IMG/VR virus record: IMGVR_UViG_3300033074_000984
Origin: a virus
Taxonomy: Duplodnaviria; Caudoviricetes
Length of the DNA stretch: 64,000 bases
Reading direction: 5' to 3' (one strand)
A program made the position numbers and the translations under genes. The notes under the pieces were generated by a model. The model did not search any database and was not told the DNA's origin. It worked only from the letters and a program-made list of their open reading frames with translations. The stretch's first letter is position 1, and every line of letters begins with the position of its first letter. This document shows positions 1 through 64,000 of the stretch, in pieces.

Positions 1-1
1 C

Positions 2-232
2 GCGAAGAAGGGAAAGAACGACTACGCCTTCGTCGAGGTGCACTGGACATCTGTGCCTGGTAGAGACGAGGCGTGGAAGAAGAAGGTCCTTGACGACCTC
101 GGCGGTGACGTGCTCAAGTTCGACCAAGAGTACTGCGTCACCGGCGACACCACGATCACGCTGCGCGACAAAATCACTGGTGAAATCATCGAAACGACTA
201 TAGAAGAGTCGTTCAGGCTGATGAATCCTTAA
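2..232 (+). CDS. 17: Terminase large subunit gp17, end of N-terminal fragment fused to a 32-aa N-intein (134-229); 5' end outside window
   Basis: EVHWTSVPGRDEAWKK..FDQEY is T4-like gp17; followed by CVTGDTTITLRD (intein block A) and a stop. Confidence 0.9.
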   Translation, partial: AKKGKNDYAFVEVHWTSVPGRDEAWKKKVLDDLGGDVLKFDQEYCVTGDTTITLRDKITGEIIETTIEESFRLMNP

Positions 233-248
233 AACTATATATAATAGT

Positions 249-923
249 ATGAAACAATCTGTCATATACAAAATAGTTAGAGACGACGGTGCGGCGTACG
301 TAGGCATAACTAACAATCTGCAAAGAAGAACTCATGCGCATCGTTACAGCGATCGCTTCAAGGGCCATGAGTTCAAGATTGAAATTCTCATGGAGTGTGA
401 CTCTTATAAAGAAGCACAACTGCTAGAGCCAATATTCATAGCTGAACACGGAACATTTGTTAACGGATTGAACTTAACAAAACACGGCAAGGGATATAGC
501 AACTCTTCACGATTTACTACAACAGATTTCAAGTTCTCAGAGAACAGTAGAAAAAAGATGAGCGAAAAATCTCGAGCCCGCGGAGCCGGAACTGCTCTTC
601 AATCGTGGTTAAGGGCTCATCCTGACATAGTTGAAAAGATGAGAAAGAAGCATTCGTTAAAAACTAGGGGTCGTCCGAAAGCGACAAGACTCACAGAAGA
701 ATCGATTCGTAACTTCTATTCACTATACTCAACTCGGCCTTCTACAAGTCGTCAACCAGGACGATGTCCGCGTAGTGGTCAACTACTGTCATATGAACGA
801 GCATTTTGTTTTGACTACGCGTCGGCATTTGGTATGTCTATCACTTACGGCATGAACCTCTTACAAGGAAAGAGCCTCGCATGGAGACCCATCTTCGAAG
901 AAACGATCGCTTCCAAATCTTGA
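249..923 (+). CDS. Free-standing GIY-YIG homing endonuclease between the split-intein halves
   Basis: VIYKI..YVGIT..RR..H motif, NUMOD3-like FSENSRKKMSE; AT-richer than flanks. Confidence 0.85.
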   Translation: MKQSVIYKIVRDDGAAYVGITNNLQRRTHAHRYSDRFKGHEFKIEILMECDSYKEAQLLEPIFIAEHGTFVNGLNLTKHGKGYSNSSRFTTTDFKFSENSRKKMSEKSRARGAGTALQSWLRAHPDIVEKMRKKHSLKTRGRPKATRLTEESIRNFYSLYSTRPSTSRQPGRCPRSGQLLSYERAFCFDYASAFGMSITYGMNLLQGKSLAWRPIFEETIASKS

Positions 924-2050
924 CGCCGAGTGGATGGGCAGACTTCAAGGGCATAAATCGTGTCGTCAAGCGAGGAGTGGTCACTGTTAAAGCTGGAGAT
1001 AAGACCCTTTCTGGATCTCTTAATCACCCAGTCCTCGGTGCCATTGGATTTGCTCCACTAGCACTCGCTAAACACGTAGTCACTCGTAACGGCTTGGAAA
1101 CAATAGACTCCTTAGTCATTGAAAACGATCGCGAAGAAGTTTTCTACGATCCTTACGCTGTAGATGGCGGCGAGTACTATTCTTCTGGCATAGTCAGTCA
1201 CAACTGCAACGAGTTTCAGGGCTCGTCCGGAACTCTCATATCTGGATGGAAGCTCAAGGAGCTCGCATCTGACGTCGCTCAGCCAATAGCGCTCATCGAG
1301 GGCCTCTCTGTTTACGAGCCGGCGGCTCATGGAGAGAAGTACGTCATCACGGTCGATGTGGCCGAGGGAAAGAGCCTGGATTACAGCTCCTTCCAAGTCA
1401 TCAGCGTCACTGAGCCGCCGTATCGACAAGTGGCGACGTATCGCAGCAACGTGACCACAGCTACGGACCTCGCCGAGATCATCCATCGCGTCGCGCGCAC
1501 CTACGGCAGCGCTCCCATCCTTATCGAGTACGAGAACCTCGGACCAGTCGTAGCAGAGCATCTCTGGAACGAGATGGAGTACGACAACCTGATCTGCACA
1601 GCCAGTGCGGGGTCTGTTGGAAAGAAGGTCTCGTTCGTTGGTGGTCCTGGTTGCGACAGGGGCATTAAGATGAGCAAGACCGTAAAGAGCATCGGTTGTA
1701 GCATGCTCAAGCTCTTAATAGAGCAGAACCAGCTGCTCATCAGAGATCGAGACACGATCAACGAGCTCTCGACGTTCTCGAAGAAGGACTCGAAGGGCTT
1801 CCAGGCCGAAGAGGGCAAGCACGACGACACGGTCATGCCGCTCGTCGTCTTCGGATGGTTGACGAATCAGAACTACTTCCGCGACATGACCGAGATGAAC
1901 ATCCTCAACAAGATGCGAGAGCTCTCTGAAGAGACCCTTGAGGCAGAGCTGACGCCGTTCGGCTTCATAGACGACGGAACTGACGAGACAGACCTGAAAG
2001 AGGGCGTCGTCCAGACAGTCGGAGACGTAGACGCGTGGCTGCGGCTGTAA
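881..2050 (+). CDS. 17: C-intein (881-1204) fused to terminase gp17 C-terminal nuclease domain
   Basis: FQILTPSGW..SLNHP..GIVSHN/C then NEFQGSSGTLIS, VDVAEG..DYS, HDDTVM terminase nuclease motifs. Confidence 0.9.
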   Translation: METHLRRNDRFQILTPSGWADFKGINRVVKRGVVTVKAGDKTLSGSLNHPVLGAIGFAPLALAKHVVTRNGLETIDSLVIENDREEVFYDPYAVDGGEYYSSGIVSHNCNEFQGSSGTLISGWKLKELASDVAQPIALIEGLSVYEPAAHGEKYVITVDVAEGKSLDYSSFQVISVTEPPYRQVATYRSNVTTATDLAEIIHRVARTYGSAPILIEYENLGPVVAEHLWNEMEYDNLICTASAGSVGKKVSFVGGPGCDRGIKMSKTVKSIGCSMLKLLIEQNQLLIRDRDTINELSTFSKKDSKGFQAEEGKHDDTVMPLVVFGWLTNQNYFRDMTEMNILNKMRELSEETLEAELTPFGFIDDGTDETDLKEGVVQTVGDVDAWLRL

Positions 2051-2062
2051 GGTCCTCTGCCT

Positions 2063-2070
2063 AATAAATA
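2063..2070 (+). promoter_or_regulatory. T4-like late promoter (NATAAATA); similar sites at 5781, 7543, 9502, 10602, 12074, 15389, 52868, 59875
   Basis: ATAAATA core recurs just upstream of virion genes; gp55 is encoded in the window. Confidence 0.8.
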
Positions 2071-2110
2071 CGAGGAAAGCAGGATAATTTCCCGAGGGAG
2101 ATACTAAGTC

Positions 2111-4432
2111 ATGGGATTCGCGCTTAGCCCGAGCATCATTGTCACTGAGAGCGATCTCACTACGACGGTACCCGCGGTAGCGACAACCGACGCGGCGATC
2201 GCTGGCGTCTTCCATTGGGGTCCGGTAGACCAGCGAGAGCTGATCGACAGCCAGATGAACCTCAAGGAGCGCTTCGGGCCCCCGAGCAACTTCAACTACG
2301 AGACGTGGTGGACAGCCGCGAACTTTCTCGACTACGGCACGCGCGAGTACGTCGTACGCGTAGCGAACACGAGCGCCAACACGCCGTCTGAGACCTTCAG
2401 CGTCAACACTTCAGTCGCTAACGTCCTTCACATGACGGACGCTAACGCGACCTACACGCCTGTCTCTCTCGGCATCGAGACCAACATGCGCGTCTTCTGG
2501 GCGTCCAACACTGGAGCAGTCCCTCTCGACGCCGTCGTCACCGCTGTCAACAGCACCGCCGTATCTATCTCAACCAACGCTACAGTCAACAGCTCGTCTG
2601 ACGTCGGCTTCTACAGCAACGTGTCGTCTTACAACGCTCTGGCCATAGCGCCTGGCGGCCAGGTCGACAACGTCGGCGCTCAGGTTGTCAAGAACCGTGA
2701 CCATTACGAGACCAAGGACAACGCCTTCGACCTCGACCTCTACTACCTCGCGAAGTACCCCGGCGCGATCGGCAACAGCCTGCGAATCTCCGTATGCGAC
2801 AGCGCTGACGCGTACTACGCCAGCCTGTCACTCTCCAACACCATCGTCGAGGGCGCGTTCTCTGTAGACATCGGCTCCGACGTCGGCACGTTCACCTTCA
2901 CGGCCCCCACTAACGGAGCCGCTGCAAACACGCTCGCTACGACCATCATCGCCTCTATAGCGAACAACGACTACCTCGAGGTGGGTAACAGCTCGATCGG
3001 TAGACAGTACCTGAAGGTGCTCTCCACCGACAACACCCCGACCCTCAACACCTCTACCAACGTAGCGACGTTTAACGTCGAGTTCGAGGACCCGTACCGA
3101 CTGTCGTACGACTGGTCGGCGAATGACTCCATCGTTCGATACTGGGAGTTCTACGGTCTCACCGAGCTCGCGCCCGGCCAGTCGAACTTCGTCGCTGAGC
3201 GAGGCAACACGGCCGCTAACGACGAGCTGCACGTCGTAGTCGTAGACAACGACGGCGCGTTCTCCGGCACTCCAGGCACCGTCCTAGAGGTCTATCGAGG
3301 ACTGTCTCGAGCGACCGACGCGACCGCTGACAACGGGTCGTCGATCTACTACAAGGAGGTCCTTAACAAGAGCTCCAAGTACGTCTGGCTCGCGAACGAC
3401 CGAAGCAACGCGCCGAGCGCCAACGCTTGGTTGGTGGCGTCGTCCACCAACACAGAAGCGCTCGACCTCGACTTTACGCTCGGCACCGACGGCAAGCCAG
3501 AGAGCACCGTCTCTGTCGGCCTGGTCATGCAGGGCTACGACAGGTTCGCTAGCGCGGAAGACGTTGACATCTCGCTCGTCCTGCAGGGCAAGCCGCGCGG
3601 CGGCGTCGACCCGAGCACCGGCTCTGTCGAGTTCCAGCTGTTCAACTACCTGATCGACAACATCGGTGAGATCAGGAAGGACTGCGTGGTCTTCGGTTCG
3701 CCAGAGATCAACACCTGCCTCAACAACTACAACGAGGAGGCGCTGTCCATCGTCGACTGGAGAAACTCGACTCGATCGAGCTCCTACGCCGTCATGGACT
3801 CGGGCTACAAGCAGCAGTACGACAAGTACAACGACGTCTATCGCTGGATCCCGCTCAACGCTGACATGGCTGGTCTGTGCGCGCGAACTGACCAGACGAA
3901 CGACCCGTGGTGGTCGCCGGCCGGCCTTAATCGTGGCCACATCAAGAACCTGGTCACGCTGGCCTGGAACCCGCGGATGGCTCATCGAGACATCCTCTAC
4001 AAGAACGGCGTCAACCCCGTGGTGCGCTTCAACAACGAGGGCACGGTGCTCTGGGGCGACAAGACGCTCCTGGCGAAGCCGAGCGCGTTCGATCGCATCA
4101 ACGTTCGACGGCTCTTCATCGTTCTCGAGAAGGCCATCTCGACCGCCTCGAAGTACTTCCTGTTCGAGTTCAACGACCGGTTCACCCGGGAGCAGTTCAA
4201 GAACATGGTGAACCCGTACCTGAAGTTCGTTCAGAGCCGACGAGGCATCCAGGACTTCCTGGTCGTCTGCGACGAGACGAACAACACGCCCTACATCATC
4301 GACAGCAACAGCTTCGTTGCGGACATCTACATCAAGCCGAACCGAAGCATCAACTGGATCTACCTTAACTTCGTAGCCGTCGCAACCGGCATCTCCTTCG
4401 AGGAGATCGTCGGCGGCTCCAGGATCTCCTAA
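2111..4432 (+). CDS. 18: Tail sheath protein gp18
   Basis: FHWGP, PWWSPAGLNRG, GDKT..FDRINVRRLF, IYIKPNRSINWIYLNF. Confidence 0.97.
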   Translation: MGFALSPSIIVTESDLTTTVPAVATTDAAIAGVFHWGPVDQRELIDSQMNLKERFGPPSNFNYETWWTAANFLDYGTREYVVRVANTSANTPSETFSVNTSVANVLHMTDANATYTPVSLGIETNMRVFWASNTGAVPLDAVVTAVNSTAVSISTNATVNSSSDVGFYSNVSSYNALAIAPGGQVDNVGAQVVKNRDHYETKDNAFDLDLYYLAKYPGAIGNSLRISVCDSADAYYASLSLSNTIVEGAFSVDIGSDVGTFTFTAPTNGAAANTLATTIIASIANNDYLEVGNSSIGRQYLKVLSTDNTPTLNTSTNVATFNVEFEDPYRLSYDWSANDSIVRYWEFYGLTELAPGQSNFVAERGNTAANDELHVVVVDNDGAFSGTPGTVLEVYRGLSRATDATADNGSSIYYKEVLNKSSKYVWLANDRSNAPSANAWLVASSTNTEALDLDFTLGTDGKPESTVSVGLVMQGYDRFASAEDVDISLVLQGKPRGGVDPSTGSVEFQLFNYLIDNIGEIRKDCVVFGSPEINTCLNNYNEEALSIVDWRNSTRSSSYAVMDSGYKQQYDKYNDVYRWIPLNADMAGLCARTDQTNDPWWSPAGLNRGHIKNLVTLAWNPRMAHRDILYKNGVNPVVRFNNEGTVLWGDKTLLAKPSAFDRINVRRLFIVLEKAISTASKYFLFEFNDRFTREQFKNMVNPYLKFVQSRRGIQDFLVVCDETNNTPYIIDSNSFVADIYIKPNRSINWIYLNFVAVATGISFEEIVGGSRIS

Positions 4433-4444
4433 GGAGCAAACTAG

Positions 4445-5131
4445 GTGAACAAGTCCAGAAACGCGTTTGTTGAGCGAATGATGGCCATCCAGAGTGGCGC
4501 CTACCTGGCGCCACTGAGTGGCGCCTCTTCTACGACTGAAGTCGTCACAGAGGAGAAGCGACAGCGTCTGACTCTCACAGACAAGAGTGGCAAGAGAGTT
4601 GAGTCCAACCTCCCAATGTCAACGAAGGCTAGACTTCGTCGCCAAAAGAGGGACATCTCGAAGTACAACTCAGAAGTAAAGGCGCGAGAGCTCTCTAATG
4701 AAGAGCTCGAGTACGTCACAGAGAACACCTCTGCCGAACAGCTCGACGAGCTGTCACAGACGAAGCTGGCTTCCTACAAGAAGGCTGCCAACAAAGATGT
4801 CGGTGACCTTAGGGACGGCATCGAGTCAGTTAATCGCCGAAACGCTAACGACGACAAGTCTCAAGCCTGGAAGAAGCAAGCCACTCGACGGCTAGCTAAT
4901 CGATACCGCGGTCTCTTAAAGGCGGGATCGATGAAGGAGGAGACAGCAGGGCCTATCGACGAAGCAGTTAAGAAAGCTGCTGGGGCGGCTAAAAAGAGCT
5001 CTAGTAAGAGCGCAGCCCCTGTTAAAAAGAGTACGCCTGAGCAGCGTCAAAAGGCCAGGGCGGCGCATTGGAAGAAGACGGGCGTCAGCAGTGGCACCGT
5101 TAAGTGGATGAAGGACTCCGGGTTTCTGTGA
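4445..5131 (+). CDS. Basic hypothetical protein, probable internal head protein
   Basis: Lys/Arg-rich blocks separated by EQLDEL / PIDEA motifs; RBS GGAG upstream of GTG. Confidence 0.55.
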   Translation: MNKSRNAFVERMMAIQSGAYLAPLSGASSTTEVVTEEKRQRLTLTDKSGKRVESNLPMSTKARLRRQKRDISKYNSEVKARELSNEELEYVTENTSAEQLDELSQTKLASYKKAANKDVGDLRDGIESVNRRNANDDKSQAWKKQATRRLANRYRGLLKAGSMKEETAGPIDEAVKKAAGAAKKSSSKSAAPVKKSTPEQRQKARAAHWKKTGVSSGTVKWMKDSGFL

Positions 5132-5189
5132 TCGTCTAGGCCATAGGACAGATCAGAGCCAGTAATAAGCGATCGGACAGGAGAAAAAG

Positions 5190-5753
5190 GTGCCATTTAA
5201 GATCGAAGACTTCAAGGCGCGGGGAATCCCGTACGGCGGCGCTCGTCCTGCCCTCTTCGAGGTCATCATGTCAACGCCACAGTTCGTAACTGGTGACGCG
5301 TCAAAGATCTCTTTCCAGTGCATGGCGGCTCAGATCCCGCCAGCGACTGTAGGAGTCATCGAGGTGCCGTACTTCGGCCGTAAGGCTAAGGTTGCGGGCG
5401 ATCGAGTGTTCCCGGACTGGACCATCAACGTCATCAACGACGAAGACTTCCCAGTTCGTGACATCATGGAGCAGTGGTCGAACGGCATCAACACGCTCGA
5501 GAACAACCTGCGACTGGGCGACACCATCGAGTCCTACAAGACGACGAGCGACGCGCTCGTCACGCAGTACTCCAAGAGCGGCGTCATCCTTAGGCAGTAC
5601 AAGCTGATCAGCTGCTGGCCGAACAACGTCGAGGCCATCAACCTCGACTGGGACCGCACTAACGCGATCGAGACCTTCGCGGTCACCCTGTCCTACGACT
5701 ACTGGATACTCAACAGCACCCAGGGCCTTCCCCAGGGTGACGTGATCGAGTAA
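5190..5753 (+). CDS. 19: Tail tube protein gp19
   Basis: GGARPALFEV, FGRKAKVAGDRVFPDWTINVINDEDF, F.VTLSYDYW. Confidence 0.95.
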   Translation: MPFKIEDFKARGIPYGGARPALFEVIMSTPQFVTGDASKISFQCMAAQIPPATVGVIEVPYFGRKAKVAGDRVFPDWTINVINDEDFPVRDIMEQWSNGINTLENNLRLGDTIESYKTTSDALVTQYSKSGVILRQYKLISCWPNNVEAINLDWDRTNAIETFAVTLSYDYWILNSTQGLPQGDVIE

Positions 5754-5791
5754 CCGAGGCTCTCTAGCCTCGACAGCTCTAATAAATAGAG

Positions 5792-5817
5792 AGCGGGGCA
5801 TCGACCCCGCTCTTTTC
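5792..5817 (+). terminator. Intrinsic terminator-like hairpin
   Basis: GAGCGGGG-catcga-CCCCGCTC followed by TTTT. Confidence 0.55.
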
Positions 5818-5831
5818 GTATAGGAACGTAG

Positions 5832-7547
5832 ATGGCATTTTCTATTTTTGGTTGGGAGATCACTCGCAAGCGAGAGCTCGAGAAAGAGGCTCCCAGTTTC
5901 GCCCCGAAGGAGAGAGACGACGGCGCGGTGGTCGTCGCGCCGGGCGGCTCCTTCGGCACCTACGTCGACCTCGACGGCACTGTCCGTACAGAGACAGAGC
6001 TCGTCTCGAAGTATCGAGACATGGCGTTCCACCCTGAGGTGGACAGCGCGATTGACGAGATCGTAAACGAGTCGATCTCTATGGACGAGCCAAAGCCCGT
6101 CGCTATCGTGCTCGACGAGTTGGACGACGTTCCTGGCGCAGACTCACTCAAAGACGCCATTCAAGCCGAGTTCGAGAACGTCCTGAAGCTGCTCGAGTTC
6201 GCCGACCACGGCTACGACATATACCGTCAGTGGTACATCGATGGAAGACTCTATTATCACGTCATCATCGACGAGAGCGACCTCGCTTCAGGTATCAAGG
6301 AGCTTCGATTCATCGACCCGCGCAAGATCCGTAAGATCCGCGAGGTGGCGCAGAAGAAGCTTATCCCAGACCCACAGACGTCCAGCGTCAACGTCGACTC
6401 TACTCAGACACAGAGCGAGTACTACGTCTATACGGAGAAGGGATTCAGCGTACAAAACCGCATGAACCCCACGGCGACTGTCGGCATCCGCATCGCGGCA
6501 GACGCGATCATTCAGGTCGTGTCTGGCTTGACTGACGTCAATCGCACGATGGTGCTCTCTTACCTCCACAAGGCGATCAAGAGGCTCAACCAGCTTCGAA
6601 CTCTCGAAGACGCCAGCGTCATCTATCGACTCGCGAGAGCGCCTGAGAGACGCGTATGGTTCATAGACGTCGGCAACCTTCCAAAGATGAAGGCTGAGCA
6701 GTACGTTCGAGAGATCATGGTCAGACACAAGAACCGGCTCGTCTACGACTCCGCTACGGGCGAGATTCGAGACGACCGTAAGTTCATGACTATGCTAGAG
6801 GACTACTGGCTACCACGACGAGAGGGCGGCAAGGGCACCGACGTCGAAACGCTCCCGGCTGGCCAGAACCTCGGCGAGATGGAAGACGTCTTGTATTTCC
6901 AAAAGAAGCTCTACGAGTCGCTCAACGTGCCCGTCGGTCGCATCGACTCAGAGAACAGCATCTTTCCTGGTAACCAGACGAGCCAGATCACTCGCGAAGA
7001 GCTCAAGTTTGGCAAGTTCGTCGCTCGACTTCGCAACAAGTTCTCGACGCTGTTCATATCTGCTCTTGAACGGCAGCTCGTGCTCAAGGGCATCTTGACG
7101 TACGACGAGTGGCTCGAGTTCCGCGACAAGATCAAGTTCGAGTACGCTCGCGACAGCTATCATGCTGAGGTCAAGGACAACGAGATCATGATGGGGCGTC
7201 TAACGACGCTCCAGATGATCGAGCCCTACATCGGACGAATGTACTCTAACAACTGGGTGAGAAGGAACATCCTCAAGCAGCAGGACGACCAGATCGACGA
7301 GATAGACGCTGAGATCGCTGAAGAGGCTCTTGACCCACGATGGAACCCGCCGATGCCCGTTGACCAGAACGGCGAGCCGATGGCTCCTGAGCAGGGCGTT
7401 GACCCGACTGAGCAACAGGGGCTTCCAATGGATCCAACGCAACAGCAACAGCCGTATCCAGAAGACGAAGAGCCACCGACAGAGCCACAGGCCACGTCAC
7501 GACTCAGCGCGAAGCGCCTGCTGCGCGTAGTAAATCGCGCGCTATAA
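5832..7547 (+). CDS. 20: Portal protein gp20
   Basis: WYIDGRLYY, IYRLARAPERRVWFIDVGNLPK, EDYWLPRREGGKGT; P/Q-rich C-tail. Confidence 0.97.
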   Translation: MAFSIFGWEITRKRELEKEAPSFAPKERDDGAVVVAPGGSFGTYVDLDGTVRTETELVSKYRDMAFHPEVDSAIDEIVNESISMDEPKPVAIVLDELDDVPGADSLKDAIQAEFENVLKLLEFADHGYDIYRQWYIDGRLYYHVIIDESDLASGIKELRFIDPRKIRKIREVAQKKLIPDPQTSSVNVDSTQTQSEYYVYTEKGFSVQNRMNPTATVGIRIAADAIIQVVSGLTDVNRTMVLSYLHKAIKRLNQLRTLEDASVIYRLARAPERRVWFIDVGNLPKMKAEQYVREIMVRHKNRLVYDSATGEIRDDRKFMTMLEDYWLPRREGGKGTDVETLPAGQNLGEMEDVLYFQKKLYESLNVPVGRIDSENSIFPGNQTSQITREELKFGKFVARLRNKFSTLFISALERQLVLKGILTYDEWLEFRDKIKFEYARDSYHAEVKDNEIMMGRLTTLQMIEPYIGRMYSNNWVRRNILKQQDDQIDEIDAEIAEEALDPRWNPPMPVDQNGEPMAPEQGVDPTEQQGLPMDPTQQQQPYPEDEEPPTEPQATSRLSAKRLLRVVNRAL

Positions 7548-7568
7548 ATAAGAAAGAGGTAAAACGAC

Positions 7569-7796
7569 ATGCCAGTTTCAGACATTCTCGACGCAGCCCT
7601 TGGTTCAGACCCAGACGCGTTTCGACAAGCCTTCAATGACGAGATGTCAGCACGTCTTTCAGCGGCTGTGAGTGACAAGCGCTTGCAGCTCGCGGCTTCG
7701 CTCTTTGCTAACCCCGAGGTCGAGCCTGAAGAGGCTGAAGACCCCGACCAACCCGAGGAAGAACAAGAAGACGATGTCGGAACCGAAGACGCTTAA
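7569..7796 (+). CDS. Small acidic prohead core protein (gp67-like)
   Basis: Position after portal, acidic C-terminus, late promoter upstream. Confidence 0.6.
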   Translation: MPVSDILDAALGSDPDAFRQAFNDEMSARLSAAVSDKRLQLAASLFANPEVEPEEAEDPDQPEEEQEDDVGTEDA

Positions 7797-8583
7797 GAAG
7801 GTTATCGGTCGCTTCGCCGGCAAGGAGCAGGCGTACAAGAAGGCCGAAGAGGACCACCCCATCGAGGTGCATGACGACGGCTCAGGCACGGGCGCTGAGC
7901 AGGCGAAGAAGCTCGCACCCTATGACCGTAAGAAGAACCGCATGGGCGTCAACTCTGATGAGAAGGTCGAGGGCGTGTCAGAGTCTGCACCTCCAGGACG
8001 AGAAGACCAGGTCAAGGCGCTAAAGAAGAAGTTCCCAAAGCAGGCGGCTTACAAGATCGCTTGGAGCCAGTATCGCAAGAAGCAAGCCGTCAAAGAGGAG
8101 CAGCAGCTTGACGAGCTGACCGGTAAGGGCAAGCTCGGTGCGATCGCAACGCATCACTTCAACCAGTCTATCGAGACCGGCAAAGAGTGGCCGCCAAAGC
8201 CAGCAGATCGCGAGCGATCAAAGAAGCACTCAGAGCAGTACTCAAGGGCCCAGAACCTCAAGAGCCTCGCTGCGTGGCCTGCTGCTCAGAGAGACGCCGT
8301 CCGCAAGGGTAAGGTCGGCGGCACTCGACCGCTCGCTGGCGCAGACGCAGAGGTGCAAAAGCGAAAGAAGAAGCTCGCAGAGGGACTCGAGAACGACCCG
8401 CGCATCTCAAAGCGCTTCAGAGCTATAATGAAGCACACTGACAATTATCTCAAGAAGCGCCACATGGACATCATCACGAGAGCGAGAGCTGGACACAGCG
8501 TCGAGCAGATCGCTAGCGACTTGAAGATCCATCCCGGCATCGTTGACGCCTCTATTCGTGCAGAGCCAAGGGTGAAGAAGTGA
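7774..8583 (+). CDS. Basic hypothetical protein, probable head core/internal protein
   Basis: ATG at 7774; EEQQLDEL motif and ESAPPGREDQVKALKK..AYKIAWSQY block. Confidence 0.55.
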   Translation: MSEPKTLKKVIGRFAGKEQAYKKAEEDHPIEVHDDGSGTGAEQAKKLAPYDRKKNRMGVNSDEKVEGVSESAPPGREDQVKALKKKFPKQAAYKIAWSQYRKKQAVKEEQQLDELTGKGKLGAIATHHFNQSIETGKEWPPKPADRERSKKHSEQYSRAQNLKSLAAWPAAQRDAVRKGKVGGTRPLAGADAEVQKRKKKLAEGLENDPRISKRFRAIMKHTDNYLKKRHMDIITRARAGHSVEQIASDLKIHPGIVDASIRAEPRVKK

Positions 8584-8837
8584 GCATCATACGACTAAAA
8601 GGAGCACAAGCGTCAGTCAACGCAACGCCTAGCAGCTTCTCCAACGCGAGCCTACTGTACGTCTACAACGGCGGCACCGTGGCTACGATCAGCGTTGTCA
8701 GCTCTGCTAACGTGGCTGTGGGGTCCATGACCGTAGGCGCTAGCAAGGACGTTCTCCTTGAAAAGGCTCCCACAGACGTCATTTCATCTAACACTGCGTC
8801 TGGCGTAGTAGCTACGCCTGTAGCCTACAGGAACTAA
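8580..8837 (+). CDS. Small hypothetical virion protein
   Basis: ORF in the late operon before gp21. Confidence 0.6.
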   Translation: MSIIRLKGAQASVNATPSSFSNASLLYVYNGGTVATISVVSSANVAVGSMTVGASKDVLLEKAPTDVISSNTASGVVATPVAYRN

Positions 8838-8839
8838 CG

Positions 8840-9499
8840 ATGGGACTAAAGCTCATAAGAGAGGCCGTAGAGGACCTTCGAGTCGTTGTCACTGAAGAGG
8901 CAGAGCGCCCCAAGCAGCTCTATCTCGAAGGGATATTCCTACAAGCCGGCATCAAGAACCGCAACGGTCGCGTCTACCCTCCAGAGGTCATGGAAGAGAG
9001 CGTCAACCGATACGTGACTGATCGCGTCAAGCGGGGCAACGCGTTCGGTGAGTTCGGCCACCCTAACACCCCGTCTATAAACCCAGAGCGAATCTCGCAT
9101 CGCATTGTCAGTCTGACTCGTGAGGGCAACAACTGGATCGGACGGGCTCTTGTCTTGGACGAGGGCTACGGCAAGATCGCGCGAAACATCATCGAGACCG
9201 GGGGAACTCTCGGCATGTCGTCGCGCTCTCTCGGCTCTCTCAAAGAGCAGAACGGTGTGTCGTACGTTCAAGAGGGACTCGACATACGAACGGCCGGAGA
9301 CATCGTCACCGACCCGTCAGCGCCTGATGCGTGGATGACAGGTATCATGGAGAACGAGGAGTGGGTGTTAGACGCTACTCGCGGCTGGCAGATGCGTGAG
9401 ATCGTTCATGAACAGCGAAAAGAGATGAGACGCTTGTCTGTTCGTCAGCTCGAGGAGCAGAAGCTCGCTCAGTTTGCGCGCTATCTTAAGACACTCTAA
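8840..9499 (+). CDS. 21: Prohead protease gp21
   Basis: LYLEGIFLQA..NRNGRVYP, GEFGHP, GMSSRSLGSL, DIVTDPSAPDA. Confidence 0.96.
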   Translation: MGLKLIREAVEDLRVVVTEEAERPKQLYLEGIFLQAGIKNRNGRVYPPEVMEESVNRYVTDRVKRGNAFGEFGHPNTPSINPERISHRIVSLTREGNNWIGRALVLDEGYGKIARNIIETGGTLGMSSRSLGSLKEQNGVSYVQEGLDIRTAGDIVTDPSAPDAWMTGIMENEEWVLDATRGWQMREIVHEQRKEMRRLSVRQLEEQKLAQFARYLKTL

Positions 9500-9542
9500 A
9501 CCATAAATATCAAACGAGACAACGCCAAGGAGCTATGACGCA

Positions 9543-10589
9543 ATGCCGAAGAAGGTAAAGACGCCCGAGTCTGAGATGATCGAGGAAGACGGCACCACGG
9601 CTGCCGCGCAGTCCCTCGCGCCGAACTCGGCGCCGGCGGACGACGCGCGTTCTCGAACCGAACTCATGGCAGCTATCCTCGGAGACCTCGCGAAGATAGA
9701 GGTCTCGGATCTCGCGAAGCTTCACGACCAGGTGCTCGCACAGAACAGCAAGCAGTTCGCGTCGTCTATCCCAGACGGTCGTGCTGAAGAGCTCCGTAGC
9801 ACCATCGACCCAGCGGTTCCTCCGGCCAGCGCCAGCCTCAAGGCTGCGGTCAAGGAAGACGTCGAGAACCTCTTCAGTGGGGAGCAGGACCTCTCTGAGG
9901 AGTTCCGTGAGAAGACCGCAACTCTGTTTGAGGCGGCGGTTGACGCTCGAGTCGCTGTAGAGGTCGCTCGACTCGAAGAGCAGGTCTCAGCCGACTCAGA
10001 CTCTCTCATCGAGCACGTCACGGTCGCGATGATCGACAAGCTCGACAGCTACCTCAACGTTGTGACCGAGGAGTGGCTGAAGGAGAACGAGGTCGCCGTT
10101 GAGAGCTCGCTTCGAAACGAGCTGACGATGGAGTTCATTGAGGGTCTCAAGGGACTGTTCGCTGAACACTACATCGAGATCCCTGAAGACAAGGTCGACG
10201 TCGTCGAGAACCTCTCACAGAAGGTTGACCGTCTCAGTGAGCAGCTCGACAGCGCTATCACTGAGATAAACTCGCTTCGCGAGGAGAAGGTGCAGCGCAC
10301 GCGCGAAGACATCGTATCTGAGTGTGCAGATAGCCTGTCGCTCGCTCAGGCGGAGAAACTCTGGAGTCTCTCAGAGAGCATCGACTTCGAGGATGAAGAC
10401 ACCTTCAAGAAGAAGGTTCTCACTCTTCGAGAGAGCGCCTTCACACAGAAGGCTCGAGCGTCCCAAAAGACTGGAACTCGCCAGCTCACTGAAGCTACAG
10501 AGGACCAGCCCGAGGCTGGTGTCAAGTACACCGACGCCAACGTTCGCCGCTACGCCGAGCAGATCGCGCGCAGCTATCAGCCGGCGTAA
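9543..10589 (+). CDS. 22: Prohead scaffold protein gp22
   Basis: LSEEFREKTATLFEAAV, EEWLKENEVA, LFAEHYIEIPEDKVDVV. Confidence 0.93.
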   Translation: MPKKVKTPESEMIEEDGTTAAAQSLAPNSAPADDARSRTELMAAILGDLAKIEVSDLAKLHDQVLAQNSKQFASSIPDGRAEELRSTIDPAVPPASASLKAAVKEDVENLFSGEQDLSEEFREKTATLFEAAVDARVAVEVARLEEQVSADSDSLIEHVTVAMIDKLDSYLNVVTEEWLKENEVAVESSLRNELTMEFIEGLKGLFAEHYIEIPEDKVDVVENLSQKVDRLSEQLDSAITEINSLREEKVQRTREDIVSECADSLSLAQAEKLWSLSESIDFEDEDTFKKKVLTLRESAFTQKARASQKTGTRQLTEATEDQPEAGVKYTDANVRRYAEQIARSYQPA

Positions 10590-10649
10590 GTTCGGCAGCT
10601 TTATAAATAACTCATCAGCGCCCAGAAGAAGGGAAAGAGGAGCCAAAAA

Positions 10650-12032
10650 ATGCAGGTAGTCAAGGAAAGCGTCCTCAACAAGTGGAGGCCGATCCTCGAG
10701 CACCCCGATCTGGGTGGTGACATCCGTGACCCGTATCGCAAGCGCGTGGTCGCTCAGATTCTCGAGAACACAGAGCACGTTGCTATCACCGAGAACCAGA
10801 TCGACGCTCGCAACCTGATCTCGGAGACGAGCTCTACGGTTCCCGCGAACTTCATGGGCGCGTCGTCCTCTACGGCAGGCGCTGGCGGCATCGACATCTT
10901 CGACCCCGTCATGATCAGTCTGCTTCGGCGAAGCATGCCAAACCTCATGGCGTTCGACGTCGGCGGCGTTCAGCCAATGAAGGGCCCGGTCAGCCTCATC
11001 TTCGCGATGCGATCTCGCTACGCGAACCAGGCCGGTAACGAGACGTTCTACAACGAGGTCAACACTGCGTGGTCAACCGTCGTAGGTGGCGCCAACACCA
11101 TCGGTGACAAGCACACCGGTACGGTCCCGTTTGACCCCACCGGCGCTAACACGCTCCCTTACGCTAACCTGGCGTCACAGGGCATCTACAACTACGCCGA
11201 CGCGATGAGCACGGCGCAGGCTGAGGCGCTCGGCTCAGACTCCAACACCGCGTTCGCTGAGATGGCGTTCAGCATCGAGAAGGTCTCGGCGACTGCCGGC
11301 TCTCGAGCGCTCGCCGCGGGCTACACCATGGAGATGGCCCAGGACCTCAAGACCATTCACGGCCTTGACGCTGAGAGCGAGCTCTCTGACATCCTGACCT
11401 CTGAGATCCTTGCTGAGATCAACCGCGAGTTCGTCCGCACGATCAACGTCTGCGCTAAGCAGGGCGCTCAGACGAACACGACGACGGCTGGCGTCTTCGA
11501 CCTCGACACCGACTCCAACGGCCGCTGGCTCGTTGAGAAGTTCAAGGGCATGATGTTCCTGCTCGAGCGCGAGGCTAACCAGATCGCGAAGGACACCCGT
11601 CGAGGCAAGGGTAACATCGTCATCTGCTCGTCCGACGTGGCGTCGGCCCTCCAGATGGCTGGCATCCTGGACTACACCCCCGCCCTCAACGGCAACAACC
11701 TCCAGGTCGACGACACCGGCAACACGTTCGCTGGCGTACTCAATGGCAGGATCAAGGTCTATATCGACCCGTACTCGGCCGGTGGTCAGTACTTCACCAT
11801 GGGATACCGAGGCGCGTCTCCGTTTGACGCCGGCATCTTCTACTGCCCGTACGTTCCGCTCCAGATGGTGCGCGCTACGGACCAGGGGACCTTCCACCCC
11901 CGTATCGGCTTCAAGACCCGATACGCGGTCGTCCCGAACCCCTTCGCTCAGGGACTCACGCGAGGTTACGCGAACCTAGTGAAGGACTCGAACGTCTACT
12001 ACCGCCGCGTGGCGGTCATGAACCTGATGTGA
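10650..12032 (+). CDS. 23: Major capsid protein gp23
   Basis: GVQPMKGP..LIFAMRSRY, EMAFSIEK, TRRGKGN, FYCPYVPLQM, GFKTRY. Confidence 0.98.
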   Translation: MQVVKESVLNKWRPILEHPDLGGDIRDPYRKRVVAQILENTEHVAITENQIDARNLISETSSTVPANFMGASSSTAGAGGIDIFDPVMISLLRRSMPNLMAFDVGGVQPMKGPVSLIFAMRSRYANQAGNETFYNEVNTAWSTVVGGANTIGDKHTGTVPFDPTGANTLPYANLASQGIYNYADAMSTAQAEALGSDSNTAFAEMAFSIEKVSATAGSRALAAGYTMEMAQDLKTIHGLDAESELSDILTSEILAEINREFVRTINVCAKQGAQTNTTTAGVFDLDTDSNGRWLVEKFKGMMFLLEREANQIAKDTRRGKGNIVICSSDVASALQMAGILDYTPALNGNNLQVDDTGNTFAGVLNGRIKVYIDPYSAGGQYFTMGYRGASPFDAGIFYCPYVPLQMVRATDQGTFHPRIGFKTRYAVVPNPFAQGLTRGYANLVKDSNVYYRRVAVMNLM

Positions 12033-12108
12033 GATTACATTTTTGTAATCTTCCTAAATTTAGGATTGCTAAGCATAAATACCTCCGAGGAAACTTGGAG
12101 GTATTTTT

Positions 12109-12861
12109 ATGTCTGAAACTTACGGATTCGTTTATGTTTGGAGAGACGCAAAAAAGAATCGCTACTATGTCGGTAGTCATTGGGGAAGAGAAGATGACGG
12201 GTATATATGCAGCTCTCCGTGGATGAAACGCGCACACGCCAATAGACCTAGAGATTTTAAGAGACGTATAGTCAAGCGAGTTTATTCTAATAGACTCGAT
12301 CTTTATGAAGAAGAGAATAGATGGCTCTCGATGATAAAACCGGAAGAGATGAACACTCGAATAAAATCGCGTGACGGCCCTCGAAAATCGATAAAATACT
12401 ATAATCTTCAAAAGATAGCAAAACCACAAAAGTCTACCGATCGTCAAAAGCCGCAGATGACGCCTGAGCAGCTAGCAGAGCGCGGTAGAAAGATATCAGA
12501 GGCTAAACAGAAAAGGGCTGCGGAGAGAGAAGCAGCTACCGGCTCAAGAATTTCAGAGCGATTCGCTGCAGCTAGAGCAGCTTCTAGAGGACCGAACGGA
12601 CGAAAACACACACCTGAATGGAAGGCTGAGAACGGTGTTCGACTAAGAGCACGAAACGCCGGCGCACACATAGTGACGTGCCCAGTTTGTGGAGTCTCTG
12701 GGAAGTCGTTCGCTATGAAGCGCTGGCACTTCGACAACTGTAGAGGCCCTAAGAAGCGAAGCACGACGCATGCAGAGCGTTGGGCAGATCCAACGTGGAG
12801 CACGATGATGCGGCAGCGTCTACGAGAAGGGTCCGCAAGAAGACAGCTCCATACGAACTAA
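12109..12861 (+). CDS. Seg-like GIY-YIG homing endonuclease
   Basis: YGFVYVW..RYYVGSHWG..DDGYICSS; C-terminal CPVCG..RWHFDNC module. Confidence 0.85.
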   Translation: MSETYGFVYVWRDAKKNRYYVGSHWGREDDGYICSSPWMKRAHANRPRDFKRRIVKRVYSNRLDLYEEENRWLSMIKPEEMNTRIKSRDGPRKSIKYYNLQKIAKPQKSTDRQKPQMTPEQLAERGRKISEAKQKRAAEREAATGSRISERFAAARAASRGPNGRKHTPEWKAENGVRLRARNAGAHIVTCPVCGVSGKSFAMKRWHFDNCRGPKKRSTTHAERWADPTWSTMMRQRLREGSARRQLHTN

Positions 12862-12891
12862 AAAGGGGCCCTCACGGGCCCCTTTTCTTTT
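12860..12891. terminator. Bidirectional intrinsic terminator
   Basis: AAAAAGGGGCCC-tcac-GGGCCCCTTTT between convergent genes. Confidence 0.8.
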
Positions 12892-13207
12892 ATGCATCTT
12901 CCAGCTCGCAATCACTCGTCTCAGTGAGCTCTACTTTAAAGATGGCTGAGACGTCGACCTCCTTGATGGGTCGAAATCGACTGAGCCAGAAGCACTTGCA
13001 ACGACGAACGCCATGAACGCTCTGAACACCGGCGTCTTCTGGCTCGAAGTCAGCCAGCAAGACTGGTACGTCGTCCAAACGGGTGTTAAGGTGCTTGGCG
13101 TGGCAAGTTCCCTTTACGAAGTACTCCTTCCAAAGGACGAGTCCTGACGGAGCGCCGTCTTCCGACAAGCTGTCGTCAACGCATATGACTCGCATCTCTC
13201 TCCTCAA
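12890..13207 (-). CDS. Hypothetical protein
   Basis: Last ORF of a tightly overlapping minus-strand cassette. Confidence 0.55.
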   Translation of the reverse strand: MRREMRVICVDDSLSEDGAPSGLVLWKEYFVKGTCHAKHLNTRLDDVPVLLADFEPEDAGVQSVHGVRRCKCFWLSRFRPIKEVDVSAIFKVELTETSDCELEDA

Positions 13208-13620
13208 GATGACTAAAGCCCGCTACGTGATCGTCGTCAATGTCTGGCGACAAGAAGTGCAGGCCGCGGGCGCATGGAACGTAGAAGAAGCCCTCGTTGG
13301 ACTTCACTACGACCTTGGCGCCGAGCTCCAGGCAGTCGTGACCGTCTTCTGCAACGATCACGTCACCAGCGCTGAGCTTAGAGTACGTCAGCATCGTTAC
13401 GCCGCCGAACGAAACACAGACGCGTTGAGATAGAGCTCCGGCTCTTTGACAACGACCGGCGGGCCGCCCTCGCGCCGAAGAGCTCGAGCGCGCTTCTTGA
13501 CACCCGACCACTCAGTCAGACGAAGCCGGCTTGTGCCAGGACGGCGATGATAGCGAGACGGACGGTGCGGAGCGGCGTTGACAGGAATGTCGAGCCACCA
13601 AGCGATAGAGGGCTTCATAG

Positions 13621-13857
13621 TCAAGGCTTCAGTCTCCCGTTGTTATGCTCGCGAACCAGCTCCACGAGCGCCTTCGAGGTCTGCGCGTAAGCGAACGCCG
13701 CCATGAGTCGAGCAACGTGCTCGCGTTGATCGGGCGTAAGCTTCCACTCGTTTGGCCAGAACGTGGACAGCATGCCCTCCGCCTGGTCCTGAATAGTCTT
13801 ACTCTTCGTCATCGAACCTCTGTATCTTCCAAGAAGTCTGCACCTCTCCGTCGTCAC
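13621..13857 (-). CDS. Hypothetical protein
   Basis: Minus-strand cassette; start uncertain. Confidence 0.45.
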   Translation of the reverse strand: MTTERCRLLGRYRGSMTKSKTIQDQAEGMLSTFWPNEWKLTPDQREHVARLMAAFAYAQTSKALVELVREHNNGRLKP

Positions 13858-14118
13858 CGGTCACCGCAACGATCATAGCCACCGGACACGGAAACAGGTT
13901 AACACCGAACTCTTCGATCCAGTCAAACGCGTCCTGGGCGGTGTCAAACACGCCGCCGACAGGCATCCCCAGGCACTCTGGCTTGGTAGCGCCTAACGGA
14001 CTGAAAAAGAGCATCGCGATCGGAGTGTGCTTCTTAGAGCGCATCTTTCTAATAGAGAAGCTGACCCAGTGAGGCAGCAGCACCGACCAGTTAGAGAACT
14101 CTAGAGGCGTAGAAGTCT

Positions 14119-14556
14119 CTAGAGCTTCGCCGACATCGTCTCGTTCCATCGTCTCCTCGCTATGAGTTCGACGCTCAACTTGAGGAGCGTTTTTGGACCA
14201 GGCCACTCGTCTGCCAGCAAGCCGTGAGACGTCTGAAAGTCAGCGATGCACGCACGAGTGCGAGGTCCCCAGTCACCGTCAACTACGAGGTCGTAGCCGA
14301 GCTTCTTCAGAGCCAGCTGTACCCGCTTCTTCGACCAGTCGACCTCTTTAACGCTAGAGGTCTTCTGCAAAGACGCACGAAGGTCTCCAAACAGTCGAGC
14401 GATCACAGGAGCGGCGGTCACCAACAGCCTCTTCGCCTCGTTCTGTAGAGGCTCGGACGCCTTGACGACGTCTTGAATGTCCTCTGTGTTCTGCATGAGA
14501 ACCTCTACAAGTGGAGAGTACTTGTAGAAGAGCTTTATGAGACTGTCGACTATCAT
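14119..14556 (-). CDS. Peptidoglycan-binding domain protein
   Basis: VQLALKKLGYDLVVDGDWGPRTRACIADFQTSHGL..PGPKT. Confidence 0.8.
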   Translation of the reverse strand: MIVDSLIKLFYKYSPLVEVLMQNTEDIQDVVKASEPLQNEAKRLLVTAAPVIARLFGDLRASLQKTSSVKEVDWSKKRVQLALKKLGYDLVVDGDWGPRTRACIADFQTSHGLLADEWPGPKTLLKLSVELIARRRWNETMSAKL

Positions 14557-15350
14557 ATCGCTATAGGCGCCTGGATCGCTGGCAACGGGTCATAACCCTC
14601 TAGTTTAACGTCTTCAAGACGAAAGTCGTCTATAGACCTCTGTCCTCTGTCAAGTATCGAGAGCTTCGGAAGCTCTCTCGGCTCTCTTGAGAGCTGGCGC
14701 TCTACCTGATCCAAGTGATTTAGGTAGATGTGAGCGTCTCCGAAGCTAATTATCAGCCTCTCAGGCTTCAGGCCAACGAGACGCGCCACGAGAGCGGTCA
14801 ACAGCGCATAAGACGCCACGTTAAACGGCACCCCGAGAAACATATCAGCGCTGCGCTGGTACATCTTACACGAGAGCCAGTCTCCCGAGACGTAGAACTG
14901 GTAAAGGAGATGACACGGCGGGAGAGCCATCTCGTCCAGCTCTGCTGGGTTCCAAGCGGACACTATCAGCCTCCTGTCATATGGAGACGTCTTGATCCGC
15001 TCAATGACTTCGGAGAGCTGGTCAACAGAGCGCCCGTCGTAGCCGCGAAACTCTCTCCATTGCGCGCCGTACACCCGTCCGAGATCACCGTTCCCGTCTG
15101 CCCACTCGTCCCAGATAGACACGCCGTTCTCTTTGAGGTATCCAACATTCGTGTTGCCGGATATGAACCAGAGAAGCTCTGCAACGACTCCTTTGAAGAA
15201 GACGCGCTTCGTAGTGAGCAGTGGAAACCGCTCTGATATGTCGATCTCTAGCTGGGGACCGAAGAGCGATATCGCGCCGGTTCCTGTTCTGTCTGATCGA
15301 CAGCTCCCCTCGTCGCGCACGCGTCTTAAAAGGTCTAAGTACTCTTTCAT
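14553..15350 (-). CDS. thyA: Thymidylate synthase
   Basis: DRTGTG, ELLWFISG, MALPPCH, YQRSADMFLGVPFN, GDAHIY.NH. Confidence 0.97.
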   Translation of the reverse strand: MKEYLDLLRRVRDEGSCRSDRTGTGAISLFGPQLEIDISERFPLLTTKRVFFKGVVAELLWFISGNTNVGYLKENGVSIWDEWADGNGDLGRVYGAQWREFRGYDGRSVDQLSEVIERIKTSPYDRRLIVSAWNPAELDEMALPPCHLLYQFYVSGDWLSCKMYQRSADMFLGVPFNVASYALLTALVARLVGLKPERLIISFGDAHIYLNHLDQVERQLSREPRELPKLSILDRGQRSIDDFRLEDVKLEGYDPLPAIQAPIAI

Positions 15351-15412
15351 GAGACGCATGATACCATCTTTCACGACCTGGGTCAACTCATAAATACCAC
15401 AAAGAGGAGCTC

Positions 15413-15937
15413 ATGACCGCACTAGACAGAACGCCGCAAGACGTAAACTTTCTCCAACCCGTAGACTTCAGCTTCTTTGTAAAGAAGCTGCCGACGACGA
15501 ACTTCTTCGTGAAGGGCATCACGATTCCTGGAGTCTCGATCCAAGAGGTCTCTATGCCTACGCCTCTCACCCGAGTGTACGACTCTGGTGAGCACGTCTC
15601 GTACGAGCCGTTGGAGGTGCGCTTTCTCGTTGACGAGAACCTCCGTAACTGGACAGAGGTATACGCCTGGTTGAAGGGCCTCGGGTTTCCTGACGAGTTC
15701 GGAGAGTACGCAGAGCTGGCGAGCGTACCAAGAAGCATGCTCGGTGAGGGGCTCAAGAGCGAGCTCGTGGTCGGTCTTCTTGACAGCTCTCGCGTGCTCA
15801 ACTTCTCGTTCGTCTATCACGACGCGTTCCCCATAGCGCTCAGCGGCATGGAGTTTCGAACAGACGACGACGCGACGAGGTACGCAGAGGCCACAGCCAG
15901 GTTCATGTACACCACGTTCGACGCTTCGAGAGTATAG
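15413..15937 (+). CDS. 3: Tail completion / tube terminator gp3
   Basis: NFLQPVDF.F..LP..NFF, YEPLEVRFLVDENLRNW.E...W, DAFPIALS. Confidence 0.88.
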   Translation: MTALDRTPQDVNFLQPVDFSFFVKKLPTTNFFVKGITIPGVSIQEVSMPTPLTRVYDSGEHVSYEPLEVRFLVDENLRNWTEVYAWLKGLGFPDEFGEYAELASVPRSMLGEGLKSELVVGLLDSSRVLNFSFVYHDAFPIALSGMEFRTDDDATRYAEATARFMYTTFDASRV

Positions 15938-15998
15938 TCTCGTTGACAACGGCGCCGCAATAGTGTATCGTTGTTCGTAAAGACCGAAACGAGCGCCA

Positions 15999-16433
15999 AT
16001 GAAGATAGAAGAGATACATGAGTCCTGGGCAGAGGACAGCAAGATCGACATGTCGGAGCTCGGACGAGAGAGCGCTGACATACCTCAGCTTCACGCCCGA
16101 TGGCTGCGCCGTCACTCAGACGAGAAGCTGCTGCTCTCGATGTTAAAACAGCAACAGTCACGACTCAAGCTGAAAAAGCACGAGTGGCTCCTTACCGGCG
16201 AGACCAAGGAGTCTCGCGAGCTCGGATGGAGGTACCCGGCGCGGGGAGCGCCGTTACGCGCAGACCTCGACCTGTACCTCTCCGCAGACAAAGAGATGCA
16301 GGACATCGAGGCTAGGGTGACGCTTCAAACAGAGAAGGTTAGGGTGCTCGAGGAGATCGTTCGCCAGATCAACTGGCGACACGCAGCTATCAAGAACGCA
16401 GTCGAAGACGAGAAGTGGAAGCAGGGCGGGTGA
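15999..16433 (+). CDS. uvsY: Recombination mediator UvsY
   Basis: W.EDSKID..EL..ES..IPQLHARW, I..RH.AIKNAVE..KW..G. Confidence 0.88.
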   Translation: MKIEEIHESWAEDSKIDMSELGRESADIPQLHARWLRRHSDEKLLLSMLKQQQSRLKLKKHEWLLTGETKESRELGWRYPARGAPLRADLDLYLSADKEMQDIEARVTLQTEKVRVLEEIVRQINWRHAAIKNAVEDEKWKQGG

Positions 16434-16465
16434 AATACATACATAGCTCTTAAAGGAGAGGAGCT

Positions 16466-17050
16466 ATGGATAAGAAGTACGGCTTCGTCTACGTCTGGAG
16501 AGACCGAAAACACAAGAGGTACTACGTAGGGTCCCACTGGGGACGGGAGGATGACGGCTACGTCTGCTCTTCTAGCTGGATGACACAAGCATACAAGCGT
16601 CGACCTGATGATTTTAAGCGAAGAGTCATTGCTAGGATTTCATCAACGAGGGCTGACCTGCTTAAAGAGGAAGAGCGCTGGCTCTCTATGATCAAGCCTG
16701 AAGAGATCAAGCGCCGATATTATAATCTTAAGCTTGGCGGCACTGGTCATTGGACAGCCTTTCCAGGTTCGAAAATGGTGTGTGAAAAAATAAGCGCCTC
16801 TGTTAGTAAACAGATGACTAGAGCTAAACGGCGCCAGATCAGTGAAGCCACTCGTAAAGGAATGAATCAAGAAGCCGTTAAAGAGAAAATAAAATTTTAC
16901 AACTGCGATCCAGAAAGACGAAAAGCGCAGAGTTTGAAACGCCGCAAGTTTTTAGAGTCGAATGTCGAAAGAAAACGAATATCTGATGGAATGAAAGCGG
17001 TCTGGATCAAAAGGAAAGCAAGTGGCTGGGTGAGTTGGAAGACACAATGA
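16466..17050 (+). CDS. Seg-like GIY-YIG homing endonuclease
   Basis: N-terminal ~85 aa closely match the 12109 ORF. Confidence 0.85.
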   Translation: MDKKYGFVYVWRDRKHKRYYVGSHWGREDDGYVCSSSWMTQAYKRRPDDFKRRVIARISSTRADLLKEEERWLSMIKPEEIKRRYYNLKLGGTGHWTAFPGSKMVCEKISASVSKQMTRAKRRQISEATRKGMNQEAVKEKIKFYNCDPERRKAQSLKRRKFLESNVERKRISDGMKAVWIKRKASGWVSWKTQ

Positions 17051-18603
17051 CAGGGACATTGAAACCATTAAACGGCGTACTGGCTCTAAAGCGTTATAAC
17101 GAGACGTACTCGTTCGTCTCGTGCGAGGACTCCGCCGCCGAGGAGCTGCATGACTGGCTCACGTTTCAGCCGCCGGGCTATCAGCACTCTTACGCGTTCA
17201 AGAAGCGTCGCTGGGACGGCACGGTGCACCTCTTCAACAAGAGGACTCGACTCGTCTACGCGGGCCTCGCCTACAAGGTGCGCGAGTTCTGTGAACTTCG
17301 CGGCTACGAGTACGTCGAGCCAGAGCCAGAGGTTGCTGGCTGGAACGTCGGCGCGATCATAAAAGACCTGGGACTGAAACTTGAGCCGCGCGACTATCAG
17401 TTCGACGCGATCGCGCACCTGATCAACGCAGATCGAGGTGTCGTTCTCCTCCCGACATCTTCGGGTAAGACGCTCGTCGAGTGGGCCATGGCGCGCTGGC
17501 ATCAGAAGAACAAGCGCAGGACCCTCGTCATCGAGCCGAAACTGAACTTGATCGCACAGACCCAGAAGGCGTTCGAGAGGTACGGAAGCTCGAGCCAGGA
17601 CATCCACGTCATCTCGGCTGGCGCTGACAAGAGCACTCGCAAGCCGATCGTCATCTCAACGTGGCAGTCGATATACGAGCTTCCTCCAGAGTGGCTGTCG
17701 CAGTTCGACGTCATAGAGGGAGACGAGGCCCACAGGTTCACCGCAAAGAGCCTCACAGGCATCATGGAGAAGGCGCCTGGCTGTAAGTATCGTTACGGCT
17801 TCACCGGCTCGCTCGACGACACCCAGGTGCACAAGCTGGTTCTCGAGGGCCTGTTCGGGCCGGTATACGTCCCGGTGACGTCTGACGGCGCCGCTGCTAC
17901 GACCAGCGAGCTCATGGAGCGGGGCTACATGTCTCCGCTCGAGATCGTCGTGGTTGTTCTTAGGTACTCGGACGTCGATCGACAAGAGCTCTTGTCGAGA
18001 AAGGCGCGGGTGTCACGCAACACAGCAGCGGCGACTGCAGGCGCAAAGAAGTACGCTGAGGAGATCGACTTCCTTAACGCTCATGAGAGGCGCAACGCGT
18101 TCTTGGCCAGGCTCGCTGAGTCTAGCGCTGCGCAGGGCAACGCTCTTCTGTTGTTCTCTCGAGTGGAGAAGCACGGCGTGCCACTGTTCGACAAGATCGC
18201 CGGTCTAGGCACGCAGACGTACTTCGTCGCTGGGACGGTAGATGCAGACGTCAGAGAAGAGATTCGAGAGATAGTGTCGCTCGAAAAGAACGCTCTCATA
18301 GTAGCGTCTGTCGGAACGTTTCAAGAGGGCGTAGACATACCTAGTATAGAGAGACTGATCTTTTCTGCGCCGTCGAAGGCCAAGATCCAGACACTTCAAG
18401 CCATAGGGCGCGGCTTGAGGCTCAACGAGGGAAAGTCCCGATGCGTGTTGTACGACGTCGCAGACGACCTCTCATGGAACGGCGATGAGAACTATGCGCT
18501 CAAGCACATGGAGAAAAGAGTAAGGCTCTATGCCAGAGAAAAGTTCGACTATCGCGTCGTCACCGTTGAGCTCCCAGCCAGTAATGGTTGTGGTGACGAC
18601 TAG
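17047..18603 (+). CDS. uvsW: UvsW helicase
   Basis: PRDYQ, PTSSGKT, DEAH, GFTGS, TFQEGVDI, LQAIGRGLR. Confidence 0.95.
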   Translation: MTGTLKPLNGVLALKRYNETYSFVSCEDSAAEELHDWLTFQPPGYQHSYAFKKRRWDGTVHLFNKRTRLVYAGLAYKVREFCELRGYEYVEPEPEVAGWNVGAIIKDLGLKLEPRDYQFDAIAHLINADRGVVLLPTSSGKTLVEWAMARWHQKNKRRTLVIEPKLNLIAQTQKAFERYGSSSQDIHVISAGADKSTRKPIVISTWQSIYELPPEWLSQFDVIEGDEAHRFTAKSLTGIMEKAPGCKYRYGFTGSLDDTQVHKLVLEGLFGPVYVPVTSDGAAATTSELMERGYMSPLEIVVVVLRYSDVDRQELLSRKARVSRNTAAATAGAKKYAEEIDFLNAHERRNAFLARLAESSAAQGNALLLFSRVEKHGVPLFDKIAGLGTQTYFVAGTVDADVREEIREIVSLEKNALIVASVGTFQEGVDIPSIERLIFSAPSKAKIQTLQAIGRGLRLNEGKSRCVLYDVADDLSWNGDENYALKHMEKRVRLYAREKFDYRVVTVELPASNGCGDD

Positions 18604-18997
18604 CGGTAAAGAGCTTGTAAGCAGGGTCAGCGCGACACCCGACGGAACTCGACTGAGACTGACAGACCCGCTGGTTCTACAGCGGGTCGAGAACGGAAAC
18701 GCGAACTCGTCAACTGTACTGACCCCGCTTAACCAGTTCGGCACGTCTCGTGAGATCGACATTGACGGAAGACAGGTCTTCTTTGCTGACTTGGCAGAAG
18801 AGAGTCTGAGGAGCTACTACGAGGTCTCACTCAAGTACCTTCGACGAATATGGCTGCCGTCACTCCGTAACGCAACCAACGTTGCGAGCACGACTCTTGA
18901 GCGAGTGTTGCGAGAGTCGTCTCCAGAGCCTGTCTATCAGCAAAAGATGGACGTTGAAGATCGCTTCTTGTCGCCTAGCTCGAACACGATACACTAA
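18530..18997 (+). CDS. Conserved hypothetical protein between uvsW and gp55
   Basis: Syntenic position typical of T4-like phages; start uncertain. Confidence 0.6.
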   Translation: MPEKSSTIASSPLSSQPVMVVVTTSGKELVSRVSATPDGTRLRLTDPLVLQRVENGNANSSTVLTPLNQFGTSREIDIDGRQVFFADLAEESLRSYYEVSLKYLRRIWLPSLRNATNVASTTLERVLRESSPEPVYQQKMDVEDRFLSPSSNTIH

Positions 18998-19225
18998 GAG
19001 CTTAGACGGGAAACGCGAAGCGTTTCCGCCCGAAGGGCAACACATGCACCGTTTTGATCGCTCCTTCGTCGCGATCGCTTCGCGTCACTTGCTCTTTAAG
19101 CGACTCACGCTTTCAGCAACCGGTGCAACTGGTGCTTTAGTGTTGAGCAAGTCTGGAGCTAGAGTATCATGGCCGAGAATGGTTGTCAACCCCTCTTTTA
19201 CTTCACAGGTGCCTAGCAAGGTAAT

Positions 19226-19723
19226 ATGCACTACGTAAACAACAAGCAGCTCTATTCAGTCCTTATTGACTATCGTCACGACATAGAGGAGAACGAAGAC
19301 GCTCGCGTTCCCTCTTATGTCGGTGAGGCCGTGATGCTCATCTGTGAGCGTCTCTCGCGTCGACCCAACTTTGTCAGGTTCACGTACAGAGACGAGATGG
19401 TGGGTGACGCTATAGAGAACTGCATGGCCGCGGTTCGCAACTTTGATCCCCAGAAGACGTCTAACCCCTTCGGCTACTTCACCCAGATAGCTTGGAACGC
19501 GTTTCTGAGACGCATCCAGAAAGAGAGGAAGCAGTCTTACATTCGAGCTAAGAGCTACGAGCACTTCGCCACAGACGCTGAGATGCGCGTAGATGAGAGC
19601 GACCGAGTCGTTATAGAGCGATCGCATCACGACGGCGCTAACCGACTCATCTCGAGCTTCGAGAAAAAGATTCCTCGTAAGCGAGGATCGAAGCGAACAA
19701 GCGTTGCACGACAGATCGGATAG
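19226..19723 (+). CDS. 55: Late sigma factor gp55
   Basis: HYVNNK, RPNFVRFTYRDEMVGDAIENC, NPFGYFTQIAWNAFLRRIQKE. Confidence 0.95.
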   Translation: MHYVNNKQLYSVLIDYRHDIEENEDARVPSYVGEAVMLICERLSRRPNFVRFTYRDEMVGDAIENCMAAVRNFDPQKTSNPFGYFTQIAWNAFLRRIQKERKQSYIRAKSYEHFATDAEMRVDESDRVVIERSHHDGANRLISSFEKKIPRKRGSKRTSVARQIG

Positions 19724-19938
19724 TGATATATTGTTCTCTTCGGAGGAACATGCAGCTCGCATTCTCTGTAAAGAACACAGATGTCAGGTGTCTTTCTGGA
19801 GAGCTGGTGCCGGTCAACAAAGGAAGACCAAACTCACGAAAGGACCTTCCAGTGAAGCAGGTTAAGTGTCCGAGATGTGGACGCGTCGGTGGAGCTGGAG
19901 CCATGCGACGTTGGCGCTTCGAGAACTGCACTAAATGA
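19723..19938 (+). pseudogene. Probable homing-endonuclease remnant (C-terminal Zn module only)
   Basis: CPRCGRVGGAGAMRRWRFENC resembles CPVCGVSGKSFAMKRWHFDNC of the 12109 endonuclease. Confidence 0.55.
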
Positions 19939-21002
19939 AAATCGCTCTTCTTTCGGACACGCACTGGGGAGCTAGGGGAGACTCTGCAGCGTTCTCTCGG
20001 TACTTCTCAAGGTTCTATCGAGAGGTCTTCTTTCCAGAGCTGAAACGCCGAGGGATAACTCGAATATTTCACCTGGGCGACCTGGTTGACCGTAGGAAGT
20101 ACATCAACTTCAAGACGCTTCGAGACGTTCGTGAGACGTTCGTAGACGAGTGTCTTCGATGCGGCTACTCTCTAGACCTCATTGTCGGCAATCACGACAC
20201 TCACTACAAGAACACCAACGAGCTCAACGCAGTTCGGGAGCTGTTCGGCGCGTACCCCATAGCGATTCACTCCTCTCCGACAGAGGTTGACCTCGACGGA
20301 CTCAAGGTCGCCCTTGTTCCGTGGGTGTGCGCTGAGAACGTCGTCGAGACGTACGAACTACTGGAGAAGACAGATGCGCAGGTCGTGTTCGGCCACCTCG
20401 AGCTCGCCGGGTTCGAGATGTACAGGGGGGTCTCGAGGCCAGAGGGCGTCGACCCATCTCTATACTCTCGTTTTGATCTCGTGCTTAGCGGCCACTATCA
20501 TCACAAGTCTTCTAGGGGCGGGATTCATTACCTTGGTGCTCCTTATGAGCTCACTTGGTCTGACTACAATGACGCCCGAGGGTTTCACGTACTCGATACA
20601 GAGACTCGCGAGCTGGAGTACGTTCAGAACCCACTCAGGATCCACAGAAAGCTCTTTTACGACGACAAGGGAAAGCGACTCGCAGAGCTAGAGCCGGTGC
20701 CGAGCGACCTTCAAGACTGCGTCGTTCGCGTCGTGACGAAGAGCCGTACGAACCCGATATGGTTCGAGAACTACACAGACGCTATTCTCGCTCAAGACCC
20801 TCAGTCTCTGTCTGTCGTTGAAGACAATCACGGTGCAGACATGGTGTCTGACAGAGAGCTGGCAGAGGACGTGGAAGACACACCGACGATGATCCACTCT
20901 TATCTCGCCGCCATGAGAATGGACGAAGACGTCAGGCCACTCACCGAGTCTATCATAGCTGGGCTGTACGAGGAGGCCCTCAACATCGCGGCTCGTGAAT
21001 GA
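19935..21002 (+). CDS. 47: Recombination endonuclease gp47 (Mre11/SbcD-like)
   Basis: SDTHWG, HLGDLVDRRK, GNHD, SGHYH. Confidence 0.95.
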   Translation: MKIALLSDTHWGARGDSAAFSRYFSRFYREVFFPELKRRGITRIFHLGDLVDRRKYINFKTLRDVRETFVDECLRCGYSLDLIVGNHDTHYKNTNELNAVRELFGAYPIAIHSSPTEVDLDGLKVALVPWVCAENVVETYELLEKTDAQVVFGHLELAGFEMYRGVSRPEGVDPSLYSRFDLVLSGHYHHKSSRGGIHYLGAPYELTWSDYNDARGFHVLDTETRELEYVQNPLRIHRKLFYDDKGKRLAELEPVPSDLQDCVVRVVTKSRTNPIWFENYTDAILAQDPQSLSVVEDNHGADMVSDRELAEDVEDTPTMIHSYLAAMRMDEDVRPLTESIIAGLYEEALNIAARE

Positions 21003-22711
21003 TCATCTTTAGGTCCATACGTTGGAAGAACTTTCTTTCGACCGGTAACGCGTGGACGGAGGTTCGCCTCGACGCTGCTCCCACCACGCTCATCGTAGGT
21101 AAGAACGGCTCTGGCAAGAGCACGATGCTCGACGCTCTGATGTACGGTCTTTACGGCCGACCGTATCGAAAGGTCAAGCTTGGCAAGTTGCAGAATCGCG
21201 TGACGCGCAAGGGCCTAGAGGTCCAGGTGGAGCTTGAAACCAACGGCGCGAAGTACCTAGTGGTTCGGGGGATGAACCCAGCGATCTTCGAGGTCTACAA
21301 GAACGACGCGCTCGTTTATCAAGACAGCGACAAGAGAGACTATCAACAGGTCTTTGAGCGATCCGTCTTGAAGATGAACCACAAGTCGTTCTCTCAGGTC
21401 GTGGTGCTGGGTAGCGCCGGTTACGTGCCGTTCATGAGTCTTCCAGCTGGTGATCGCAGACGTGTCGTCGAGGACCTCCTTGACATCGAGATCTTCAGCG
21501 TCATGAACGCGCTGCTACGTGGCGCGATAACAGAGCTTGAGCGAGAGCTCTCTAGTGCAGAGAGCTCTCGACGCATTAACGCTGAGCGCCTGGCTGTAGC
21601 TAGGGAGCACGCTAACAAGACGTTCGAGAGCATCGAACGCGTCATATCGTCTCGTGAGAGCGCTCTTGCGTCTGTAGAGAGCGAGATAGCGGAGAGCGAG
21701 GGCGATCGCGTGAAGCTGTCTTCAGAGCGAGACGAGCTCTTAAGGCTCACCGCAGACGGAACCGCCGTCTCCGAGAACGTCAGACGGTTTGGCGAGCTCG
21801 AGCGCTCCATGTCAAAGAAGAGGAGAGACGTCAAGAAGAAGATCTCCTTCTTTTCAGAGAGCACTGCGTGTCCGACGTGCACTCAAGAGATCGACGACGA
21901 GTTTCGTGAGTCACGGGTGCTCGCGCTTGGCGATCATGACGAAGAGCTAGAGCTTGGTCAGGAGAAGCTTCGCGCTGAGATAGCACGACTGGTTCTGAGA
22001 CAGAACGAGATCAGTAGCCTCGTGACAAGAGCTTCAGCTGTCTCCAGACAGATAACCACGTTAGAGACGAAGGAGAGGATGCTACGCGCCAGGCTTGAGG
22101 AGATTCGGGCTGAGATAGAAGAGGCCCGTGCTCAGATTCTATCTCAGGTTGGTGAAGACCGTACCGGTGAGATCGAGGCGGCTTTGAGAGAGGACGAGAG
22201 ACGCATAACAGAGCTGTCTACTCGCCGTCGCGCCCAGGCAGTCGCTGAGCAGGCGCTTCACGACGGAGGCATAAAGGCTCGAATAATCTCACGCTACATC
22301 CCCGTCATCAACAAGCTGATCAACAAGTACCTCGCTGCGTTAGAGTTCGTATGCAGCTTTAACCTCGATGAGGAGTTTAGGGAGAGCATCCGCGTCAACG
22401 GTCAGGACGGCGAGTCGTACAACTCGTTCTCTGAGGGTGAGAAGTTCAGAATGAACGTCGCTATCCTCTTTACATGGCGATCACTGGCTGCGATGCGTAG
22501 CAGCTCAGACACCAACCTCCTGATAATGGACGAGATCCTTAACAGCGCGCTCGACGAGGAGGGCACTGAAGAGTTTTTTAAGTTGCTGAACCAGTTGACA
22601 AAGGGAACGAACACGTTCATAATATCGCACGGGATGGAGACTGACAAGTTTCCGGTGATACTCTCTTTTGAGAAGACCAGTGGTTTTTCTAAGATGACGG
22701 AGTCGGAATGA
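20999..22711 (+). CDS. 46: Recombination ATPase gp46 (Rad50/SbcC-like)
   Basis: KNFLSTGN, GKNGSGKST, CPTC hook, FSEGEK, LIMDE. Confidence 0.95.
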   Translation: MIIFRSIRWKNFLSTGNAWTEVRLDAAPTTLIVGKNGSGKSTMLDALMYGLYGRPYRKVKLGKLQNRVTRKGLEVQVELETNGAKYLVVRGMNPAIFEVYKNDALVYQDSDKRDYQQVFERSVLKMNHKSFSQVVVLGSAGYVPFMSLPAGDRRRVVEDLLDIEIFSVMNALLRGAITELERELSSAESSRRINAERLAVAREHANKTFESIERVISSRESALASVESEIAESEGDRVKLSSERDELLRLTADGTAVSENVRRFGELERSMSKKRRDVKKKISFFSESTACPTCTQEIDDEFRESRVLALGDHDEELELGQEKLRAEIARLVLRQNEISSLVTRASAVSRQITTLETKERMLRARLEEIRAEIEEARAQILSQVGEDRTGEIEAALREDERRITELSTRRRAQAVAEQALHDGGIKARIISRYIPVINKLINKYLAALEFVCSFNLDEEFRESIRVNGQDGESYNSFSEGEKFRMNVAILFTWRSLAAMRSSSDTNLLIMDEILNSALDEEGTEEFFKLLNQLTKGTNTFIISHGMETDKFPVILSFEKTSGFSKMTESE

Positions 22712-23163
22712 CCAATACGAAGATCTACATCGCTGCCCCGCTCTTCACCTTTGGAGAGCGAACGCAGAACATGGTTCTCGGTGACGCACTCGTGAAGCTC
22801 GGCTACGAGGTGTATCTGCCTCAGTACCTTGACATCGAGGGCCGGACCGGCGCGTTCGTCTCCAGCAAGCTGAGATCGGCCATTAACGAAGCCGACGTGA
22901 TCGTCGCTTGCATGGATGCAGAGGATAACGGCACCGCGTGGGAGATGGGCTACGCATTCGACAAGTGCCTCATCATCTCTTACTACACGAACGTCAAGTT
23001 CGAGCCGATCGGCGGCATCGACTCTCCGTTCAACTGCATGAACTATTACGGCTCTGATCGCGTCATTGACGCGAGGGCTCTTGACATCGACGAGCTAGCG
23101 GCTGCGATCTCTGACGCTATCGAGTCTGGTCTTGATAAGTGGGGTGCCGGTGGACGCGCATGA
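22708..23163 (+). CDS. Nucleoside 2-deoxyribosyltransferase / nucleotide N-glycosidase family protein
   Basis: IYIAAPLF, VYLPQ, D.GTAWEMGYA, N.M. Confidence 0.85.
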   Translation: MTNTKIYIAAPLFTFGERTQNMVLGDALVKLGYEVYLPQYLDIEGRTGAFVSSKLRSAINEADVIVACMDAEDNGTAWEMGYAFDKCLIISYYTNVKFEPIGGIDSPFNCMNYYGSDRVIDARALDIDELAAAISDAIESGLDKWGAGGRA

Positions 23164-23533
23164 GCTCGATAGAGACCTTCGGAGTCTAGAACGTCGCGCT
23201 GAAGAGGTGTTTGCAGCAGCTGTCTGTACAGACGACGACGAGACCTACGCGTTCGTTAGAGCTCTAGAGCCGTATCTCAAGCGATGGGGGACGTACGTTC
23301 CTCCGTTGAGAGTCACTGTTAAAGAGTCTGACGGCTCGATTCGAGAGCTCTCTACCTTTGAGATTCAGAGCGTCGTGTCTCATTGGAGACACGTCGGTCA
23401 TCTCGACGAGAACGAGAACTTGGAGTGGGACGTGTACTCCTGCACCTTTAGGGGGCCAAACGGTCTTCTGGAGCTTCAGTACGACTACCTGCTCAAGAGA
23501 GCTACGATACGGAGCAAGCGATGCGCCTCTTGA
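23132..23533 (+). CDS. Hypothetical protein
   Basis: ORF overlapping both neighbours; start uncertain. Confidence 0.5.
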   Translation: MISGVPVDAHELDRDLRSLERRAEEVFAAAVCTDDDETYAFVRALEPYLKRWGTYVPPLRVTVKESDGSIRELSTFEIQSVVSHWRHVGHLDENENLEWDVYSCTFRGPNGLLELQYDYLLKRATIRSKRCAS

Positions 23534-24042
23534 GCATGAACAGTGACGTCTTACGTACGCCGTGCGCACCCTTCAACTTCGCCGACCCGCCGTTTGATCC
23601 CGTGGCGTACGCTAAAGAGCTAGCGAAGCTCATGCTCGACAGCAACGGCATCGGGCTGTCTGCTAACCAGACAGCCAGCGACTTTGACACGTCTCCCGAG
23701 CATCGCTTCGCCGTGTTCGCACTCGCTGCAGAGCCTAACATCGTCTGTTATAACCCACGCGTAGTGCACTGGGGCTCTGAGCAGGTCCTCCTCGAAGAGG
23801 GCTGTCTTAGCTTTCCAGGCTTGATAGTCAAGGTGTCCAGGCCACGAGACGTCAGAGTGAGGTACCAGACGCCCAACGGCGAGACTGAGTCTAGGTTCCT
23901 TACAGGAATGACTGCGAGAGCCTTTCAGCACGAGCTAGATCATCTTAGCGGAGTGCTGTTCTTTGACAGGGCTTCTAGGATGAATCGTGATCGAGCGATG
24001 CGAAGGTGGGACAGGAGCAGACAGAGTGGGAAGTTATCTTAA
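23521..24042 (+). CDS. def: Peptide deformylase
   Basis: GIGLSANQ, EGCLS, QHELDHL. Confidence 0.95.
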   Translation: MRLLSMNSDVLRTPCAPFNFADPPFDPVAYAKELAKLMLDSNGIGLSANQTASDFDTSPEHRFAVFALAAEPNIVCYNPRVVHWGSEQVLLEEGCLSFPGLIVKVSRPRDVRVRYQTPNGETESRFLTGMTARAFQHELDHLSGVLFFDRASRMNRDRAMRRWDRSRQSGKLS

Positions 24043-24212
24043 GCACAGCAACGTGTCTGTCGCGATAGACCTCAATCCCTATCAGTGGAGAGTGCACGTG
24101 GCGTACTCTCCGCCTGTAGGAAAGGGGTTTGACGCGCACCGCAGCTTCTTTCTGTTGCGCGTGTTGTTCTTGCGTGTTATGATAGTCATAGACAACGGAG
24201 AGGCAAAAGAGC

Positions 24213-24626
24213 TTGAGTAAAGACTGGGTAGCGGACGTCTCTGAGATGTCCGAGAAGTTTAAGGTGTTCGACCGAGTTCGATCTATGGACAGTGAAACGC
24301 TGAGAGAGTTCTTTCAGCTGCGGCTGCGCATGATCCAGGAAGAGGTCGACGAGATTCGTGACGCTGAAACGGGCGAAGACGTCCTTGACGGTCTCATTGA
24401 CCTCGCTGTGTTCACGATCGGCGCGTTGGTGCTGTTCGACGCCGAGGCTTACGAGGCCTGGAACCGGGTTCACGCCGCCAACATGGCGAAGATGCCTGGC
24501 GTCAAGCCTGGTCGGCCGAACCCCTTGGGTTTGCCCGACCTTATCAAGCCACCAGGCTGGGAGTCGCCGAGAGTCGACGGGCTCGCTGGCAGACTCGTAG
24601 AGCTGTTTTCTGGAGAAGACTCATGA
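24213..24626 (+). CDS. MazG-like NTP pyrophosphohydrolase (possible dCTPase)
   Basis: IQEEVDE..DGLIDL, W.RVH.ANM.K, DLIKPPGW. Confidence 0.75.
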   Translation: MSKDWVADVSEMSEKFKVFDRVRSMDSETLREFFQLRLRMIQEEVDEIRDAETGEDVLDGLIDLAVFTIGALVLFDAEAYEAWNRVHAANMAKMPGVKPGRPNPLGLPDLIKPPGWESPRVDGLAGRLVELFSGEDS

Positions 24627-25147
24627 CGGAATGGACCACTGAGTTCACTGCTTCCAAAGCAGGTCTTACGGCGCTTAAGAACGAGAGACACAAGGAGTTT
24701 CTTGAAGTGATCGAGGCCGCTGACCCTAACAGAGAGGACCCGTGGTTCGCTCGATACGCTGAGATGGTTCGTACGGGCGACTACGCTCGTGAGTCTGTTC
24801 GAGTGCTTGCAGAGTGCGGTGCGCTTCAGGTGCAGAAGGACCATGACTATCAGAACGCCGCCTCAAGCGTTCGACAAGCGATGCACTATCGCCGGGGGGT
24901 GTCAACGATCTTTGACATGATCTGGCAGAAGCTGCTTCGGGCCAGGTCCATCATAGAGGCGTATGAGGCTGACTCGAGCTTCGTTCCCTCTAACGAAGCT
25001 CTTGAAGACACGTTTCGAGACGCCATCAACTACCTCTCCTTTGCAATATCCTACATGAGGGGCAAGATGGATGGTCAAGAGCTGAACGTGGGTCTCGACG
25101 CGTTCAATCGTCCGGTGGAGGGTAACGAGTGCTCGAGCCGCACGTAG
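24623..25147 (+). CDS. Nucleotide-modification-associated all-alpha protein (DUF1599-like)
   Basis: K.HDY, K..RA.S, EALEDTFRDAINY. Confidence 0.6.
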   Translation: MTEWTTEFTASKAGLTALKNERHKEFLEVIEAADPNREDPWFARYAEMVRTGDYARESVRVLAECGALQVQKDHDYQNAASSVRQAMHYRRGVSTIFDMIWQKLLRARSIIEAYEADSSFVPSNEALEDTFRDAINYLSFAISYMRGKMDGQELNVGLDAFNRPVEGNECSSRT

Positions 25148-25875
25148 AAGACGTTAGAGAGCTGTTCGCTCGCAAGTTTGAGCACAATGAGTTCGTGATC
25201 GACAAGACGGGTGTACGCCTGGTTGAGGTTGTCGGCCGGTCGTTCGTCGCTGACGAAGATCACATCTTTGGTCTTCCAAACGAGAGCTATGTTCGTAGGG
25301 AGCTCGAGTGGTACGAGTCAATGTCTCTGAGCGTTGACGACATACCAGGTGGTCCTCCTAAGATCTGGAAAGAAGCGTCGTCCAAAGACGGTCGGTCGCT
25401 GATCAACTCGAACTACGGCTATCTCATATACTCTATGGAGAACTATGAGCAGTACAGGCACGTCTTTAAAGAGTTAAAGAGGTCACGCACTTCTCGACGA
25501 GCAGTGATGATCTACCAACGCCCGTCTATGTGGTACGACTACAATCGCGACGGTCGAAGCGACTTCATATGCACCAACGCTGTGTCTTATCTGATCCGTG
25601 ACGGAGCGCTCGACGCAGTCGTTCAGATGCGATCGAACGACGCATGGGCCGGCTATCGAAACGACCACGCGTGGCAGCGGCACGTCCTAGAGAAGCTAGC
25701 GCAAGACCTGGATGTGGACGTCGGCGTTATTCACTGGAACGCGGCGAGTCTCCATCTGTACGAGCATCAGTTCTATCTCTTGCGTCATTATGTCGAGACC
25801 GGCGAAGACGCCATCACCAAGGCGCGTTACGTCGAGCTCTATGGAGACGACAGTTGGGCATCAAACGCGTCTTAG
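25129..25875 (+). CDS. 42: dCMP hydroxymethyltransferase (T4 gp42 homolog)
   Basis: VIDKTGV, RELEWY, INSNYG, SDFICTN, MRSND, RND with the Asp that specifies dCMP. Confidence 0.93.
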   Translation: MLEPHVEDVRELFARKFEHNEFVIDKTGVRLVEVVGRSFVADEDHIFGLPNESYVRRELEWYESMSLSVDDIPGGPPKIWKEASSKDGRSLINSNYGYLIYSMENYEQYRHVFKELKRSRTSRRAVMIYQRPSMWYDYNRDGRSDFICTNAVSYLIRDGALDAVVQMRSNDAWAGYRNDHAWQRHVLEKLAQDLDVDVGVIHWNAASLHLYEHQFYLLRHYVETGEDAITKARYVELYGDDSWASNAS

Positions 25876-26402
25876 AGCGTCTCTTTAAACGACGCTCTTC
25901 TAACGTCTTTTCAGACCCTATCGAGGCGGTGCTTGCCAGGAGCGAGCCGTCAAAGTGGGACAAGCGGTTTCTAGAGATAGCGAAGCTCGTATCGACGTGG
26001 TCTAAGGACCCGTCGACCGGTGTCGGAGCGGTTTACGTCTCTCCAGAGAGACGTCTCCTCTCTATCGGCTACAACGGCTTTCCACGGGACATGCCAGACA
26101 ACGACTTGTTCTATCACGACCGCGACGAGAAGCTTGCTAGGACGGTGCACGCTGAGAAGAACGGCATCTACAACGCCACAGAGAACGGCGTGTCGCTGAA
26201 GGGCTCGACGCTGTACGTCTATGGGTGCCAGGTGTGCCACCTGTGCTCTCTTGGAGTCATGCAGGTCGGTGTCAAGCGAGTCGTTGTCGCGTACCCTCGA
26301 TCCAAGGTGAAGACAGAATGGCAGCAGAGTACCGAGAGAACCAGGAGCTACTTCCGGGGTGCCGGTATAGAGTACGTGGAGACGGTGATCGAAGGCGAGT
26401 GA
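25854..26402 (+). CDS. cd: dCMP deaminase
   Basis: SKDPSTGVGAV, GYNGFP, HAEKN, VCHLC; TTG start after GGAG. Confidence 0.9.
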   Translation: MGIKRVLERLFKRRSSNVFSDPIEAVLARSEPSKWDKRFLEIAKLVSTWSKDPSTGVGAVYVSPERRLLSIGYNGFPRDMPDNDLFYHDRDEKLARTVHAEKNGIYNATENGVSLKGSTLYVYGCQVCHLCSLGVMQVGVKRVVVAYPRSKVKTEWQQSTERTRSYFRGAGIEYVETVIEGE

Positions 26403-26779
26403 TTGTCGTCGGCATCAACCCGTCATCTGCTCGCTCTATCACTGCTGGCAGCACCCTAGCTAGGGTGCATAGGTGGATGACTTATTGTGGTGAGACGACG
26501 TATGACTTTACGAACGTCGTCTTGACTCCAGGCGACTACTCAAGAGGCATGGTCGACTTTGGCGACCTCTCTCGTAGCGTATCAGGGTACGAGCGAGTGG
26601 TGGCTCTTGGTGACTTTGTAAGCTACTGTCTGATGCGTGCAGGCGTAGATCACTACGTCGCGCCTCACCCTTCTGGTCGCAACAGGAAGATGAACGACCA
26701 ATGCTTCGTTACCGTTCAGATCGAGGGCTTGCGAGCATACCTAGAGGTGAGCGAACCGTTGAGAGCATTGAATGATTGA
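26399..26779 (+). CDS. Small uracil-DNA-glycosylase-superfamily-like protein
   Basis: VVGINPS, VVALG, PHPSGRNR. Confidence 0.65.
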   Translation: MIVVGINPSSARSITAGSTLARVHRWMTYCGETTYDFTNVVLTPGDYSRGMVDFGDLSRSVSGYERVVALGDFVSYCLMRAGVDHYVAPHPSGRNRKMNDQCFVTVQIEGLRAYLEVSEPLRALND

Positions 26780-27599
26780 AGCCATTTACGTTCCGACCTG
26801 GCGCAGGCCGACACAGCACACTGTAGAGCAGCTTCCTCAAAAGTGGCGCGACATCACGCGGCTCGTGGTTGACGAGCGCGATCGCGACATGCACGAGGCT
26901 GCTGGCTACAACACGCTGTTGTGTGACGTGCAGGGCCAAGGCCCAGCGATAGTGCGAGAGTGGATATGCCACCACGCTCGTGACAACGGCGTCGAGAAGT
27001 ACGGCGTGTTTGACGACGACATCTGCAGCTTCGCCTACACGAGACTCGCCACCGAGAAGGACAAGTACCCCCAGTGGAACACGCGTCTTGAGCCAGAGGG
27101 CTTCGACGTCATGTTCTCTGTTCTAGACGAGTGGCTCGACGAGTTCGTGACGTGTGGTCTGGACGTTCGCTGGAACCCCCCGAATGAGCGACCGTATCAC
27201 CAGAACTTCCGTCAGTCTGCGTCGCACTTCTACAACAGCCGCACTCTGCCGCTCGACAAGCTCGACTGGAACGACATCTGGGCAGCAGAGGACTTCAACG
27301 TTGTTCTCCAGCTGCTCACTATGGGCTACCAAAACCGAGTGGCCACCAGGTACAGGACTTGCCCGACACCGACACAGACGCCCGGGGGCATCACTGACCT
27401 ACGAACCGTCGAGCGGCATAACGAGAGCATGCGCCAGCTAAAGGCGAAGTTTCCTCGATTCGTTAGGCTCTACGAGAAGAAAGCCTCCTCGGGAGAGTGG
27501 GGCGGCATAACAAAGCTAGCGGCTGAGATATCATGGAAAGCCGCGTGGAAATCATCTCAAGAGAAGCGAGACGACGCTCTCGAGGAGCTGTTCGCGTAA
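26772..27599 (+). CDS. GT-A glycosyltransferase of the TET-associated / beta-glucosyl-hmC glucosyltransferase type
   Basis: IYVPTWRR, FDDDI, EDF..VLQLL..GY.N, PGG, L..KFP. Confidence 0.8.
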   Translation: MIEAIYVPTWRRPTQHTVEQLPQKWRDITRLVVDERDRDMHEAAGYNTLLCDVQGQGPAIVREWICHHARDNGVEKYGVFDDDICSFAYTRLATEKDKYPQWNTRLEPEGFDVMFSVLDEWLDEFVTCGLDVRWNPPNERPYHQNFRQSASHFYNSRTLPLDKLDWNDIWAAEDFNVVLQLLTMGYQNRVATRYRTCPTPTQTPGGITDLRTVERHNESMRQLKAKFPRFVRLYEKKASSGEWGGITKLAAEISWKAAWKSSQEKRDDALEELFA

Positions 27600-27642
27600 A
27601 GTTAACTGCTCTAGCACCACTCACTCGACTAGAAAGAGGCGA

Positions 27643-28845
27643 ATGAAGTACGTCGGAATCATCCCGCTCATCGGGGGCATGGACATCGCTCACGGCAAGG
27701 TGCTCGGTCATCGTCCCGAGTACCTCGTGTCGTGGACGCCGTTCTCCTCAAACGACTCGCACCTGGTGAACTACTACGAGGGTGAAGTTCCTTACGTGCT
27801 CGTTGATAACGGAGACAAGCGCCCGGCTGGTAAGATCGACGTGGTTCACAGCACCTGTCCCTGCGCCGGTCTGTCTACGCTCTCAAAGAAGGCCAGTCCA
27901 CTCAACCCAATAAATGAGTGGATGACGACGTGCGCAGAGTACGTCATGGGTGAGATGCGCCCAGAGGTGTACTGGGGAGAGAACGCTCCGGCGCTGTCTA
28001 CAGCGATGGGCACCCCTGTACGCGAGAAGATTCGAGAGGTCGGTAAGAAGCACGGGTACGTGATGTCTTGTTACAAGACCAAGTCGTTGCTTCACGGGGT
28101 GCCTCAGATTCGCGAGCGCACCTTTTACTTCTTCTGGCGCGGCAATCACGTTCCGCTACTCAACTACTACGCACGGCCGCACGTCAAGATCGAAGATCTT
28201 ATCAGCGCTCCACACGGCAACTTCCAGACAGAGCCCGTGCGTCCTGGTAAGATAACAGCCGACCCACTCTACACGTACGCTCGCGAGGCGCTTCTCGACG
28301 GCGCGTCTCATCGAGACATAGTCGCCGGGCTAGAAAAGACGACTCAGATACTGGACATCGTTCAGAGTCACGTGCCTGGTAAAGAGCCGGCTCAGGCGTT
28401 CTTGGACGCAGCTGACTGGCTTCGTGCGCATGACATGGAACGAACAGCCGCTTTCTGTGAACGCGTGTCAAAGAAGTTCGGCACAGACAGCGGCATGATG
28501 CGTAGGTCCATAAACCTGCCGAAGGACTATATCGGAGCCTTTGTCGGCTACCTGCCGACGAACGTCGCTCACCCAGTGGAGGACCGTCACCTCTCCTACA
28601 GGGAGTGCATGGCTATCATGGGTCTTCCAGACGACTTTGAGCTCTTGAGTCCCAAGCGCAACCTCAACCACGTCTGTCAGAACGTGCCCGTGGGCACCGC
28701 CAGCGACATGGTGGAGGAGGTTCGCGCGGCGCTCGAAGGAGAGCGGCCGAGGATACGAGCTGACTACGTGTTTCAGTCAAACCATCGCCAGACGCACGAG
28801 TCGCTCATTGATGACAAGCCAACCATAGAAGGGATCTTCTCATGA
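27643..28845 (+). CDS. Divergent C5 cytosine methyltransferase-like protein
   Basis: CPCAGLS (motif IV), GENAP (VI), GVPQIRERTF (VIII); motif I is PLIGG instead of FxGxGG. Confidence 0.75.
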   Translation: MKYVGIIPLIGGMDIAHGKVLGHRPEYLVSWTPFSSNDSHLVNYYEGEVPYVLVDNGDKRPAGKIDVVHSTCPCAGLSTLSKKASPLNPINEWMTTCAEYVMGEMRPEVYWGENAPALSTAMGTPVREKIREVGKKHGYVMSCYKTKSLLHGVPQIRERTFYFFWRGNHVPLLNYYARPHVKIEDLISAPHGNFQTEPVRPGKITADPLYTYAREALLDGASHRDIVAGLEKTTQILDIVQSHVPGKEPAQAFLDAADWLRAHDMERTAAFCERVSKKFGTDSGMMRRSINLPKDYIGAFVGYLPTNVAHPVEDRHLSYRECMAIMGLPDDFELLSPKRNLNHVCQNVPVGTASDMVEEVRAALEGERPRIRADYVFQSNHRQTHESLIDDKPTIEGIFS

Positions 28846-29204
28846 CGTTGCTACCGTCCCCAGACTCAGACAGCAAGGACTACGTCTTCAGTAACGGTCT
28901 CGAGCTCTCTAGAGAGGCCCTTACAGCGCCGTTCAAGTACAACGAGGGCAAGCTCGTGGGCGAGGTGCTTGACTACGTCGCGAGCACGTACGGCTCATAT
29001 TACGCGCGCGATCCCAACAAGACTCAGGCCATCGACCTTATCGAAGCGTCTGGCAACCTTCCAGGCTTCGCTAGCGGCAGCATCTTGAAGTACGCTACGC
29101 GACTCGGCAAGAAGTCGGGTACGACGCGTAGGTCTGATCTTATGAAGATCATTCACTATGCGCTGTTGCTTCTGAACTTCAATGAGGAGAGTTCAAAGAC
29201 GTGA
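28842..29204 (+). CDS. DUF3310-like protein
   Basis: FKYNE, STY..YY, GF..G.ILKYA.R.GKK, DLMKIIHY. Confidence 0.7.
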   Translation: MTLLPSPDSDSKDYVFSNGLELSREALTAPFKYNEGKLVGEVLDYVASTYGSYYARDPNKTQAIDLIEASGNLPGFASGSILKYATRLGKKSGTTRRSDLMKIIHYALLLLNFNEESSKT

Positions 29205-31336
29205 AGATCGGAGTACCACTAGAGGAGCTTCAGAAGTGCAAGATCTTCGTAGCTACGCCGATGTACGGCGGCCAGTGCTCCGGGACGTTTGTGCAGTCGA
29301 TACAGGCTTTACAAACAGAGCTCAAGAACGCGGGTGTCGAGCTCCAGTCATACTACCTCTTTAATGAGTCGCTCATAACGCGAGCGCGTAACTACTGCGC
29401 GGACGAGTTTCTTCGCAGCAACGCGACCCACCTGCTCTTTATCGACTCTGACATCGGCTTTCGTCCTAAAGACGTTTTGAGCATGCTCGCGCTCTCCTTG
29501 ACGGAGCCACCAAACGAGTACGACATTCTTGGTGGTCCGTACCCGAAGAAGTCCTTGCCTGGGAGCGCTCTTGTTCTTACGGAGGATGGCGAGCAGCCGA
29601 TTAAAAAACTAGTTTCAGGGAAATATAGTGGCAAGGTGTTGAGTCTGTCTGAGGACGGCTCGAAGCTAGAGTTTAAGAGGGTGGTGAGTCATTCTCGATT
29701 CAGGCCTGCTTCTCCAAAGCGATGGGTTAAGTTGGTTACAGAAGGGGTAAATAAGAGAAAGCAGACCATGACGCACGATCATGAGTGTGCGATCGTGCGA
29801 GACGCTCTTCGTCCTACATTAGACTGGTTGGCAGCGGATAATATAGACGGCTGTTACGTGGTTAGGAAGCCAGGCGGCTCCGGGTTCTTGAGTGAGAACT
29901 TAGCCTACTCTTCTCAGCAGATATCTTTTCTTGTAGGTACCTTGCTAGGAGATGCTAGCGTCAAGAAGAACGGCCAAGTCGCAGTGGTCCATTCGGCTGC
30001 GTTTCGTGAGTATGCGGAGCTGAAGGCTAGCATCTTTGGCGGCGAAGTTCGCGACAGAGTCATTGAGTCTTTTGGCGGCAAGTTCAAAGCGAGTGGCTTC
30101 TATACGCCGGTTAACGCTCAAACAAAGCTCTTGAGGTCACTTCTCTACAAGAACGGAAAGAAAGAGATATCAAGCATAGTAGACTTGATAGATGAAGCCG
30201 CTCTTTCGTTTTGGTACATGGACGACGGCTTCACGAGGAGCTCTAACGGCATAGCGCACCTATGCACAGAGTGTTTCTCTAGCTCTGACATCGACTTATT
30301 GATCTCTAAGTTGAGAGGTATGGGGTTCGATCCGTCAACCTTCTCGTATAATGGGGGTACGAGGTTACGATTTAAGCGAGTCGACAGTGACCGTCTCCTT
30401 AACATTGTATCTCGCTACGCTCCAGACTGCATGCTCTATAAAATACCAGAGAGCTTGAGGTCGCCTGATAGGTTTGACTACTCTTCTATACAGCGGCTGC
30501 CATACTCGATCGCTCGAGTAAGAGCGATCGAAGAGGCGTCTGATCAGGGAGACCAGTACGACATAGGCGTTGAGGACAATCACAATTTTATAGTTTCTGG
30601 CTACGTCGTTCATAACTGCATCTCGTGGGAGAAGATACGTCTCGCAGTAGACAAGGGATACGGCGACCCCAACAACCCAGTGCCTGACCTACAGAACCCT
30701 GACATCCTCTCGAACTTCGTCGGCGACTACGTGTTCAACCTCGCGCATGGTAAGACGAACTTCGACGTACAAAAGCCGGCTGAAGTTCTTGAGTTGGGCA
30801 CGGGCTTCATGCTCATACGTCGCGAGACGCTCTTGAAGTTCGCAGAGGCCTATCCCAACTATCGCATCCGTCCAGACCACGTTCGTACACAGCACTTTGA
30901 CGGCAAGAGGTTGATCACGCAGTTCTTTCAAGCGGAGATTGACCAGCCAGACCCGTACAACGAGTTCTCTGGCGCGCTTGAACGGATCGCTGCTGGCACT
31001 GAACAGTTTAACGCGAAGGCTGAGGCTGCAGCTGCTATTCGTCGTTACAAAGAGGCGCAGGAGAAGGCCACTCGCCGATATCTGTCCGAAGATTACTGGT
31101 TCTGTCAAAAGGCGCGAGCTGTCGGTCTCAAGACCTGGTTGTGTCCGTGGGTGAAGCTGGCGCACGTTGGAACGTACTCGTTTGGCGGCTCGATCCAAGA
31201 CCTGGCGAACATCGGCGCGCCGATGACCGCTTCGCCAGAGATGCTCATGAAGCCAGGCGTGCAGAGAGCTTCTAAGCAGCCAATGACTCGAAAGGAGGCC
31301 AGGCGAGCGGCCAGGCCTAAGGTGAAGTCACGATGA
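29201..31336 (+). CDS. GT-A glycosyltransferase-like protein containing an intein
   Basis: ATPMYGG, ESLITRARN, FIDSDI, YPKK / CISWEK, GTGFMLI, LSEDYWFC. Confidence 0.8.
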   Translation: MKIGVPLEELQKCKIFVATPMYGGQCSGTFVQSIQALQTELKNAGVELQSYYLFNESLITRARNYCADEFLRSNATHLLFIDSDIGFRPKDVLSMLALSLTEPPNEYDILGGPYPKKSLPGSALVLTEDGEQPIKKLVSGKYSGKVLSLSEDGSKLEFKRVVSHSRFRPASPKRWVKLVTEGVNKRKQTMTHDHECAIVRDALRPTLDWLAADNIDGCYVVRKPGGSGFLSENLAYSSQQISFLVGTLLGDASVKKNGQVAVVHSAAFREYAELKASIFGGEVRDRVIESFGGKFKASGFYTPVNAQTKLLRSLLYKNGKKEISSIVDLIDEAALSFWYMDDGFTRSSNGIAHLCTECFSSSDIDLLISKLRGMGFDPSTFSYNGGTRLRFKRVDSDRLLNIVSRYAPDCMLYKIPESLRSPDRFDYSSIQRLPYSIARVRAIEEASDQGDQYDIGVEDNHNFIVSGYVVHNCISWEKIRLAVDKGYGDPNNPVPDLQNPDILSNFVGDYVFNLAHGKTNFDVQKPAEVLELGTGFMLIRRETLLKFAEAYPNYRIRPDHVRTQHFDGKRLITQFFQAEIDQPDPYNEFSGALERIAAGTEQFNAKAEAAAAIRRYKEAQEKATRRYLSEDYWFCQKARAVGLKTWLCPWVKLAHVGTYSFGGSIQDLANIGAPMTASPEMLMKPGVQRASKQPMTRKEARRAARPKVKSR
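29552..30616 (+). mobile_element. Intein (355 aa, Ser1, His-Asn end, Cys+1) with LAGLIDADG endonuclease
   Basis: SLPGSALV, THDH, LVGTLLGDA, FWYMDDG, YDIGVEDNHNF..VVHN/C. Confidence 0.92.
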
Positions 31337-32157
31337 GAGAGATGCCGCAGTCTGACTGGTGGGGCGAGACGAGAAAGCGACTCGCCGATGACTATGCGAA
31401 GCTGTCGCATGACGAGTTCAAGAACTGGCCGTCGGTTCGGTCGATACCGCTCTACTCGCATCTCGAGGACCAGTGGCAGGCTCAGTGGGACGCGGTGTCA
31501 AGGCTGGCTTCGTTGGGCCCAGAGTGGCCCGGGATCATTCGCCGCGGCGAGAGCCTTCATGGACACACCGACGAGAGCCGGGACGCAGCCGCTCGTCGCG
31601 TGACGCTTGGAGGCGCAGAGATGTCAACGACTCCCTGGTACGTCCAAGCTCTTCATCACGCTCTCGTCTTTGAGAGCGTCACGCGCCGGCCGATATGGTC
31701 CTACAAGAGGTACGTCGAGATCGGAGCTGGAATCGGCGAGCTCGCGAAGCTCGTGCTCGACAACTGCGACGGCGCAGAGTACTTCATATATGACTTTCCT
31801 GAGACGGCTGCGATATCTAACCTCTACCTAGAGGGCCGAGCGCGATACGTCGAGTCGACCTCAGAGGTCGACGTCGTTCCTGGTGACACGCTCTTAGTAG
31901 CTACGTGGAGCCTCTCAGAGTGTCCAGTAGAGGACCGAGCGACTCTTTTAGAGCCTTTACGAGGTGCAGACGCTCTCGTAGCTTTTCAGACAGACATCTG
32001 GGGCTACGATAACATGGACTACTTCGCGTGGGACTTTCCAAAAGAGCTAGACGCCTACGTACGGTTCAGGCCACACATTCCTGACTACAGGTACTCCCAG
32101 GGAACGAACGTTTATTGTTTTGGGAAAACAAGCGTTGCTCCCTCGGCGGGTTCATGA
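31333..32157 (+). CDS. Class I SAM-dependent methyltransferase, putative sugar O-methyltransferase type
   Basis: VEIGAGIGELA, YFIYDFPE, ATWSLSECP. Confidence 0.7.
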   Translation: MREMPQSDWWGETRKRLADDYAKLSHDEFKNWPSVRSIPLYSHLEDQWQAQWDAVSRLASLGPEWPGIIRRGESLHGHTDESRDAAARRVTLGGAEMSTTPWYVQALHHALVFESVTRRPIWSYKRYVEIGAGIGELAKLVLDNCDGAEYFIYDFPETAAISNLYLEGRARYVESTSEVDVVPGDTLLVATWSLSECPVEDRATLLEPLRGADALVAFQTDIWGYDNMDYFAWDFPKELDAYVRFRPHIPDYRYSQGTNVYCFGKTSVAPSAGS

Positions 32158-32184
32158 TATACTAGACGATAATCGGAGCATGAC

Positions 32185-32538
32185 ATGATCGACAACAAGG
32201 CGCTTGAGATAGCGACGCGAAGGTTCGTTGAGGTCTCGGAGATGACTTCCCCAGACCCTGCAGTCTTTGAAGCGATGAAGATCGTGATGTCGGAGGTGAT
32301 CCGCGCTTACGAGGTTGGTCTGTGGAACACGGACCCGCCGTCGAGTCCGACATCTGACTGTGTCGTCTATGCAAGGCATGACGGGACAAAGTGTGAGCGC
32401 GCGTTCTACGGCTGCTGGTGGAACCCGGTGGCTGGCTGGTACAGCGACGAGATACAGTCTTGTCTCGAGACCTACAGATGGAAGCCGTTGATGTGGAGAC
32501 GACTTCATGTGTCTCCACCGTTGCCAAAGGAGAAATGA
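32185..32538 (+). CDS. Hypothetical protein
   Basis: ORF with RBS after a sigma70-like promoter. Confidence 0.5.
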   Translation: MIDNKALEIATRRFVEVSEMTSPDPAVFEAMKIVMSEVIRAYEVGLWNTDPPSSPTSDCVVYARHDGTKCERAFYGCWWNPVAGWYSDEIQSCLETYRWKPLMWRRLHVSPPLPKEK

Positions 32539-32539
32539 G

Positions 32540-33205
32540 TTGGTACTGTCACCCGTAACTCTAGCCGTGCTGAAGAACTTCGCCTCCATCAGCCCGCACA
32601 TGGGATTCCGTAAGGGGCCTCTTCAGTCTACCATTGCAGACTCGAAGACGGTGCTTGCGCGCGCTAAACTCGATCAAGACTTAGACTTCGACTTCGCCGT
32701 TCACGAGCTGCCGAGGCTCTTACAAGCGCTGTCTCTCGTCGGCCAGGACGCAGACGTGTCGTGGACAGGCACAGGAGCAGTGACGATATCTGGCGGGTCA
32801 AAGACCATCTCGTACACGCCGTCAGATCGAAGCATGCTCACTCTGCCTCCCGACAAGGAGCCGAACTTTCCCGACTTCGGCGTCGAGTTCGTGGTTGAAG
32901 CGGACGTGCTTCGTGACATCGTCAAGACGTCAGACGTTCTCGGTCTTCCGAACCTCGTCATCGAGGGAGGCGACTTCGGCGTTCGCATCACCGCGATACA
33001 GCTCGACAACCCGAGCTCTGACAAGAGCAGCACGGGCATCTCGTCGAGCTCGCCGTGCGAGTTCAAGGCGGTCTTTGACAAGGCGAACCTTCTCTTTCTT
33101 CGCGACAACTACACCGTGCAGCTCTCGAGCAAGCGACTGTCTCGATGGAAGGGAGCAGTCGCTGAGTACTACGTTGCGCTAGACAAGCGCAGCGTGATTC
33201 CGTAA
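32540..33205 (+). CDS. 45: Sliding clamp gp45
   Basis: LS..TL.VLKNFASI, LARA, EYYVAL. Confidence 0.9.
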   Translation: MVLSPVTLAVLKNFASISPHMGFRKGPLQSTIADSKTVLARAKLDQDLDFDFAVHELPRLLQALSLVGQDADVSWTGTGAVTISGGSKTISYTPSDRSMLTLPPDKEPNFPDFGVEFVVEADVLRDIVKTSDVLGLPNLVIEGGDFGVRITAIQLDNPSSDKSSTGISSSSPCEFKAVFDKANLLFLRDNYTVQLSSKRLSRWKGAVAEYYVALDKRSVIP

Positions 33206-33220
33206 CAGGAGACTTTTGTT

Positions 33221-34174
33221 ATGACTGACATCCATCAGAACCTTTGGTGTGAGAAGTATCGGCCTAAGCGAGTCGCCGACACCATCCTCCCCAAGGACGT
33301 GAAGCAGACGTTCCAGAACTTCGTCGACTCCGGCAGCGTCCCTCACCTGATACTCTCCGGTGGACCGGGCATGGGCAAGACGACTGTCGCGCGAGCGATG
33401 CTCGACGAGATGGGTATTGAGTACCTCTTCAAGAACGGATCTCTCGAGGCTCGTAACATCGACACGCTGCGGGTGGACATCGCTAACTTTGCTCAAACGG
33501 TGTCTCTCACAGGCGCTCGCAAGTTCGTCATCCTTGACGAGGCCGACAACCTCAACCCGCAGTCTACACAGCCTGCGCTTCGGGGGTTCATGGATCAGCA
33601 TGCAGACAACTGCGGCTTCATCCTCACGTGCAACTTCCCCAACAAGCTGATCGAGCCGTTGCACTCTCGATGCGCTTCGATCAAGTTCGCTGTGCCCAAG
33701 AACGAACGGCAGCGGCTCGCGGGTGAGGTCCTCTCACGAGTCACTGGCATTCTCAAACAAGAGAGCGTGCGGTTCGAGACAAAGATCGTTGCCGCGCTTA
33801 TCGTGAAGTTCTTCCCGGACATTCGTCGACTTCTCAACGCGCTTCAGAAGTACTCGGCCCAGTGTGGCGGAGAGATCAACGACGGCATCCTGGTCACCAC
33901 AGACACAGACCTGTCTACTGTCGTCAGACACATGCGCGACAAGAACTTCTCTGCGGTTCGGAGGTGGATCGGAGAGAACGACGACGTTGACCAGGCTGAC
34001 ATCTTCCGGGCCCTGTACGACGAGGCATCGAAGATCGTGACGCCGTCGAGCGTGCCCGCCCTGATCCTTACACTCGGGAAGTATCAGTACCAGGGCGCGT
34101 TCTCTGTTGACCCTCAGATCAACCTTGCGGCGTGCATGGCCGAGATCATGGTCATGTGTGAGTTCGTGTCATGA
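33221..34174 (+). CDS. 44: Clamp loader large subunit gp44
   Basis: WCEKYRP, GPGMGKTT, ILDEAD, FILTCN, PLHSRC, FPDIRR. Confidence 0.96.
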   Translation: MTDIHQNLWCEKYRPKRVADTILPKDVKQTFQNFVDSGSVPHLILSGGPGMGKTTVARAMLDEMGIEYLFKNGSLEARNIDTLRVDIANFAQTVSLTGARKFVILDEADNLNPQSTQPALRGFMDQHADNCGFILTCNFPNKLIEPLHSRCASIKFAVPKNERQRLAGEVLSRVTGILKQESVRFETKIVAALIVKFFPDIRRLLNALQKYSAQCGGEINDGILVTTDTDLSTVVRHMRDKNFSAVRRWIGENDDVDQADIFRALYDEASKIVTPSSVPALILTLGKYQYQGAFSVDPQINLAACMAEIMVMCEFVS

Positions 34175-34404
34175 CTGTGTTTTGCAAGGACTGCCAGTTC
34201 CACAATCGAGGCTACTGTCACGCTCCACAGCTAAACGACAATAGCAACTCGTACCTCGTAACTGGTGAGCAGGCTACTCAGTCATGCGTGGTCGTTCGCT
34301 GTCTCGAATGCGAGTGTGGCAAACAGGGTCGATGGTTCGTGCAATGTCCTCCAGAGTCACGAAAGAGGACTTTTTGGGAGGTCATCTTTGGCAAACCCGT
34401 TTGA
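34171..34404 (+). CDS. Small Cys-rich hypothetical protein
   Basis: CKDC..C..C..CG; inserted between gp44 and gp62. Confidence 0.55.
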   Translation: MTVFCKDCQFHNRGYCHAPQLNDNSNSYLVTGEQATQSCVVVRCLECECGKQGRWFVQCPPESRKRTFWEVIFGKPV

Positions 34405-34780
34405 CTGGATTCGAGACGTCTCCGAAAAGAAGGAGAACCTCTTTGACGCTGGAGAGACGGACTACCCACCTTTCATGGTGAATCGCGGACTGTCTTACTT
34501 TCCAGACTCAGTCATGGCGGCGAGTGAGATGTCAAGGATGCCGCACCTTCCGTTAGACATGCAGCACGCTTACTACCTCGCAGATCTAACGAAGCGTCGA
34601 AGGTTCTCGCGATGGGCAAGGAGTGCTAAGAACGAAGACGCTGAGGCTGTGTCGCGCGCCTACCAGATAAATATCAGGCGAGCGCTTGAGGTGATCGGTC
34701 TGCTGAGCAGGGCACAGATCGACGAGATAAAGAAGAAGAACTCCTATGACGAGAGCAGTAACGTACGACAGTCTGGTTGA
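34388..34780 (+). CDS. 62: Clamp loader small subunit gp62
   Basis: NPFDW, YPPFMVNRGLSYFPD, KRRRFSRWA. Confidence 0.9.
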   Translation: MANPFDWIRDVSEKKENLFDAGETDYPPFMVNRGLSYFPDSVMAASEMSRMPHLPLDMQHAYYLADLTKRRRFSRWARSAKNEDAEAVSRAYQINIRRALEVIGLLSRAQIDEIKKKNSYDESSNVRQSG

Positions 34781-35147
34781 GGTGACGCTAAGGCATCCCG
34801 AAGACTTCTTAAAGATCAAGGAGACCCTCACGCGTATCGGCGTCGCCTCCTCTTACAAGAAGGCGCTGTTCCAGTCGTGCCACATTCTTCATCGTGCCGG
34901 CAGGTACTACATCACGCACTTCAAAGAGCGATATGCACTTGACGGCTTTCCAACCAACATCACTGAGGACGACGTCGCTCGGAGAAACAGCATCGCGGCC
35001 ATGCTAGCGAAGTGGGGTCTCTGTGACCTCGTTGATCCAGAAGTTGTAAAGAGTCCTCAGGCGCCTTCTGGGTCGATAAAGGTTCTGAAGCACGCTGAGA
35101 AGGACGACTGGTCACTGGTGCCAAAGTATGCACGGTGGCCCACCTGA
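34746..35147 (+). CDS. regA: Translational repressor RegA
   Basis: DFLKIKETLTRIGVAS, LFQSCHILH..GRYYITHFKE, LVPKY. Confidence 0.95.
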   Translation: MTRAVTYDSLVEVTLRHPEDFLKIKETLTRIGVASSYKKALFQSCHILHRAGRYYITHFKERYALDGFPTNITEDDVARRNSIAAMLAKWGLCDLVDPEVVKSPQAPSGSIKVLKHAEKDDWSLVPKYARWPT

Positions 35148-35245
35148 CTGCATATATGGTCCCAAAGAAGAATCAACGGGTTAACGACTCGTTACGTGTC
35201 AGTGGCACATAGCAAAACGCCAAACTAAAATACTTCGAAGTATTT

Positions 35246-35299
35246 AAGCCTGAGAAATCAACCCCTTAATGGTTGAGGGTTGATTTCTCAGGCTTTTTT
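35246..35299 (+). terminator. Long-stem intrinsic terminator ending the replication operon
   Basis: AAGCCTGAGAAATCAACCC..GGGTTGATTTCTCAGGCTT then T-run. Confidence 0.75.
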
Positions 35300-35303
35300 C
35301 TTG

Positions 35304-35332
35304 TTGACATTCTCCTCGCTCTCGTATAGAAT
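35304..35332 (+). promoter_or_regulatory. Sigma70-type early promoter; similar sites at 36025, 38314, 39273, 42414, 44430, 49772, 55741, 61274
   Basis: TTGACA-17-TAGAAT; the others are TTGAC(A/T/G)-17-TACTAT/TAAAAT/TAGAAT/TATATA. Confidence 0.85.
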
Positions 35333-35368
35333 GCTTCTCACGATGAACGATTAAGGGAAACCTTCGCC

Positions 35369-35611
35369 ATGACAACCGCCGAACTCAACAGTGAGCTTGC
35401 CCGTCTTCGTGCCGAAAACGCTGCGCTGAAAGCTCGTCCCGCGCACGGCTTGCGTGCGAAGGTTTCGGAGAAGGGCGGCGTGAGCGTCTACGGTTTGGGC
35501 CGCTGGCCGGTCACTCTTTACAGGAACCAATGGCAGCGGCTCTTTGAGTTCTCGCCCGAGCTTCGCGACTTCATTCTTCAGAACGAGGCGCGATTGAGCG
35601 TGAAGGACTGA
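35369..35611 (+). CDS. Early hypothetical protein
   Basis: KVSEKGGVSVYGLGRWPVTLY..QW.RL. Confidence 0.75.
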   Translation: MTTAELNSELARLRAENAALKARPAHGLRAKVSEKGGVSVYGLGRWPVTLYRNQWQRLFEFSPELRDFILQNEARLSVKD

Positions 35612-35800
35612 ACCGATGACCCCGCGCGAGAGGCAAGAGTTCGAGGACATCTGTAAGGCTCTCGAGCTCACAGGCGATCGCAAGCTCCTCGTTCAGAAGT
35701 TCATCGAGCGCGTTGAAGATCGCGCTCGAGCCGGTGACGGCTGGGGCGGCTGGCGCGAGGGCTACGAAGAGGGTCGAGCAACTGCGGGGATGTACACCTG

Positions 35801-36028
35801 ATGGACGTTAGCGAGCTCTATTCACTGATCGAGCAAGCGGCGTGCTCGTTGTATGACGCCGGTCAGAAAGCTACCGCGGTGCGACTTCTTCGAGACAGCG
35901 GCCGCTTCAGCCTTCAGGAGGCGAAGGACTACTTCGCTCTTAGGGAGGACACCGATCGCTTCGGTCGCGTTCTCGAGGCCGTCGAGACTCGACTAAAAAA
36001 GTCATTAGTCGAGCAATTCGAGGGTTGA
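35801..36028 (+). CDS. Early hypothetical protein
   Basis: AVRLLR..SLQEAKDY, resembles L7/L12 C-terminal-like motif. Confidence 0.55.
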   Translation: MDVSELYSLIEQAACSLYDAGQKATAVRLLRDSGRFSLQEAKDYFALREDTDRFGRVLEAVETRLKKSLVEQFEG

Positions 36029-36082
36029 CTTCAACGCCGAGGCGTGATACTATCTGCTCGAATTTGTATAGGGAGCGCATGA

Positions 36083-36535
36083 ATGACCGCCAACGTTAAA
36101 CCCGCGAAACGTTTCGCGCGAGGTGATTTTCGGCGACGCTCCGTCGAGCTGGTAGAGGCTAACCTCTCGCTTCCGCTCGACGAGATCGTCGCGATCATCG
36201 CCGAGAGCTTTGAGATGGAGCTTCCGGCAGCTCGGACTCACGTTCGATGGCTCGTCCGAGAGGGCTTCGTCAACGACCCGAAAGGGTACATCAAGTCATG
36301 GCCCAAACGGGCCCCGAGAAAGCGCGCTGAGTCGACCGACAAGAACAAGCCCGTGCGAGACGAGACGTCTCAAGCGAAGGCATCGACCGAGACGCGCGCC
36401 GAGCCCGGCGGCGGAAGCGGAGGGGTCCCCCTCGCTCCTTCCACCGCCGCCGGTGCCTCCAAGCCTGACACCAAGGCGCTGATCGCGCTCATCGCAAAGC
36501 GACGAGCAGAGGCGCAACAGGCGCAAAGCGCCTGA
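36083..36535 (+). CDS. Early hypothetical protein
   Basis: Follows promoter 36025 and RBS GGGAG. Confidence 0.65.
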   Translation: MTANVKPAKRFARGDFRRRSVELVEANLSLPLDEIVAIIAESFEMELPAARTHVRWLVREGFVNDPKGYIKSWPKRAPRKRAESTDKNKPVRDETSQAKASTETRAEPGGGSGGVPLAPSTAAGASKPDTKALIALIAKRRAEAQQAQSA

Positions 36536-36685
36536 CCAATAGGGCCTAGGGTATACCCACGGCTCTAGAGTCGAGTGTGAGACGACTCACAAGTCGATCT
36601 ATCAGGGCGGAACCCCTGTGAGATGACGTCTCACGCGAGATGGCTGATCGCGCGGATTAACCGCCCGACGCGACTGTGTAGCGTA

Positions 36686-36722
36686 AAGCTCCCGAACGTA
36701 CCGGTACGTTCGGGAGCTTTTT
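36686..36722 (+). terminator. Intrinsic terminator
   Basis: AAAGCTCCCGAACGTAC-GTACGTTCGGGAGCTTTTT. Confidence 0.75.
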
Positions 36723-36757
36723 CTATACATACCTCCGAGAGCGATAACGGAGGATGC

Positions 36758-37411
36758 ATGGGAAACGACGGTTCTGGGCTAGAGGTGTTCTCGCCAAAGA
36801 TGTGGATACTCTCTAAGGGCGTCTACAGAGAAGTGGTTTGGGGAGACGCGCTGAGACTCGCTCCTGGCGAGGAGCTCTACATGCGCGTAGACGGACGAAC
36901 CCCGCTGCCAGACAAGCTCAAGATGAACCCGTTATGGTGGTCTCTCAACGACTGGGACACGACCCCTCCGGACTGGAGCATGCCAGACGCTCCGTACTGG
37001 CTACGCGCGCTGAACTGGTGGTTCAGGAACCCATTTCACAATCTTGGACGCTACGTCTTAGGCGTCGGTGATCAGAACTACATCGTGCGCATCTATCAGC
37101 GCGACGGCTACGAGACGAAGACGAACGCCGATGGCGGCGTGTCTGTCGAGCTCGTTGGCTGGGAGAAGGGCGAGATCATCCTCTATAACGGCACGCGCTT
37201 GCCGTGGATATCCTACTCGTCAGACAAGCTTCTTTGGTACTGGGGCTGGCAGCCGACAGGCTTCGCCGGTCTCAAGATCAATCGATACCCAGCAGTGGCG
37301 CTACCTGTCGTCGCGCTCGCCGCGCCCGCGGCGTTTCTCAGCCTCATTTTTGAGCGCGCATGGAGCGCGCTTACTGAGAAGGGCCAAGCAGTCCCTGTTC
37401 TTCCCGCGTAG
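36758..37411 (+). CDS. Trp-rich hypothetical protein
   Basis: RBS GGAGG; WW..RNPFHN; C-terminal hydrophobic segment. Confidence 0.65.
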   Translation: MGNDGSGLEVFSPKMWILSKGVYREVVWGDALRLAPGEELYMRVDGRTPLPDKLKMNPLWWSLNDWDTTPPDWSMPDAPYWLRALNWWFRNPFHNLGRYVLGVGDQNYIVRIYQRDGYETKTNADGGVSVELVGWEKGEIILYNGTRLPWISYSSDKLLWYWGWQPTGFAGLKINRYPAVALPVVALAAPAAFLSLIFERAWSALTEKGQAVPVLPA

Positions 37412-37495
37412 GGCAAGAGTGCGCTCTAGGGCGCATATGTAGAAGAGAGGCGGCGCTGGTGCGCATAGGACCTCGCGAACGGTCTGGAGGACCAA

Positions 37496-38317
37496 ATGGG
37501 CATCGTAGTAGACGTGCTCGTCAACGGACGAGCAGTAGAGAAGTATCGTCACGAGGGCAAGACCTTTATCGAGGGTCGAAGGGGCAGCGAGTATGCGTTG
37601 CGCATCCGCAACACCTCGGGGACGAAGATCAAGGCGGTCATCTTCGTTGACAACAAGAACGTGATGACGGGTGACTCCAACAAGACTACCGGGTACCTCG
37701 TTGAGTCTTGGGGCTCGATTGACATCCCTGGATGGAGGATCGATCGCGACAAGGTGTCGTCTTTCGAGTTCGCCGACCTTCGAGGAGGGTATCAGGGAGA
37801 CGCTGATCTAGTCGGCGTCATCGGCGTTCGAGCTTACGAGGAGAAGCAGCTTCGCTACACGTTCGAGCCGCTGCGCTACGCCGACCACAACCCTCGTTGG
37901 CTCAATTACCCTCTTAGGCAGCTCTGCATGTTTGGCGAGAACTCGTCTGACCCTCGCGGGATCGCCCCGACATGGAACTCTACCAGCTCCTGGGGCGGCG
38001 CTTCGGGACAGAGCATCAACATGGCGGCGTCTGCGTGCACCAAGGGCTCGTTGTTCTCAGACGCATCCGCCCAAACGATGGGCTCAGGCGCAGAAGACGT
38101 CGGCTTGTCAACCGGATGGGGCGCTGAACAGAGCTTCAAGACGAAGAGCTACTACGGTGATTTCGAGCTGACGCACTCTTACGAGAGCGTCATCTACTAC
38201 GACACTCGCAAGGGCCTCGAGGCTAGAGGGGTTCGCGTCTCGCGAGCTCGTCCGCTTCCCGATGCGTTCCCAAACGACTTCGGGTGCCCTCCACCTAGTA
38301 CGGTAAGACGGGGTTGA
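37496..38317 (+). CDS. Conserved hypothetical phage protein
   Basis: FIEGRRGSEYALRIRN, IPGWR, GVIGVR, TGWG. Confidence 0.7.
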   Translation: MGIVVDVLVNGRAVEKYRHEGKTFIEGRRGSEYALRIRNTSGTKIKAVIFVDNKNVMTGDSNKTTGYLVESWGSIDIPGWRIDRDKVSSFEFADLRGGYQGDADLVGVIGVRAYEEKQLRYTFEPLRYADHNPRWLNYPLRQLCMFGENSSDPRGIAPTWNSTSSWGGASGQSINMAASACTKGSLFSDASAQTMGSGAEDVGLSTGWGAEQSFKTKSYYGDFELTHSYESVIYYDTRKGLEARGVRVSRARPLPDAFPNDFGCPPPSTVRRG

Positions 38318-38539
38318 CGAGACCCTCTTGTCGTGATAAAATGAATCGACAAGAGGTGAAAAGGTGATCAAGGCGTCAGGAGTAGTCGTCGAGCGTTTGG
38401 CCGAGCTCATCGCTCGGTCTGACGCAGAGTTCGACAAGCGTCCCTACAAGGGCCTAGGTCGAGCTGACAGGACGAGGTACCTCGAACGAGCTCGATTATC
38501 AGCAGCGATCGCTGCTCAGTTCTTTACTGAAAACTCAGA

Positions 38540-38613
38540 GCGGCTTTCCGACCCGGGGTCGGGCGCGGCTTTCAATCCGTAGCGGACGGGTTCGACTCCC
38601 GTAAGCCGCGCCA
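38540..38613 (+). tRNA. Atypical tRNA-like gene (8-nt anticodon loop CTTTCAAT)
   Basis: GCGGCTT/AAGCCGC acceptor + GCCA, canonical T arm, compact D arm. Confidence 0.6.
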
Positions 38614-38706
38614 GGAGGATAGAGATGACGTGAATGCATAAGAGGGCCGCCGTGTCACGAGTGCGACGACTGGACACGTAACGGAACACCAACTCAGAGA
38701 AACGAG

Positions 38707-39156
38707 ATGAAGACACACTTGAAGATCAAGATCCTCGAGCTCTCCGAAGAGAGCAGGATCATTCGTCGTGAAAAGCACAAGTGGCTCGAGAAGCGCCGAC
38801 GAGCGAAGGCTCGTCACCCTGACTACGTTGACAAGTCATGGATGTGGAGGTCGCTCCATGATCATCGAGTCGGCACGCTGCGCTCGGAGTCTCGCGCCTG
38901 TCTCTTGGCTTACGCGATCCTTCGCGATAGGACCTACGAGCAGGTCGAGGGCACTGCCAAGACACAGCCGGACTGGAATCGTGTCTGGGAGAAACTCAAG
39001 CTCTCCAATCGACGCGAGCACTGGGACGCAGGGTCGTACTACTACTTCACCAAGGAGGAGCTCCTTCAAAAGTTCGAGGACTTTCGTGCCAGCGCGAAAC
39101 GCCGCGAAGCTCGCGCTCCGGTTGTGGAGACCGTGGTGGAGAGCCTCAACTACTAG
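38707..39156 (+). CDS. Conserved hypothetical phage protein
   Basis: HLKIKI..L.EE.RIIR, R.ESR...LAY..LR. Confidence 0.7.
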   Translation: MKTHLKIKILELSEESRIIRREKHKWLEKRRRAKARHPDYVDKSWMWRSLHDHRVGTLRSESRACLLAYAILRDRTYEQVEGTAKTQPDWNRVWEKLKLSNRREHWDAGSYYYFTKEELLQKFEDFRASAKRREARAPVVETVVESLNY

Positions 39157-39161
39157 TTGCA

Positions 39162-39194
39162 AGAGGGGGCGCAAGAGCCCCCTCTAACTTTTTT
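39162..39194 (+). terminator. Intrinsic terminator
   Basis: AGAGGGGGC-gcaaga-GCCCCCTCT then T-run. Confidence 0.7.
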
Positions 39195-39334
39195 AGTCTG
39201 ACGGCTGTTTTTTAAGCCAATGAGATCAATGGGTTGCAGAAACAACGTTGATATCATTGGCTTTTTTGCTTATTGACTAACGTGGCGAACTGATGTACTA
39301 TCTGTCCTACGATAAACGAAGGGACACCGACATC

Positions 39335-40207
39335 ATGGCACGCTCCGCTGCACGCGCTCCTCGCGAAAAAATGTCCGGCTACGACCGCCGTTTTCTCGCT
39401 GAGGTCACTGCTACGACGACCAAGCGCAGCCACGTCGAGACCGACGAGGAGATCGAACGGAAGCTCGCCGAGCGCTTCGAGGTCATCGCTGACCTGACCC
39501 TTGGCGCGACCATGGGTCTCACTCAGGGCGCCATCTTCTCCGGCCCCGCCGGCATCGGCAAGTCTTACGTCGTCGACCAGACGCTTCGTAACTGGGACCC
39601 GAACCGCGTCAACCACGTGATCGTCAAGGGCTACGTCAAAGCTACCGGCCTCTACAAGCTTCTCTGGAAGTTCCGTGAAGAGGGTCAGGTCGTGGTCTTC
39701 GACGACGCTGATGCGATCTTCTTTGACGACGTCGCGCTCGGCATCCTCAAGGCCGTTTGCGACACCACTCAGGAGCGCGTCGTGAACTGGCTGTCCGAAG
39801 GCGTGCTGATCGACGAAGACACCGGCGACAAGATCCCGAGCACCTTCGAATACAAGGGCACGGTGCTCTTTATCACTAACATCGACTTCGACGTGCAGGT
39901 CGAGCGCGACACTCGTTTGACCCCGCACCTCATCGCTCTCATGAGCCGCTCGCATTACATCTGCCTGAACATGCGCTCGCGTCGCGACTACATCGTGCGC
40001 ATTCGTCAGGTGATCCGCCAGGGCCTCTTGAAGAACCGCGGCCTCGACGCGGTCGGCGAAAAGGCTGTGGTCGAGTACATCGAAAAGAAGGCCGACCAGC
40101 TGCGAGAGCTGTCGCTCCGCATGGCTCTGAAGCTCTCTGACATCTATCGGCTCAAGGGTCCTGCGAAATGGGAAGCGATGGCGACCGTCACCTGTTGTCG
40201 CAGCTGA
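39335..40207 (+). CDS. P-loop (AAA-like) ATPase, early gene
   Basis: GPAGIGKS, VVFDDAD, FITN, ALMSR. Confidence 0.85.
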   Translation: MARSAARAPREKMSGYDRRFLAEVTATTTKRSHVETDEEIERKLAERFEVIADLTLGATMGLTQGAIFSGPAGIGKSYVVDQTLRNWDPNRVNHVIVKGYVKATGLYKLLWKFREEGQVVVFDDADAIFFDDVALGILKAVCDTTQERVVNWLSEGVLIDEDTGDKIPSTFEYKGTVLFITNIDFDVQVERDTRLTPHLIALMSRSHYICLNMRSRRDYIVRIRQVIRQGLLKNRGLDAVGEKAVVEYIEKKADQLRELSLRMALKLSDIYRLKGPAKWEAMATVTCCRS

Positions 40208-40266
40208 GTCGGCACGGGGGAGGAGCACTCCTCCCCCTCACTCTTCGAAGCGTTTAGGAGCTTAGA

Positions 40267-40455
40267 ATGTACATCACTAACGACGACGAGTACCATGCAG
40301 CTCTCGAGCGCGTTGACACGCTCATGTCCGCTGCGCCCGGCACTCCCGAAGCTGAAGAGCTCTCTGCTCTTGTTGATGACATCTGCGACTACGAAGACGT
40401 TCACTTCGGTCACGTCTCATTTGAAGATGAAGCTGAAGATGGAGAGGACGAATGA
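40267..40455 (+). CDS. Stand-alone HigA-antitoxin N-terminal-like protein
   Basis: ITNDDEYHAALERVDTLM.A.PGTPEAEEL..L...I.DYE. Confidence 0.65.
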   Translation: MYITNDDEYHAALERVDTLMSAAPGTPEAEELSALVDDICDYEDVHFGHVSFEDEAEDGEDE

Positions 40456-41453
40456 GCGGCTGTCTGTCATCTATCGGGCCGTGTCACTTCTATCAGACGC
40501 ACGGTCACCAGTGTGACATCTGCGCTGAAAGCACTCGACGCGGCGAAGAGATCCAAAAGGCTCGAGAGCTCGATCGCGCCAAGCGCGTGCTCGAACACCT
40601 TGGCTGGACGCTGATCCCTCCGCCGCCTGTCAAGCTCGGCTCGTTGAAGCCGTTTCAACAGTACTACCTTGAGGTCGCGCCCGTCGTCGAGTTACTCGCC
40701 GAAAAGGCTCGCGTTCCGTCTGACGCCGACGCCGACCCACACGCAGACGTCTTGCGTGGTGTCCTCCGCCGCGTCGAGATGCTCAAGAGCGTCCTTATGG
40801 TTACGGGAGTCCCTGCAGCGGTCGTCGATGCGATGCTCGACGACCCGGGCGAGGAGGCGTGAATGGCTGGTTTTCGCTTTCGTTTCGGCGCACCAAACAG
40901 CGATGCGTCACTTCGGTTCTACGCAGGCAGCATGCTATGACCGCAGCGATTGAAGGTAGAAGAAGACTCATACGAGAGATCCTCGACTTCGTCGAGAGCG
41001 AGTCGGCCAAGGCGCCTACGAACAGTGAGCGGTACCACGTCTTGTTGAGTGTATCCGCAGCTGTCGGCGACATGGCTTATGGCCTTACAAGGGGTGACGA
41101 CGTCATCCAGCCACCGATGTGTTAACAATAGAGAAGGAAAGACTGACATGCAATCTCCTACGTTCAAGTGCGGCCCTGACCTTACGCAAGACTGTGCTGT
41201 CGGCGACCGCATCGCTTGGTACTCTGCAGCTTTCGGCTGCATGCGCACTGGTACGCTTGAAAAGGTGACGTTCAAGCGCGGATGCGCTGGCCACGTCCAT
41301 GCGCACTTCTTTGTGCGAGCAGACAAGATTCCGTCGCTTCACTGGGTCTCCACCGGCGTGTCGCTCTACATGCCTGAGCGCTTTATTCGTCTTCCTGAAG
41401 AGCAGCCACTGCCGTTCGGCACGCCCGCTCCGGCTGAGAAGGAGGTCTGAACC

Positions 41454-42026
41454 GTGTCGTGCGTCGGTTTAGCCAGCGTACGTACCTTCTTCGTCGAGGG
41501 CCAGATGCTCTGCACTGACCCGTGTTACAAGCACGAAGACGACAACCTCATGAGGGGCCTCACAGCCCTTCTTGACACTCGTCCGGGCCTCTGGCGCTTC
41601 CATTGGAAGATGGCTGAAGACGGCTGGGCAGGCGAGCGCGTCGAGCTCCTCGAGGCGTGGCACGACGACTGTCGCAGGTACCTGTCTCGGGTAGACGAGT
41701 TCGTCGCCGATCTTGGCGTCGACTCCGGCCAGATGGGCTTCTTCGACTTCGAGAGCTTCAAGAGGCGCTTTGACAAGGACTATGATCGCGACGGCTGCTT
41801 CTATCACGAAGCGTGTGAGCTGACCCTTGCGCCGACGATGGGCGGGGCGATCTCGACGAGCGACTTGCTCGAACAGCCGTTCGGCGCAGTGACGTCGAGC
41901 GGCTATGGAGACGGTAGCTACGGGCTCTACGTCGCGCGCGACGCCGACGGCAAGGTGGTTGCGGCTCGCGTCGTTTTCATCGACGAAGAGCTCGAAGAGG
42001 AGAGCGACTACGAGGACGACGAATGA
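41454..42026 (+). CDS. DUF4241-like protein
   Basis: TDPCY, GVDSGQMGFFD, SSGYGDGSY. Confidence 0.65.
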   Translation: MSCVGLASVRTFFVEGQMLCTDPCYKHEDDNLMRGLTALLDTRPGLWRFHWKMAEDGWAGERVELLEAWHDDCRRYLSRVDEFVADLGVDSGQMGFFDFESFKRRFDKDYDRDGCFYHEACELTLAPTMGGAISTSDLLEQPFGAVTSSGYGDGSYGLYVARDADGKVVAARVVFIDEELEEESDYEDDE

Positions 42027-43024
42027 GCCTCTTTGTCGTGATCTACATCTCTGGAGTGATCGGCGGCTACGCCGGTCCTCTTCCCTACGACTATCAAGAG
42101 TGCCGCGCCCGAGCTCAAGAGCTTCAAGACGCTGCAGACAAGAAGCCAGAGCTCGAGGTGAGGTTCACTTGCGAGGCGCTTAAGGCTCCTCCGACGATAG
42201 AGCGATGAGATAAATACTCCGAAAGGAGTACGTCTATGAGCGTCTATCGTCCCTACAAGAAGGTCCCGAGCGTTCGTCCAGGTAAGCCCCTGGCGCAGCG
42301 CCCGGGCAAGCAGGCCGCTGAGCGACCGTCTACTGCTACAGACAAGAGGATTCGAAGAGCCCGATCAGCTCTCGTCACTGTCAAGACGGACAGCTAAAGA
42401 AGCAAAACTCGGGTTGACAATCTGAAAAGAGTGCGATATATATAGCAGCATGACAAACGAGTTCACGATATCCAACGAGCGCCCAGACTGTTATCCGGAA
42501 GGATGGCACGACGCTACAAAGAGCCCCCTTTTTGAGGGGTGGTTGATCGAGAAGCGTCTCGATCTCGTGAACGTCTAACTACAGCCTGGGCCACTCGCCC
42601 CGGTTGCTACGGGGTGGAAGAGGCCACTTACTTCAGCCAAACTCCCTCCGTGATCTGTCAGACAGCGGCCCTCTGCGCATATGGGTCGTCGACGGCTTGT
42701 AGAGGGGAAACTCGCTGGTTTCAAGCGTCGAAGGTATAGGTCATGTACAAACACGTAAGAAAAGACAGAAAACCAGCAACGAGATCTTCGTCGAGCATGC
42801 TTAACGCGCTCGGCAAAGCTACGCGACGAGCGACTTATGGAAAACCTAAAGATCGTTCGAAAATAAAGACTCCGAGAGTACACCTCTCGGTAGTTAAGTG
42901 AAGCAGTATCCACGACCACCATCAGCTAGGACTCGAAGTCTCGGAGCGAGTCGCGTATGCGACGCGTGAGCCTGCACGAGAACGTGAGCAAGATGCGAAC
43001 TGGTGATGGTCATGAATGCTACTC

Positions 43025-43099
43025 GCCGACCAAGCATTGACGGCGATGCGCCGGTTTCGTAAACCGGATAAGCGAGTTCGAATCTCGCGGTCGGCTCCA
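43025..43099 (+). tRNA. tRNA-Thr(CGT)
   Basis: Cloverleaf, CCA end. Confidence 0.9.
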
Positions 43100-43116
43100 A
43101 AAAGGGAGAACTTGCT

Positions 43117-43662
43117 ATGTTGAAGACGTTATCTGCTCTTGCACTGTCAACGGCTCTGATCGCTACGCCGGCTCTTGCCGGTGACTTCTATAACAAGAGC
43201 TTTGGCAGCTGGACCGTTCGTGGCTTTACGATGGACGACGGCCTTCGCGTATGCACCATGAGGGGCAGCGGGTCAGAGGACTTCGGCTTCTCAATCGCAA
43301 GCATCGGTGAAGATGATGTGATCTTTGCAAAGATGCCTGACTGGCGCGTCACGGTTACGAGCCCTGAGCAGACGTTCTTACGTAGCGGCACCATCAACTT
43401 CGAACAGCTCGACGGCTCTTGGGTCAACGGGACCGCGACCTTCGGCGTAGTCCCTCCGCCAGAGGGTACGCAGTTGCCAGCCGACACGATCACGTTCACA
43501 ACGACGATCACGTCGAAGAACTTCTTCAAGTACTTCGCCAGCGCGAAGAAGATCCAGATCTTCATCGAAGGCTTCGGCTCGAGAGCACTCGCAGTCGATC
43601 TTAACGACTCTCGCGGCGCACTCAGCTATCTCGCTCGCTGCGTTGAGATTCGTGGAAAGTAA
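43117..43662 (+). CDS. Secreted/periplasmic hypothetical protein
   Basis: N-terminal signal peptide ending ALA. Confidence 0.7.
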   Translation: MLKTLSALALSTALIATPALAGDFYNKSFGSWTVRGFTMDDGLRVCTMRGSGSEDFGFSIASIGEDDVIFAKMPDWRVTVTSPEQTFLRSGTINFEQLDGSWVNGTATFGVVPPPEGTQLPADTITFTTTITSKNFFKYFASAKKIQIFIEGFGSRALAVDLNDSRGALSYLARCVEIRGK

Positions 43663-43669
43663 AGCTATC

Positions 43670-43743
43670 GCCGGTGTAGCTTAGCGTAAAGCCCCCGTCT
43701 TGTAAGCGGAGAGTCGGCAGCTCAACCCTGCCCGCCGGCACCA
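43670..43743 (+). tRNA. tRNA-Thr(TGT), non-canonical T loop
   Basis: GCCGGTG/CGCCGGC ACCA; loop CT-TGT-AA. Confidence 0.75.
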
Positions 43744-43963
43744 ATAGAGAGAGCTCATGTACGTTCGTCTTAACAGCGCTCAAGAGCTTGGATCTGTTCT
43801 TAGCTCTATGAGTGACTCAGAGGTGACTCTAGACACGTTTTGTGGAGTAGACTCACAAAAGCTCCTTCCTGTAACCGGCTTCTCGGTTGGAGGAGTGACG
43901 TATCTAGTCGACAAGGACGTAGAGCTAGACTTCAAAAGAAGAGAGACTATCGAAGCGCCAAGC

Positions 43964-44046
43964 TCCAGGATGCCCGAACGGTAAGGGGACTGGCTGTTAA
44001 CCAGAGGTCACCGAAAGGTGTACAGGTTCGATTCCTGTTCCTGGAG
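43964..44046 (+). tRNA. tRNA-Asn(GTT) with long variable arm
   Basis: TCCAGGA/TCCTGGA-G; CT-GTT-AA; no encoded CCA. Confidence 0.8.
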
Positions 44047-44248
44047 CTTGGCGCTTTAACCTCTCTGCTATACGCCTAACGTGAGTGTGAGACACTCCTA
44101 GCTCTTTAGCTGCTGCAGCTATCCAGCCACGTTTGTTTTGATCGAAGCGTCCTATCACCTCCTGATAAGCTTCGAGTTCTAGGCCTGAGAGCATCGTTCC
44201 TGGTACACCCTTGAACCTTCTCTCGGTCTTAGAACGCTTGGTGTCCAC
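43997..44248 (-). pseudogene. HTH-only ORF, probable homing-endonuclease remnant ending inside tRNA-Asn
   Basis: GW....AKELGVSHTHVRR. Confidence 0.45.
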
Positions 44249-44470
44249 TTAATCCAGGCAGTCCCGGGATCACAGTAGGGGACCGCGCCAGCTTCGGCGC
44301 GGAAAAGTAGAGCCGCCGCGAGGATTGAGGCGAGACAGGACACAGTTTGAGCGAACGTCGCCGTGGCGCCGCGCAGCGACAAGTAGCGGACGAGTCTTCA
44401 TCCTCTCCACTTAACGCGGCAATACGCCGTTGACAAATCGCGCGAGTCGTCGTACTATACGCAACATCAA

Positions 44471-44893
44471 ATGACGGAGAGTGACGTGGAACTCGGCAGC
44501 AAGGTGATGATAGGAAAGACGCTTACCGCCGTGTATCTTGCGTCTGATCGTCGAGCGATAAAGTTCGACACTGACCTCGGTGAGGTCATTGCAAAGTGTG
44601 ACGGTGACTGTTGCTCCTCGACATGGATCGAGTCGTTGATGCTGCCAGCTGGCGGCTTGCCAGCTCTCGTCACGGACACTCGCGACCTTCGACTGGGAAG
44701 TCACACGAAGGATTACGACTTGACGCAGTTCTACGGTCTGCGCCTTGTAACAGACAAGGGCGACTTGGAGCTTGACTATCGCAACGAGTCGAACGGCTAC
44801 TACGGGGGAAACCTTTCGTGGCCGGGTGAGTACTTCTACGGCGGAGTGTTCGGTCAGAACGAGTCGTCAATGGAGTGGCAGCTCGCTGAATAA
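44471..44893 (+). CDS. Conserved hypothetical phage protein
   Basis: DCCS.TWIE, TDKG, RNESNGYYGG. Confidence 0.7.
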   Translation: MTESDVELGSKVMIGKTLTAVYLASDRRAIKFDTDLGEVIAKCDGDCCSSTWIESLMLPAGGLPALVTDTRDLRLGSHTKDYDLTQFYGLRLVTDKGDLELDYRNESNGYYGGNLSWPGEYFYGGVFGQNESSMEWQLAE

Positions 44894-44901
44894 GGGTTAA
44901 T

Positions 44902-44975
44902 GGGGGCGTCGTCTAGCGGCCTAGGATATCTGGACTCTCAATCCGGAGACACGGGTTCGAATCCCGTCGTCCCTA
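44902..44975 (+). tRNA. tRNA-Glu(CTC)
   Basis: Cloverleaf; CCA position reads CATAG. Confidence 0.88.
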
Positions 44976-45028
44976 CATAGGCCTCTCGATGATACATAGA
45001 TACGTGCTGTGTATCTCGGGAGGCTCCC

Positions 45029-45565
45029 ATCCACTACCTGATCTACGAGACTCTCTGTCTTGTCAACGGCAAGACGTACGTCGGCAAGCACCAGACGCGA
45101 GACGTTAACGACGGCTACGTCGGGTCCGGCAAACTTCTTAAGAGGGCCGTAGCTCGTTACGGCGCCGACAACTTCGTCACGCGCGTCCTGTACGACTTCG
45201 ACGCCGAGTGGAAGATGAACGTGGCTGAACGCGTCTTGGTCTGTACGGACCCAGAAGTGAGCTACAACCTCTGTCCAGGTGGCAAGGGCGGCTGGCGATA
45301 CGTGAACGACTCTTTAACGCATGTAATGCGCAGTGTAAGAGCAGCAAACTTGCTAAAGGGTGCTAGTGCAGGCGGTAGAGCGCGGTTTTTGAAAATGGGA
45401 ATGCCGCATAAATTCATAGAAGCGGCAAAGCATCAGGGAAACGCCTTCCTAGGAAGGAAACACTCTGAAGAGACTAAAGCGCGAATGCGCGCTAATCACT
45501 CTGCAAAGAGTCATCCGAGAGGCCCTCGCGGTCCTTACAAAAAACTAAAGAGGGCGAATGTCTGA
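45029..45565 (+). CDS. SegB-like GIY-YIG homing endonuclease, probable ATC start
   Basis: GGAGG-5nt-ATC then HYLIYETLCLVNGKTYVGKHQT..DGYVGSG, in frame with the 45215 ORF; NUMOD3 GRKHSEETK. Confidence 0.8.
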   Translation: MHYLIYETLCLVNGKTYVGKHQTRDVNDGYVGSGKLLKRAVARYGADNFVTRVLYDFDAEWKMNVAERVLVCTDPEVSYNLCPGGKGGWRYVNDSLTHVMRSVRAANLLKGASAGGRARFLKMGMPHKFIEAAKHQGNAFLGRKHSEETKARMRANHSAKSHPRGPRGPYKKLKRANV

Positions 45566-45813
45566 GAAGTTCCAAGAGTACAAGCTGCAAGTTCGCGTAT
45601 TGGATCGTGACGAGTTCAAACGAGTCATGGACGCGTTTGATCCGTTTCGAGAAGACATCGACTACGTCGCTCGCATAATTAATGAGCGCACTCTTGAGCC
45701 CTCGATAATCTTCGCGATAGTTGCAAAGTCTAGGACGGGGTTTCGTCCACACTACATGGCGCCGCTTGAGATGATCGAAGACCTCAAGGCTGTAAGTCGC
45801 GACAAGAACCAGA

Positions 45814-45887
45814 GCTGCCTTAGCTCAATGGAAGAGCGTCCGGCTGTGGACCGGGAGACCTGAGATCGATACTCGGAGGCAGTACCA
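45814..45887 (+). tRNA. tRNA-His(GTG), no G-1, A73
   Basis: GCTGCCT/AGGCAGT-A-CCA. Confidence 0.88.
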
Positions 45888-45889
45888 AT

Positions 45890-46187
45890 GCCCGTTAGCT
45901 TAACGAGAGCGCCCGCTAAGCGGGAGGCGGATACTCGACGTGTCCTCGGGCTCCAGCTTCTGAGCTAGCTCAAACAGAGCACTGGGTCGTAGCCCTTAAC
46001 AGGGTCGATCTAGCGATGGGGGTCCGAACCCCCCGCTCAGAGCCATATCGGGGTAGCTTAATCCAGAGCACCGCCCTTTAAGGCGGTTGTGGAGGTGAGA
46101 GTCCTCCCCCTGATACCATCCCGAGGTAGCTTAATGAGAGCCTGTCGTGTGGCGGAGATGAAGGTGAGACCCCCTCCCTCGGGGCCA
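45890..46187 (+). ncRNA. Four tandem tRNA-like RNAs with aberrant anticodon arms (45890-45955, 45959-46045, 46047-46118, 46120-46187)
   Basis: Each has an acceptor stem + NCCA, a TAGCT..GAGC D arm and a T-like arm. Confidence 0.7.
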
Positions 46188-46309
46188 GATTCAAGAGCGG
46201 TTGATGAGACGTGGACGAACGTCCTAACAGGACTCGTCTATTCATGGACCGGCTCAGAGTGGCGCTGGACGGGCAGAACTGTTCCGGTGTCAGACTTAGA
46301 CTAGATTAC

Positions 46310-46386
46310 ACGGGTGTAGCTTAGCGGCCAGAGCGGCGGTCTCCAAAACCGCGTCAACGGGGGTTCGAGTCCCTCCTCCCGTGCCA
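46310..46386 (+). tRNA. tRNA-Trp(CCA)
   Basis: Cloverleaf, CCA end. Confidence 0.9.
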
Positions 46387-46394
46387 ACTTTAAC

Positions 46395-46469
46395 GCCTCA
46401 GTAGCTCAGTGGTAGAGCGGATGCCTGAAGAGCATCGCGCCGGAGGTTCGACTCCTTCTTGAGGCACCA
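46395..46469 (+). tRNA. tRNA-Phe(GAA)
   Basis: Cloverleaf, CCA end. Confidence 0.92.
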
Positions 46470-46473
46470 ACAT

Positions 46474-46545
46474 GGACTGCGAAGCTGCCGGTGTGGCTAC
46501 CCGTCTGTCTAACGGGTGAGAGGGGTTCGACTCCCCTGCAGTTCG
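46474..46545 (+). tRNA. tRNA-Asp(GTC)
   Basis: GGACTGC/GCAGTTC-G; CCA position reads CATAG. Confidence 0.8.
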
Positions 46546-46598
46546 CATAGGCCTCCAGACGATACATAGATATGTGCTGTGTATCTCTGGAGGCTCCC

Positions 46599-46778
46599 AT
46601 CCACTACCTGATCTACGAGACTCGATGTCTCGTCAACGGTAAGACGTACGTCGGCAAGCACCAGACACGAGACGTCAATGACGGCTATGTCGGCTCTGAC
46701 AAGTTACTTCGACGCGCCATTAAGAAACATGGAGCCGGGAACTTTGTCACTCGAAGCAGTAAAACAGAAGATACGTGA
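46599..46778 (+). pseudogene. Truncated copy of the SegB-like GIY-YIG gene
   Basis: Near-identical to the N-terminus at 45029, stops after ~60 aa. Confidence 0.8.
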
Positions 46779-46818
46779 GTCGCTGATAAAGCGACGCATG
46801 GGTATGGTATAAGAATAC

Positions 46819-46892
46819 GGGGTGGTGGCGGAACGTCCACGCGAGCGGCTGCAACCCGCGAGAAGTGAGTTAGACTCTCACCCACCCCTCCA
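46819..46892 (+). tRNA. tRNA-Cys(GCA)
   Basis: U73, CCA end. Confidence 0.82.
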
Positions 46893-47009
46893 AATACAAG
46901 GAAGCTAGTGATGTTAGGACTCATGATTGGTCTCGTTACGTTCGCGATCATTTCAGCGATCGTCGTCAAGGGCGCTGAGCTCGTCAACGCAAACGTTCGC
47001 TAGCACGTC

Positions 47010-47080
47010 GGGTAGAGCTCTGGGAGCGGCCGGCTCTGTAAAAGCACGCCAGCGTGGTTCGATTCCACGGCTACCCACCA
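47010..47080 (+). tRNA. Atypical tRNA-Tyr(GTA)-like
   Basis: 6-bp acceptor, minimal D arm, no variable arm, ACCA. Confidence 0.55.
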
Positions 47081-47416
47081 GTTAGAGAGGGCTCTTGATG
47101 GTGCTTCTTCTCGTTGTATGCGCAGTGGCCATTAACTTAAACAGTTGTACAACTGTGCGGGCTTATGGTCCCTACTATGAAGAGGCAGACTGTAAACATT
47201 ACGGCGCCTTAGCAGTGGACAGGGGACAGGCCGCAAAGTACTATTGCGTGCAAGTTCGTGGATAGACGCTGCGAGCTCTGTGGAGAGCCGATTGAACAGT
47301 GCATGGGCTTCCAGCGATCTGATCACTTTGGCGAGTGGCTCGCTGGAACTAGACCTGCCGAGAACATCGGCGAGCGATGTGGGCGGTGCGCTCTCGAGCG
47401 CGTCGTAGAAGAATAC

Positions 47417-47501
47417 GGGGAGGTATGCGGCTAAGGACGCCGCGCCGTCTGTAAAACGGCTGTCTTTGACTGGCTGAGATCGTTACTCAGACTCCCCACC
47501 A
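47417..47501 (+). tRNA. tRNA-Tyr(GTA)
   Basis: CT-GTA-AA, variable arm, ACCA. Confidence 0.82.
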
Positions 47502-47802
47502 ACGCGTGACCTAACGGGTAAGACAAGCTCGGTGCACCGAGGCGATTCGGCCGAGTCGCAAGAGGAGGATGGGTAGAGCTCCCATGCGGTGCATGGCTTG
47601 CTCGGATACCCCACCTGCCCAAGGTCTTCAATAAGAACGCCGACGCTTAGACAACGGCTCGTGAAACAGCTAGAGTCGACGGTTGTTGCATCCGTTAGCG
47701 TCGGCTGCACTCTCGAGGCGACGAACCGGCTGAGATAGAGCGCCTCCTCGCCAGGAAACTGGTCCACGCGTGACGCGGGATAACCAAGTAGTTGCCGGTA
47801 CT

Positions 47803-47877
47803 GCGGACGTGGTATAGAAGGATGTGCCTCTGGCTTCCAACCAGAAGAGGCGAGATCGTTGCTCGCCGTCCGCTCCA
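47803..47877 (+). tRNA. tRNA-Gly(TCC)
   Basis: GCG.. acceptor, U73, CCA. Confidence 0.88.
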
Positions 47878-47883
47878 ATTTAC

Positions 47884-47966
47884 GCCCAGGTGGCATATGG
47901 AAAACGGAACACCTGACCGCCTCAGAAGCGGCGCTTTTGCGGGTTCGAATCCCGCCCTGGGTACCA
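47884..47966 (+). tRNA. tRNA-Leu(CAG)
   Basis: CT-CAG-AA, enlarged D region, ACCA. Confidence 0.78.
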
Positions 47967-48229
47967 ACACGGTGAGCATCTATTTTCCTGATCTCGTTAA
48001 GCGATATGAGAAGCTGGAGCAAGAGCGTCTAGCTAGAGAGCGTGACAGAGAGCGCATTAGAGAGCAGGCTCGTCGCGTAAAACAGATAAATGACGAGATC
48101 GACTTGTACGACTTTAAGATGGACGGAGCGCATCGGCGCCATCGTCAGCAAGGTAACACACTGGCACTCGTAGTGGTGTGTCTAGGCCTGTTATACGTCT
48201 TAGGCATGCTTCTAGCTTTTGTCGGACAC

Positions 48230-48305
48230 GCTCGCGTACCCCAACGGCAGAGGGACCCGGTCGAGAGCCGGTTCAGTGGGAGTTCGAATCTCCCCGCGAG
48301 CACCA
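48230..48305 (+). tRNA. tRNA-Leu(GAG)
   Basis: Short variable loop, C33. Confidence 0.82.
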
Positions 48306-48310
48306 ACGAC

Positions 48311-48393
48311 GCGCGACTGGCTTAGGGAAATCGGTACACTCACTGGCCTTAAAAGTCAGGCTCTTCCGGGTTCGAGTCCCGGGTCGCGCACCA
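48311..48393 (+). tRNA. tRNA-Leu(TAA)
   Basis: CT-TAA-AA, enlarged D region, ACCA. Confidence 0.78.
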
Positions 48394-48395
48394 AC

Positions 48396-48472
48396 GCGCG
48401 TGTAGCCCAATAGGCAGAGGCGCCCGACTCAAACCCGGGTTGTTCGGAGTTCGAATCTCCGCTCGCGCACCA
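48396..48472 (+). tRNA. tRNA-Leu(CAA)
   Basis: Short variable loop, ACCA. Confidence 0.85.
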
Positions 48473-48477
48473 TTTAT

Positions 48478-48563
48478 GGAGATAGTGTCCACCGGAGCGA
48501 CACACGCCAGGGCGGATCTCGAGTTAATCGCCTGGCGGAGAGGTTCGATCCCTTTTATCTCCA
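48478..48563 (+). ncRNA. tRNA-like RNA with elongated anticodon arm (loop CTCGAGT)
   Basis: GGAGATA/TATCTCC acceptor, T arm, CGCCAGG/CCTGGCG stem. Confidence 0.5.
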
Positions 48564-48971
48564 GCCCCCTATTATCAAGGAGCATAGCCCGTGAAAAGCG
48601 TGATTGACGATGACAGCTACAAGCAAGCATTGAGGGATGTCGCGGCCTGGCTCGTTGAACGTCGATTAGCGCTAATCGCATTCCCTCCTCGTGTAGAGGG
48701 GACGTACGCTGACGGCGCTGAAGCGGCGTACAAGAACGCCGCCTTGACTATCGAGATGTGGCTTGAAGAGTGGCAGACAGACTCCTCTGTTTGATCGCTC
48801 CGCACTTCGTCGCTGGGATAGAGGTGCTTGGCTCTTGGCGCGCTCCGATCCTCTCGTATATGAGGAACTGGAACGAGGACAAGATAAGGCGCTATTGCGC
48901 CCAAAAGGGCTGGCTCGTTAGAGTCGTCGATCCTGACGCAGACGAGAAGTTCTTAGCGAGAAGAGAGATCG

Positions 48972-49754
48972 ATGCACTGGGTGATACAGAGTAACGTCTT
49001 CAACGAGCCGTTCTTCTTCAAGATGCTCGATCTCCTCGAGAGAATGAACATACCACACGACGTAGTTCGCGCAGTGCCGTTCACGGGCGAGATGATCCCG
49101 GAGCCTGTCATAGATGGTCCGGCCATCGCGATAGGCTCCTACTCTTTCACGAATCGCGCTCGTCAGCTCGGCTGGCGTCCCGGTTCGTGGACCAACGAGA
49201 ACTACGACTATCGAGTGTGGTCTCGTCACTGGGACGAGTTCGTCTTGAACAAGGGCGAGGTGTGCCAGTTCGGCTCTGTTCCAGAGCGCGAGGGACTCTT
49301 TTTTATGAGACCAACGGCTGATGACAAGGCCTTTACCGGACACGTGCTCGACTACTCAGAGTACTCTGCATGGAGGCAGAAGCTCGTCGACCTCGTCGAA
49401 GACACCACGACCGTTGGCTTGTCTCTAGACGCTCCGGTACTTGTCGCTGAGCCGGTAGGCATAGCTGAGGAGTACAGGTTCGTCGTCATAGACGGAGAGC
49501 CGATCACTGGCTCCCTGTACAAGTCGCGCGGCGTGGCCCTTCAGAGAGAGGTTAGGACTGAACGCCAGGACTTGTACGACTACGTAGCGAGGGTGATCTC
49601 AACGTGGCAGCCGGCTAGGGTGTTCTGCTTAGACGTCGCCATCTCCGGCGGTCAGCCGTACGTATTAGAGATGGGAAACTTCAACTCCGCAGGTCTGTAC
49701 CAGTGCGACGTCCATAAGATCGTGGAGTCGATTGAGGGCATGTTAGTCGAGTAA
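48972..49754 (+). CDS. ATP-grasp protein (R2K/DUF4343 type)
   Basis: FFMRP..D.KAFTG, EYRF.VIDG, F.LD.A, LE.GNFNSAGLY. Confidence 0.8.
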   Translation: MHWVIQSNVFNEPFFFKMLDLLERMNIPHDVVRAVPFTGEMIPEPVIDGPAIAIGSYSFTNRARQLGWRPGSWTNENYDYRVWSRHWDEFVLNKGEVCQFGSVPEREGLFFMRPTADDKAFTGHVLDYSEYSAWRQKLVDLVEDTTTVGLSLDAPVLVAEPVGIAEEYRFVVIDGEPITGSLYKSRGVALQREVRTERQDLYDYVARVISTWQPARVFCLDVAISGGQPYVLEMGNFNSAGLYQCDVHKIVESIEGMLVE

Positions 49755-50310
49755 ATTGCTCCAATAACTGGTTGACTCTTTCGCCGACTCGTGATACTAT
49801 CTGCTCAACATGATGGAGAACGACATGAGCGCTGCAGACACTGAGATCGCATGTTTCGGCACTCACCAGCTCGCTCGCGCGATGATCCTTGCGTCGGATG
49901 ACGTGTTCGTGCGAACCGCTGCAGCGATCGTCACCTCGGTCACCGACGCCTATGACGGTGACGTGAAGATGCCGTCGGTGGCGACGTCGTTATCGGTGCC
50001 GATCTCGCGAGAGGCGGCTCTGGAGTACGTCGCCTCAATCTGTAAGCGTGGGGTGTCCGTCAGGCTCGCTGCCCGCGGAAACGTGACGATTATCGGATGA
50101 GCTCCATGGGAAAGCGCAACAAGGATCTCGCTGCAAGCTATCGAGCCGGCTTCAAAGACGGTCTCCTGATGGCGCTTGAGCGCTCTAGAGCACACATCGT
50201 AGCGAGAGGCGACACGACGCTGCCAGGCTCTCCTGAAAAGAGCCTGCTCTACGTGCTCGAGGCCTGGTTCGACTCTTGCATCGACGGCGTTCGGAGTGAT
50301 CCTGGTCCGT

Positions 50311-50520
50311 CTATCGACTGACAAGCTTCTCGTAGAAGCTCATGTCGAGGCGCTCTCCCATCTGGGCAGCTCGTTCAGCGACGAAGTGAAGATCTTCGTC
50401 GCTCTTTGCGTCTTCTCGAGCGTATTCGAGCAGTCGAATGAACAGCGGCACCGTCATAGAGATGGTGTCTGCTTGCTCTGTCTCTTCTATCATGGAGAGG
50501 TGCTGCGAGTATGTTCTCAT
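50311..50520 (-). CDS. Small late protein
   Basis: Minus-strand CATAAATA upstream; VPLFIRLLEYAREDA. Confidence 0.65.
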   Translation of the reverse strand: MRTYSQHLSMIEETEQADTISMTVPLFIRLLEYAREDAKSDEDLHFVAERAAQMGERLDMSFYEKLVSR

Positions 50521-50820
50521 GGACGTATTTATGCGCAGAGGCGCATAAACCCGGTTTATGCGTAGGAGCGCATAAAGGGAGAGTCGTTTGAGAATCAATA
50601 GAGGAATTAAAGGCTCTGACGACGGACGCGTGTTCGCTTGTCTAGCGATTCTTATGATCGCTGCTGCGGTGTGCGTCGCATATGTAGTCCGTGCATTTCC
50701 CTGTCCATCAGACAGGATCGTACCGATTGGTTTCATGTCTTGGGAGTGCATGGCTAAACAGTAAATGCGGGTTGACGATCTGCGCGACGTTTGATAGAAT
50801 GTCTTCACGATGTAACGAAC

Positions 50821-50895
50821 AGAAACGGACGGTCTGGGGACCTACTGGTTCTTACAAAGCTGGTGATCAGGGTTCGATTCCCTGCGTTTCTACCA
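50821..50895 (+). tRNA. tRNA-Val(TAC), atypical D arm
   Basis: AGAAACG/CGTTTCT-A-CCA; CT-TAC-AA. Confidence 0.72.
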
Positions 50896-51475
50896 TTTTC
50901 TTACGAGCCCAAGCGTCTTTAGCTGCTTGACTCAAACGCGCTTTATGATCAGCTGATTTAATCCTTCCACGTTGGAACGCAGAGACTTTTGATGCTCTAC
51001 TAGCCCGCGTTCGTATGTTCGCTTCGCTTATTTTTCTTCTTCCTTCTTCACCGATATCGCGACCAATGCCAGACAGACTTATCTTTTTTCGCGACTCAGT
51101 TGTGTGTGAACGGCCAAGGAACGGTTTATGATTTCGGGTGCGAGCCGCACGGCGATTCTCTTCAAGAGCTACAAGCCGCTGACTATGCGTCATATTTCGT
51201 TGCTGATTATCACTACAACGATTTAAGCAGTATAAAGCAAAGCGCATCTTGTTCTTGTCTATCTGATTCGTCACCATCTTCACTAGAAGACGATGACAAA
51301 TAAAGTGTTCTTTGAATGTTAGAAGAACCTTGTTATGCGAAGCTTCTTCGCCTCCTAGGCTTTTAGGAATTATGTGGTGGCTTTCATAGTAGTCGTTCTT
51401 TTTAGAGCGTAGTTGCGATGAAGCTTTCTCGATAATGAGAAAATACCATCGTTTATATTTTGATTCTTTGAACAT
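50867..51475 (-). CDS. HNH homing endonuclease (Mob-like) with NUMOD3
   Basis: ESHHIIPKSLGG..N.V.LT.KEHFICH.LL; GRSHTTESRKKIS. Confidence 0.9.
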   Translation of the reverse strand: MFKESKYKRWYFLIIEKASSQLRSKKNDYYESHHIIPKSLGGEEASHNKVLLTFKEHFICHRLLVKMVTNQIDKNKMRFALYCLNRCSDNQQRNMTHSQRLVALEENRRAARTRNHKPFLGRSHTTESRKKISLSGIGRDIGEEGRRKISEANIRTRASRASKVSAFQRGRIKSADHKARLSQAAKDAWARKKMVETQGIEP

Positions 51476-51550
51476 TATATTATATATAAGACAGTTGCCT
51501 TACCTTTAAATTAAACGAGAAAGGTTCGATTCCCTGAGGAAGCACCATTC

Positions 51551-51699
51551 GTTCTCTTTACGCCGTTCTCGTGTTTTCGCGAAAACGGGCCCACAAGTAG
51601 TGTAGCTGTTGCTCCGGGGAGCGGGGACCCCTTTAAAGGGTCCCTCCTAGGTTCGACTCCTAGGCAGTGACAAGGACGCGGGAACGGCGTAAGGAGAAC
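51551..51699 (+). ncRNA. Long-stem RNA enclosing a tRNA-like domain with a UUA anticodon-like loop
   Basis: GTTCTCTTTACGCCGTTCTCG/CGGGAACGGCGTAAGGAGAAC closing stem; D, anticodon and T arms inside. Confidence 0.6.
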
Positions 51700-51700
51700 T

Positions 51701-52575
51701 GGGGCGGCATAGCGCCCTTAAAGATAAGCGAGGGTGACCTCGTAAAAGCTGGGACGCCTACGTACCAGCGCCCGAGAGGGTCTGTCTATGCAAGCCTCGT
51801 CTCGCCCCGAGAGGGGACGCTCGGTTGAAACCCGGGCGTAAGCGCGACGATGAGGACACGAGCCCGATGCTCTGGGATAGAGCCTGGCCTCTGCGAAAGC
51901 AAGCTGGGCTCGAAGCGGTTCGCAAGCCGCGCTTGTGTCGCGCAAACTCATCTAACGTGAGAGACAAGGGGTAGCTGCTAGAGTCTGAGGTTGGCGCCAA
52001 GGGCGACGCAGCAGTGATAAGGGAGGCGGCGGGGATGCACGACGCTGTCCTGACTCACGGTCCGAGTCCTGCCAAGGACGAAGACAGACGGCGTGTGGTA
52101 TTCTTGCGACCAAAAGTCGCGAGAGCTGCAGGACCAGCACGTCGTAGTAGGTTCGAGATAGATGACAAATGGAAAGTCATCTGCTGTGATAGGCAGACAA
52201 ACGGGTTCGATTCCCGCATTCTCATTCAAAACGCAAAGCCTGGTCCGACGACAAGAGTAAGACGGCAAAACCTAAGGCCTCACGGGGTAACTTAGGCGCC
52301 TGACGGTCGCAAGCTGAAGGGTGTTACTGATCAAGACCTCATAGAGACTATAGCGGTCTCGAGCTGCTCGCAAGGCAGGTGGGTTCAACGATTGGCGAGT
52401 ATCTTGTCGTGCGGGTGATACGCCACACCTTAAAAAAGGCGCCGTTGACGACGTACGAGCTCACCTGGCTCGTGGACGTAGGTGAACGCCTCAAGTGCCC
52501 CTCGTGGCCGCACCCGTGCAGGGTGGGCGATAATACCTGAAGCGTCGTCGCTCACGCCCGTAGTCTCAGGGCATT
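51701..52575 (+). ncRNA. GOLLD-like giant structured RNA (~870 nt; boundaries approximate)
   Basis: No credible ORF, dense GNRA-capped hairpins, GTGGTATT..CAAAAG..AGC hairpin and TAGTCTCAGG 3' end recalled from GOLLD; located in a tRNA cluster. Confidence 0.65.
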
Positions 52576-52583
52576 AGTTTTAC

Positions 52584-52658
52584 GCTTCTCTAGCTCAGTG
52601 GCAGAGCGTCGCGCCGACATCGCGTAGGCCGGGGGTTCGATTCCCTCGAGAAGCACCA
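52584..52658 (+). tRNA. tRNA-Val(GAC)
   Basis: Cloverleaf, C33, ACCA. Confidence 0.88.
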
Positions 52659-52879
52659 AACATCGGAGCGCTCTCAATGACTACGTCGTCAGCAGACGAG
52701 ATTACTCAGATGAGTAACTTGGCGCGATACGTTATCAAAGCGGACAAGTGGGACAGCAACGACCACTTATACAAGATGTCGGAGGCGTATCTCGCGCTTC
52801 TTGCAGAGCTAAACAAACTTAAACAGACATCCTAGAGAAACCGAGAAGCTAGGTGCGCGGCCGACCATATAAATAGGTC

Positions 52880-53512
52880 ATGGAACTTATATGTAAACAT
52901 TGCGGTAAGGTGTGCTCTACACGTCGCTCGCTTGGTCAGCATCAATCGTTTTGTCGAAGTAATCCAACACCACGTCAATGTCAGTTTGTCATCTTTAATC
53001 GTACACGCGGCCCTTGGAACAAGGGTTTGAATAAAGCAATTGATCGGCGCGTTGCCCGTAGCAGTGAGACGTTACGTGCTGGATACGCAGATGGCCGATT
53101 GAAGACGTTTGGTGCTTGTTCTTCCACTTATTTAGGTACTGACGCTCACCGTCGTTCATCATCTCGTGGTGGAGGCTATAAAGAACGAGCCGGTAGGTCA
53201 AAGAAGACTTATGTAGAAGACTCTTTTGGTAAGATAACTTGTCTGCAGTCTTCATATGAAGCGAGACTCGCTGATTTATTAAATTCAATGTGTATCAAAT
53301 GGAAGCGACCTGGTGCTTTGACATACGGTGATAAAAAACGCTACTTTTCTGATTTCTATCTTACAGACTATGATCTATACTTAGATACCAAAAATGAGTA
53401 CCTTGCACGTCTTGATGCCGAAAAAATCAGACAAGTTTGTGCTACTGGCAAGCGAGTTCATATCATTCGTGAATGTCAGATATGTGAGGAATATATACGA
53501 ACACTCCTATAG
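52880..53512 (+). CDS. Zn-finger + PD-(D/E)XK putative homing endonuclease
   Basis: CKHC..H..C; QSSYE..YFSDFYL..LYLDTK; AT-rich, late promoter, overlaps tRNA-Ile. Confidence 0.75.
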   Translation: MELICKHCGKVCSTRRSLGQHQSFCRSNPTPRQCQFVIFNRTRGPWNKGLNKAIDRRVARSSETLRAGYADGRLKTFGACSSTYLGTDAHRRSSSRGGGYKERAGRSKKTYVEDSFGKITCLQSSYEARLADLLNSMCIKWKRPGALTYGDKKRYFSDFYLTDYDLYLDTKNEYLARLDAEKIRQVCATGKRVHIIRECQICEEYIRTLL

Positions 53513-53573
53513 CTCAATGGAAGAGCAAGCGCCTGATGAGCGTTGTATCCAGGTTCGATTCCTGGTAGGAGGA
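53503..53573 (+). tRNA. tRNA-Ile(GAT)
   Basis: Cloverleaf; CCA position reads CATAG. Confidence 0.82.
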
Positions 53574-53643
53574 CATAGACCTCCGAGCGAGCTGTAATCG
53601 CTCGGAGGTACAGATTCAAACTTACATCTTGAGGAGAACTGAA

Positions 53644-54381
53644 ATGACCGCAAAGCTTAATCAGATCATCGCTGTTGAGAAGGGCATCAAGTCGCGCGCG
53701 TACGCCGACCTCACCACGCTCAACAAGTCGGCTCAGAAGCCGGACCTGTTTCTCGGCTTCACGAAGACCTATACGCCGAAGAACGAGGAGGGCGAGCAGC
53801 TTCCAGGAGAGTCTCGTCGAGTGCAGCTCACCGCTGATGACGTCCTGCGTGGCGTGCATCGCACCCTCAGCGAGCTCTTTACGATCGAGGCGCGCAAGGA
53901 GTGGACCAACGTCGGCGCTCGTGCAGACGTCACGGTCGACGGCGTGACCATCGTCGAGCAGGCGCCGGTCACCTTCCTCCTCTTCCTCGAGAAGCAGCTC
54001 AACGACGTCAAGTCCATCGTCAGCAGCATCCCGATCCTCAGCCTCGACGAGGCCTGGAAGTTCGACGCTCAGAGCGGTCTCTCGAAGACCGAGGCGAGCA
54101 TCCAGCACCGCACGAAGAAGGTCGAAAAGCCCATCGTGCTCTATCCGGCAACGGACAAGCACCCGGCACAGACCGCTCTGAGCTCGGAAGACGTGATTGT
54201 CGGCTTCTGGCACACAGTCAAGCAGTCCGGCGCCGTCGCAGCGACTCGCAAGCGCGAGCTGCTCGAGCGCATCGACCGACTGGCTATCGCTGTGAAAGAG
54301 GCGCGGGAGACCGCCAACTCGATCGAGGAGGCTCACTCCCCAGACGTCGCCAAGACGGTCTTTAGCTACCTCTTCGCGTAA
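53644..54381 (+). CDS. Conserved helical protein of unknown function
   Basis: KLNQIIAVEKG, YTPK.EEGEQLP.E, ARADV.VDG, LLFLEKQL, AT.KHPAQ, A.K.ARE.AN; strong codon bias. Confidence 0.85.
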   Translation: MTAKLNQIIAVEKGIKSRAYADLTTLNKSAQKPDLFLGFTKTYTPKNEEGEQLPGESRRVQLTADDVLRGVHRTLSELFTIEARKEWTNVGARADVTVDGVTIVEQAPVTFLLFLEKQLNDVKSIVSSIPILSLDEAWKFDAQSGLSKTEASIQHRTKKVEKPIVLYPATDKHPAQTALSSEDVIVGFWHTVKQSGAVAATRKRELLERIDRLAIAVKEARETANSIEEAHSPDVAKTVFSYLFA

Positions 54382-54834
54382 CAGCGAAGACTGGTGGCCT
54401 CGTGAGGGGCCACCACAGTTTCTCTAGGCTCAGGCTTAGGCACAAGCTGACGCGATCCCGCACGTTGGAGGTTCGAGTCCTCTCCCCTATACAGAAGAGC
54501 TCGTGGAGCTCTTTCGCATAGGGGTGCCGGAACTTGGTAGACGGAGCGCCAATGATGGCGCTGTGCACCTTGGGATCACTTTTAAGCTGAAGCTATTCAC
54601 GCCAGCTTGAGTATTGCTGCGCTGTCTCTATCGATCCTTGCGATAGCTTTAACGGATAGTCCGGGTTCGAGTCCCGGCACCCGCTCCGCGCGTCTCGTGG
54701 AGGCGCGTCGAGCGGGTGTTGGCCAAAGGTAGGCCGATCACGTATAAGACTGACGTCGCGAGTTAAACGTCGAGAGACGGGTGAAGTCGCAGCTACAAAG
54801 GGCCGGCTCGTAGGGTACTCGGGCCGGCCCACCA
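54382..54834 (+). ncRNA. ~450-nt structured RNA with hexamer repeats and two circularly permuted tRNA-like domains
   Basis: T arm -> closed acceptor -> D arm order at 54467-54544 and 54661-54735. Confidence 0.75.
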
Positions 54835-54840
54835 ATAGAC

Positions 54841-54918
54841 GGACCAGTGAACCGGAATAGGATGCGGCCCAGACTTTTAATCTGGTATATGAGAGTTCGA
54901 GTCTCTCCTGGTCCTCCA
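54841..54918 (+). tRNA. tRNA-Lys(TTT)
   Basis: CT-TTT-AA, TCCA end. Confidence 0.85.
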
Positions 54919-55449
54919 ACTCTCTTTCATTCTCTCACTCATTTTCCGTCTTTGTTCAGGGTCTCCAAACCGTATACTAGCTGCTACAGCGGTAGCAGCT
55001 CTCTGTTTATCGGTTTTTGGTTTACCTCTTAATTTAAGACTGATCGCTGCACCCATCCGTTTCTTAGTTTCCGTGCTATGCTGTCGACCTTGATACGGCT
55101 GTTTTAGCCTAGCACGGCGCTTTTGTGACATAATCTCTCTAGACTCTGAGCTAGCAGCTAAGAACGGATAACGTCCCAAGTTAGTGTAGAGCGGATTTTC
55201 TATAGCACCTAGCATTGACAGAAGCGCTTGTTCGCGCCGTTGAGCAGATTTTGCATCATCGAATGTCTCTAAAACTATCGTCTTGAAGAGCTCAGGATGC
55301 TCTTTTCGTTCATTGTTCCATGTCGTTTTGTATCGTCTTGAAGAGACGCTTCCGTTATATCCCTTAGCAATCTGGGAGCATCTGACGCTTCCGATGTAAA
55401 AGGGTGGAAGCTTGTTACCACGATAGATCGTGAGATAAGTGCAATACAT
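54877..55449 (-). CDS. GIY-YIG-like homing endonuclease with NUMOD3
   Basis: YCTYLTIY.GNKLPPFYIGS..GYNGSV; GRQHSTETK. Confidence 0.8.
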   Translation of the reverse strand: MYCTYLTIYRGNKLPPFYIGSVRCSQIAKGYNGSVSSRRYKTTWNNERKEHPELFKTIVLETFDDAKSAQRREQALLSMLGAIENPLYTNLGRYPFLAASSESREIMSQKRRARLKQPYQGRQHSTETKKRMGAAISLKLRGKPKTDKQRAATAVAASIRFGDPEQRRKMSERMKESWRTRRDSNSHIPD

Positions 55450-55521
55450 AGGCGTGCTGGGACCTCCTGGTAAGCCTAGAGCTGATGGGTGGTGAGACAC
55501 CGCGATCAGCGTTATGTATAT

Positions 55522-55599
55522 GGACGCGTGACTGGAACTGGCTATCAGTCCAGACTCTTAATCTGGAATATGGGGGTTCGAGTCCCCCCGCGTCCTCCA
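55522..55599 (+). tRNA. tRNA-Lys(CTT)
   Basis: CT-CTT-AA, TCCA end. Confidence 0.85.
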
Positions 55600-55954
55600 A
55601 CTAAACGCGCGGTCGTTACACGACTTCCTCCGCGTAAGAGAGTATACGAACTCGACGACGAGACGGTCCGTGCGTCAATCGTCGCCGTAAAGGGGCCGGT
55701 CTCTACAAAACGAGGCGCCTACTAATACAGTAACTTGAAATTGACTTTCCAATCAGAGAGCGTTACTATGCTTGAGACGATACGATTCGTGGTCATCGCG
55801 AGGAAGATCTTTAGACAGCTCCTTTTGTGGGTGTCTATCTGCGTGGTGTGCGTGGTCGGCGTCGTTTGGGGAGCTGCGTTCGCTATGCAGCTTCTTCTAT
55901 ACATACTCCTGGTGCTTGTTGGCTACCTGCTGTTCGGCAGCTTAAGGAGATGAC

Positions 55955-56269
55955 ATGTCCGAAGAAGTTCGATACGACGGAGAGGCTACTCGGCGATACT
56001 TCATTTTTCAGCGCGCCGACGACATCAAGTCGCTTCTCCAGACCATCATAGACTCTGACCCAAACTTCGGATCAGAGGCGTACATTGTTGGAGATGACGA
56101 GACGATCTCGAGTCTCGGTGGAGACGATCTCGATGCGAGGGACCTGATCTTAGCAATTGAGGATCAGTTCGGCGTTGAGATGCCGGACGACGTTGACTAC
56201 CTCAACGTCAAGATCATTGACATCGCGGCCATTCTCTCAAGAGAGTTGCCTGACGACTATGGTGCTTAG
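55955..56269 (+). CDS. Acyl-carrier-protein-like protein lacking the phosphopantetheine Ser
   Basis: LGGDDLD..DLILAIEDQFGVEMPDD. Confidence 0.7.
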   Translation: MSEEVRYDGEATRRYFIFQRADDIKSLLQTIIDSDPNFGSEAYIVGDDETISSLGGDDLDARDLILAIEDQFGVEMPDDVDYLNVKIIDIAAILSRELPDDYGA

Positions 56270-56657
56270 TCTCAACAGCGCGCAAAGAGCTCTAATAGCC
56301 GGTCACCTCAACAAGTACGACCCACCTACGTCTTGGCGATGGGTCATGCAAGGCTGTTATCTTAGATGCGCATCCGCGCGTGGAACAACGTACACCATAT
56401 CGTCGCAGGACTTCAGCGACCTCATGTCGCGTAAACTCGTAACGTGGGGCGACTATCAACGTCGCGTCTACATTACACCTGAAGGCGTAACCGCTTTGAA
56501 AGAGGAAGATCGTAATGACTGACGTTGAGGCCTGGTGCGTCGCTAATCGCCAGTGGGGTCGTGAGCTTAACATGGCTCATCTTGACTTCCTTATGGCGAA
56601 GACGAAGGACTGGTCTGAGTACCGGTTCTACAAGGAGTGCAAGGAGAAATACGAACG

Positions 56658-56882
56658 ATGAGTGACTTTCAACGCTACTCCCGAAAGGGCTTCGCCGAAG
56701 CGCGCCCTTACGTTCTCGGAGAGGTGCTCTCTGATCGAGTCTCGATCTCTGCAGCTGATCGCGAGGCCGGCTCGCCGAAGGTCGGCGACATGATCGCTCG
56801 TAACCCGGCTGATCCGGGTGATATGTGGCTCATCGCTGAAGACTACTTCAACGCAAACTTCTCTTCTGCGCCGCAGTCGTGA
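56658..56882 (+). CDS. Conserved small phage protein
   Basis: AE.RPY..GE, GSPKVGDMIARNP, D.WL.A..YF..NF. Confidence 0.7.
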   Translation: MSDFQRYSRKGFAEARPYVLGEVLSDRVSISAADREAGSPKVGDMIARNPADPGDMWLIAEDYFNANFSSAPQS

Positions 56883-57061
56883 GCGTGACACTCTTAGTGC
56901 AGCGGACGCTGTACATCTCAGAGTGTCCGAAGTGTGGGGATCGAGTCGAACGCGACTCGAACCCTCCCCGTGAGAGGCAGTGCAAGTGTGGCGCATGGGT
57001 GCCGTTCGTTGCACAGACAGCGACGAGCCCTGAGTACAGAGCTCTGCGCTAACAGAATTAA

Positions 57062-57137
57062 CTAGGTGAAGCTCGTGTTAGAAGAGCACCTCCCTCGGAA
57101 GGAGGAGGCCCCGGGGCAGAGCCGGGCACCTAGACCA
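57062..57137 (+). tRNA. tRNA-Pro(CGG), non-canonical T loop
   Basis: CTAGGTG/CACCTAG-A-CCA; CT-CGG-AA. Confidence 0.8.
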
Positions 57138-57969
57138 ATAGAGGCGAGAGTGCTGGGCGGCGGGTGACCGTCTGCTCTTTGGGAGGGAGCGCTCGACGTG
57201 ATCCCGCCCCGTGTACTGCGGAGAGTCCGTCGAGCGGATGATCTGGCTCTCGCCTCTACCTCAATCGAGTAAGTCATCAACGGAGATGGTTGACGAGCCG
57301 CATGAAATGCGTTAGGATACAGACAAATGAAGTCAAACGGGTCTCGAACGAGGAGGCCGCAAAACTCGTCTCGCTCGGAAGGGGCTCATACGTCTCGAAG
57401 AGTCTCTGGAGAGACGCTCGACATAAGGAAGAGCGGAGTGAAATGGCTGGGAAACCCAAAGGCGTCTAAAGAGACGCACACCTCGTGCTCAGCTCTGAGC
57501 GCAGATCATAAGACGCTGCTCTCGCTGGGCTACTCGCTCGTCCATACGAGCGAAGATGACCATCAGTGGTACACTCGACGCGTTCCGAGACGCGGACGCT
57601 TTTATAGGTTCGAGGTGACTCTGACGCCAAAGCGTCAGACGCGTCTCAGAGCTTGGGTCTTGTCGCCAGACACTAACGGGTTCGAGGCGATTGATGACCG
57701 GCTTGCTGGTCCGTCTTCGCTAGCTGCAGAGGTGAAGAGCTTCGAGCAGAGGTTCGTATGAGCGTCTCCTTCTGTAGAAGGGGCAGGCTTCGTGGCACCG
57801 TGCTTCGCTACAACGACTGGAATGATCACCTCTTTGAGATAGTCAAGATCGAGCGCTCCTGTCGTCGAAAGCGTCACGTGCCGTTGTCGTGTCACCTTCA
57901 GAGCTACCCTGTTTATGAGTCTGTGAAGGACTACTTCCTTCTAGGACACCTCAAGAAGTTCAAGAAGAA

Positions 57970-58242
57970 GTGAACGACGATCAAGACGAGATCGCCAAGT
58001 GGTTGGCGTCTGAGAAGCACCTTCCAGGCTTCATGCGAGACTTTCACGCGCAGAAGGCTCTGTTCAAAGCGGTTCACCGGAGCGTAGACGTTCAGGGGGG
58101 TGAGTACACAAAAGGCATTGACTGGGTAGCTGGTCAGTGCTACACCATCGACGTGTTTTTACGATGGATGGCGAAGCACGGGTACACGCTGTCTCGTTCA
58201 AGGAAACGCCTGAAGTTTGACTACGCTGACGAGTACGTCTAG
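57970..58242 (+). CDS. Conserved hypothetical phage protein
   Basis: LP.FMRDFH.QK.LFK, YTIDVFL.WMA.HGYTL. Confidence 0.7.
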   Translation: MNDDQDEIAKWLASEKHLPGFMRDFHAQKALFKAVHRSVDVQGGEYTKGIDWVAGQCYTIDVFLRWMAKHGYTLSRSRKRLKFDYADEYV

Positions 58243-58257
58243 ATACAAGAGCTCATC

Positions 58258-58626
58258 ATGAAAGCCATTGCTCAGTATGACAGGTTCGCTCATCCTCCAC
58301 TCATGAAGCTCTACATTCACGGGGCTCCTCACAGACGACATCACCGTGAAGTGCTTCAGCGATACAGAGACGACCTCACGCAGAGCGTTTCGAGGCAGTT
58401 GTCTCGAGAGGTCGAGCTTCCGATAGATCATCCGATCGACCTAGAGGTGGTGTTTGTCAACCCGTCATCTCCAGACCTTGACCACTTAATCGAGGCGCTG
58501 TACATGGCTCTTGATGGAAAGACGCTTAAGGGTCCGTCTGTGCTCACTGACGACAGGATAATTCAGTCGGTTAAGATGAGCAAGTACTACGCAACAGAGA
58601 AGACGAAGAGGGACGGCGTACGATGA
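58258..58626 (+). CDS. RusA-like resolvase fold protein
   Basis: PDLDHL..AL..AL, DDRII. Confidence 0.6.
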   Translation: MKAIAQYDRFAHPPLMKLYIHGAPHRRHHREVLQRYRDDLTQSVSRQLSREVELPIDHPIDLEVVFVNPSSPDLDHLIEALYMALDGKTLKGPSVLTDDRIIQSVKMSKYYATEKTKRDGVR

Positions 58627-59042
58627 TTGGTGGCGTGGTTAGGTCAGTGTTGGTTGAGGCCTTTATCGAGGCTGGTAACCTGATTAAGCTCAACGCGCGT
58701 GAGCTACGCTTCGTCGGTAAAAAGACGACTGCAGTCGATACGACTCCTTGGTGGAAGTTCTGGGCGTTAAGCGAGATCGAGTACGTCACTGAACAAGTCA
58801 TCGTCGCGGCGACGAAGGACTTCTCAGTCTCTGTAGAAGAGCGAGACGACGGATCGGCGGTCTCCGTCACGGTTGAAGACGTCGATGTCACGGCTGAGGC
58901 TGACGTCATCACTGATCTCGTTCTTGTAGACGAGAACGGAGACGAGCTCGTCTCATTTTCGCTCTGTGAGTCTTACGTGCCGCCGGCGCCTGGCAACTCT
59001 TTTGGGATGGGTGAGCCGCTCACGTGCAGCTTTCTAGTTTAA

Positions 59043-59123
59043 GGCCCCGTAACCCCCTCCGCTTCGAACGGAGAGTAAGGTAACTGGATGAGAATGCGGG
59101 TTCGACTCCCGCCGGGGTCTCCA
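59043..59123 (+). tRNA. Rearranged tRNA-Arg(TCG)-like gene
   Basis: GGCCCCG/CGGGGTC-T-CCA, CTCCG-CTTCGAA-CGGAG, T arm; D-loop-like sequence lies 3' of the anticodon arm. Confidence 0.65.
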
Positions 59124-59773
59124 ATCATGGAGGGTTTAGTTGTCTCGTTACAACGTCACTGACGTTCTTGATATCCAGATGTGTCCAGACACGAATGACG
59201 CTGGAGCCTCATCCATTCGGGGTTATCTCAAGGCGCTCCTTGAGCGTCTTCTTATCAAGGGAAACGAGTTTTCTGGAAAGCGCCCCTTCGGTAACAGCGG
59301 CTGGGAGTATGACCTCTATGCGCCAATGGTCGCTACGGGGTTCGTTACTGGCAAGCTCGACGGGAACGGTGACGTGGAAGACGTAGATGAAGCATTCGCG
59401 CTCAAGCTCTTACTCGGCGCTGTAAGGTCTCTATGAATTGAAGGGTCCGAGGGAGCTCAAGAGGTGCGTCGCTAAGAGGCGTGATCACCTCAAGGCGATC
59501 AGTTACGACTCCCTGCTGATCTTCAAGCTCGAACGTTGTAAGAAGTGGCGAAAGCAGCATCGCCGTCCTCGAGACGGCTACTTAAGGAGGCGGGATGAGC
59601 GCTATCGAGATGTCGATGAGCTTCTTTAATGACGGTGTGGGTGAGCTGACAATCAGGGACGTGAAGACGGGGGTGGAGGCCTCGATCGAGACCTCTCAAG
59701 AGTTCTCTGAAGACCAGATACTCTTTCTTCTTGACGCCTTCCCGTGCTGCAGCTATGCCAAGTACGAACTAGT

Positions 59774-59862
59774 GGAGGGTTAACCGGACAGGTGCGCCGG
59801 CACCGCCTTGAAAGCGGCAGGGAGCCCAGAGCTCTGGGGATCGAGACCTCAGCCCTCCTCCA
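59774..59862 (+). tRNA. tRNA-Ser(TGA)
   Basis: Long variable arm, CCA. Confidence 0.85.
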
Positions 59863-59889
59863 ACTTGAGAGAAGCATAAATAAGTCACC

Positions 59890-60960
59890 ATGAGAAACTT
59901 TGCCCTACACATCGCAGAGTCAACAACGCGCGACAAGATCGCTGCAGGTCGCGCCCATATCGAGAAGGCTGCAAACACCAGCTTCTCTGCTCGGATTCAG
60001 TCGAGCGGAGTGCGCGGCCCTCGTCACTTCAAGAAGTACATTCAGCCCTTCCTAAAGGGCGGCGAGCACGCTGCTAAAAAGGACACTCACGTCATGGCCA
60101 CCAACGTCGGCCCGCTACGTGCGGGCACGAAGGTGACCATCCATAAGGGCTACGAGCGAGACGGCTCTCACTACGTCGATGTGTCCCAGGGCAAGCATCG
60201 AGCGACGGTCAAGACGTCGTCCCTGTTCAAGCCGCAGGGCATGGTGAGACGACTGGGCGACGCGGGCTTCGGCGCAGAGAGCGCGATTGTTAAACACCTT
60301 CAGAAACACGGTCTCATGGACAAGGCAGACTCTGGCGCCGGCTCAACCGGCGGCAACGACTTCTATGTTCGGCACGCTTCGGGTCAGAAGTATCACGGAA
60401 AGCATCACGAGACGCTACAGGGCGAGTCGAAGATCAACTTGAAGGCTAAGTTCGGCGCCGCTGCTCTGGCGCATGACCCAAAGAAGGGTGGATGGCACGT
60501 AACAGACAAGGCTCGAGCTGACAAGCCCAGGTTTACGAAGTCTGTAGAGAGCGCCACCGTCGGTAGCGTTCCGCTGCTCAAGCACCTAAACAAGGTCTGG
60601 GGTGACCCTCGCAAGGGCGGGAAGCTCAGCAACGTCACCACAGACGTCACCGATCTCAAGCCGTTGCACGCCTACAATCACGATCACAACGTGGACCTGA
60701 TGCATGTCGGCACCCATGGAACGTTTAGGGTCGGTCGATCAGCCGCTAGAGACAGAGCTAACCTCGGACTGCCACTCCCACGTGGCACTGGGCGCTTCTC
60801 TGTCGGTCCAGAGCGCTCGGGGGGCGACGTAGCTGCGGCGTTCAGAGTTCACAACAAGGACGACGCTGCAAAGGGCACCAAGTCCTTTGCCAAGTCGCAC
60901 ATTGACATCACCAAAGACGAGCACATAAAGGACATCAAACGTAGGCTCGGCTACAAGTAA
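59890..60960 (+). CDS. Basic late protein, probable internal head protein with nuclease-like motif
   Basis: Late promoter 59875; N-terminus MRNFALHIAE; G..AE..GNDF..GESK. Confidence 0.65.
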   Translation: MRNFALHIAESTTRDKIAAGRAHIEKAANTSFSARIQSSGVRGPRHFKKYIQPFLKGGEHAAKKDTHVMATNVGPLRAGTKVTIHKGYERDGSHYVDVSQGKHRATVKTSSLFKPQGMVRRLGDAGFGAESAIVKHLQKHGLMDKADSGAGSTGGNDFYVRHASGQKYHGKHHETLQGESKINLKAKFGAAALAHDPKKGGWHVTDKARADKPRFTKSVESATVGSVPLLKHLNKVWGDPRKGGKLSNVTTDVTDLKPLHAYNHDHNVDLMHVGTHGTFRVGRSAARDRANLGLPLPRGTGRFSVGPERSGGDVAAAFRVHNKDDAAKGTKSFAKSHIDITKDEHIKDIKRRLGYK

Positions 60961-61098
60961 GGAGCGGGCGATCTAGATAAATGGAATGGGTTTCAATTGA
61001 AGAGTATATGACTCGCTCTTATGAAGCACGAACGTCTCATCTGAAATTAGACGACGCGTGTGCAGAAGTAGAGAAAGCTGTGAAATTATCTCATACGA

Positions 61099-61188
61099 GG
61101 AAACGTGGCCGAGCGGCTGAAGGCGCTTGCTTGGAAAGCAGGTAAACTCTAACGAGTTTCGTGAGTTCGAATCTCACCGTTTCCGCCA
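61099..61188 (+). tRNA. tRNA-Ser(GGA)
   Basis: Canonical class II, GCCA. Confidence 0.92.
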
Positions 61189-61316
61189 ACTTAAGGAAGA
61201 GTCATGGACCCGTTGCAGGTTCTTGGTTTGCTCTTACTCGTTAGTGAAGCTTGACTAAAGAGTAAACACGCCATTGACTCCGTGTCTCTTCTAGTGTAGA
61301 ATGATCTCGCAATAAC

Positions 61317-61496
61317 GGAGGGTTAACCGAGCAGGCGTTCGGGGTCGCCTCGAAAGATAATGAAGGAAATTATGATCCTTCAAATTGTAAATGGTCAACA
61401 ATAAAAGAACAAAATAGAAATCAGGTTCGTGGCAAAAACGGTAAGTTTTTGGCCAAATACGTCGATCACGGAGGTACTGACGACGAAGTCAGATGA
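61317..61496 (+). pseudogene. 5' half of tRNA-Ser(CGA) fused to an HNH endonuclease C-terminal remnant
   Basis: tRNA stops after CT-CGA-AA; 61356 onward reads DNEGNYDPSNCKWSTIKEQNRN. Confidence 0.7.
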
Positions 61497-61514
61497 AAGT
61501 TCTGACCCTTTTTT

Positions 61515-61591
61515 TGCGGGGACAAGCCCTGGTGGGCTGAACGGTCTCATAAGCCGTGTATGGCTGGTTCGATTCCATGCCCCCGCTACCA
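61515..61591 (+). tRNA. tRNA-Met(CAT), 1:72 mismatch
   Basis: CT-CAT-AA, ACCA, atypical D arm. Confidence 0.72.
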
Positions 61592-61877
61592 ACACTATGG
61601 AGACCAGCTATGGGCGTGCCGTTTACACAATACCTTCGCCCGTCAGGACGCGCGACCGCTCGCTTAGCTCCGTTGCCACCTGGCTGGTCTCAAGAGGACA
61701 TCGACGCTCTCCTTCGTCGAGGGTACTACTATGAAGCAGAGGTTCTGACGACCGGTGAAGTCGCTCTGTACGTCTATGACGGCAAGGATGATCTTCTCAA
61801 GATGATTGTAGCTCCAAACGGGCCTCAAGTTCTTGGCGCAGTAGCGACTCTGTCGGAGATCGCAAGAGGACATCTCA

Positions 61878-62237
61878 ATGCTTCTGCCACTTAGCTCTGC
61901 GCTGTTGGTGCTGTTCGCTCACTGGTTCTCAGACTTCGTCATGCAGTCGCACTGGATGGCTACGAACAAGTCAAGTAACAACGTCGCTCTCGGCGCTCAC
62001 GTTGGCGTCTATTGCGTCTTCATGTACCTCATTTTACTCGCGCTGATGTCTCCGACAGTGGCTGCGGTATACGTACTCGTGAACGGCGCTGCACACGGCG
62101 TCACTGACTGGGTCACGAGTCGCGTGTCTGGCTTCTTCTACAAAAGAGAGAACTGGCACCTGTTCTTCGTGACTATCGGCTTCGATCAGCTCTTGCACGT
62201 CGCCCTGCTCCTGGCTACGCTTGGATGGCTGTCATGA
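61878..62237 (+). CDS. DUF3307-like membrane protein
   Basis: HWFSDFVMQ..MA..KS, H...D, IGFDQLLH. Confidence 0.8.
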   Translation: MLLPLSSALLVLFAHWFSDFVMQSHWMATNKSSNNVALGAHVGVYCVFMYLILLALMSPTVAAVYVLVNGAAHGVTDWVTSRVSGFFYKRENWHLFFVTIGFDQLLHVALLLATLGWLS

Positions 62238-62402
62238 GGGTGATCTTTGATTACTGCGGAAGGACACGCTCTGGTACCGATACCCAAAAGAGTATCCAGA
62301 CGTCGAGTCCGCGATGGTGGCGGCGAGCCGTCTTGCAACTCTAGTGACCATACAAGTTAGAGACGACTTCGCTATTCGCCTTACGATCCTTGAAAGGGAC
62401 AC

Positions 62403-63026
62403 ATGAGCGGTTTTCAGATAAACCTTCCAGAAACAAGCGCTGACTACGACGTTGTCGATGAGGCGGTGCGAGAGTCATCAAAGGTGCCAGGCCTCGTATG
62501 CGAGATCGGCCTCTTTCGTGGTGGCGGTGCGAAGCACTTAATTGACGGTATAGCGGACTCTGGCTCTCGTAAGACGCTGGTCACTATAGATCCGTACGGG
62601 AACATCGAGTACGTTGGGTCTGACGTTCAAGGACTCGTTCGTCTTGACTTCTGGAACTCTCGTCGAAACGACTGCATGGTGAACCTGTTCGCCTACGCTC
62701 AAGTTCGAGACGTCAACTTGCTGTTCTTCAACCTGGAAGACACTGAGTTCTTCAACCGTTTTGGCGACGGCGTGCCGATCTACGAAGACTTCAAGCGCAT
62801 TGAAGATCAGTACTCTTGCGTGCACTTCGACGGTCCACACACCACTGACGCGGTGCTGCATGAGTTCGACTTCTTCAACAAGCGAGCGTCAAAGGGTGCG
62901 TGGTTCGCCTTTGATGACGTGGACTGGGCGTATGATCACGAGAACATCGTTCATCCAGTCATTGTCGCTGCTGGCTGGGAGTCGAGGACTCGTCGCGGCC
63001 GTCACTGGAGCTACGAGAAGGTCTGA
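62403..63026 (+). CDS. Class I SAM-dependent methyltransferase (TylF/Methyltransf_24-like)
   Basis: CEIGLFRGGG, IDPY, HFDGPH, FDD. Confidence 0.8.
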   Translation: MSGFQINLPETSADYDVVDEAVRESSKVPGLVCEIGLFRGGGAKHLIDGIADSGSRKTLVTIDPYGNIEYVGSDVQGLVRLDFWNSRRNDCMVNLFAYAQVRDVNLLFFNLEDTEFFNRFGDGVPIYEDFKRIEDQYSCVHFDGPHTTDAVLHEFDFFNKRASKGAWFAFDDVDWAYDHENIVHPVIVAAGWESRTRRGRHWSYEKV

Positions 63027-63239
63027 TGGACGAGTTGCTTGTATGGAACCACGTTAACGGTTACCTGACTGGCGCGCTTCCCGCACAGAAGGTGCGAGTA
63101 ACTGCGAACGACTACGCCTATGAGGGTTGGATGACCGGCGTGGTCAGAAAGCACTCCGGCGCCATTCTCGCTGTCGTAGAAGACGACAACGGCAGGCTCT
63201 TCATTCACAACGCGAAGCAGCTCGAACTGATATAGCGCC

Positions 63240-63647
63240 ATGCGCGGCGACCCTACAGACCCGATGTACTCTCCGGCTGCTTGTGAAGAGCGTCGTCGTA
63301 GGATAAGGGTGTCGGTCGCCGCGTACGCTTACGAGATCGAGTCGGACCCCGTCATGAGTGACGCTGAGTTTGACGCGTTAGCGCAAAGGGTTGACCTCTC
63401 GATAGACACCGGCTCTCCTGTGCTCGACGAGTTCTTCAGAAACGAGTTCGACCCATACACCGGTTCATGGATATACGCACATCCAGAGCTTGAGGCTGTT
63501 GGACGCGTATGTAGACGAAGTCGAGAGAAGTTCTACGTGGACTTTGAAGCTTTGAAGCGCAAGCTGGCAAAGCGCTTGACAGAAATGAAACAATGCGCTC
63601 TTAGCTTAACGGTAGAGCCAACAATGATGGAAACGCTGTTTGACTAA
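63240..63647 (+). CDS. Protein resembling the NAD-dependent DNA ligase N-terminal (Ia) subdomain
   Basis: AYAYE..SDPVMSDAEFDAL. Confidence 0.6.
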   Translation: MRGDPTDPMYSPAACEERRRRIRVSVAAYAYEIESDPVMSDAEFDALAQRVDLSIDTGSPVLDEFFRNEFDPYTGSWIYAHPELEAVGRVCRRSREKFYVDFEALKRKLAKRLTEMKQCALSLTVEPTMMETLFD

Positions 63648-63739
63648 GGTCTGGGCGGCTCGGTGGCCTCAATAATCGTGGTAAAACGCTATCGCTTGCC
63701 CATCGACTAAAGATCAGTAGGTCCTTAAAAAGACGGAAT

Positions 63740-63815
63740 GCTAGCGTCGTCTAACGGTCAAGACCAGCACCTCATAAGTGCTCAAATGTAGGTTCGAATC
63801 CTGCCGCTAGCACCA
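63740..63815 (+). tRNA. tRNA-Met or Ile2 (CAT)
   Basis: Cloverleaf, ACCA. Confidence 0.88.
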
Positions 63816-63829
63816 ATTTAAGACTTAAC

Positions 63830-63900
63830 GCGGATGTAGGCTAGTGGTAGACTCCCTGAGCGCCACTCAGGGGCCGTGGGTTCGATTCCCACCGTCCGCA
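63830..63900 (+). tRNA. tRNA-Gly(GCC)-like
   Basis: Loop GC-GCC-AC; A73; CCA position reads CATAG. Confidence 0.75.
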
Positions 63901-63961
63901 CATAGACCTCCAGTCATGATAAATAGAAGCGATCGCTTCTCTCCTCTGACTGGAGGCTCCC

Positions 63962-64000
63962 ATTCACTACTTGATCTACGAGACCAAGTGTCTCATCAAC
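63962..64000 (+). CDS. Start of a third SegB-like GIY-YIG gene (ATT start), runs off window
   Basis: GGAGG-ctccc-ATT-CAC-TAC-TTG-ATC-TAC-GAG. Confidence 0.7.
   Translation, partial: MHYLIYETKCLIN

What the first reader, a model, noticed from the sequence alone, without database searches (positions are those of the whole stretch)
59043..59123. tRNA-Arg(UCG) with rearranged topology: D-loop sequence 3' of the anticodon arm
Seen: acceptor-TA-ACC-cc-[anticodon arm CTCCG-CTTCGAA-CGGAG]-agtaa-GGT-AACTGGAT-gagaat-[T arm]-acceptor-TCCA. ACC/GGT can form a D-stem equivalent around the anticodon arm, and AACTGGAT is a typical tRNA-Arg D loop. No other Arg tRNA was found in the window. Inference: an alternative strand connectivity that still builds the L shape and would be missed by tRNA scanners.
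Basis: partly seen in the sequence, partly recalled or inferred. Interest (0 to 1): 0.72.

Follow-up and report, generated by a model that had tools for sequence, protein, structure and literature searches.

The report
Phage arginine tRNA with rewired core
This is a real, strongly conserved phage gene for an arginine tRNA (anticodon UCG) whose D arm is split and built around the anticodon arm instead of before it, a design shared by over a hundred phage tRNA genes, mostly missed by gene finders, and not described in the papers I could search.

Summary
At 59043-59123 lie a 7-bp acceptor stem, UA, ACC, CC, a 5-bp anticodon stem with loop CUUCGAA (UCG), AGUAA, GGU, AACUGGAU, GAGAAU, a standard T arm, U73 and an encoded CCA.

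ARAGORN misses it. The Rfam tRNA model reaches 31.6 bits (cut-off 29) only by deleting the D arm.

It is not a one-off or a wreck. The same layout occurs in at least 119 IMG/VR phage contigs. It is also in the cultured phages RHph_I1_18 (two copies), Stenotrophomonas DLP6 and Felix O1, unannotated in each. Bacterial genomes essentially lack it.

In 118 distinct sequences all stems covary. The A:U pair is not conserved.

U8, A9, the U-A-A after the helix, GG-A and the A-U before the T stem are nearly invariant.

This 161-kb T4-like phage record has no other arginine tRNA, and CGA is about a quarter of its arginine codons.

Best reading: a working arginine tRNA with a rewired core. Folding, charging and decoding are inferred, not shown.

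This scan has already noted the design on other DNA (Felix O1-type phages, anticodon UCU). I re-tested that here.

The parts
59043..59049 (+). Acceptor stem, 5' strand (GGCCCCG)
   Evidence: Pairs with 59113-59119. All 7 pairs covary in the family and 99.5% of cells are paired.
59050..59051 (+). U8-A9
   Evidence: Invariant in 118 of 118 distinct family members.
59052..59054 (+). A, then CC. The CC is the 5' strand of the short helix that encloses the anticodon arm and takes the place of the 3' strand of a D stem.
   Evidence: CC pairs with GG at 59079-80. The pairs covary as C-G, G-C, U-A and A-U. A 59052 with T 59081 can pair here but is not conserved.
59055..59056 (+). Two-nucleotide connector (CC) before the anticodon stem
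   Evidence: Variable in the family (C, G or A). The second base shows weak covariation with the base 3 nt before the T stem. This is unresolved.
59057..59073 (+). Anticodon arm CTCCG-CTTCGAA-CGGAG, anticodon UCG at 59064-59066
   Evidence: A 5-bp stem in which all pairs covary. The loop has 7 nt with U33 and A37.
59074..59078 (+). Five-nucleotide connector AGUAA
   Evidence: The first two bases are A and G in 101 of 118 members. The rest vary.
59079..59081 (+). GG, the 3' strand of the enclosing helix, followed by an invariant U
   Evidence: Covaries with 59053-54. The U is invariant in 118 of 118.
59082..59089 (+). D-loop-like element AACUGGAU (equivalents of A14, A15, G18, G19 and A20)
   Evidence: A 118/118, A 115/118, G 117/118, G 112/118, A 109/118. 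The mapping to canonical positions is inferred.
59090..59095 (+). Linker GAGAAU to the T stem, ending in a conserved A-U
   Evidence: The last two bases are A 118/118 and U 115/118. In long-form relatives an extra hairpin with a GNRA loop is inserted here.
59096..59112 (+). T arm GCGGG-TTCGACT-CCCGC
   Evidence: Standard 5-bp stem and a TTCGA loop. Three to four of the stem pairs covary.
59113..59123 (+). Acceptor stem 3' strand CGGGGTC, discriminator U, encoded CCA
   Evidence: Most relatives also encode CCA.

Best explanation
The element is a functional phage gene for tRNA-Arg(UCG). It belongs to a phage-restricted structural class of tRNAs with a rewired core.

The acceptor/T-arm half and the anticodon arm are ordinary. 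The difference lies in the D arm. After U8-A9 the chain runs straight down a short helix into the anticodon stem. The partner strand of that helix and the D-loop sequence (U-AAYUGGA) come only after the anticodon arm, just before the T arm.

I infer the following steps:
- The short helix stacks on the anticodon stem, as a D stem does.
- The relocated loop reaches the T loop through its GG.
- U8 and the first A, and the second A and the U before the T stem, form the usual core pairs.
- The A after GG is presented to ArgRS as A20 would be.
- Together with C35 and G36 this gives arginine charging.
- The tRNA then reads CGA (and CGG), the codon that most bacteria read only through inosine and that this phage uses heavily.

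Shown here: the gene's conservation, the covariation of all four helices, the invariance of the core nucleotides, its restriction to phage tRNA clusters, and its place in the phage's tRNA set.

Inferred only: transcription and processing, the L-shaped fold, charging and decoding.
For: 1. A homologue in Rhizobium phage RHph_I1_18 has anticodon ACG, fully compensated acceptor and T stems, and an identical core.

2. A family pattern finds at least 119 IMG/VR contigs. In 79 unique sequences nearly all have perfect 7/5/5-bp stems.

3. Covariation on 78 MAFFT-aligned sequences: 96.7% of cells are paired, 0 of 500 shuffles reach the observed values, and slid controls give 35-47%. The enclosing helix reads 11:38 as CG 58, GC 15, UA 5 and 12:37 as CG 63, AU 9, GC 4, GU 1, other 1. 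The result holds on 118 model-aligned sequences.

4. The core letters are nearly invariant. The A after GG corresponds to A20, the main bacterial arginine determinant alongside C35 and G/U36 (PMC9976931).

5. Of 118 members, 109 with a standard 7-nt loop carry arginine anticodons: ACG 59, UCG 21, UCU 20, CCU 6, GCG 2, CCG 1. One more UCG-type copy has a duplicated loop.

6. One phage contig (L008) has four such genes, with anticodons ACG, UCG, UCU and CCU, and no ARAGORN-called arginine tRNA.

7. Where a canonical NCG arginine tRNA lies in the same locus, its anticodon differs from the rewired one in 21 of 22 loci.

8. 111 of 122 family genes lie within 500 nt of another tRNA gene.

9. Phage restriction: the same pattern in 596 Gb of bacterial and archaeal genomes gives 13 hits. 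Only 2-3 are true members, and the two that could be parsed lie in dense tRNA arrays of MAG contigs.

10. This phage record has no other arginine tRNA. CGA is 23-26% of its arginine codons and the top arginine codon of the sheath gene.

11. In soil-metagenome relatives about 4% divergent over 1.6 kb, none of the 40 listed differences falls in 59030-59152; a further 21 differences were not displayed.
Against: - There is no expression, processing or charging evidence of any kind.
- The enclosing helix has only two reliably paired positions, which is weak for a D-stem substitute.
- The mapping to U8:A14, A15:U48 and G18G19 contacts cannot be tested by covariation, because those letters never vary.
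- The discriminator is U in half the family. The review's table lists U73 besides A/G73 for bacteria, but A or G is the usual case.
- Stenotrophomonas phage DLP6 carries an annotated canonical tRNA-Arg(ACG) as well as the rewired ACG gene. So the rewired gene is not always needed to fill a decoding gap and may do something else.
- Seven members carry Ile-type anticodons and one carries UCA, so the design is not strictly tied to arginine.
- The folding energy of the single sequence is no better than that of shuffles (z = -0.55).
Confidence: 0.77

Rival explanations
1. It is a working arginine tRNA, but not a topologically re-created D arm. On this view it is a D-armless tRNA whose anticodon stem is lengthened by two pairs beyond an internal loop. 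A long single-stranded variable region happens to keep an arginine-type GGA motif for ArgRS. The molecule would be flexible, like mitochondrial D-armless tRNAs, with no canonical elbow.
For: The Rfam alignment treats it exactly so, with the D arm deleted and a 19-nt variable insertion. RNAalifold predicts only the three classic stems. Only 2 pairs of the enclosing helix are conserved.
Against: The T loop (TTCGA) and the GG of the relocated element are nearly invariant, as expected if the elbow contact is kept. U8, A9, the U-A-A and the A-U before the T stem are invariant too. A floppy linker would not need that. Mitochondrial D-armless tRNAs have degenerate T loops (established knowledge; PMC4013460 and PMC7609411 were listed or read).
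Confidence: 0.12
2. It is a tRNA look-alike that is not used for decoding. It might be a decoy or sponge for a host tRNA-targeting defence nuclease, a tRNA-modifying enzyme or ArgRS, or a processing or regulatory element within the phage tRNA cluster.
For: DLP6 has a canonical tRNA-Arg(ACG) as well. The same window holds several tRNA-shaped RNAs that cannot decode (Rfam hit 46047-46115 with a 6-nt loop; earlier notes). Phage tRNAs are known counter-measures to tRNA-cleaving defences (PMC12409363, abstract seen).
Against: The anticodon loop is a perfect 7-nt loop with U33 and A37. Anticodons are almost only arginine ones and complement the canonical arginine tRNAs in the same locus in 21 of 22 loci. 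One phage has a full four-anticodon set in this format. This phage record has no other arginine tRNA. Most members encode CCA.
Confidence: 0.08
3. It is a decaying tRNA pseudogene, or a chance tRNA-like arrangement produced by a rearrangement in the tRNA cluster.
For: The Rfam score is low and there is no ARAGORN call. One relative (L053) has a 9-nt duplication in the anticodon loop.
Against: There are 118 distinct sequences with 99% of stem cells paired and hundreds of double changes. The core letters are invariant. No listed difference falls in the gene among the 40 shown (21 more not displayed) for strain relatives that differ at about 4% in the flanks. There were 0 chance matches in shuffles.
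Confidence: 0.01

Closest known systems
Canonical bacterial and phage tRNA-Arg (class I cloverleaf, Rfam RF00005), e.g. tRNA-Arg(ICG) and tRNA-Arg(UCG)
   Same: A 7-bp acceptor stem, a 5-bp T stem with a TTCGA loop, a 5-bp anticodon stem with loop CU-NCG-AA, an arginine-type D-loop motif with GG-A, and an encoded CCA. Total length is 78-81 nt. It is found in phage tRNA clusters. It scores just above the Rfam cut-off.
   Different: There is no D hairpin between the acceptor and anticodon stems; only 7 nt lie there. One strand of the short D-stem-like helix lies 5' of the anticodon arm. The other strand and the D-loop sequence lie 3' of it, so the helix encloses the anticodon arm.
Metazoan mitochondrial D-armless tRNAs, e.g. 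mt-tRNA-Ser(AGY) and nematode mt-tRNA-Ser (PMC4013460, PMC9427863, PMC7609411)
   Same: No D hairpin and a short connector between the acceptor and anticodon stems. They are still used in translation.
   Different: Those tRNAs lose the D-loop sequence altogether and have degenerate T loops and flexible shapes. Here the D-loop sequence is kept but relocated, the T loop is fully canonical, and the setting is bacteriophages with standard bacterial translation.
Class II tRNAs with a long variable arm (Leu, Ser, bacterial Tyr)
   Same: Extra nucleotides lie between the anticodon arm and the T arm. Long-form relatives, including the DLP6 gene, even carry a 4-5-bp hairpin with a GNRA loop there.
   Different: Class II tRNAs keep a normal D arm, and their extra arm is not a D-loop substitute. 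In the short form found in this window the extra segment has no hairpin.
Permuted and split tRNA genes (Cyanidioschyzon merolae permuted genes, Nanoarchaeum split genes) and allo-tRNAs with 8/4 or 9/3 acceptor branches (PMC5389517)
   Same: They are natural departures from the standard order or dimensions of tRNA elements. Some were found in metagenomes and phages.
   Different: Permuted and split genes give a canonical mature tRNA after processing. Here the acceptor ends and CCA are at the gene's termini, so no processing route restores the normal order. Allo-tRNAs change stem lengths, not the order of D-arm strands.
The same design reported earlier in this scan for tRNA-Arg(UCU) of Felix O1-type phages (AI notes e1-232865, e1-241338, e1-124062, e1-282655, e1-238319)
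   Same: The same enclosing helix and relocated loop. My model, built only from NCG members, hits Felix O1 at 25951-26029 with 47.4 bits, where no tRNA is annotated and the match runs under the start of the annotated HNH endonuclease CDS.
   Different: This window carries the UCG member, in a T4-like phage of 57% G+C. The Felix O1 gene has a 9-nt instead of a 5-nt connector after the anticodon stem and a different loop variant (AAGUGGA).

Membership tests
tRNA (Rfam RF00005, canonical cloverleaf) | Score at or above the curated gathering threshold | tested here: met
   31.6 bits against 29, reached only with the D arm deleted and a 19-nt insertion.
tRNA (Rfam RF00005, canonical cloverleaf) | Acceptor stem of 7 bp, T arm of 5 bp with a T-psi-C-type loop, anticodon arm of 5 bp with a 7-nt loop, U33 and a purine at 37 | tested here: met
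   Seen in the sequence. All three stems covary.
tRNA (Rfam RF00005, canonical cloverleaf) | D hairpin (positions 10-25) between the acceptor and anticodon stems | tested here: not met
   Only 7 nt (UAACCCC) lie between the two stems. ARAGORN default, -i and mitochondrial modes do not call it; only the relaxed -ps mode reports an over-long Arg(tcg).
Bacterial tRNA-Arg identity set | A20 in the D loop, C35, G36 or U36, and discriminator A/G73 (the review's table also lists U73) | tested here: inconclusive
   C35 and G36 are present. An A directly after GG is conserved in 109 of 118 members, but its equivalence to A20 rests on an inferred fold. The discriminator is U. The identity set is taken from PMC9976931. 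Charging was not tested.
Rewired-core phage tRNA family (defined here by model R1 and alignment A2) | U8-A9; a 2-bp covarying helix enclosing the anticodon arm; an invariant U-A-A-Y-U-G-G-A element 3' of the anticodon arm; A-U before a canonical T arm | tested here: met
   The window gene scores 93.3 bits, while ordinary tRNAs score 34 bits or less. All listed letters are present.
Mitochondrial-type D-armless tRNA | Loss of D-loop sequence and of the D-loop/T-loop contact, with a degenerate T loop | tested here: not met
   The D-loop-like element and the TTCGA T loop are nearly invariant. ARAGORN's mitochondrial modes do not call the gene.
Permuted or intron-containing tRNA gene | Processing (circularisation or splicing) yields a canonical order of elements | tested here: not met
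   The acceptor strands and CCA are at the two ends of the gene. No excision of a contiguous segment puts the D-loop sequence before the anticodon arm (reasoning).

The most novel reading that the evidence does not exclude
The rewired core is an adaptation, not a neutral oddity. On this reading phages keep arginine tRNAs (and a few Ile-type ones) in a shape that ArgRS, EF-Tu and the ribosome still accept. A tRNA-targeting agent that reads the normal D arm or core would not accept it. That agent could be a host defence nuclease or toxin, or the phage's own host-tRNA-degrading activity. The phage's arginine decoding would then survive when host tRNA-Arg is destroyed. This would be a structural route of immune evasion, distinct from the known anticodon-loop substitutions.
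Probability: 0.18. Interest if true: 0.92.

Novelty: new variant of a known kind. Interest (0 to 1): 0.8.

Why it matters
The cloverleaf order of tRNA elements is one of the most constant features in biology. Outside mitochondria, known exceptions change arm lengths or lose arms. None is known to move half of the D arm to the other side of the anticodon arm.

A conserved, covarying family of this kind in more than a hundred phages would show three things:
- The L shape can be built with a different strand connectivity.
- The bacterial translation apparatus presumably accepts such a tRNA.
- Standard annotation systematically under-counts phage tRNAs. All four genes I checked in GenBank phage records are unannotated, and here the phage's only arginine tRNA was invisible to ARAGORN.

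It also gives a natural test case for what ArgRS, RNase P, EF-Tu and tRNA-targeting defence systems really need from the tRNA core. It could serve as a scaffold for engineered orthogonal tRNAs.

Tried and rejected
- **DNA similarity.** Megablast of the 2.2-kb surroundings against cultured phages found no match. The context is not conserved at the DNA level; only the tRNA itself matches.
- **A canonical cloverleaf with another anticodon.** Rejected. Only 7 nt separate the acceptor and anticodon stems, and the 22 nt after the anticodon arm form no 5-bp/7-nt arm.
- **Pair A59052:T59081 as a conserved third pair.** Rejected on family data: 47 of 78 sequences are unpaired there.
- **A pair between the connector C and the invariant G after the anticodon stem** (present in the single-sequence MFE fold). 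It is not kept in members where that position is G.
- **A candidate tertiary pair** between the base just before the anticodon stem and the base 3 nt before the T stem (C:G 21-25, G:C 18-20, C:A 36-50). It cannot be separated from clade effects and is left unresolved.
- **ARAGORN in mitochondrial, intron and low-threshold modes.** No call, or an over-long 95-nt call.
- **Single-sequence folding energy.** Not informative.
- **Promoter and terminator scan.** Nothing decisive.
- **Sequencing runs.** No RNA holder listed, so expression could not be examined.
- **Literature.** Eight full-text searches, the 2020 review of non-canonical tRNAs and the 2023 identity review gave no description of this architecture.
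- **Other phages.** T4, Caulobacter phage Cr30, Sinorhizobium phage phiM12 and Pelagibacter phage HTVC008M have no member.
- **Pseudogene, intron, permuted-gene and attachment-site readings.** Considered and rejected, as set out under the rival explanations and membership tests.

Full report
**1. What is in the sequence**

- GGCCCCG, UA, ACC, CC
- CUCCG-CUUCGAA-CGGAG (anticodon UCG)
- AGUAA, GGU, AACUGGAU, GAGAAU
- GCGGG-UUCGACU-CCCGC
- CGGGGUC, U, CCA

The gene starts on the base after the stop codon of a 139-codon ORF (58623-59042). A ribosome-binding site and the next ORF follow it. It lies in a 25-kb stretch with more than 20 tRNA genes and a GOLLD RNA.

ARAGORN does not call it in default, intron or mitochondrial modes; only the relaxed -ps setting gives an over-long 95-nt Arg(tcg) call. 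The Rfam tRNA model passes its cut-off at 31.6 bits against 29. It does so only by deleting the 15 D-arm positions and inserting 19 nt in the variable region.

**2. The host genome**

The window is part of a 161-kb virus record that is 95% complete and 56.6% G+C. It has T4-type portal, major capsid and sheath genes. Its nearest cultured relatives are Stenotrophomonas phage DLP6, Caulobacter phage Cr30 and Rhizobium phage RHph_I1_18, at 45-49% sheath identity.

ARAGORN finds 23 tRNAs in the whole record, none for arginine. The two further Rfam tRNA hits in the window are a Leu(CAG)-type gene and a tRNA look-alike with a 6-nt loop. So this gene is the only arginine tRNA candidate in the record.

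**3. Relatives**

blastn found one cultured-phage homologue, in RHph_I1_18. It is unannotated and sits between tRNA-Ile and tRNA-Phe. Its acceptor stem (GCACACG/CGUGUGC) and T stem are entirely different from the window's but fully paired. Its anticodon is ACG, and the core is almost letter-identical.

A UCG-only scan found 24 contigs, 22 of them already among the 119, so the strict pattern probably matches about 130 contigs. The 123 parsed matches collapse to 79 unique sequences, nearly all with perfect 7/5/5-bp stems.

The same pattern in 596 Gb of bacterial and archaeal genomes gave 13 hits. Ten are chance matches with no stems. Two, and probably a third cut by a contig end, are true members. 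The two complete ones sit in dense tRNA arrays on MAG contigs. The family is therefore essentially confined to phages.

**4. Structure tests**

- 96.7% of cells are paired.
- 0 of 500 shuffles reach any of the observed measures.
- Sliding the partners by 1-3 columns drops pairing to 35-47%.

For the helix that encloses the anticodon arm, the two inner pairs covary cleanly:
- Pair 11:38 reads C-G 58, G-C 15, U-A 5.
- Pair 12:37 reads C-G 63, A-U 9, G-C 4, G-U 1, one mismatch.

The outer pair (A:U in the window) is not conserved, being unpaired in 47 of 78 sequences.

I built a covariance model from A1 (R1). It separates the family (42-98 bits) from ordinary tRNAs (34 bits or less). It brought in more distant members.

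On 118 distinct sequences aligned to the model, the two pairs read C-G 90, G-C 17, U-A 9, A-U 2 and C-G 76, G-C 22, A-U 14, U-A 4, G-U 1, one mismatch. That alignment leans towards the model's structure, so one search is the independent count.

RNAalifold on A1 recovers only the three classic stems. The single-sequence minimum-energy fold does include ACC/GGU.

**5. Invariant letters**

Across the 118 sequences:
- U8 and A9 are invariant.
- The U after the helix and the next A are invariant.
- The following A is present in 115, the two G's in 117 and 112, and the A after them in 109.
- The A-U just before the T stem is present in 118 and 115.
- The T loop is TTCGA throughout A1.

These are the letters that, in a standard tRNA, form U8:A14, R15:Y48 and G18G19 with the T loop, and that give A20 in tRNA-Arg. 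A20, C35 and G/U36 are the main bacterial arginine determinants (PMC9976931).

Assigning these roles here is inference. Invariant letters cannot covary, and no structure tool for RNA was available.

**6. Topology**

In a standard tRNA the chain runs 8-9, up one strand of the D stem, round the D loop, down the other strand, and into the anticodon stem.

Here the chain goes from 8-9 directly down a strand into the anticodon stem. After the anticodon arm and a 5-nt connector it goes up the partner strand into the D-loop-like element. A 5-9-nt linker then leads to the T stem.

The helix is thus an extension of the anticodon stem across a 2-by-5 internal loop. That geometry can place the loop element at the elbow.

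Long-form relatives, including the DLP6 gene, insert a 4-5-bp hairpin with a GNRA loop in the final linker. Its sequence changes while its pairing is kept.

**7. Evidence that it decodes**

- Of the 118 members, 109 with a standard 7-nt loop carry arginine anticodons: ACG 59, UCG 21, UCU 20, CCU 6, GCG 2, CCG 1. A further UCG-type copy (L053) has a duplicated loop.
- 111 of 122 genes lie within 500 nt of another tRNA gene. ARAGORN calls only 2 of the 122.
- Where a canonical NCG arginine tRNA lies in the same locus, its anticodon differs from the rewired one in 21 of 22 loci.
- One contig (L008) has four rewired genes (ACG, UCG, UCU, CCU) and no arginine gene called by ARAGORN.
- In this phage CGA makes up 23% of arginine codons in a crude ORF set, and 26% (77 of 299) in nine long genes, five of them with Pfam matches. 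It is the commonest arginine codon of the sheath gene.
- Most bacteria read CGA only through inosine-34 tRNA-Arg (established knowledge). A UCG tRNA is therefore a plausible gain.

**8. Evidence that complicates this**

- DLP6 has annotated canonical arginine tRNAs for ACG, CCG, CCU and UCU as well as the unannotated rewired ACG gene. The rewired gene is therefore sometimes redundant.
- Seven members have GAU or UAU anticodons, several with GGUU in place of GGA. One has UCA.
- There is no expression evidence.

**9. Population data**

No RNA run is listed for this DNA.

Contigs of two soil metagenomes carry a relative with 62 differences over the 1601 bases laid. None of the 40 listed differences lies between 59030 and 59152; 21 further differences were not shown.

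In the same runs a second contig of nearly the same depth (455 vs 446.5, 24.7 vs 22.6, 8.5 vs 9.3) shares 59080-59123. It is preceded by ...UA-ACG-UC-GCCGU-CUUCUAA-GCGGU-AGAAA-C, which is a rewired tRNA-Arg(UCU) paralogue. It is not in the 161-kb record, whose end lies just beyond the window. That it belongs to the same phage is inferred from depth alone.

**10. Annotation and literature**

The four genes I checked in GenBank phage records are all unannotated: RHph_I1_18 twice, DLP6, and Felix O1. In Felix O1 the gene is overlapped by the annotated start of an HNH endonuclease ORF.

Eight full-text searches and two reviews gave no description of such an architecture. Rfam has no separate family for it.

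Earlier AI notes of this same scan report the design for tRNA-Arg(UCU) of Felix O1-type phages. I treated these as leads. I confirmed the Felix O1 gene independently with a model built only from NCG members.

**11. Verdict**

The gene is best read as a working tRNA-Arg(UCG) of a phage-restricted class with a rewired core. It is a new variant of a known kind of molecule.

Why phages keep this design is open. Evasion of tRNA-targeting defences or toxins is the most interesting possibility that the evidence does not exclude, and I hold it at low probability.

Noticed in passing
window 59080-59123 and 59835-59864: In the metagenome runs that hold this phage, a separate 3.3-kb contig of nearly the same depth shares the 3' 44 nt of the gene. 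It is preceded by sequence that parses as a rewired tRNA-Arg(UCU). It also shares a 30-nt stretch at 59835-59864. This is probably a paralogue in the part of the genome missing from the 161-kb record.
   Followed up: partly
L083:9034-9110, L142:4121-4197, 5182-5262 and 5269-5347, L049:4010-4090 and 4104-4183, L039:2428-2504: Seven genes share the rewired core but carry GAU or UAU (isoleucine-type) anticodons. Several have GGUU instead of GGA in the relocated loop, which recalls the U20/U21 isoleucine determinants. The design is therefore not limited to arginine.
   Followed up: partly
L140:440-527: A family member has anticodon UCA, one change from UCG. It would read UGA stop codons if functional.
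   Followed up: no
L053:2260-2346: A family member has a 9-nt duplication inside the anticodon loop (CTTCGAAACTTTCGAA). It is probably a damaged copy.
   Followed up: no
L008 (IMGVR_UViG_3300035661_000143): 1601-1676, 1742-1819, 2493-2571, 8617-8694: Four rewired arginine tRNA genes (CCU, UCU, ACG, UCG) lie in one phage contig, and ARAGORN calls no arginine tRNA there.
   Followed up: yes
NC_005282.1 25951-26029 (L168); KU682439.2 111158-111247 (L156); MN988519.1 15122-15199 and 87047-87125: Family members in Felix O1, DLP6 and RHph_I1_18 are all unannotated. In Felix O1 the annotated HNH endonuclease ORF starts inside the tRNA gene, so its start is probably mis-set. In RHph_I1_18 the locus tag EVB91_035 is skipped at exactly this place.
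   Followed up: partly
window 52088-52572: A GOLLD RNA (Rfam RF02032, 154.3 bits against a cut-off of 150) sits inside the tRNA cluster, directly before tRNA-Val(GAC).
   Followed up: no
window 38540-38613, 51602-51672, 46047-46115: Other odd tRNA-like genes in the window. ARAGORN reports one with a four-base anticodon (ttca) and one with an ochre anticodon (tta). Rfam tRNA hits one with a 6-nt anticodon loop.
   Followed up: no
L002 2443-2766 and 2836-2909 (RHph_I1_18): ARAGORN reports a permuted tmRNA-like gene with tag ANDNSVQVRLAA and a tRNA with a four-base anticodon (tatg) just upstream of the tRNA cluster of the Rhizobium phage.
   Followed up: no
L124 2559-2649, L008 9282-9372, KU682439.2 104738-104829: Phage tRNA-Ile(UAU) genes of about 91 nt recur in these clusters. 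That is unusually long for an isoleucine tRNA.
   Followed up: no
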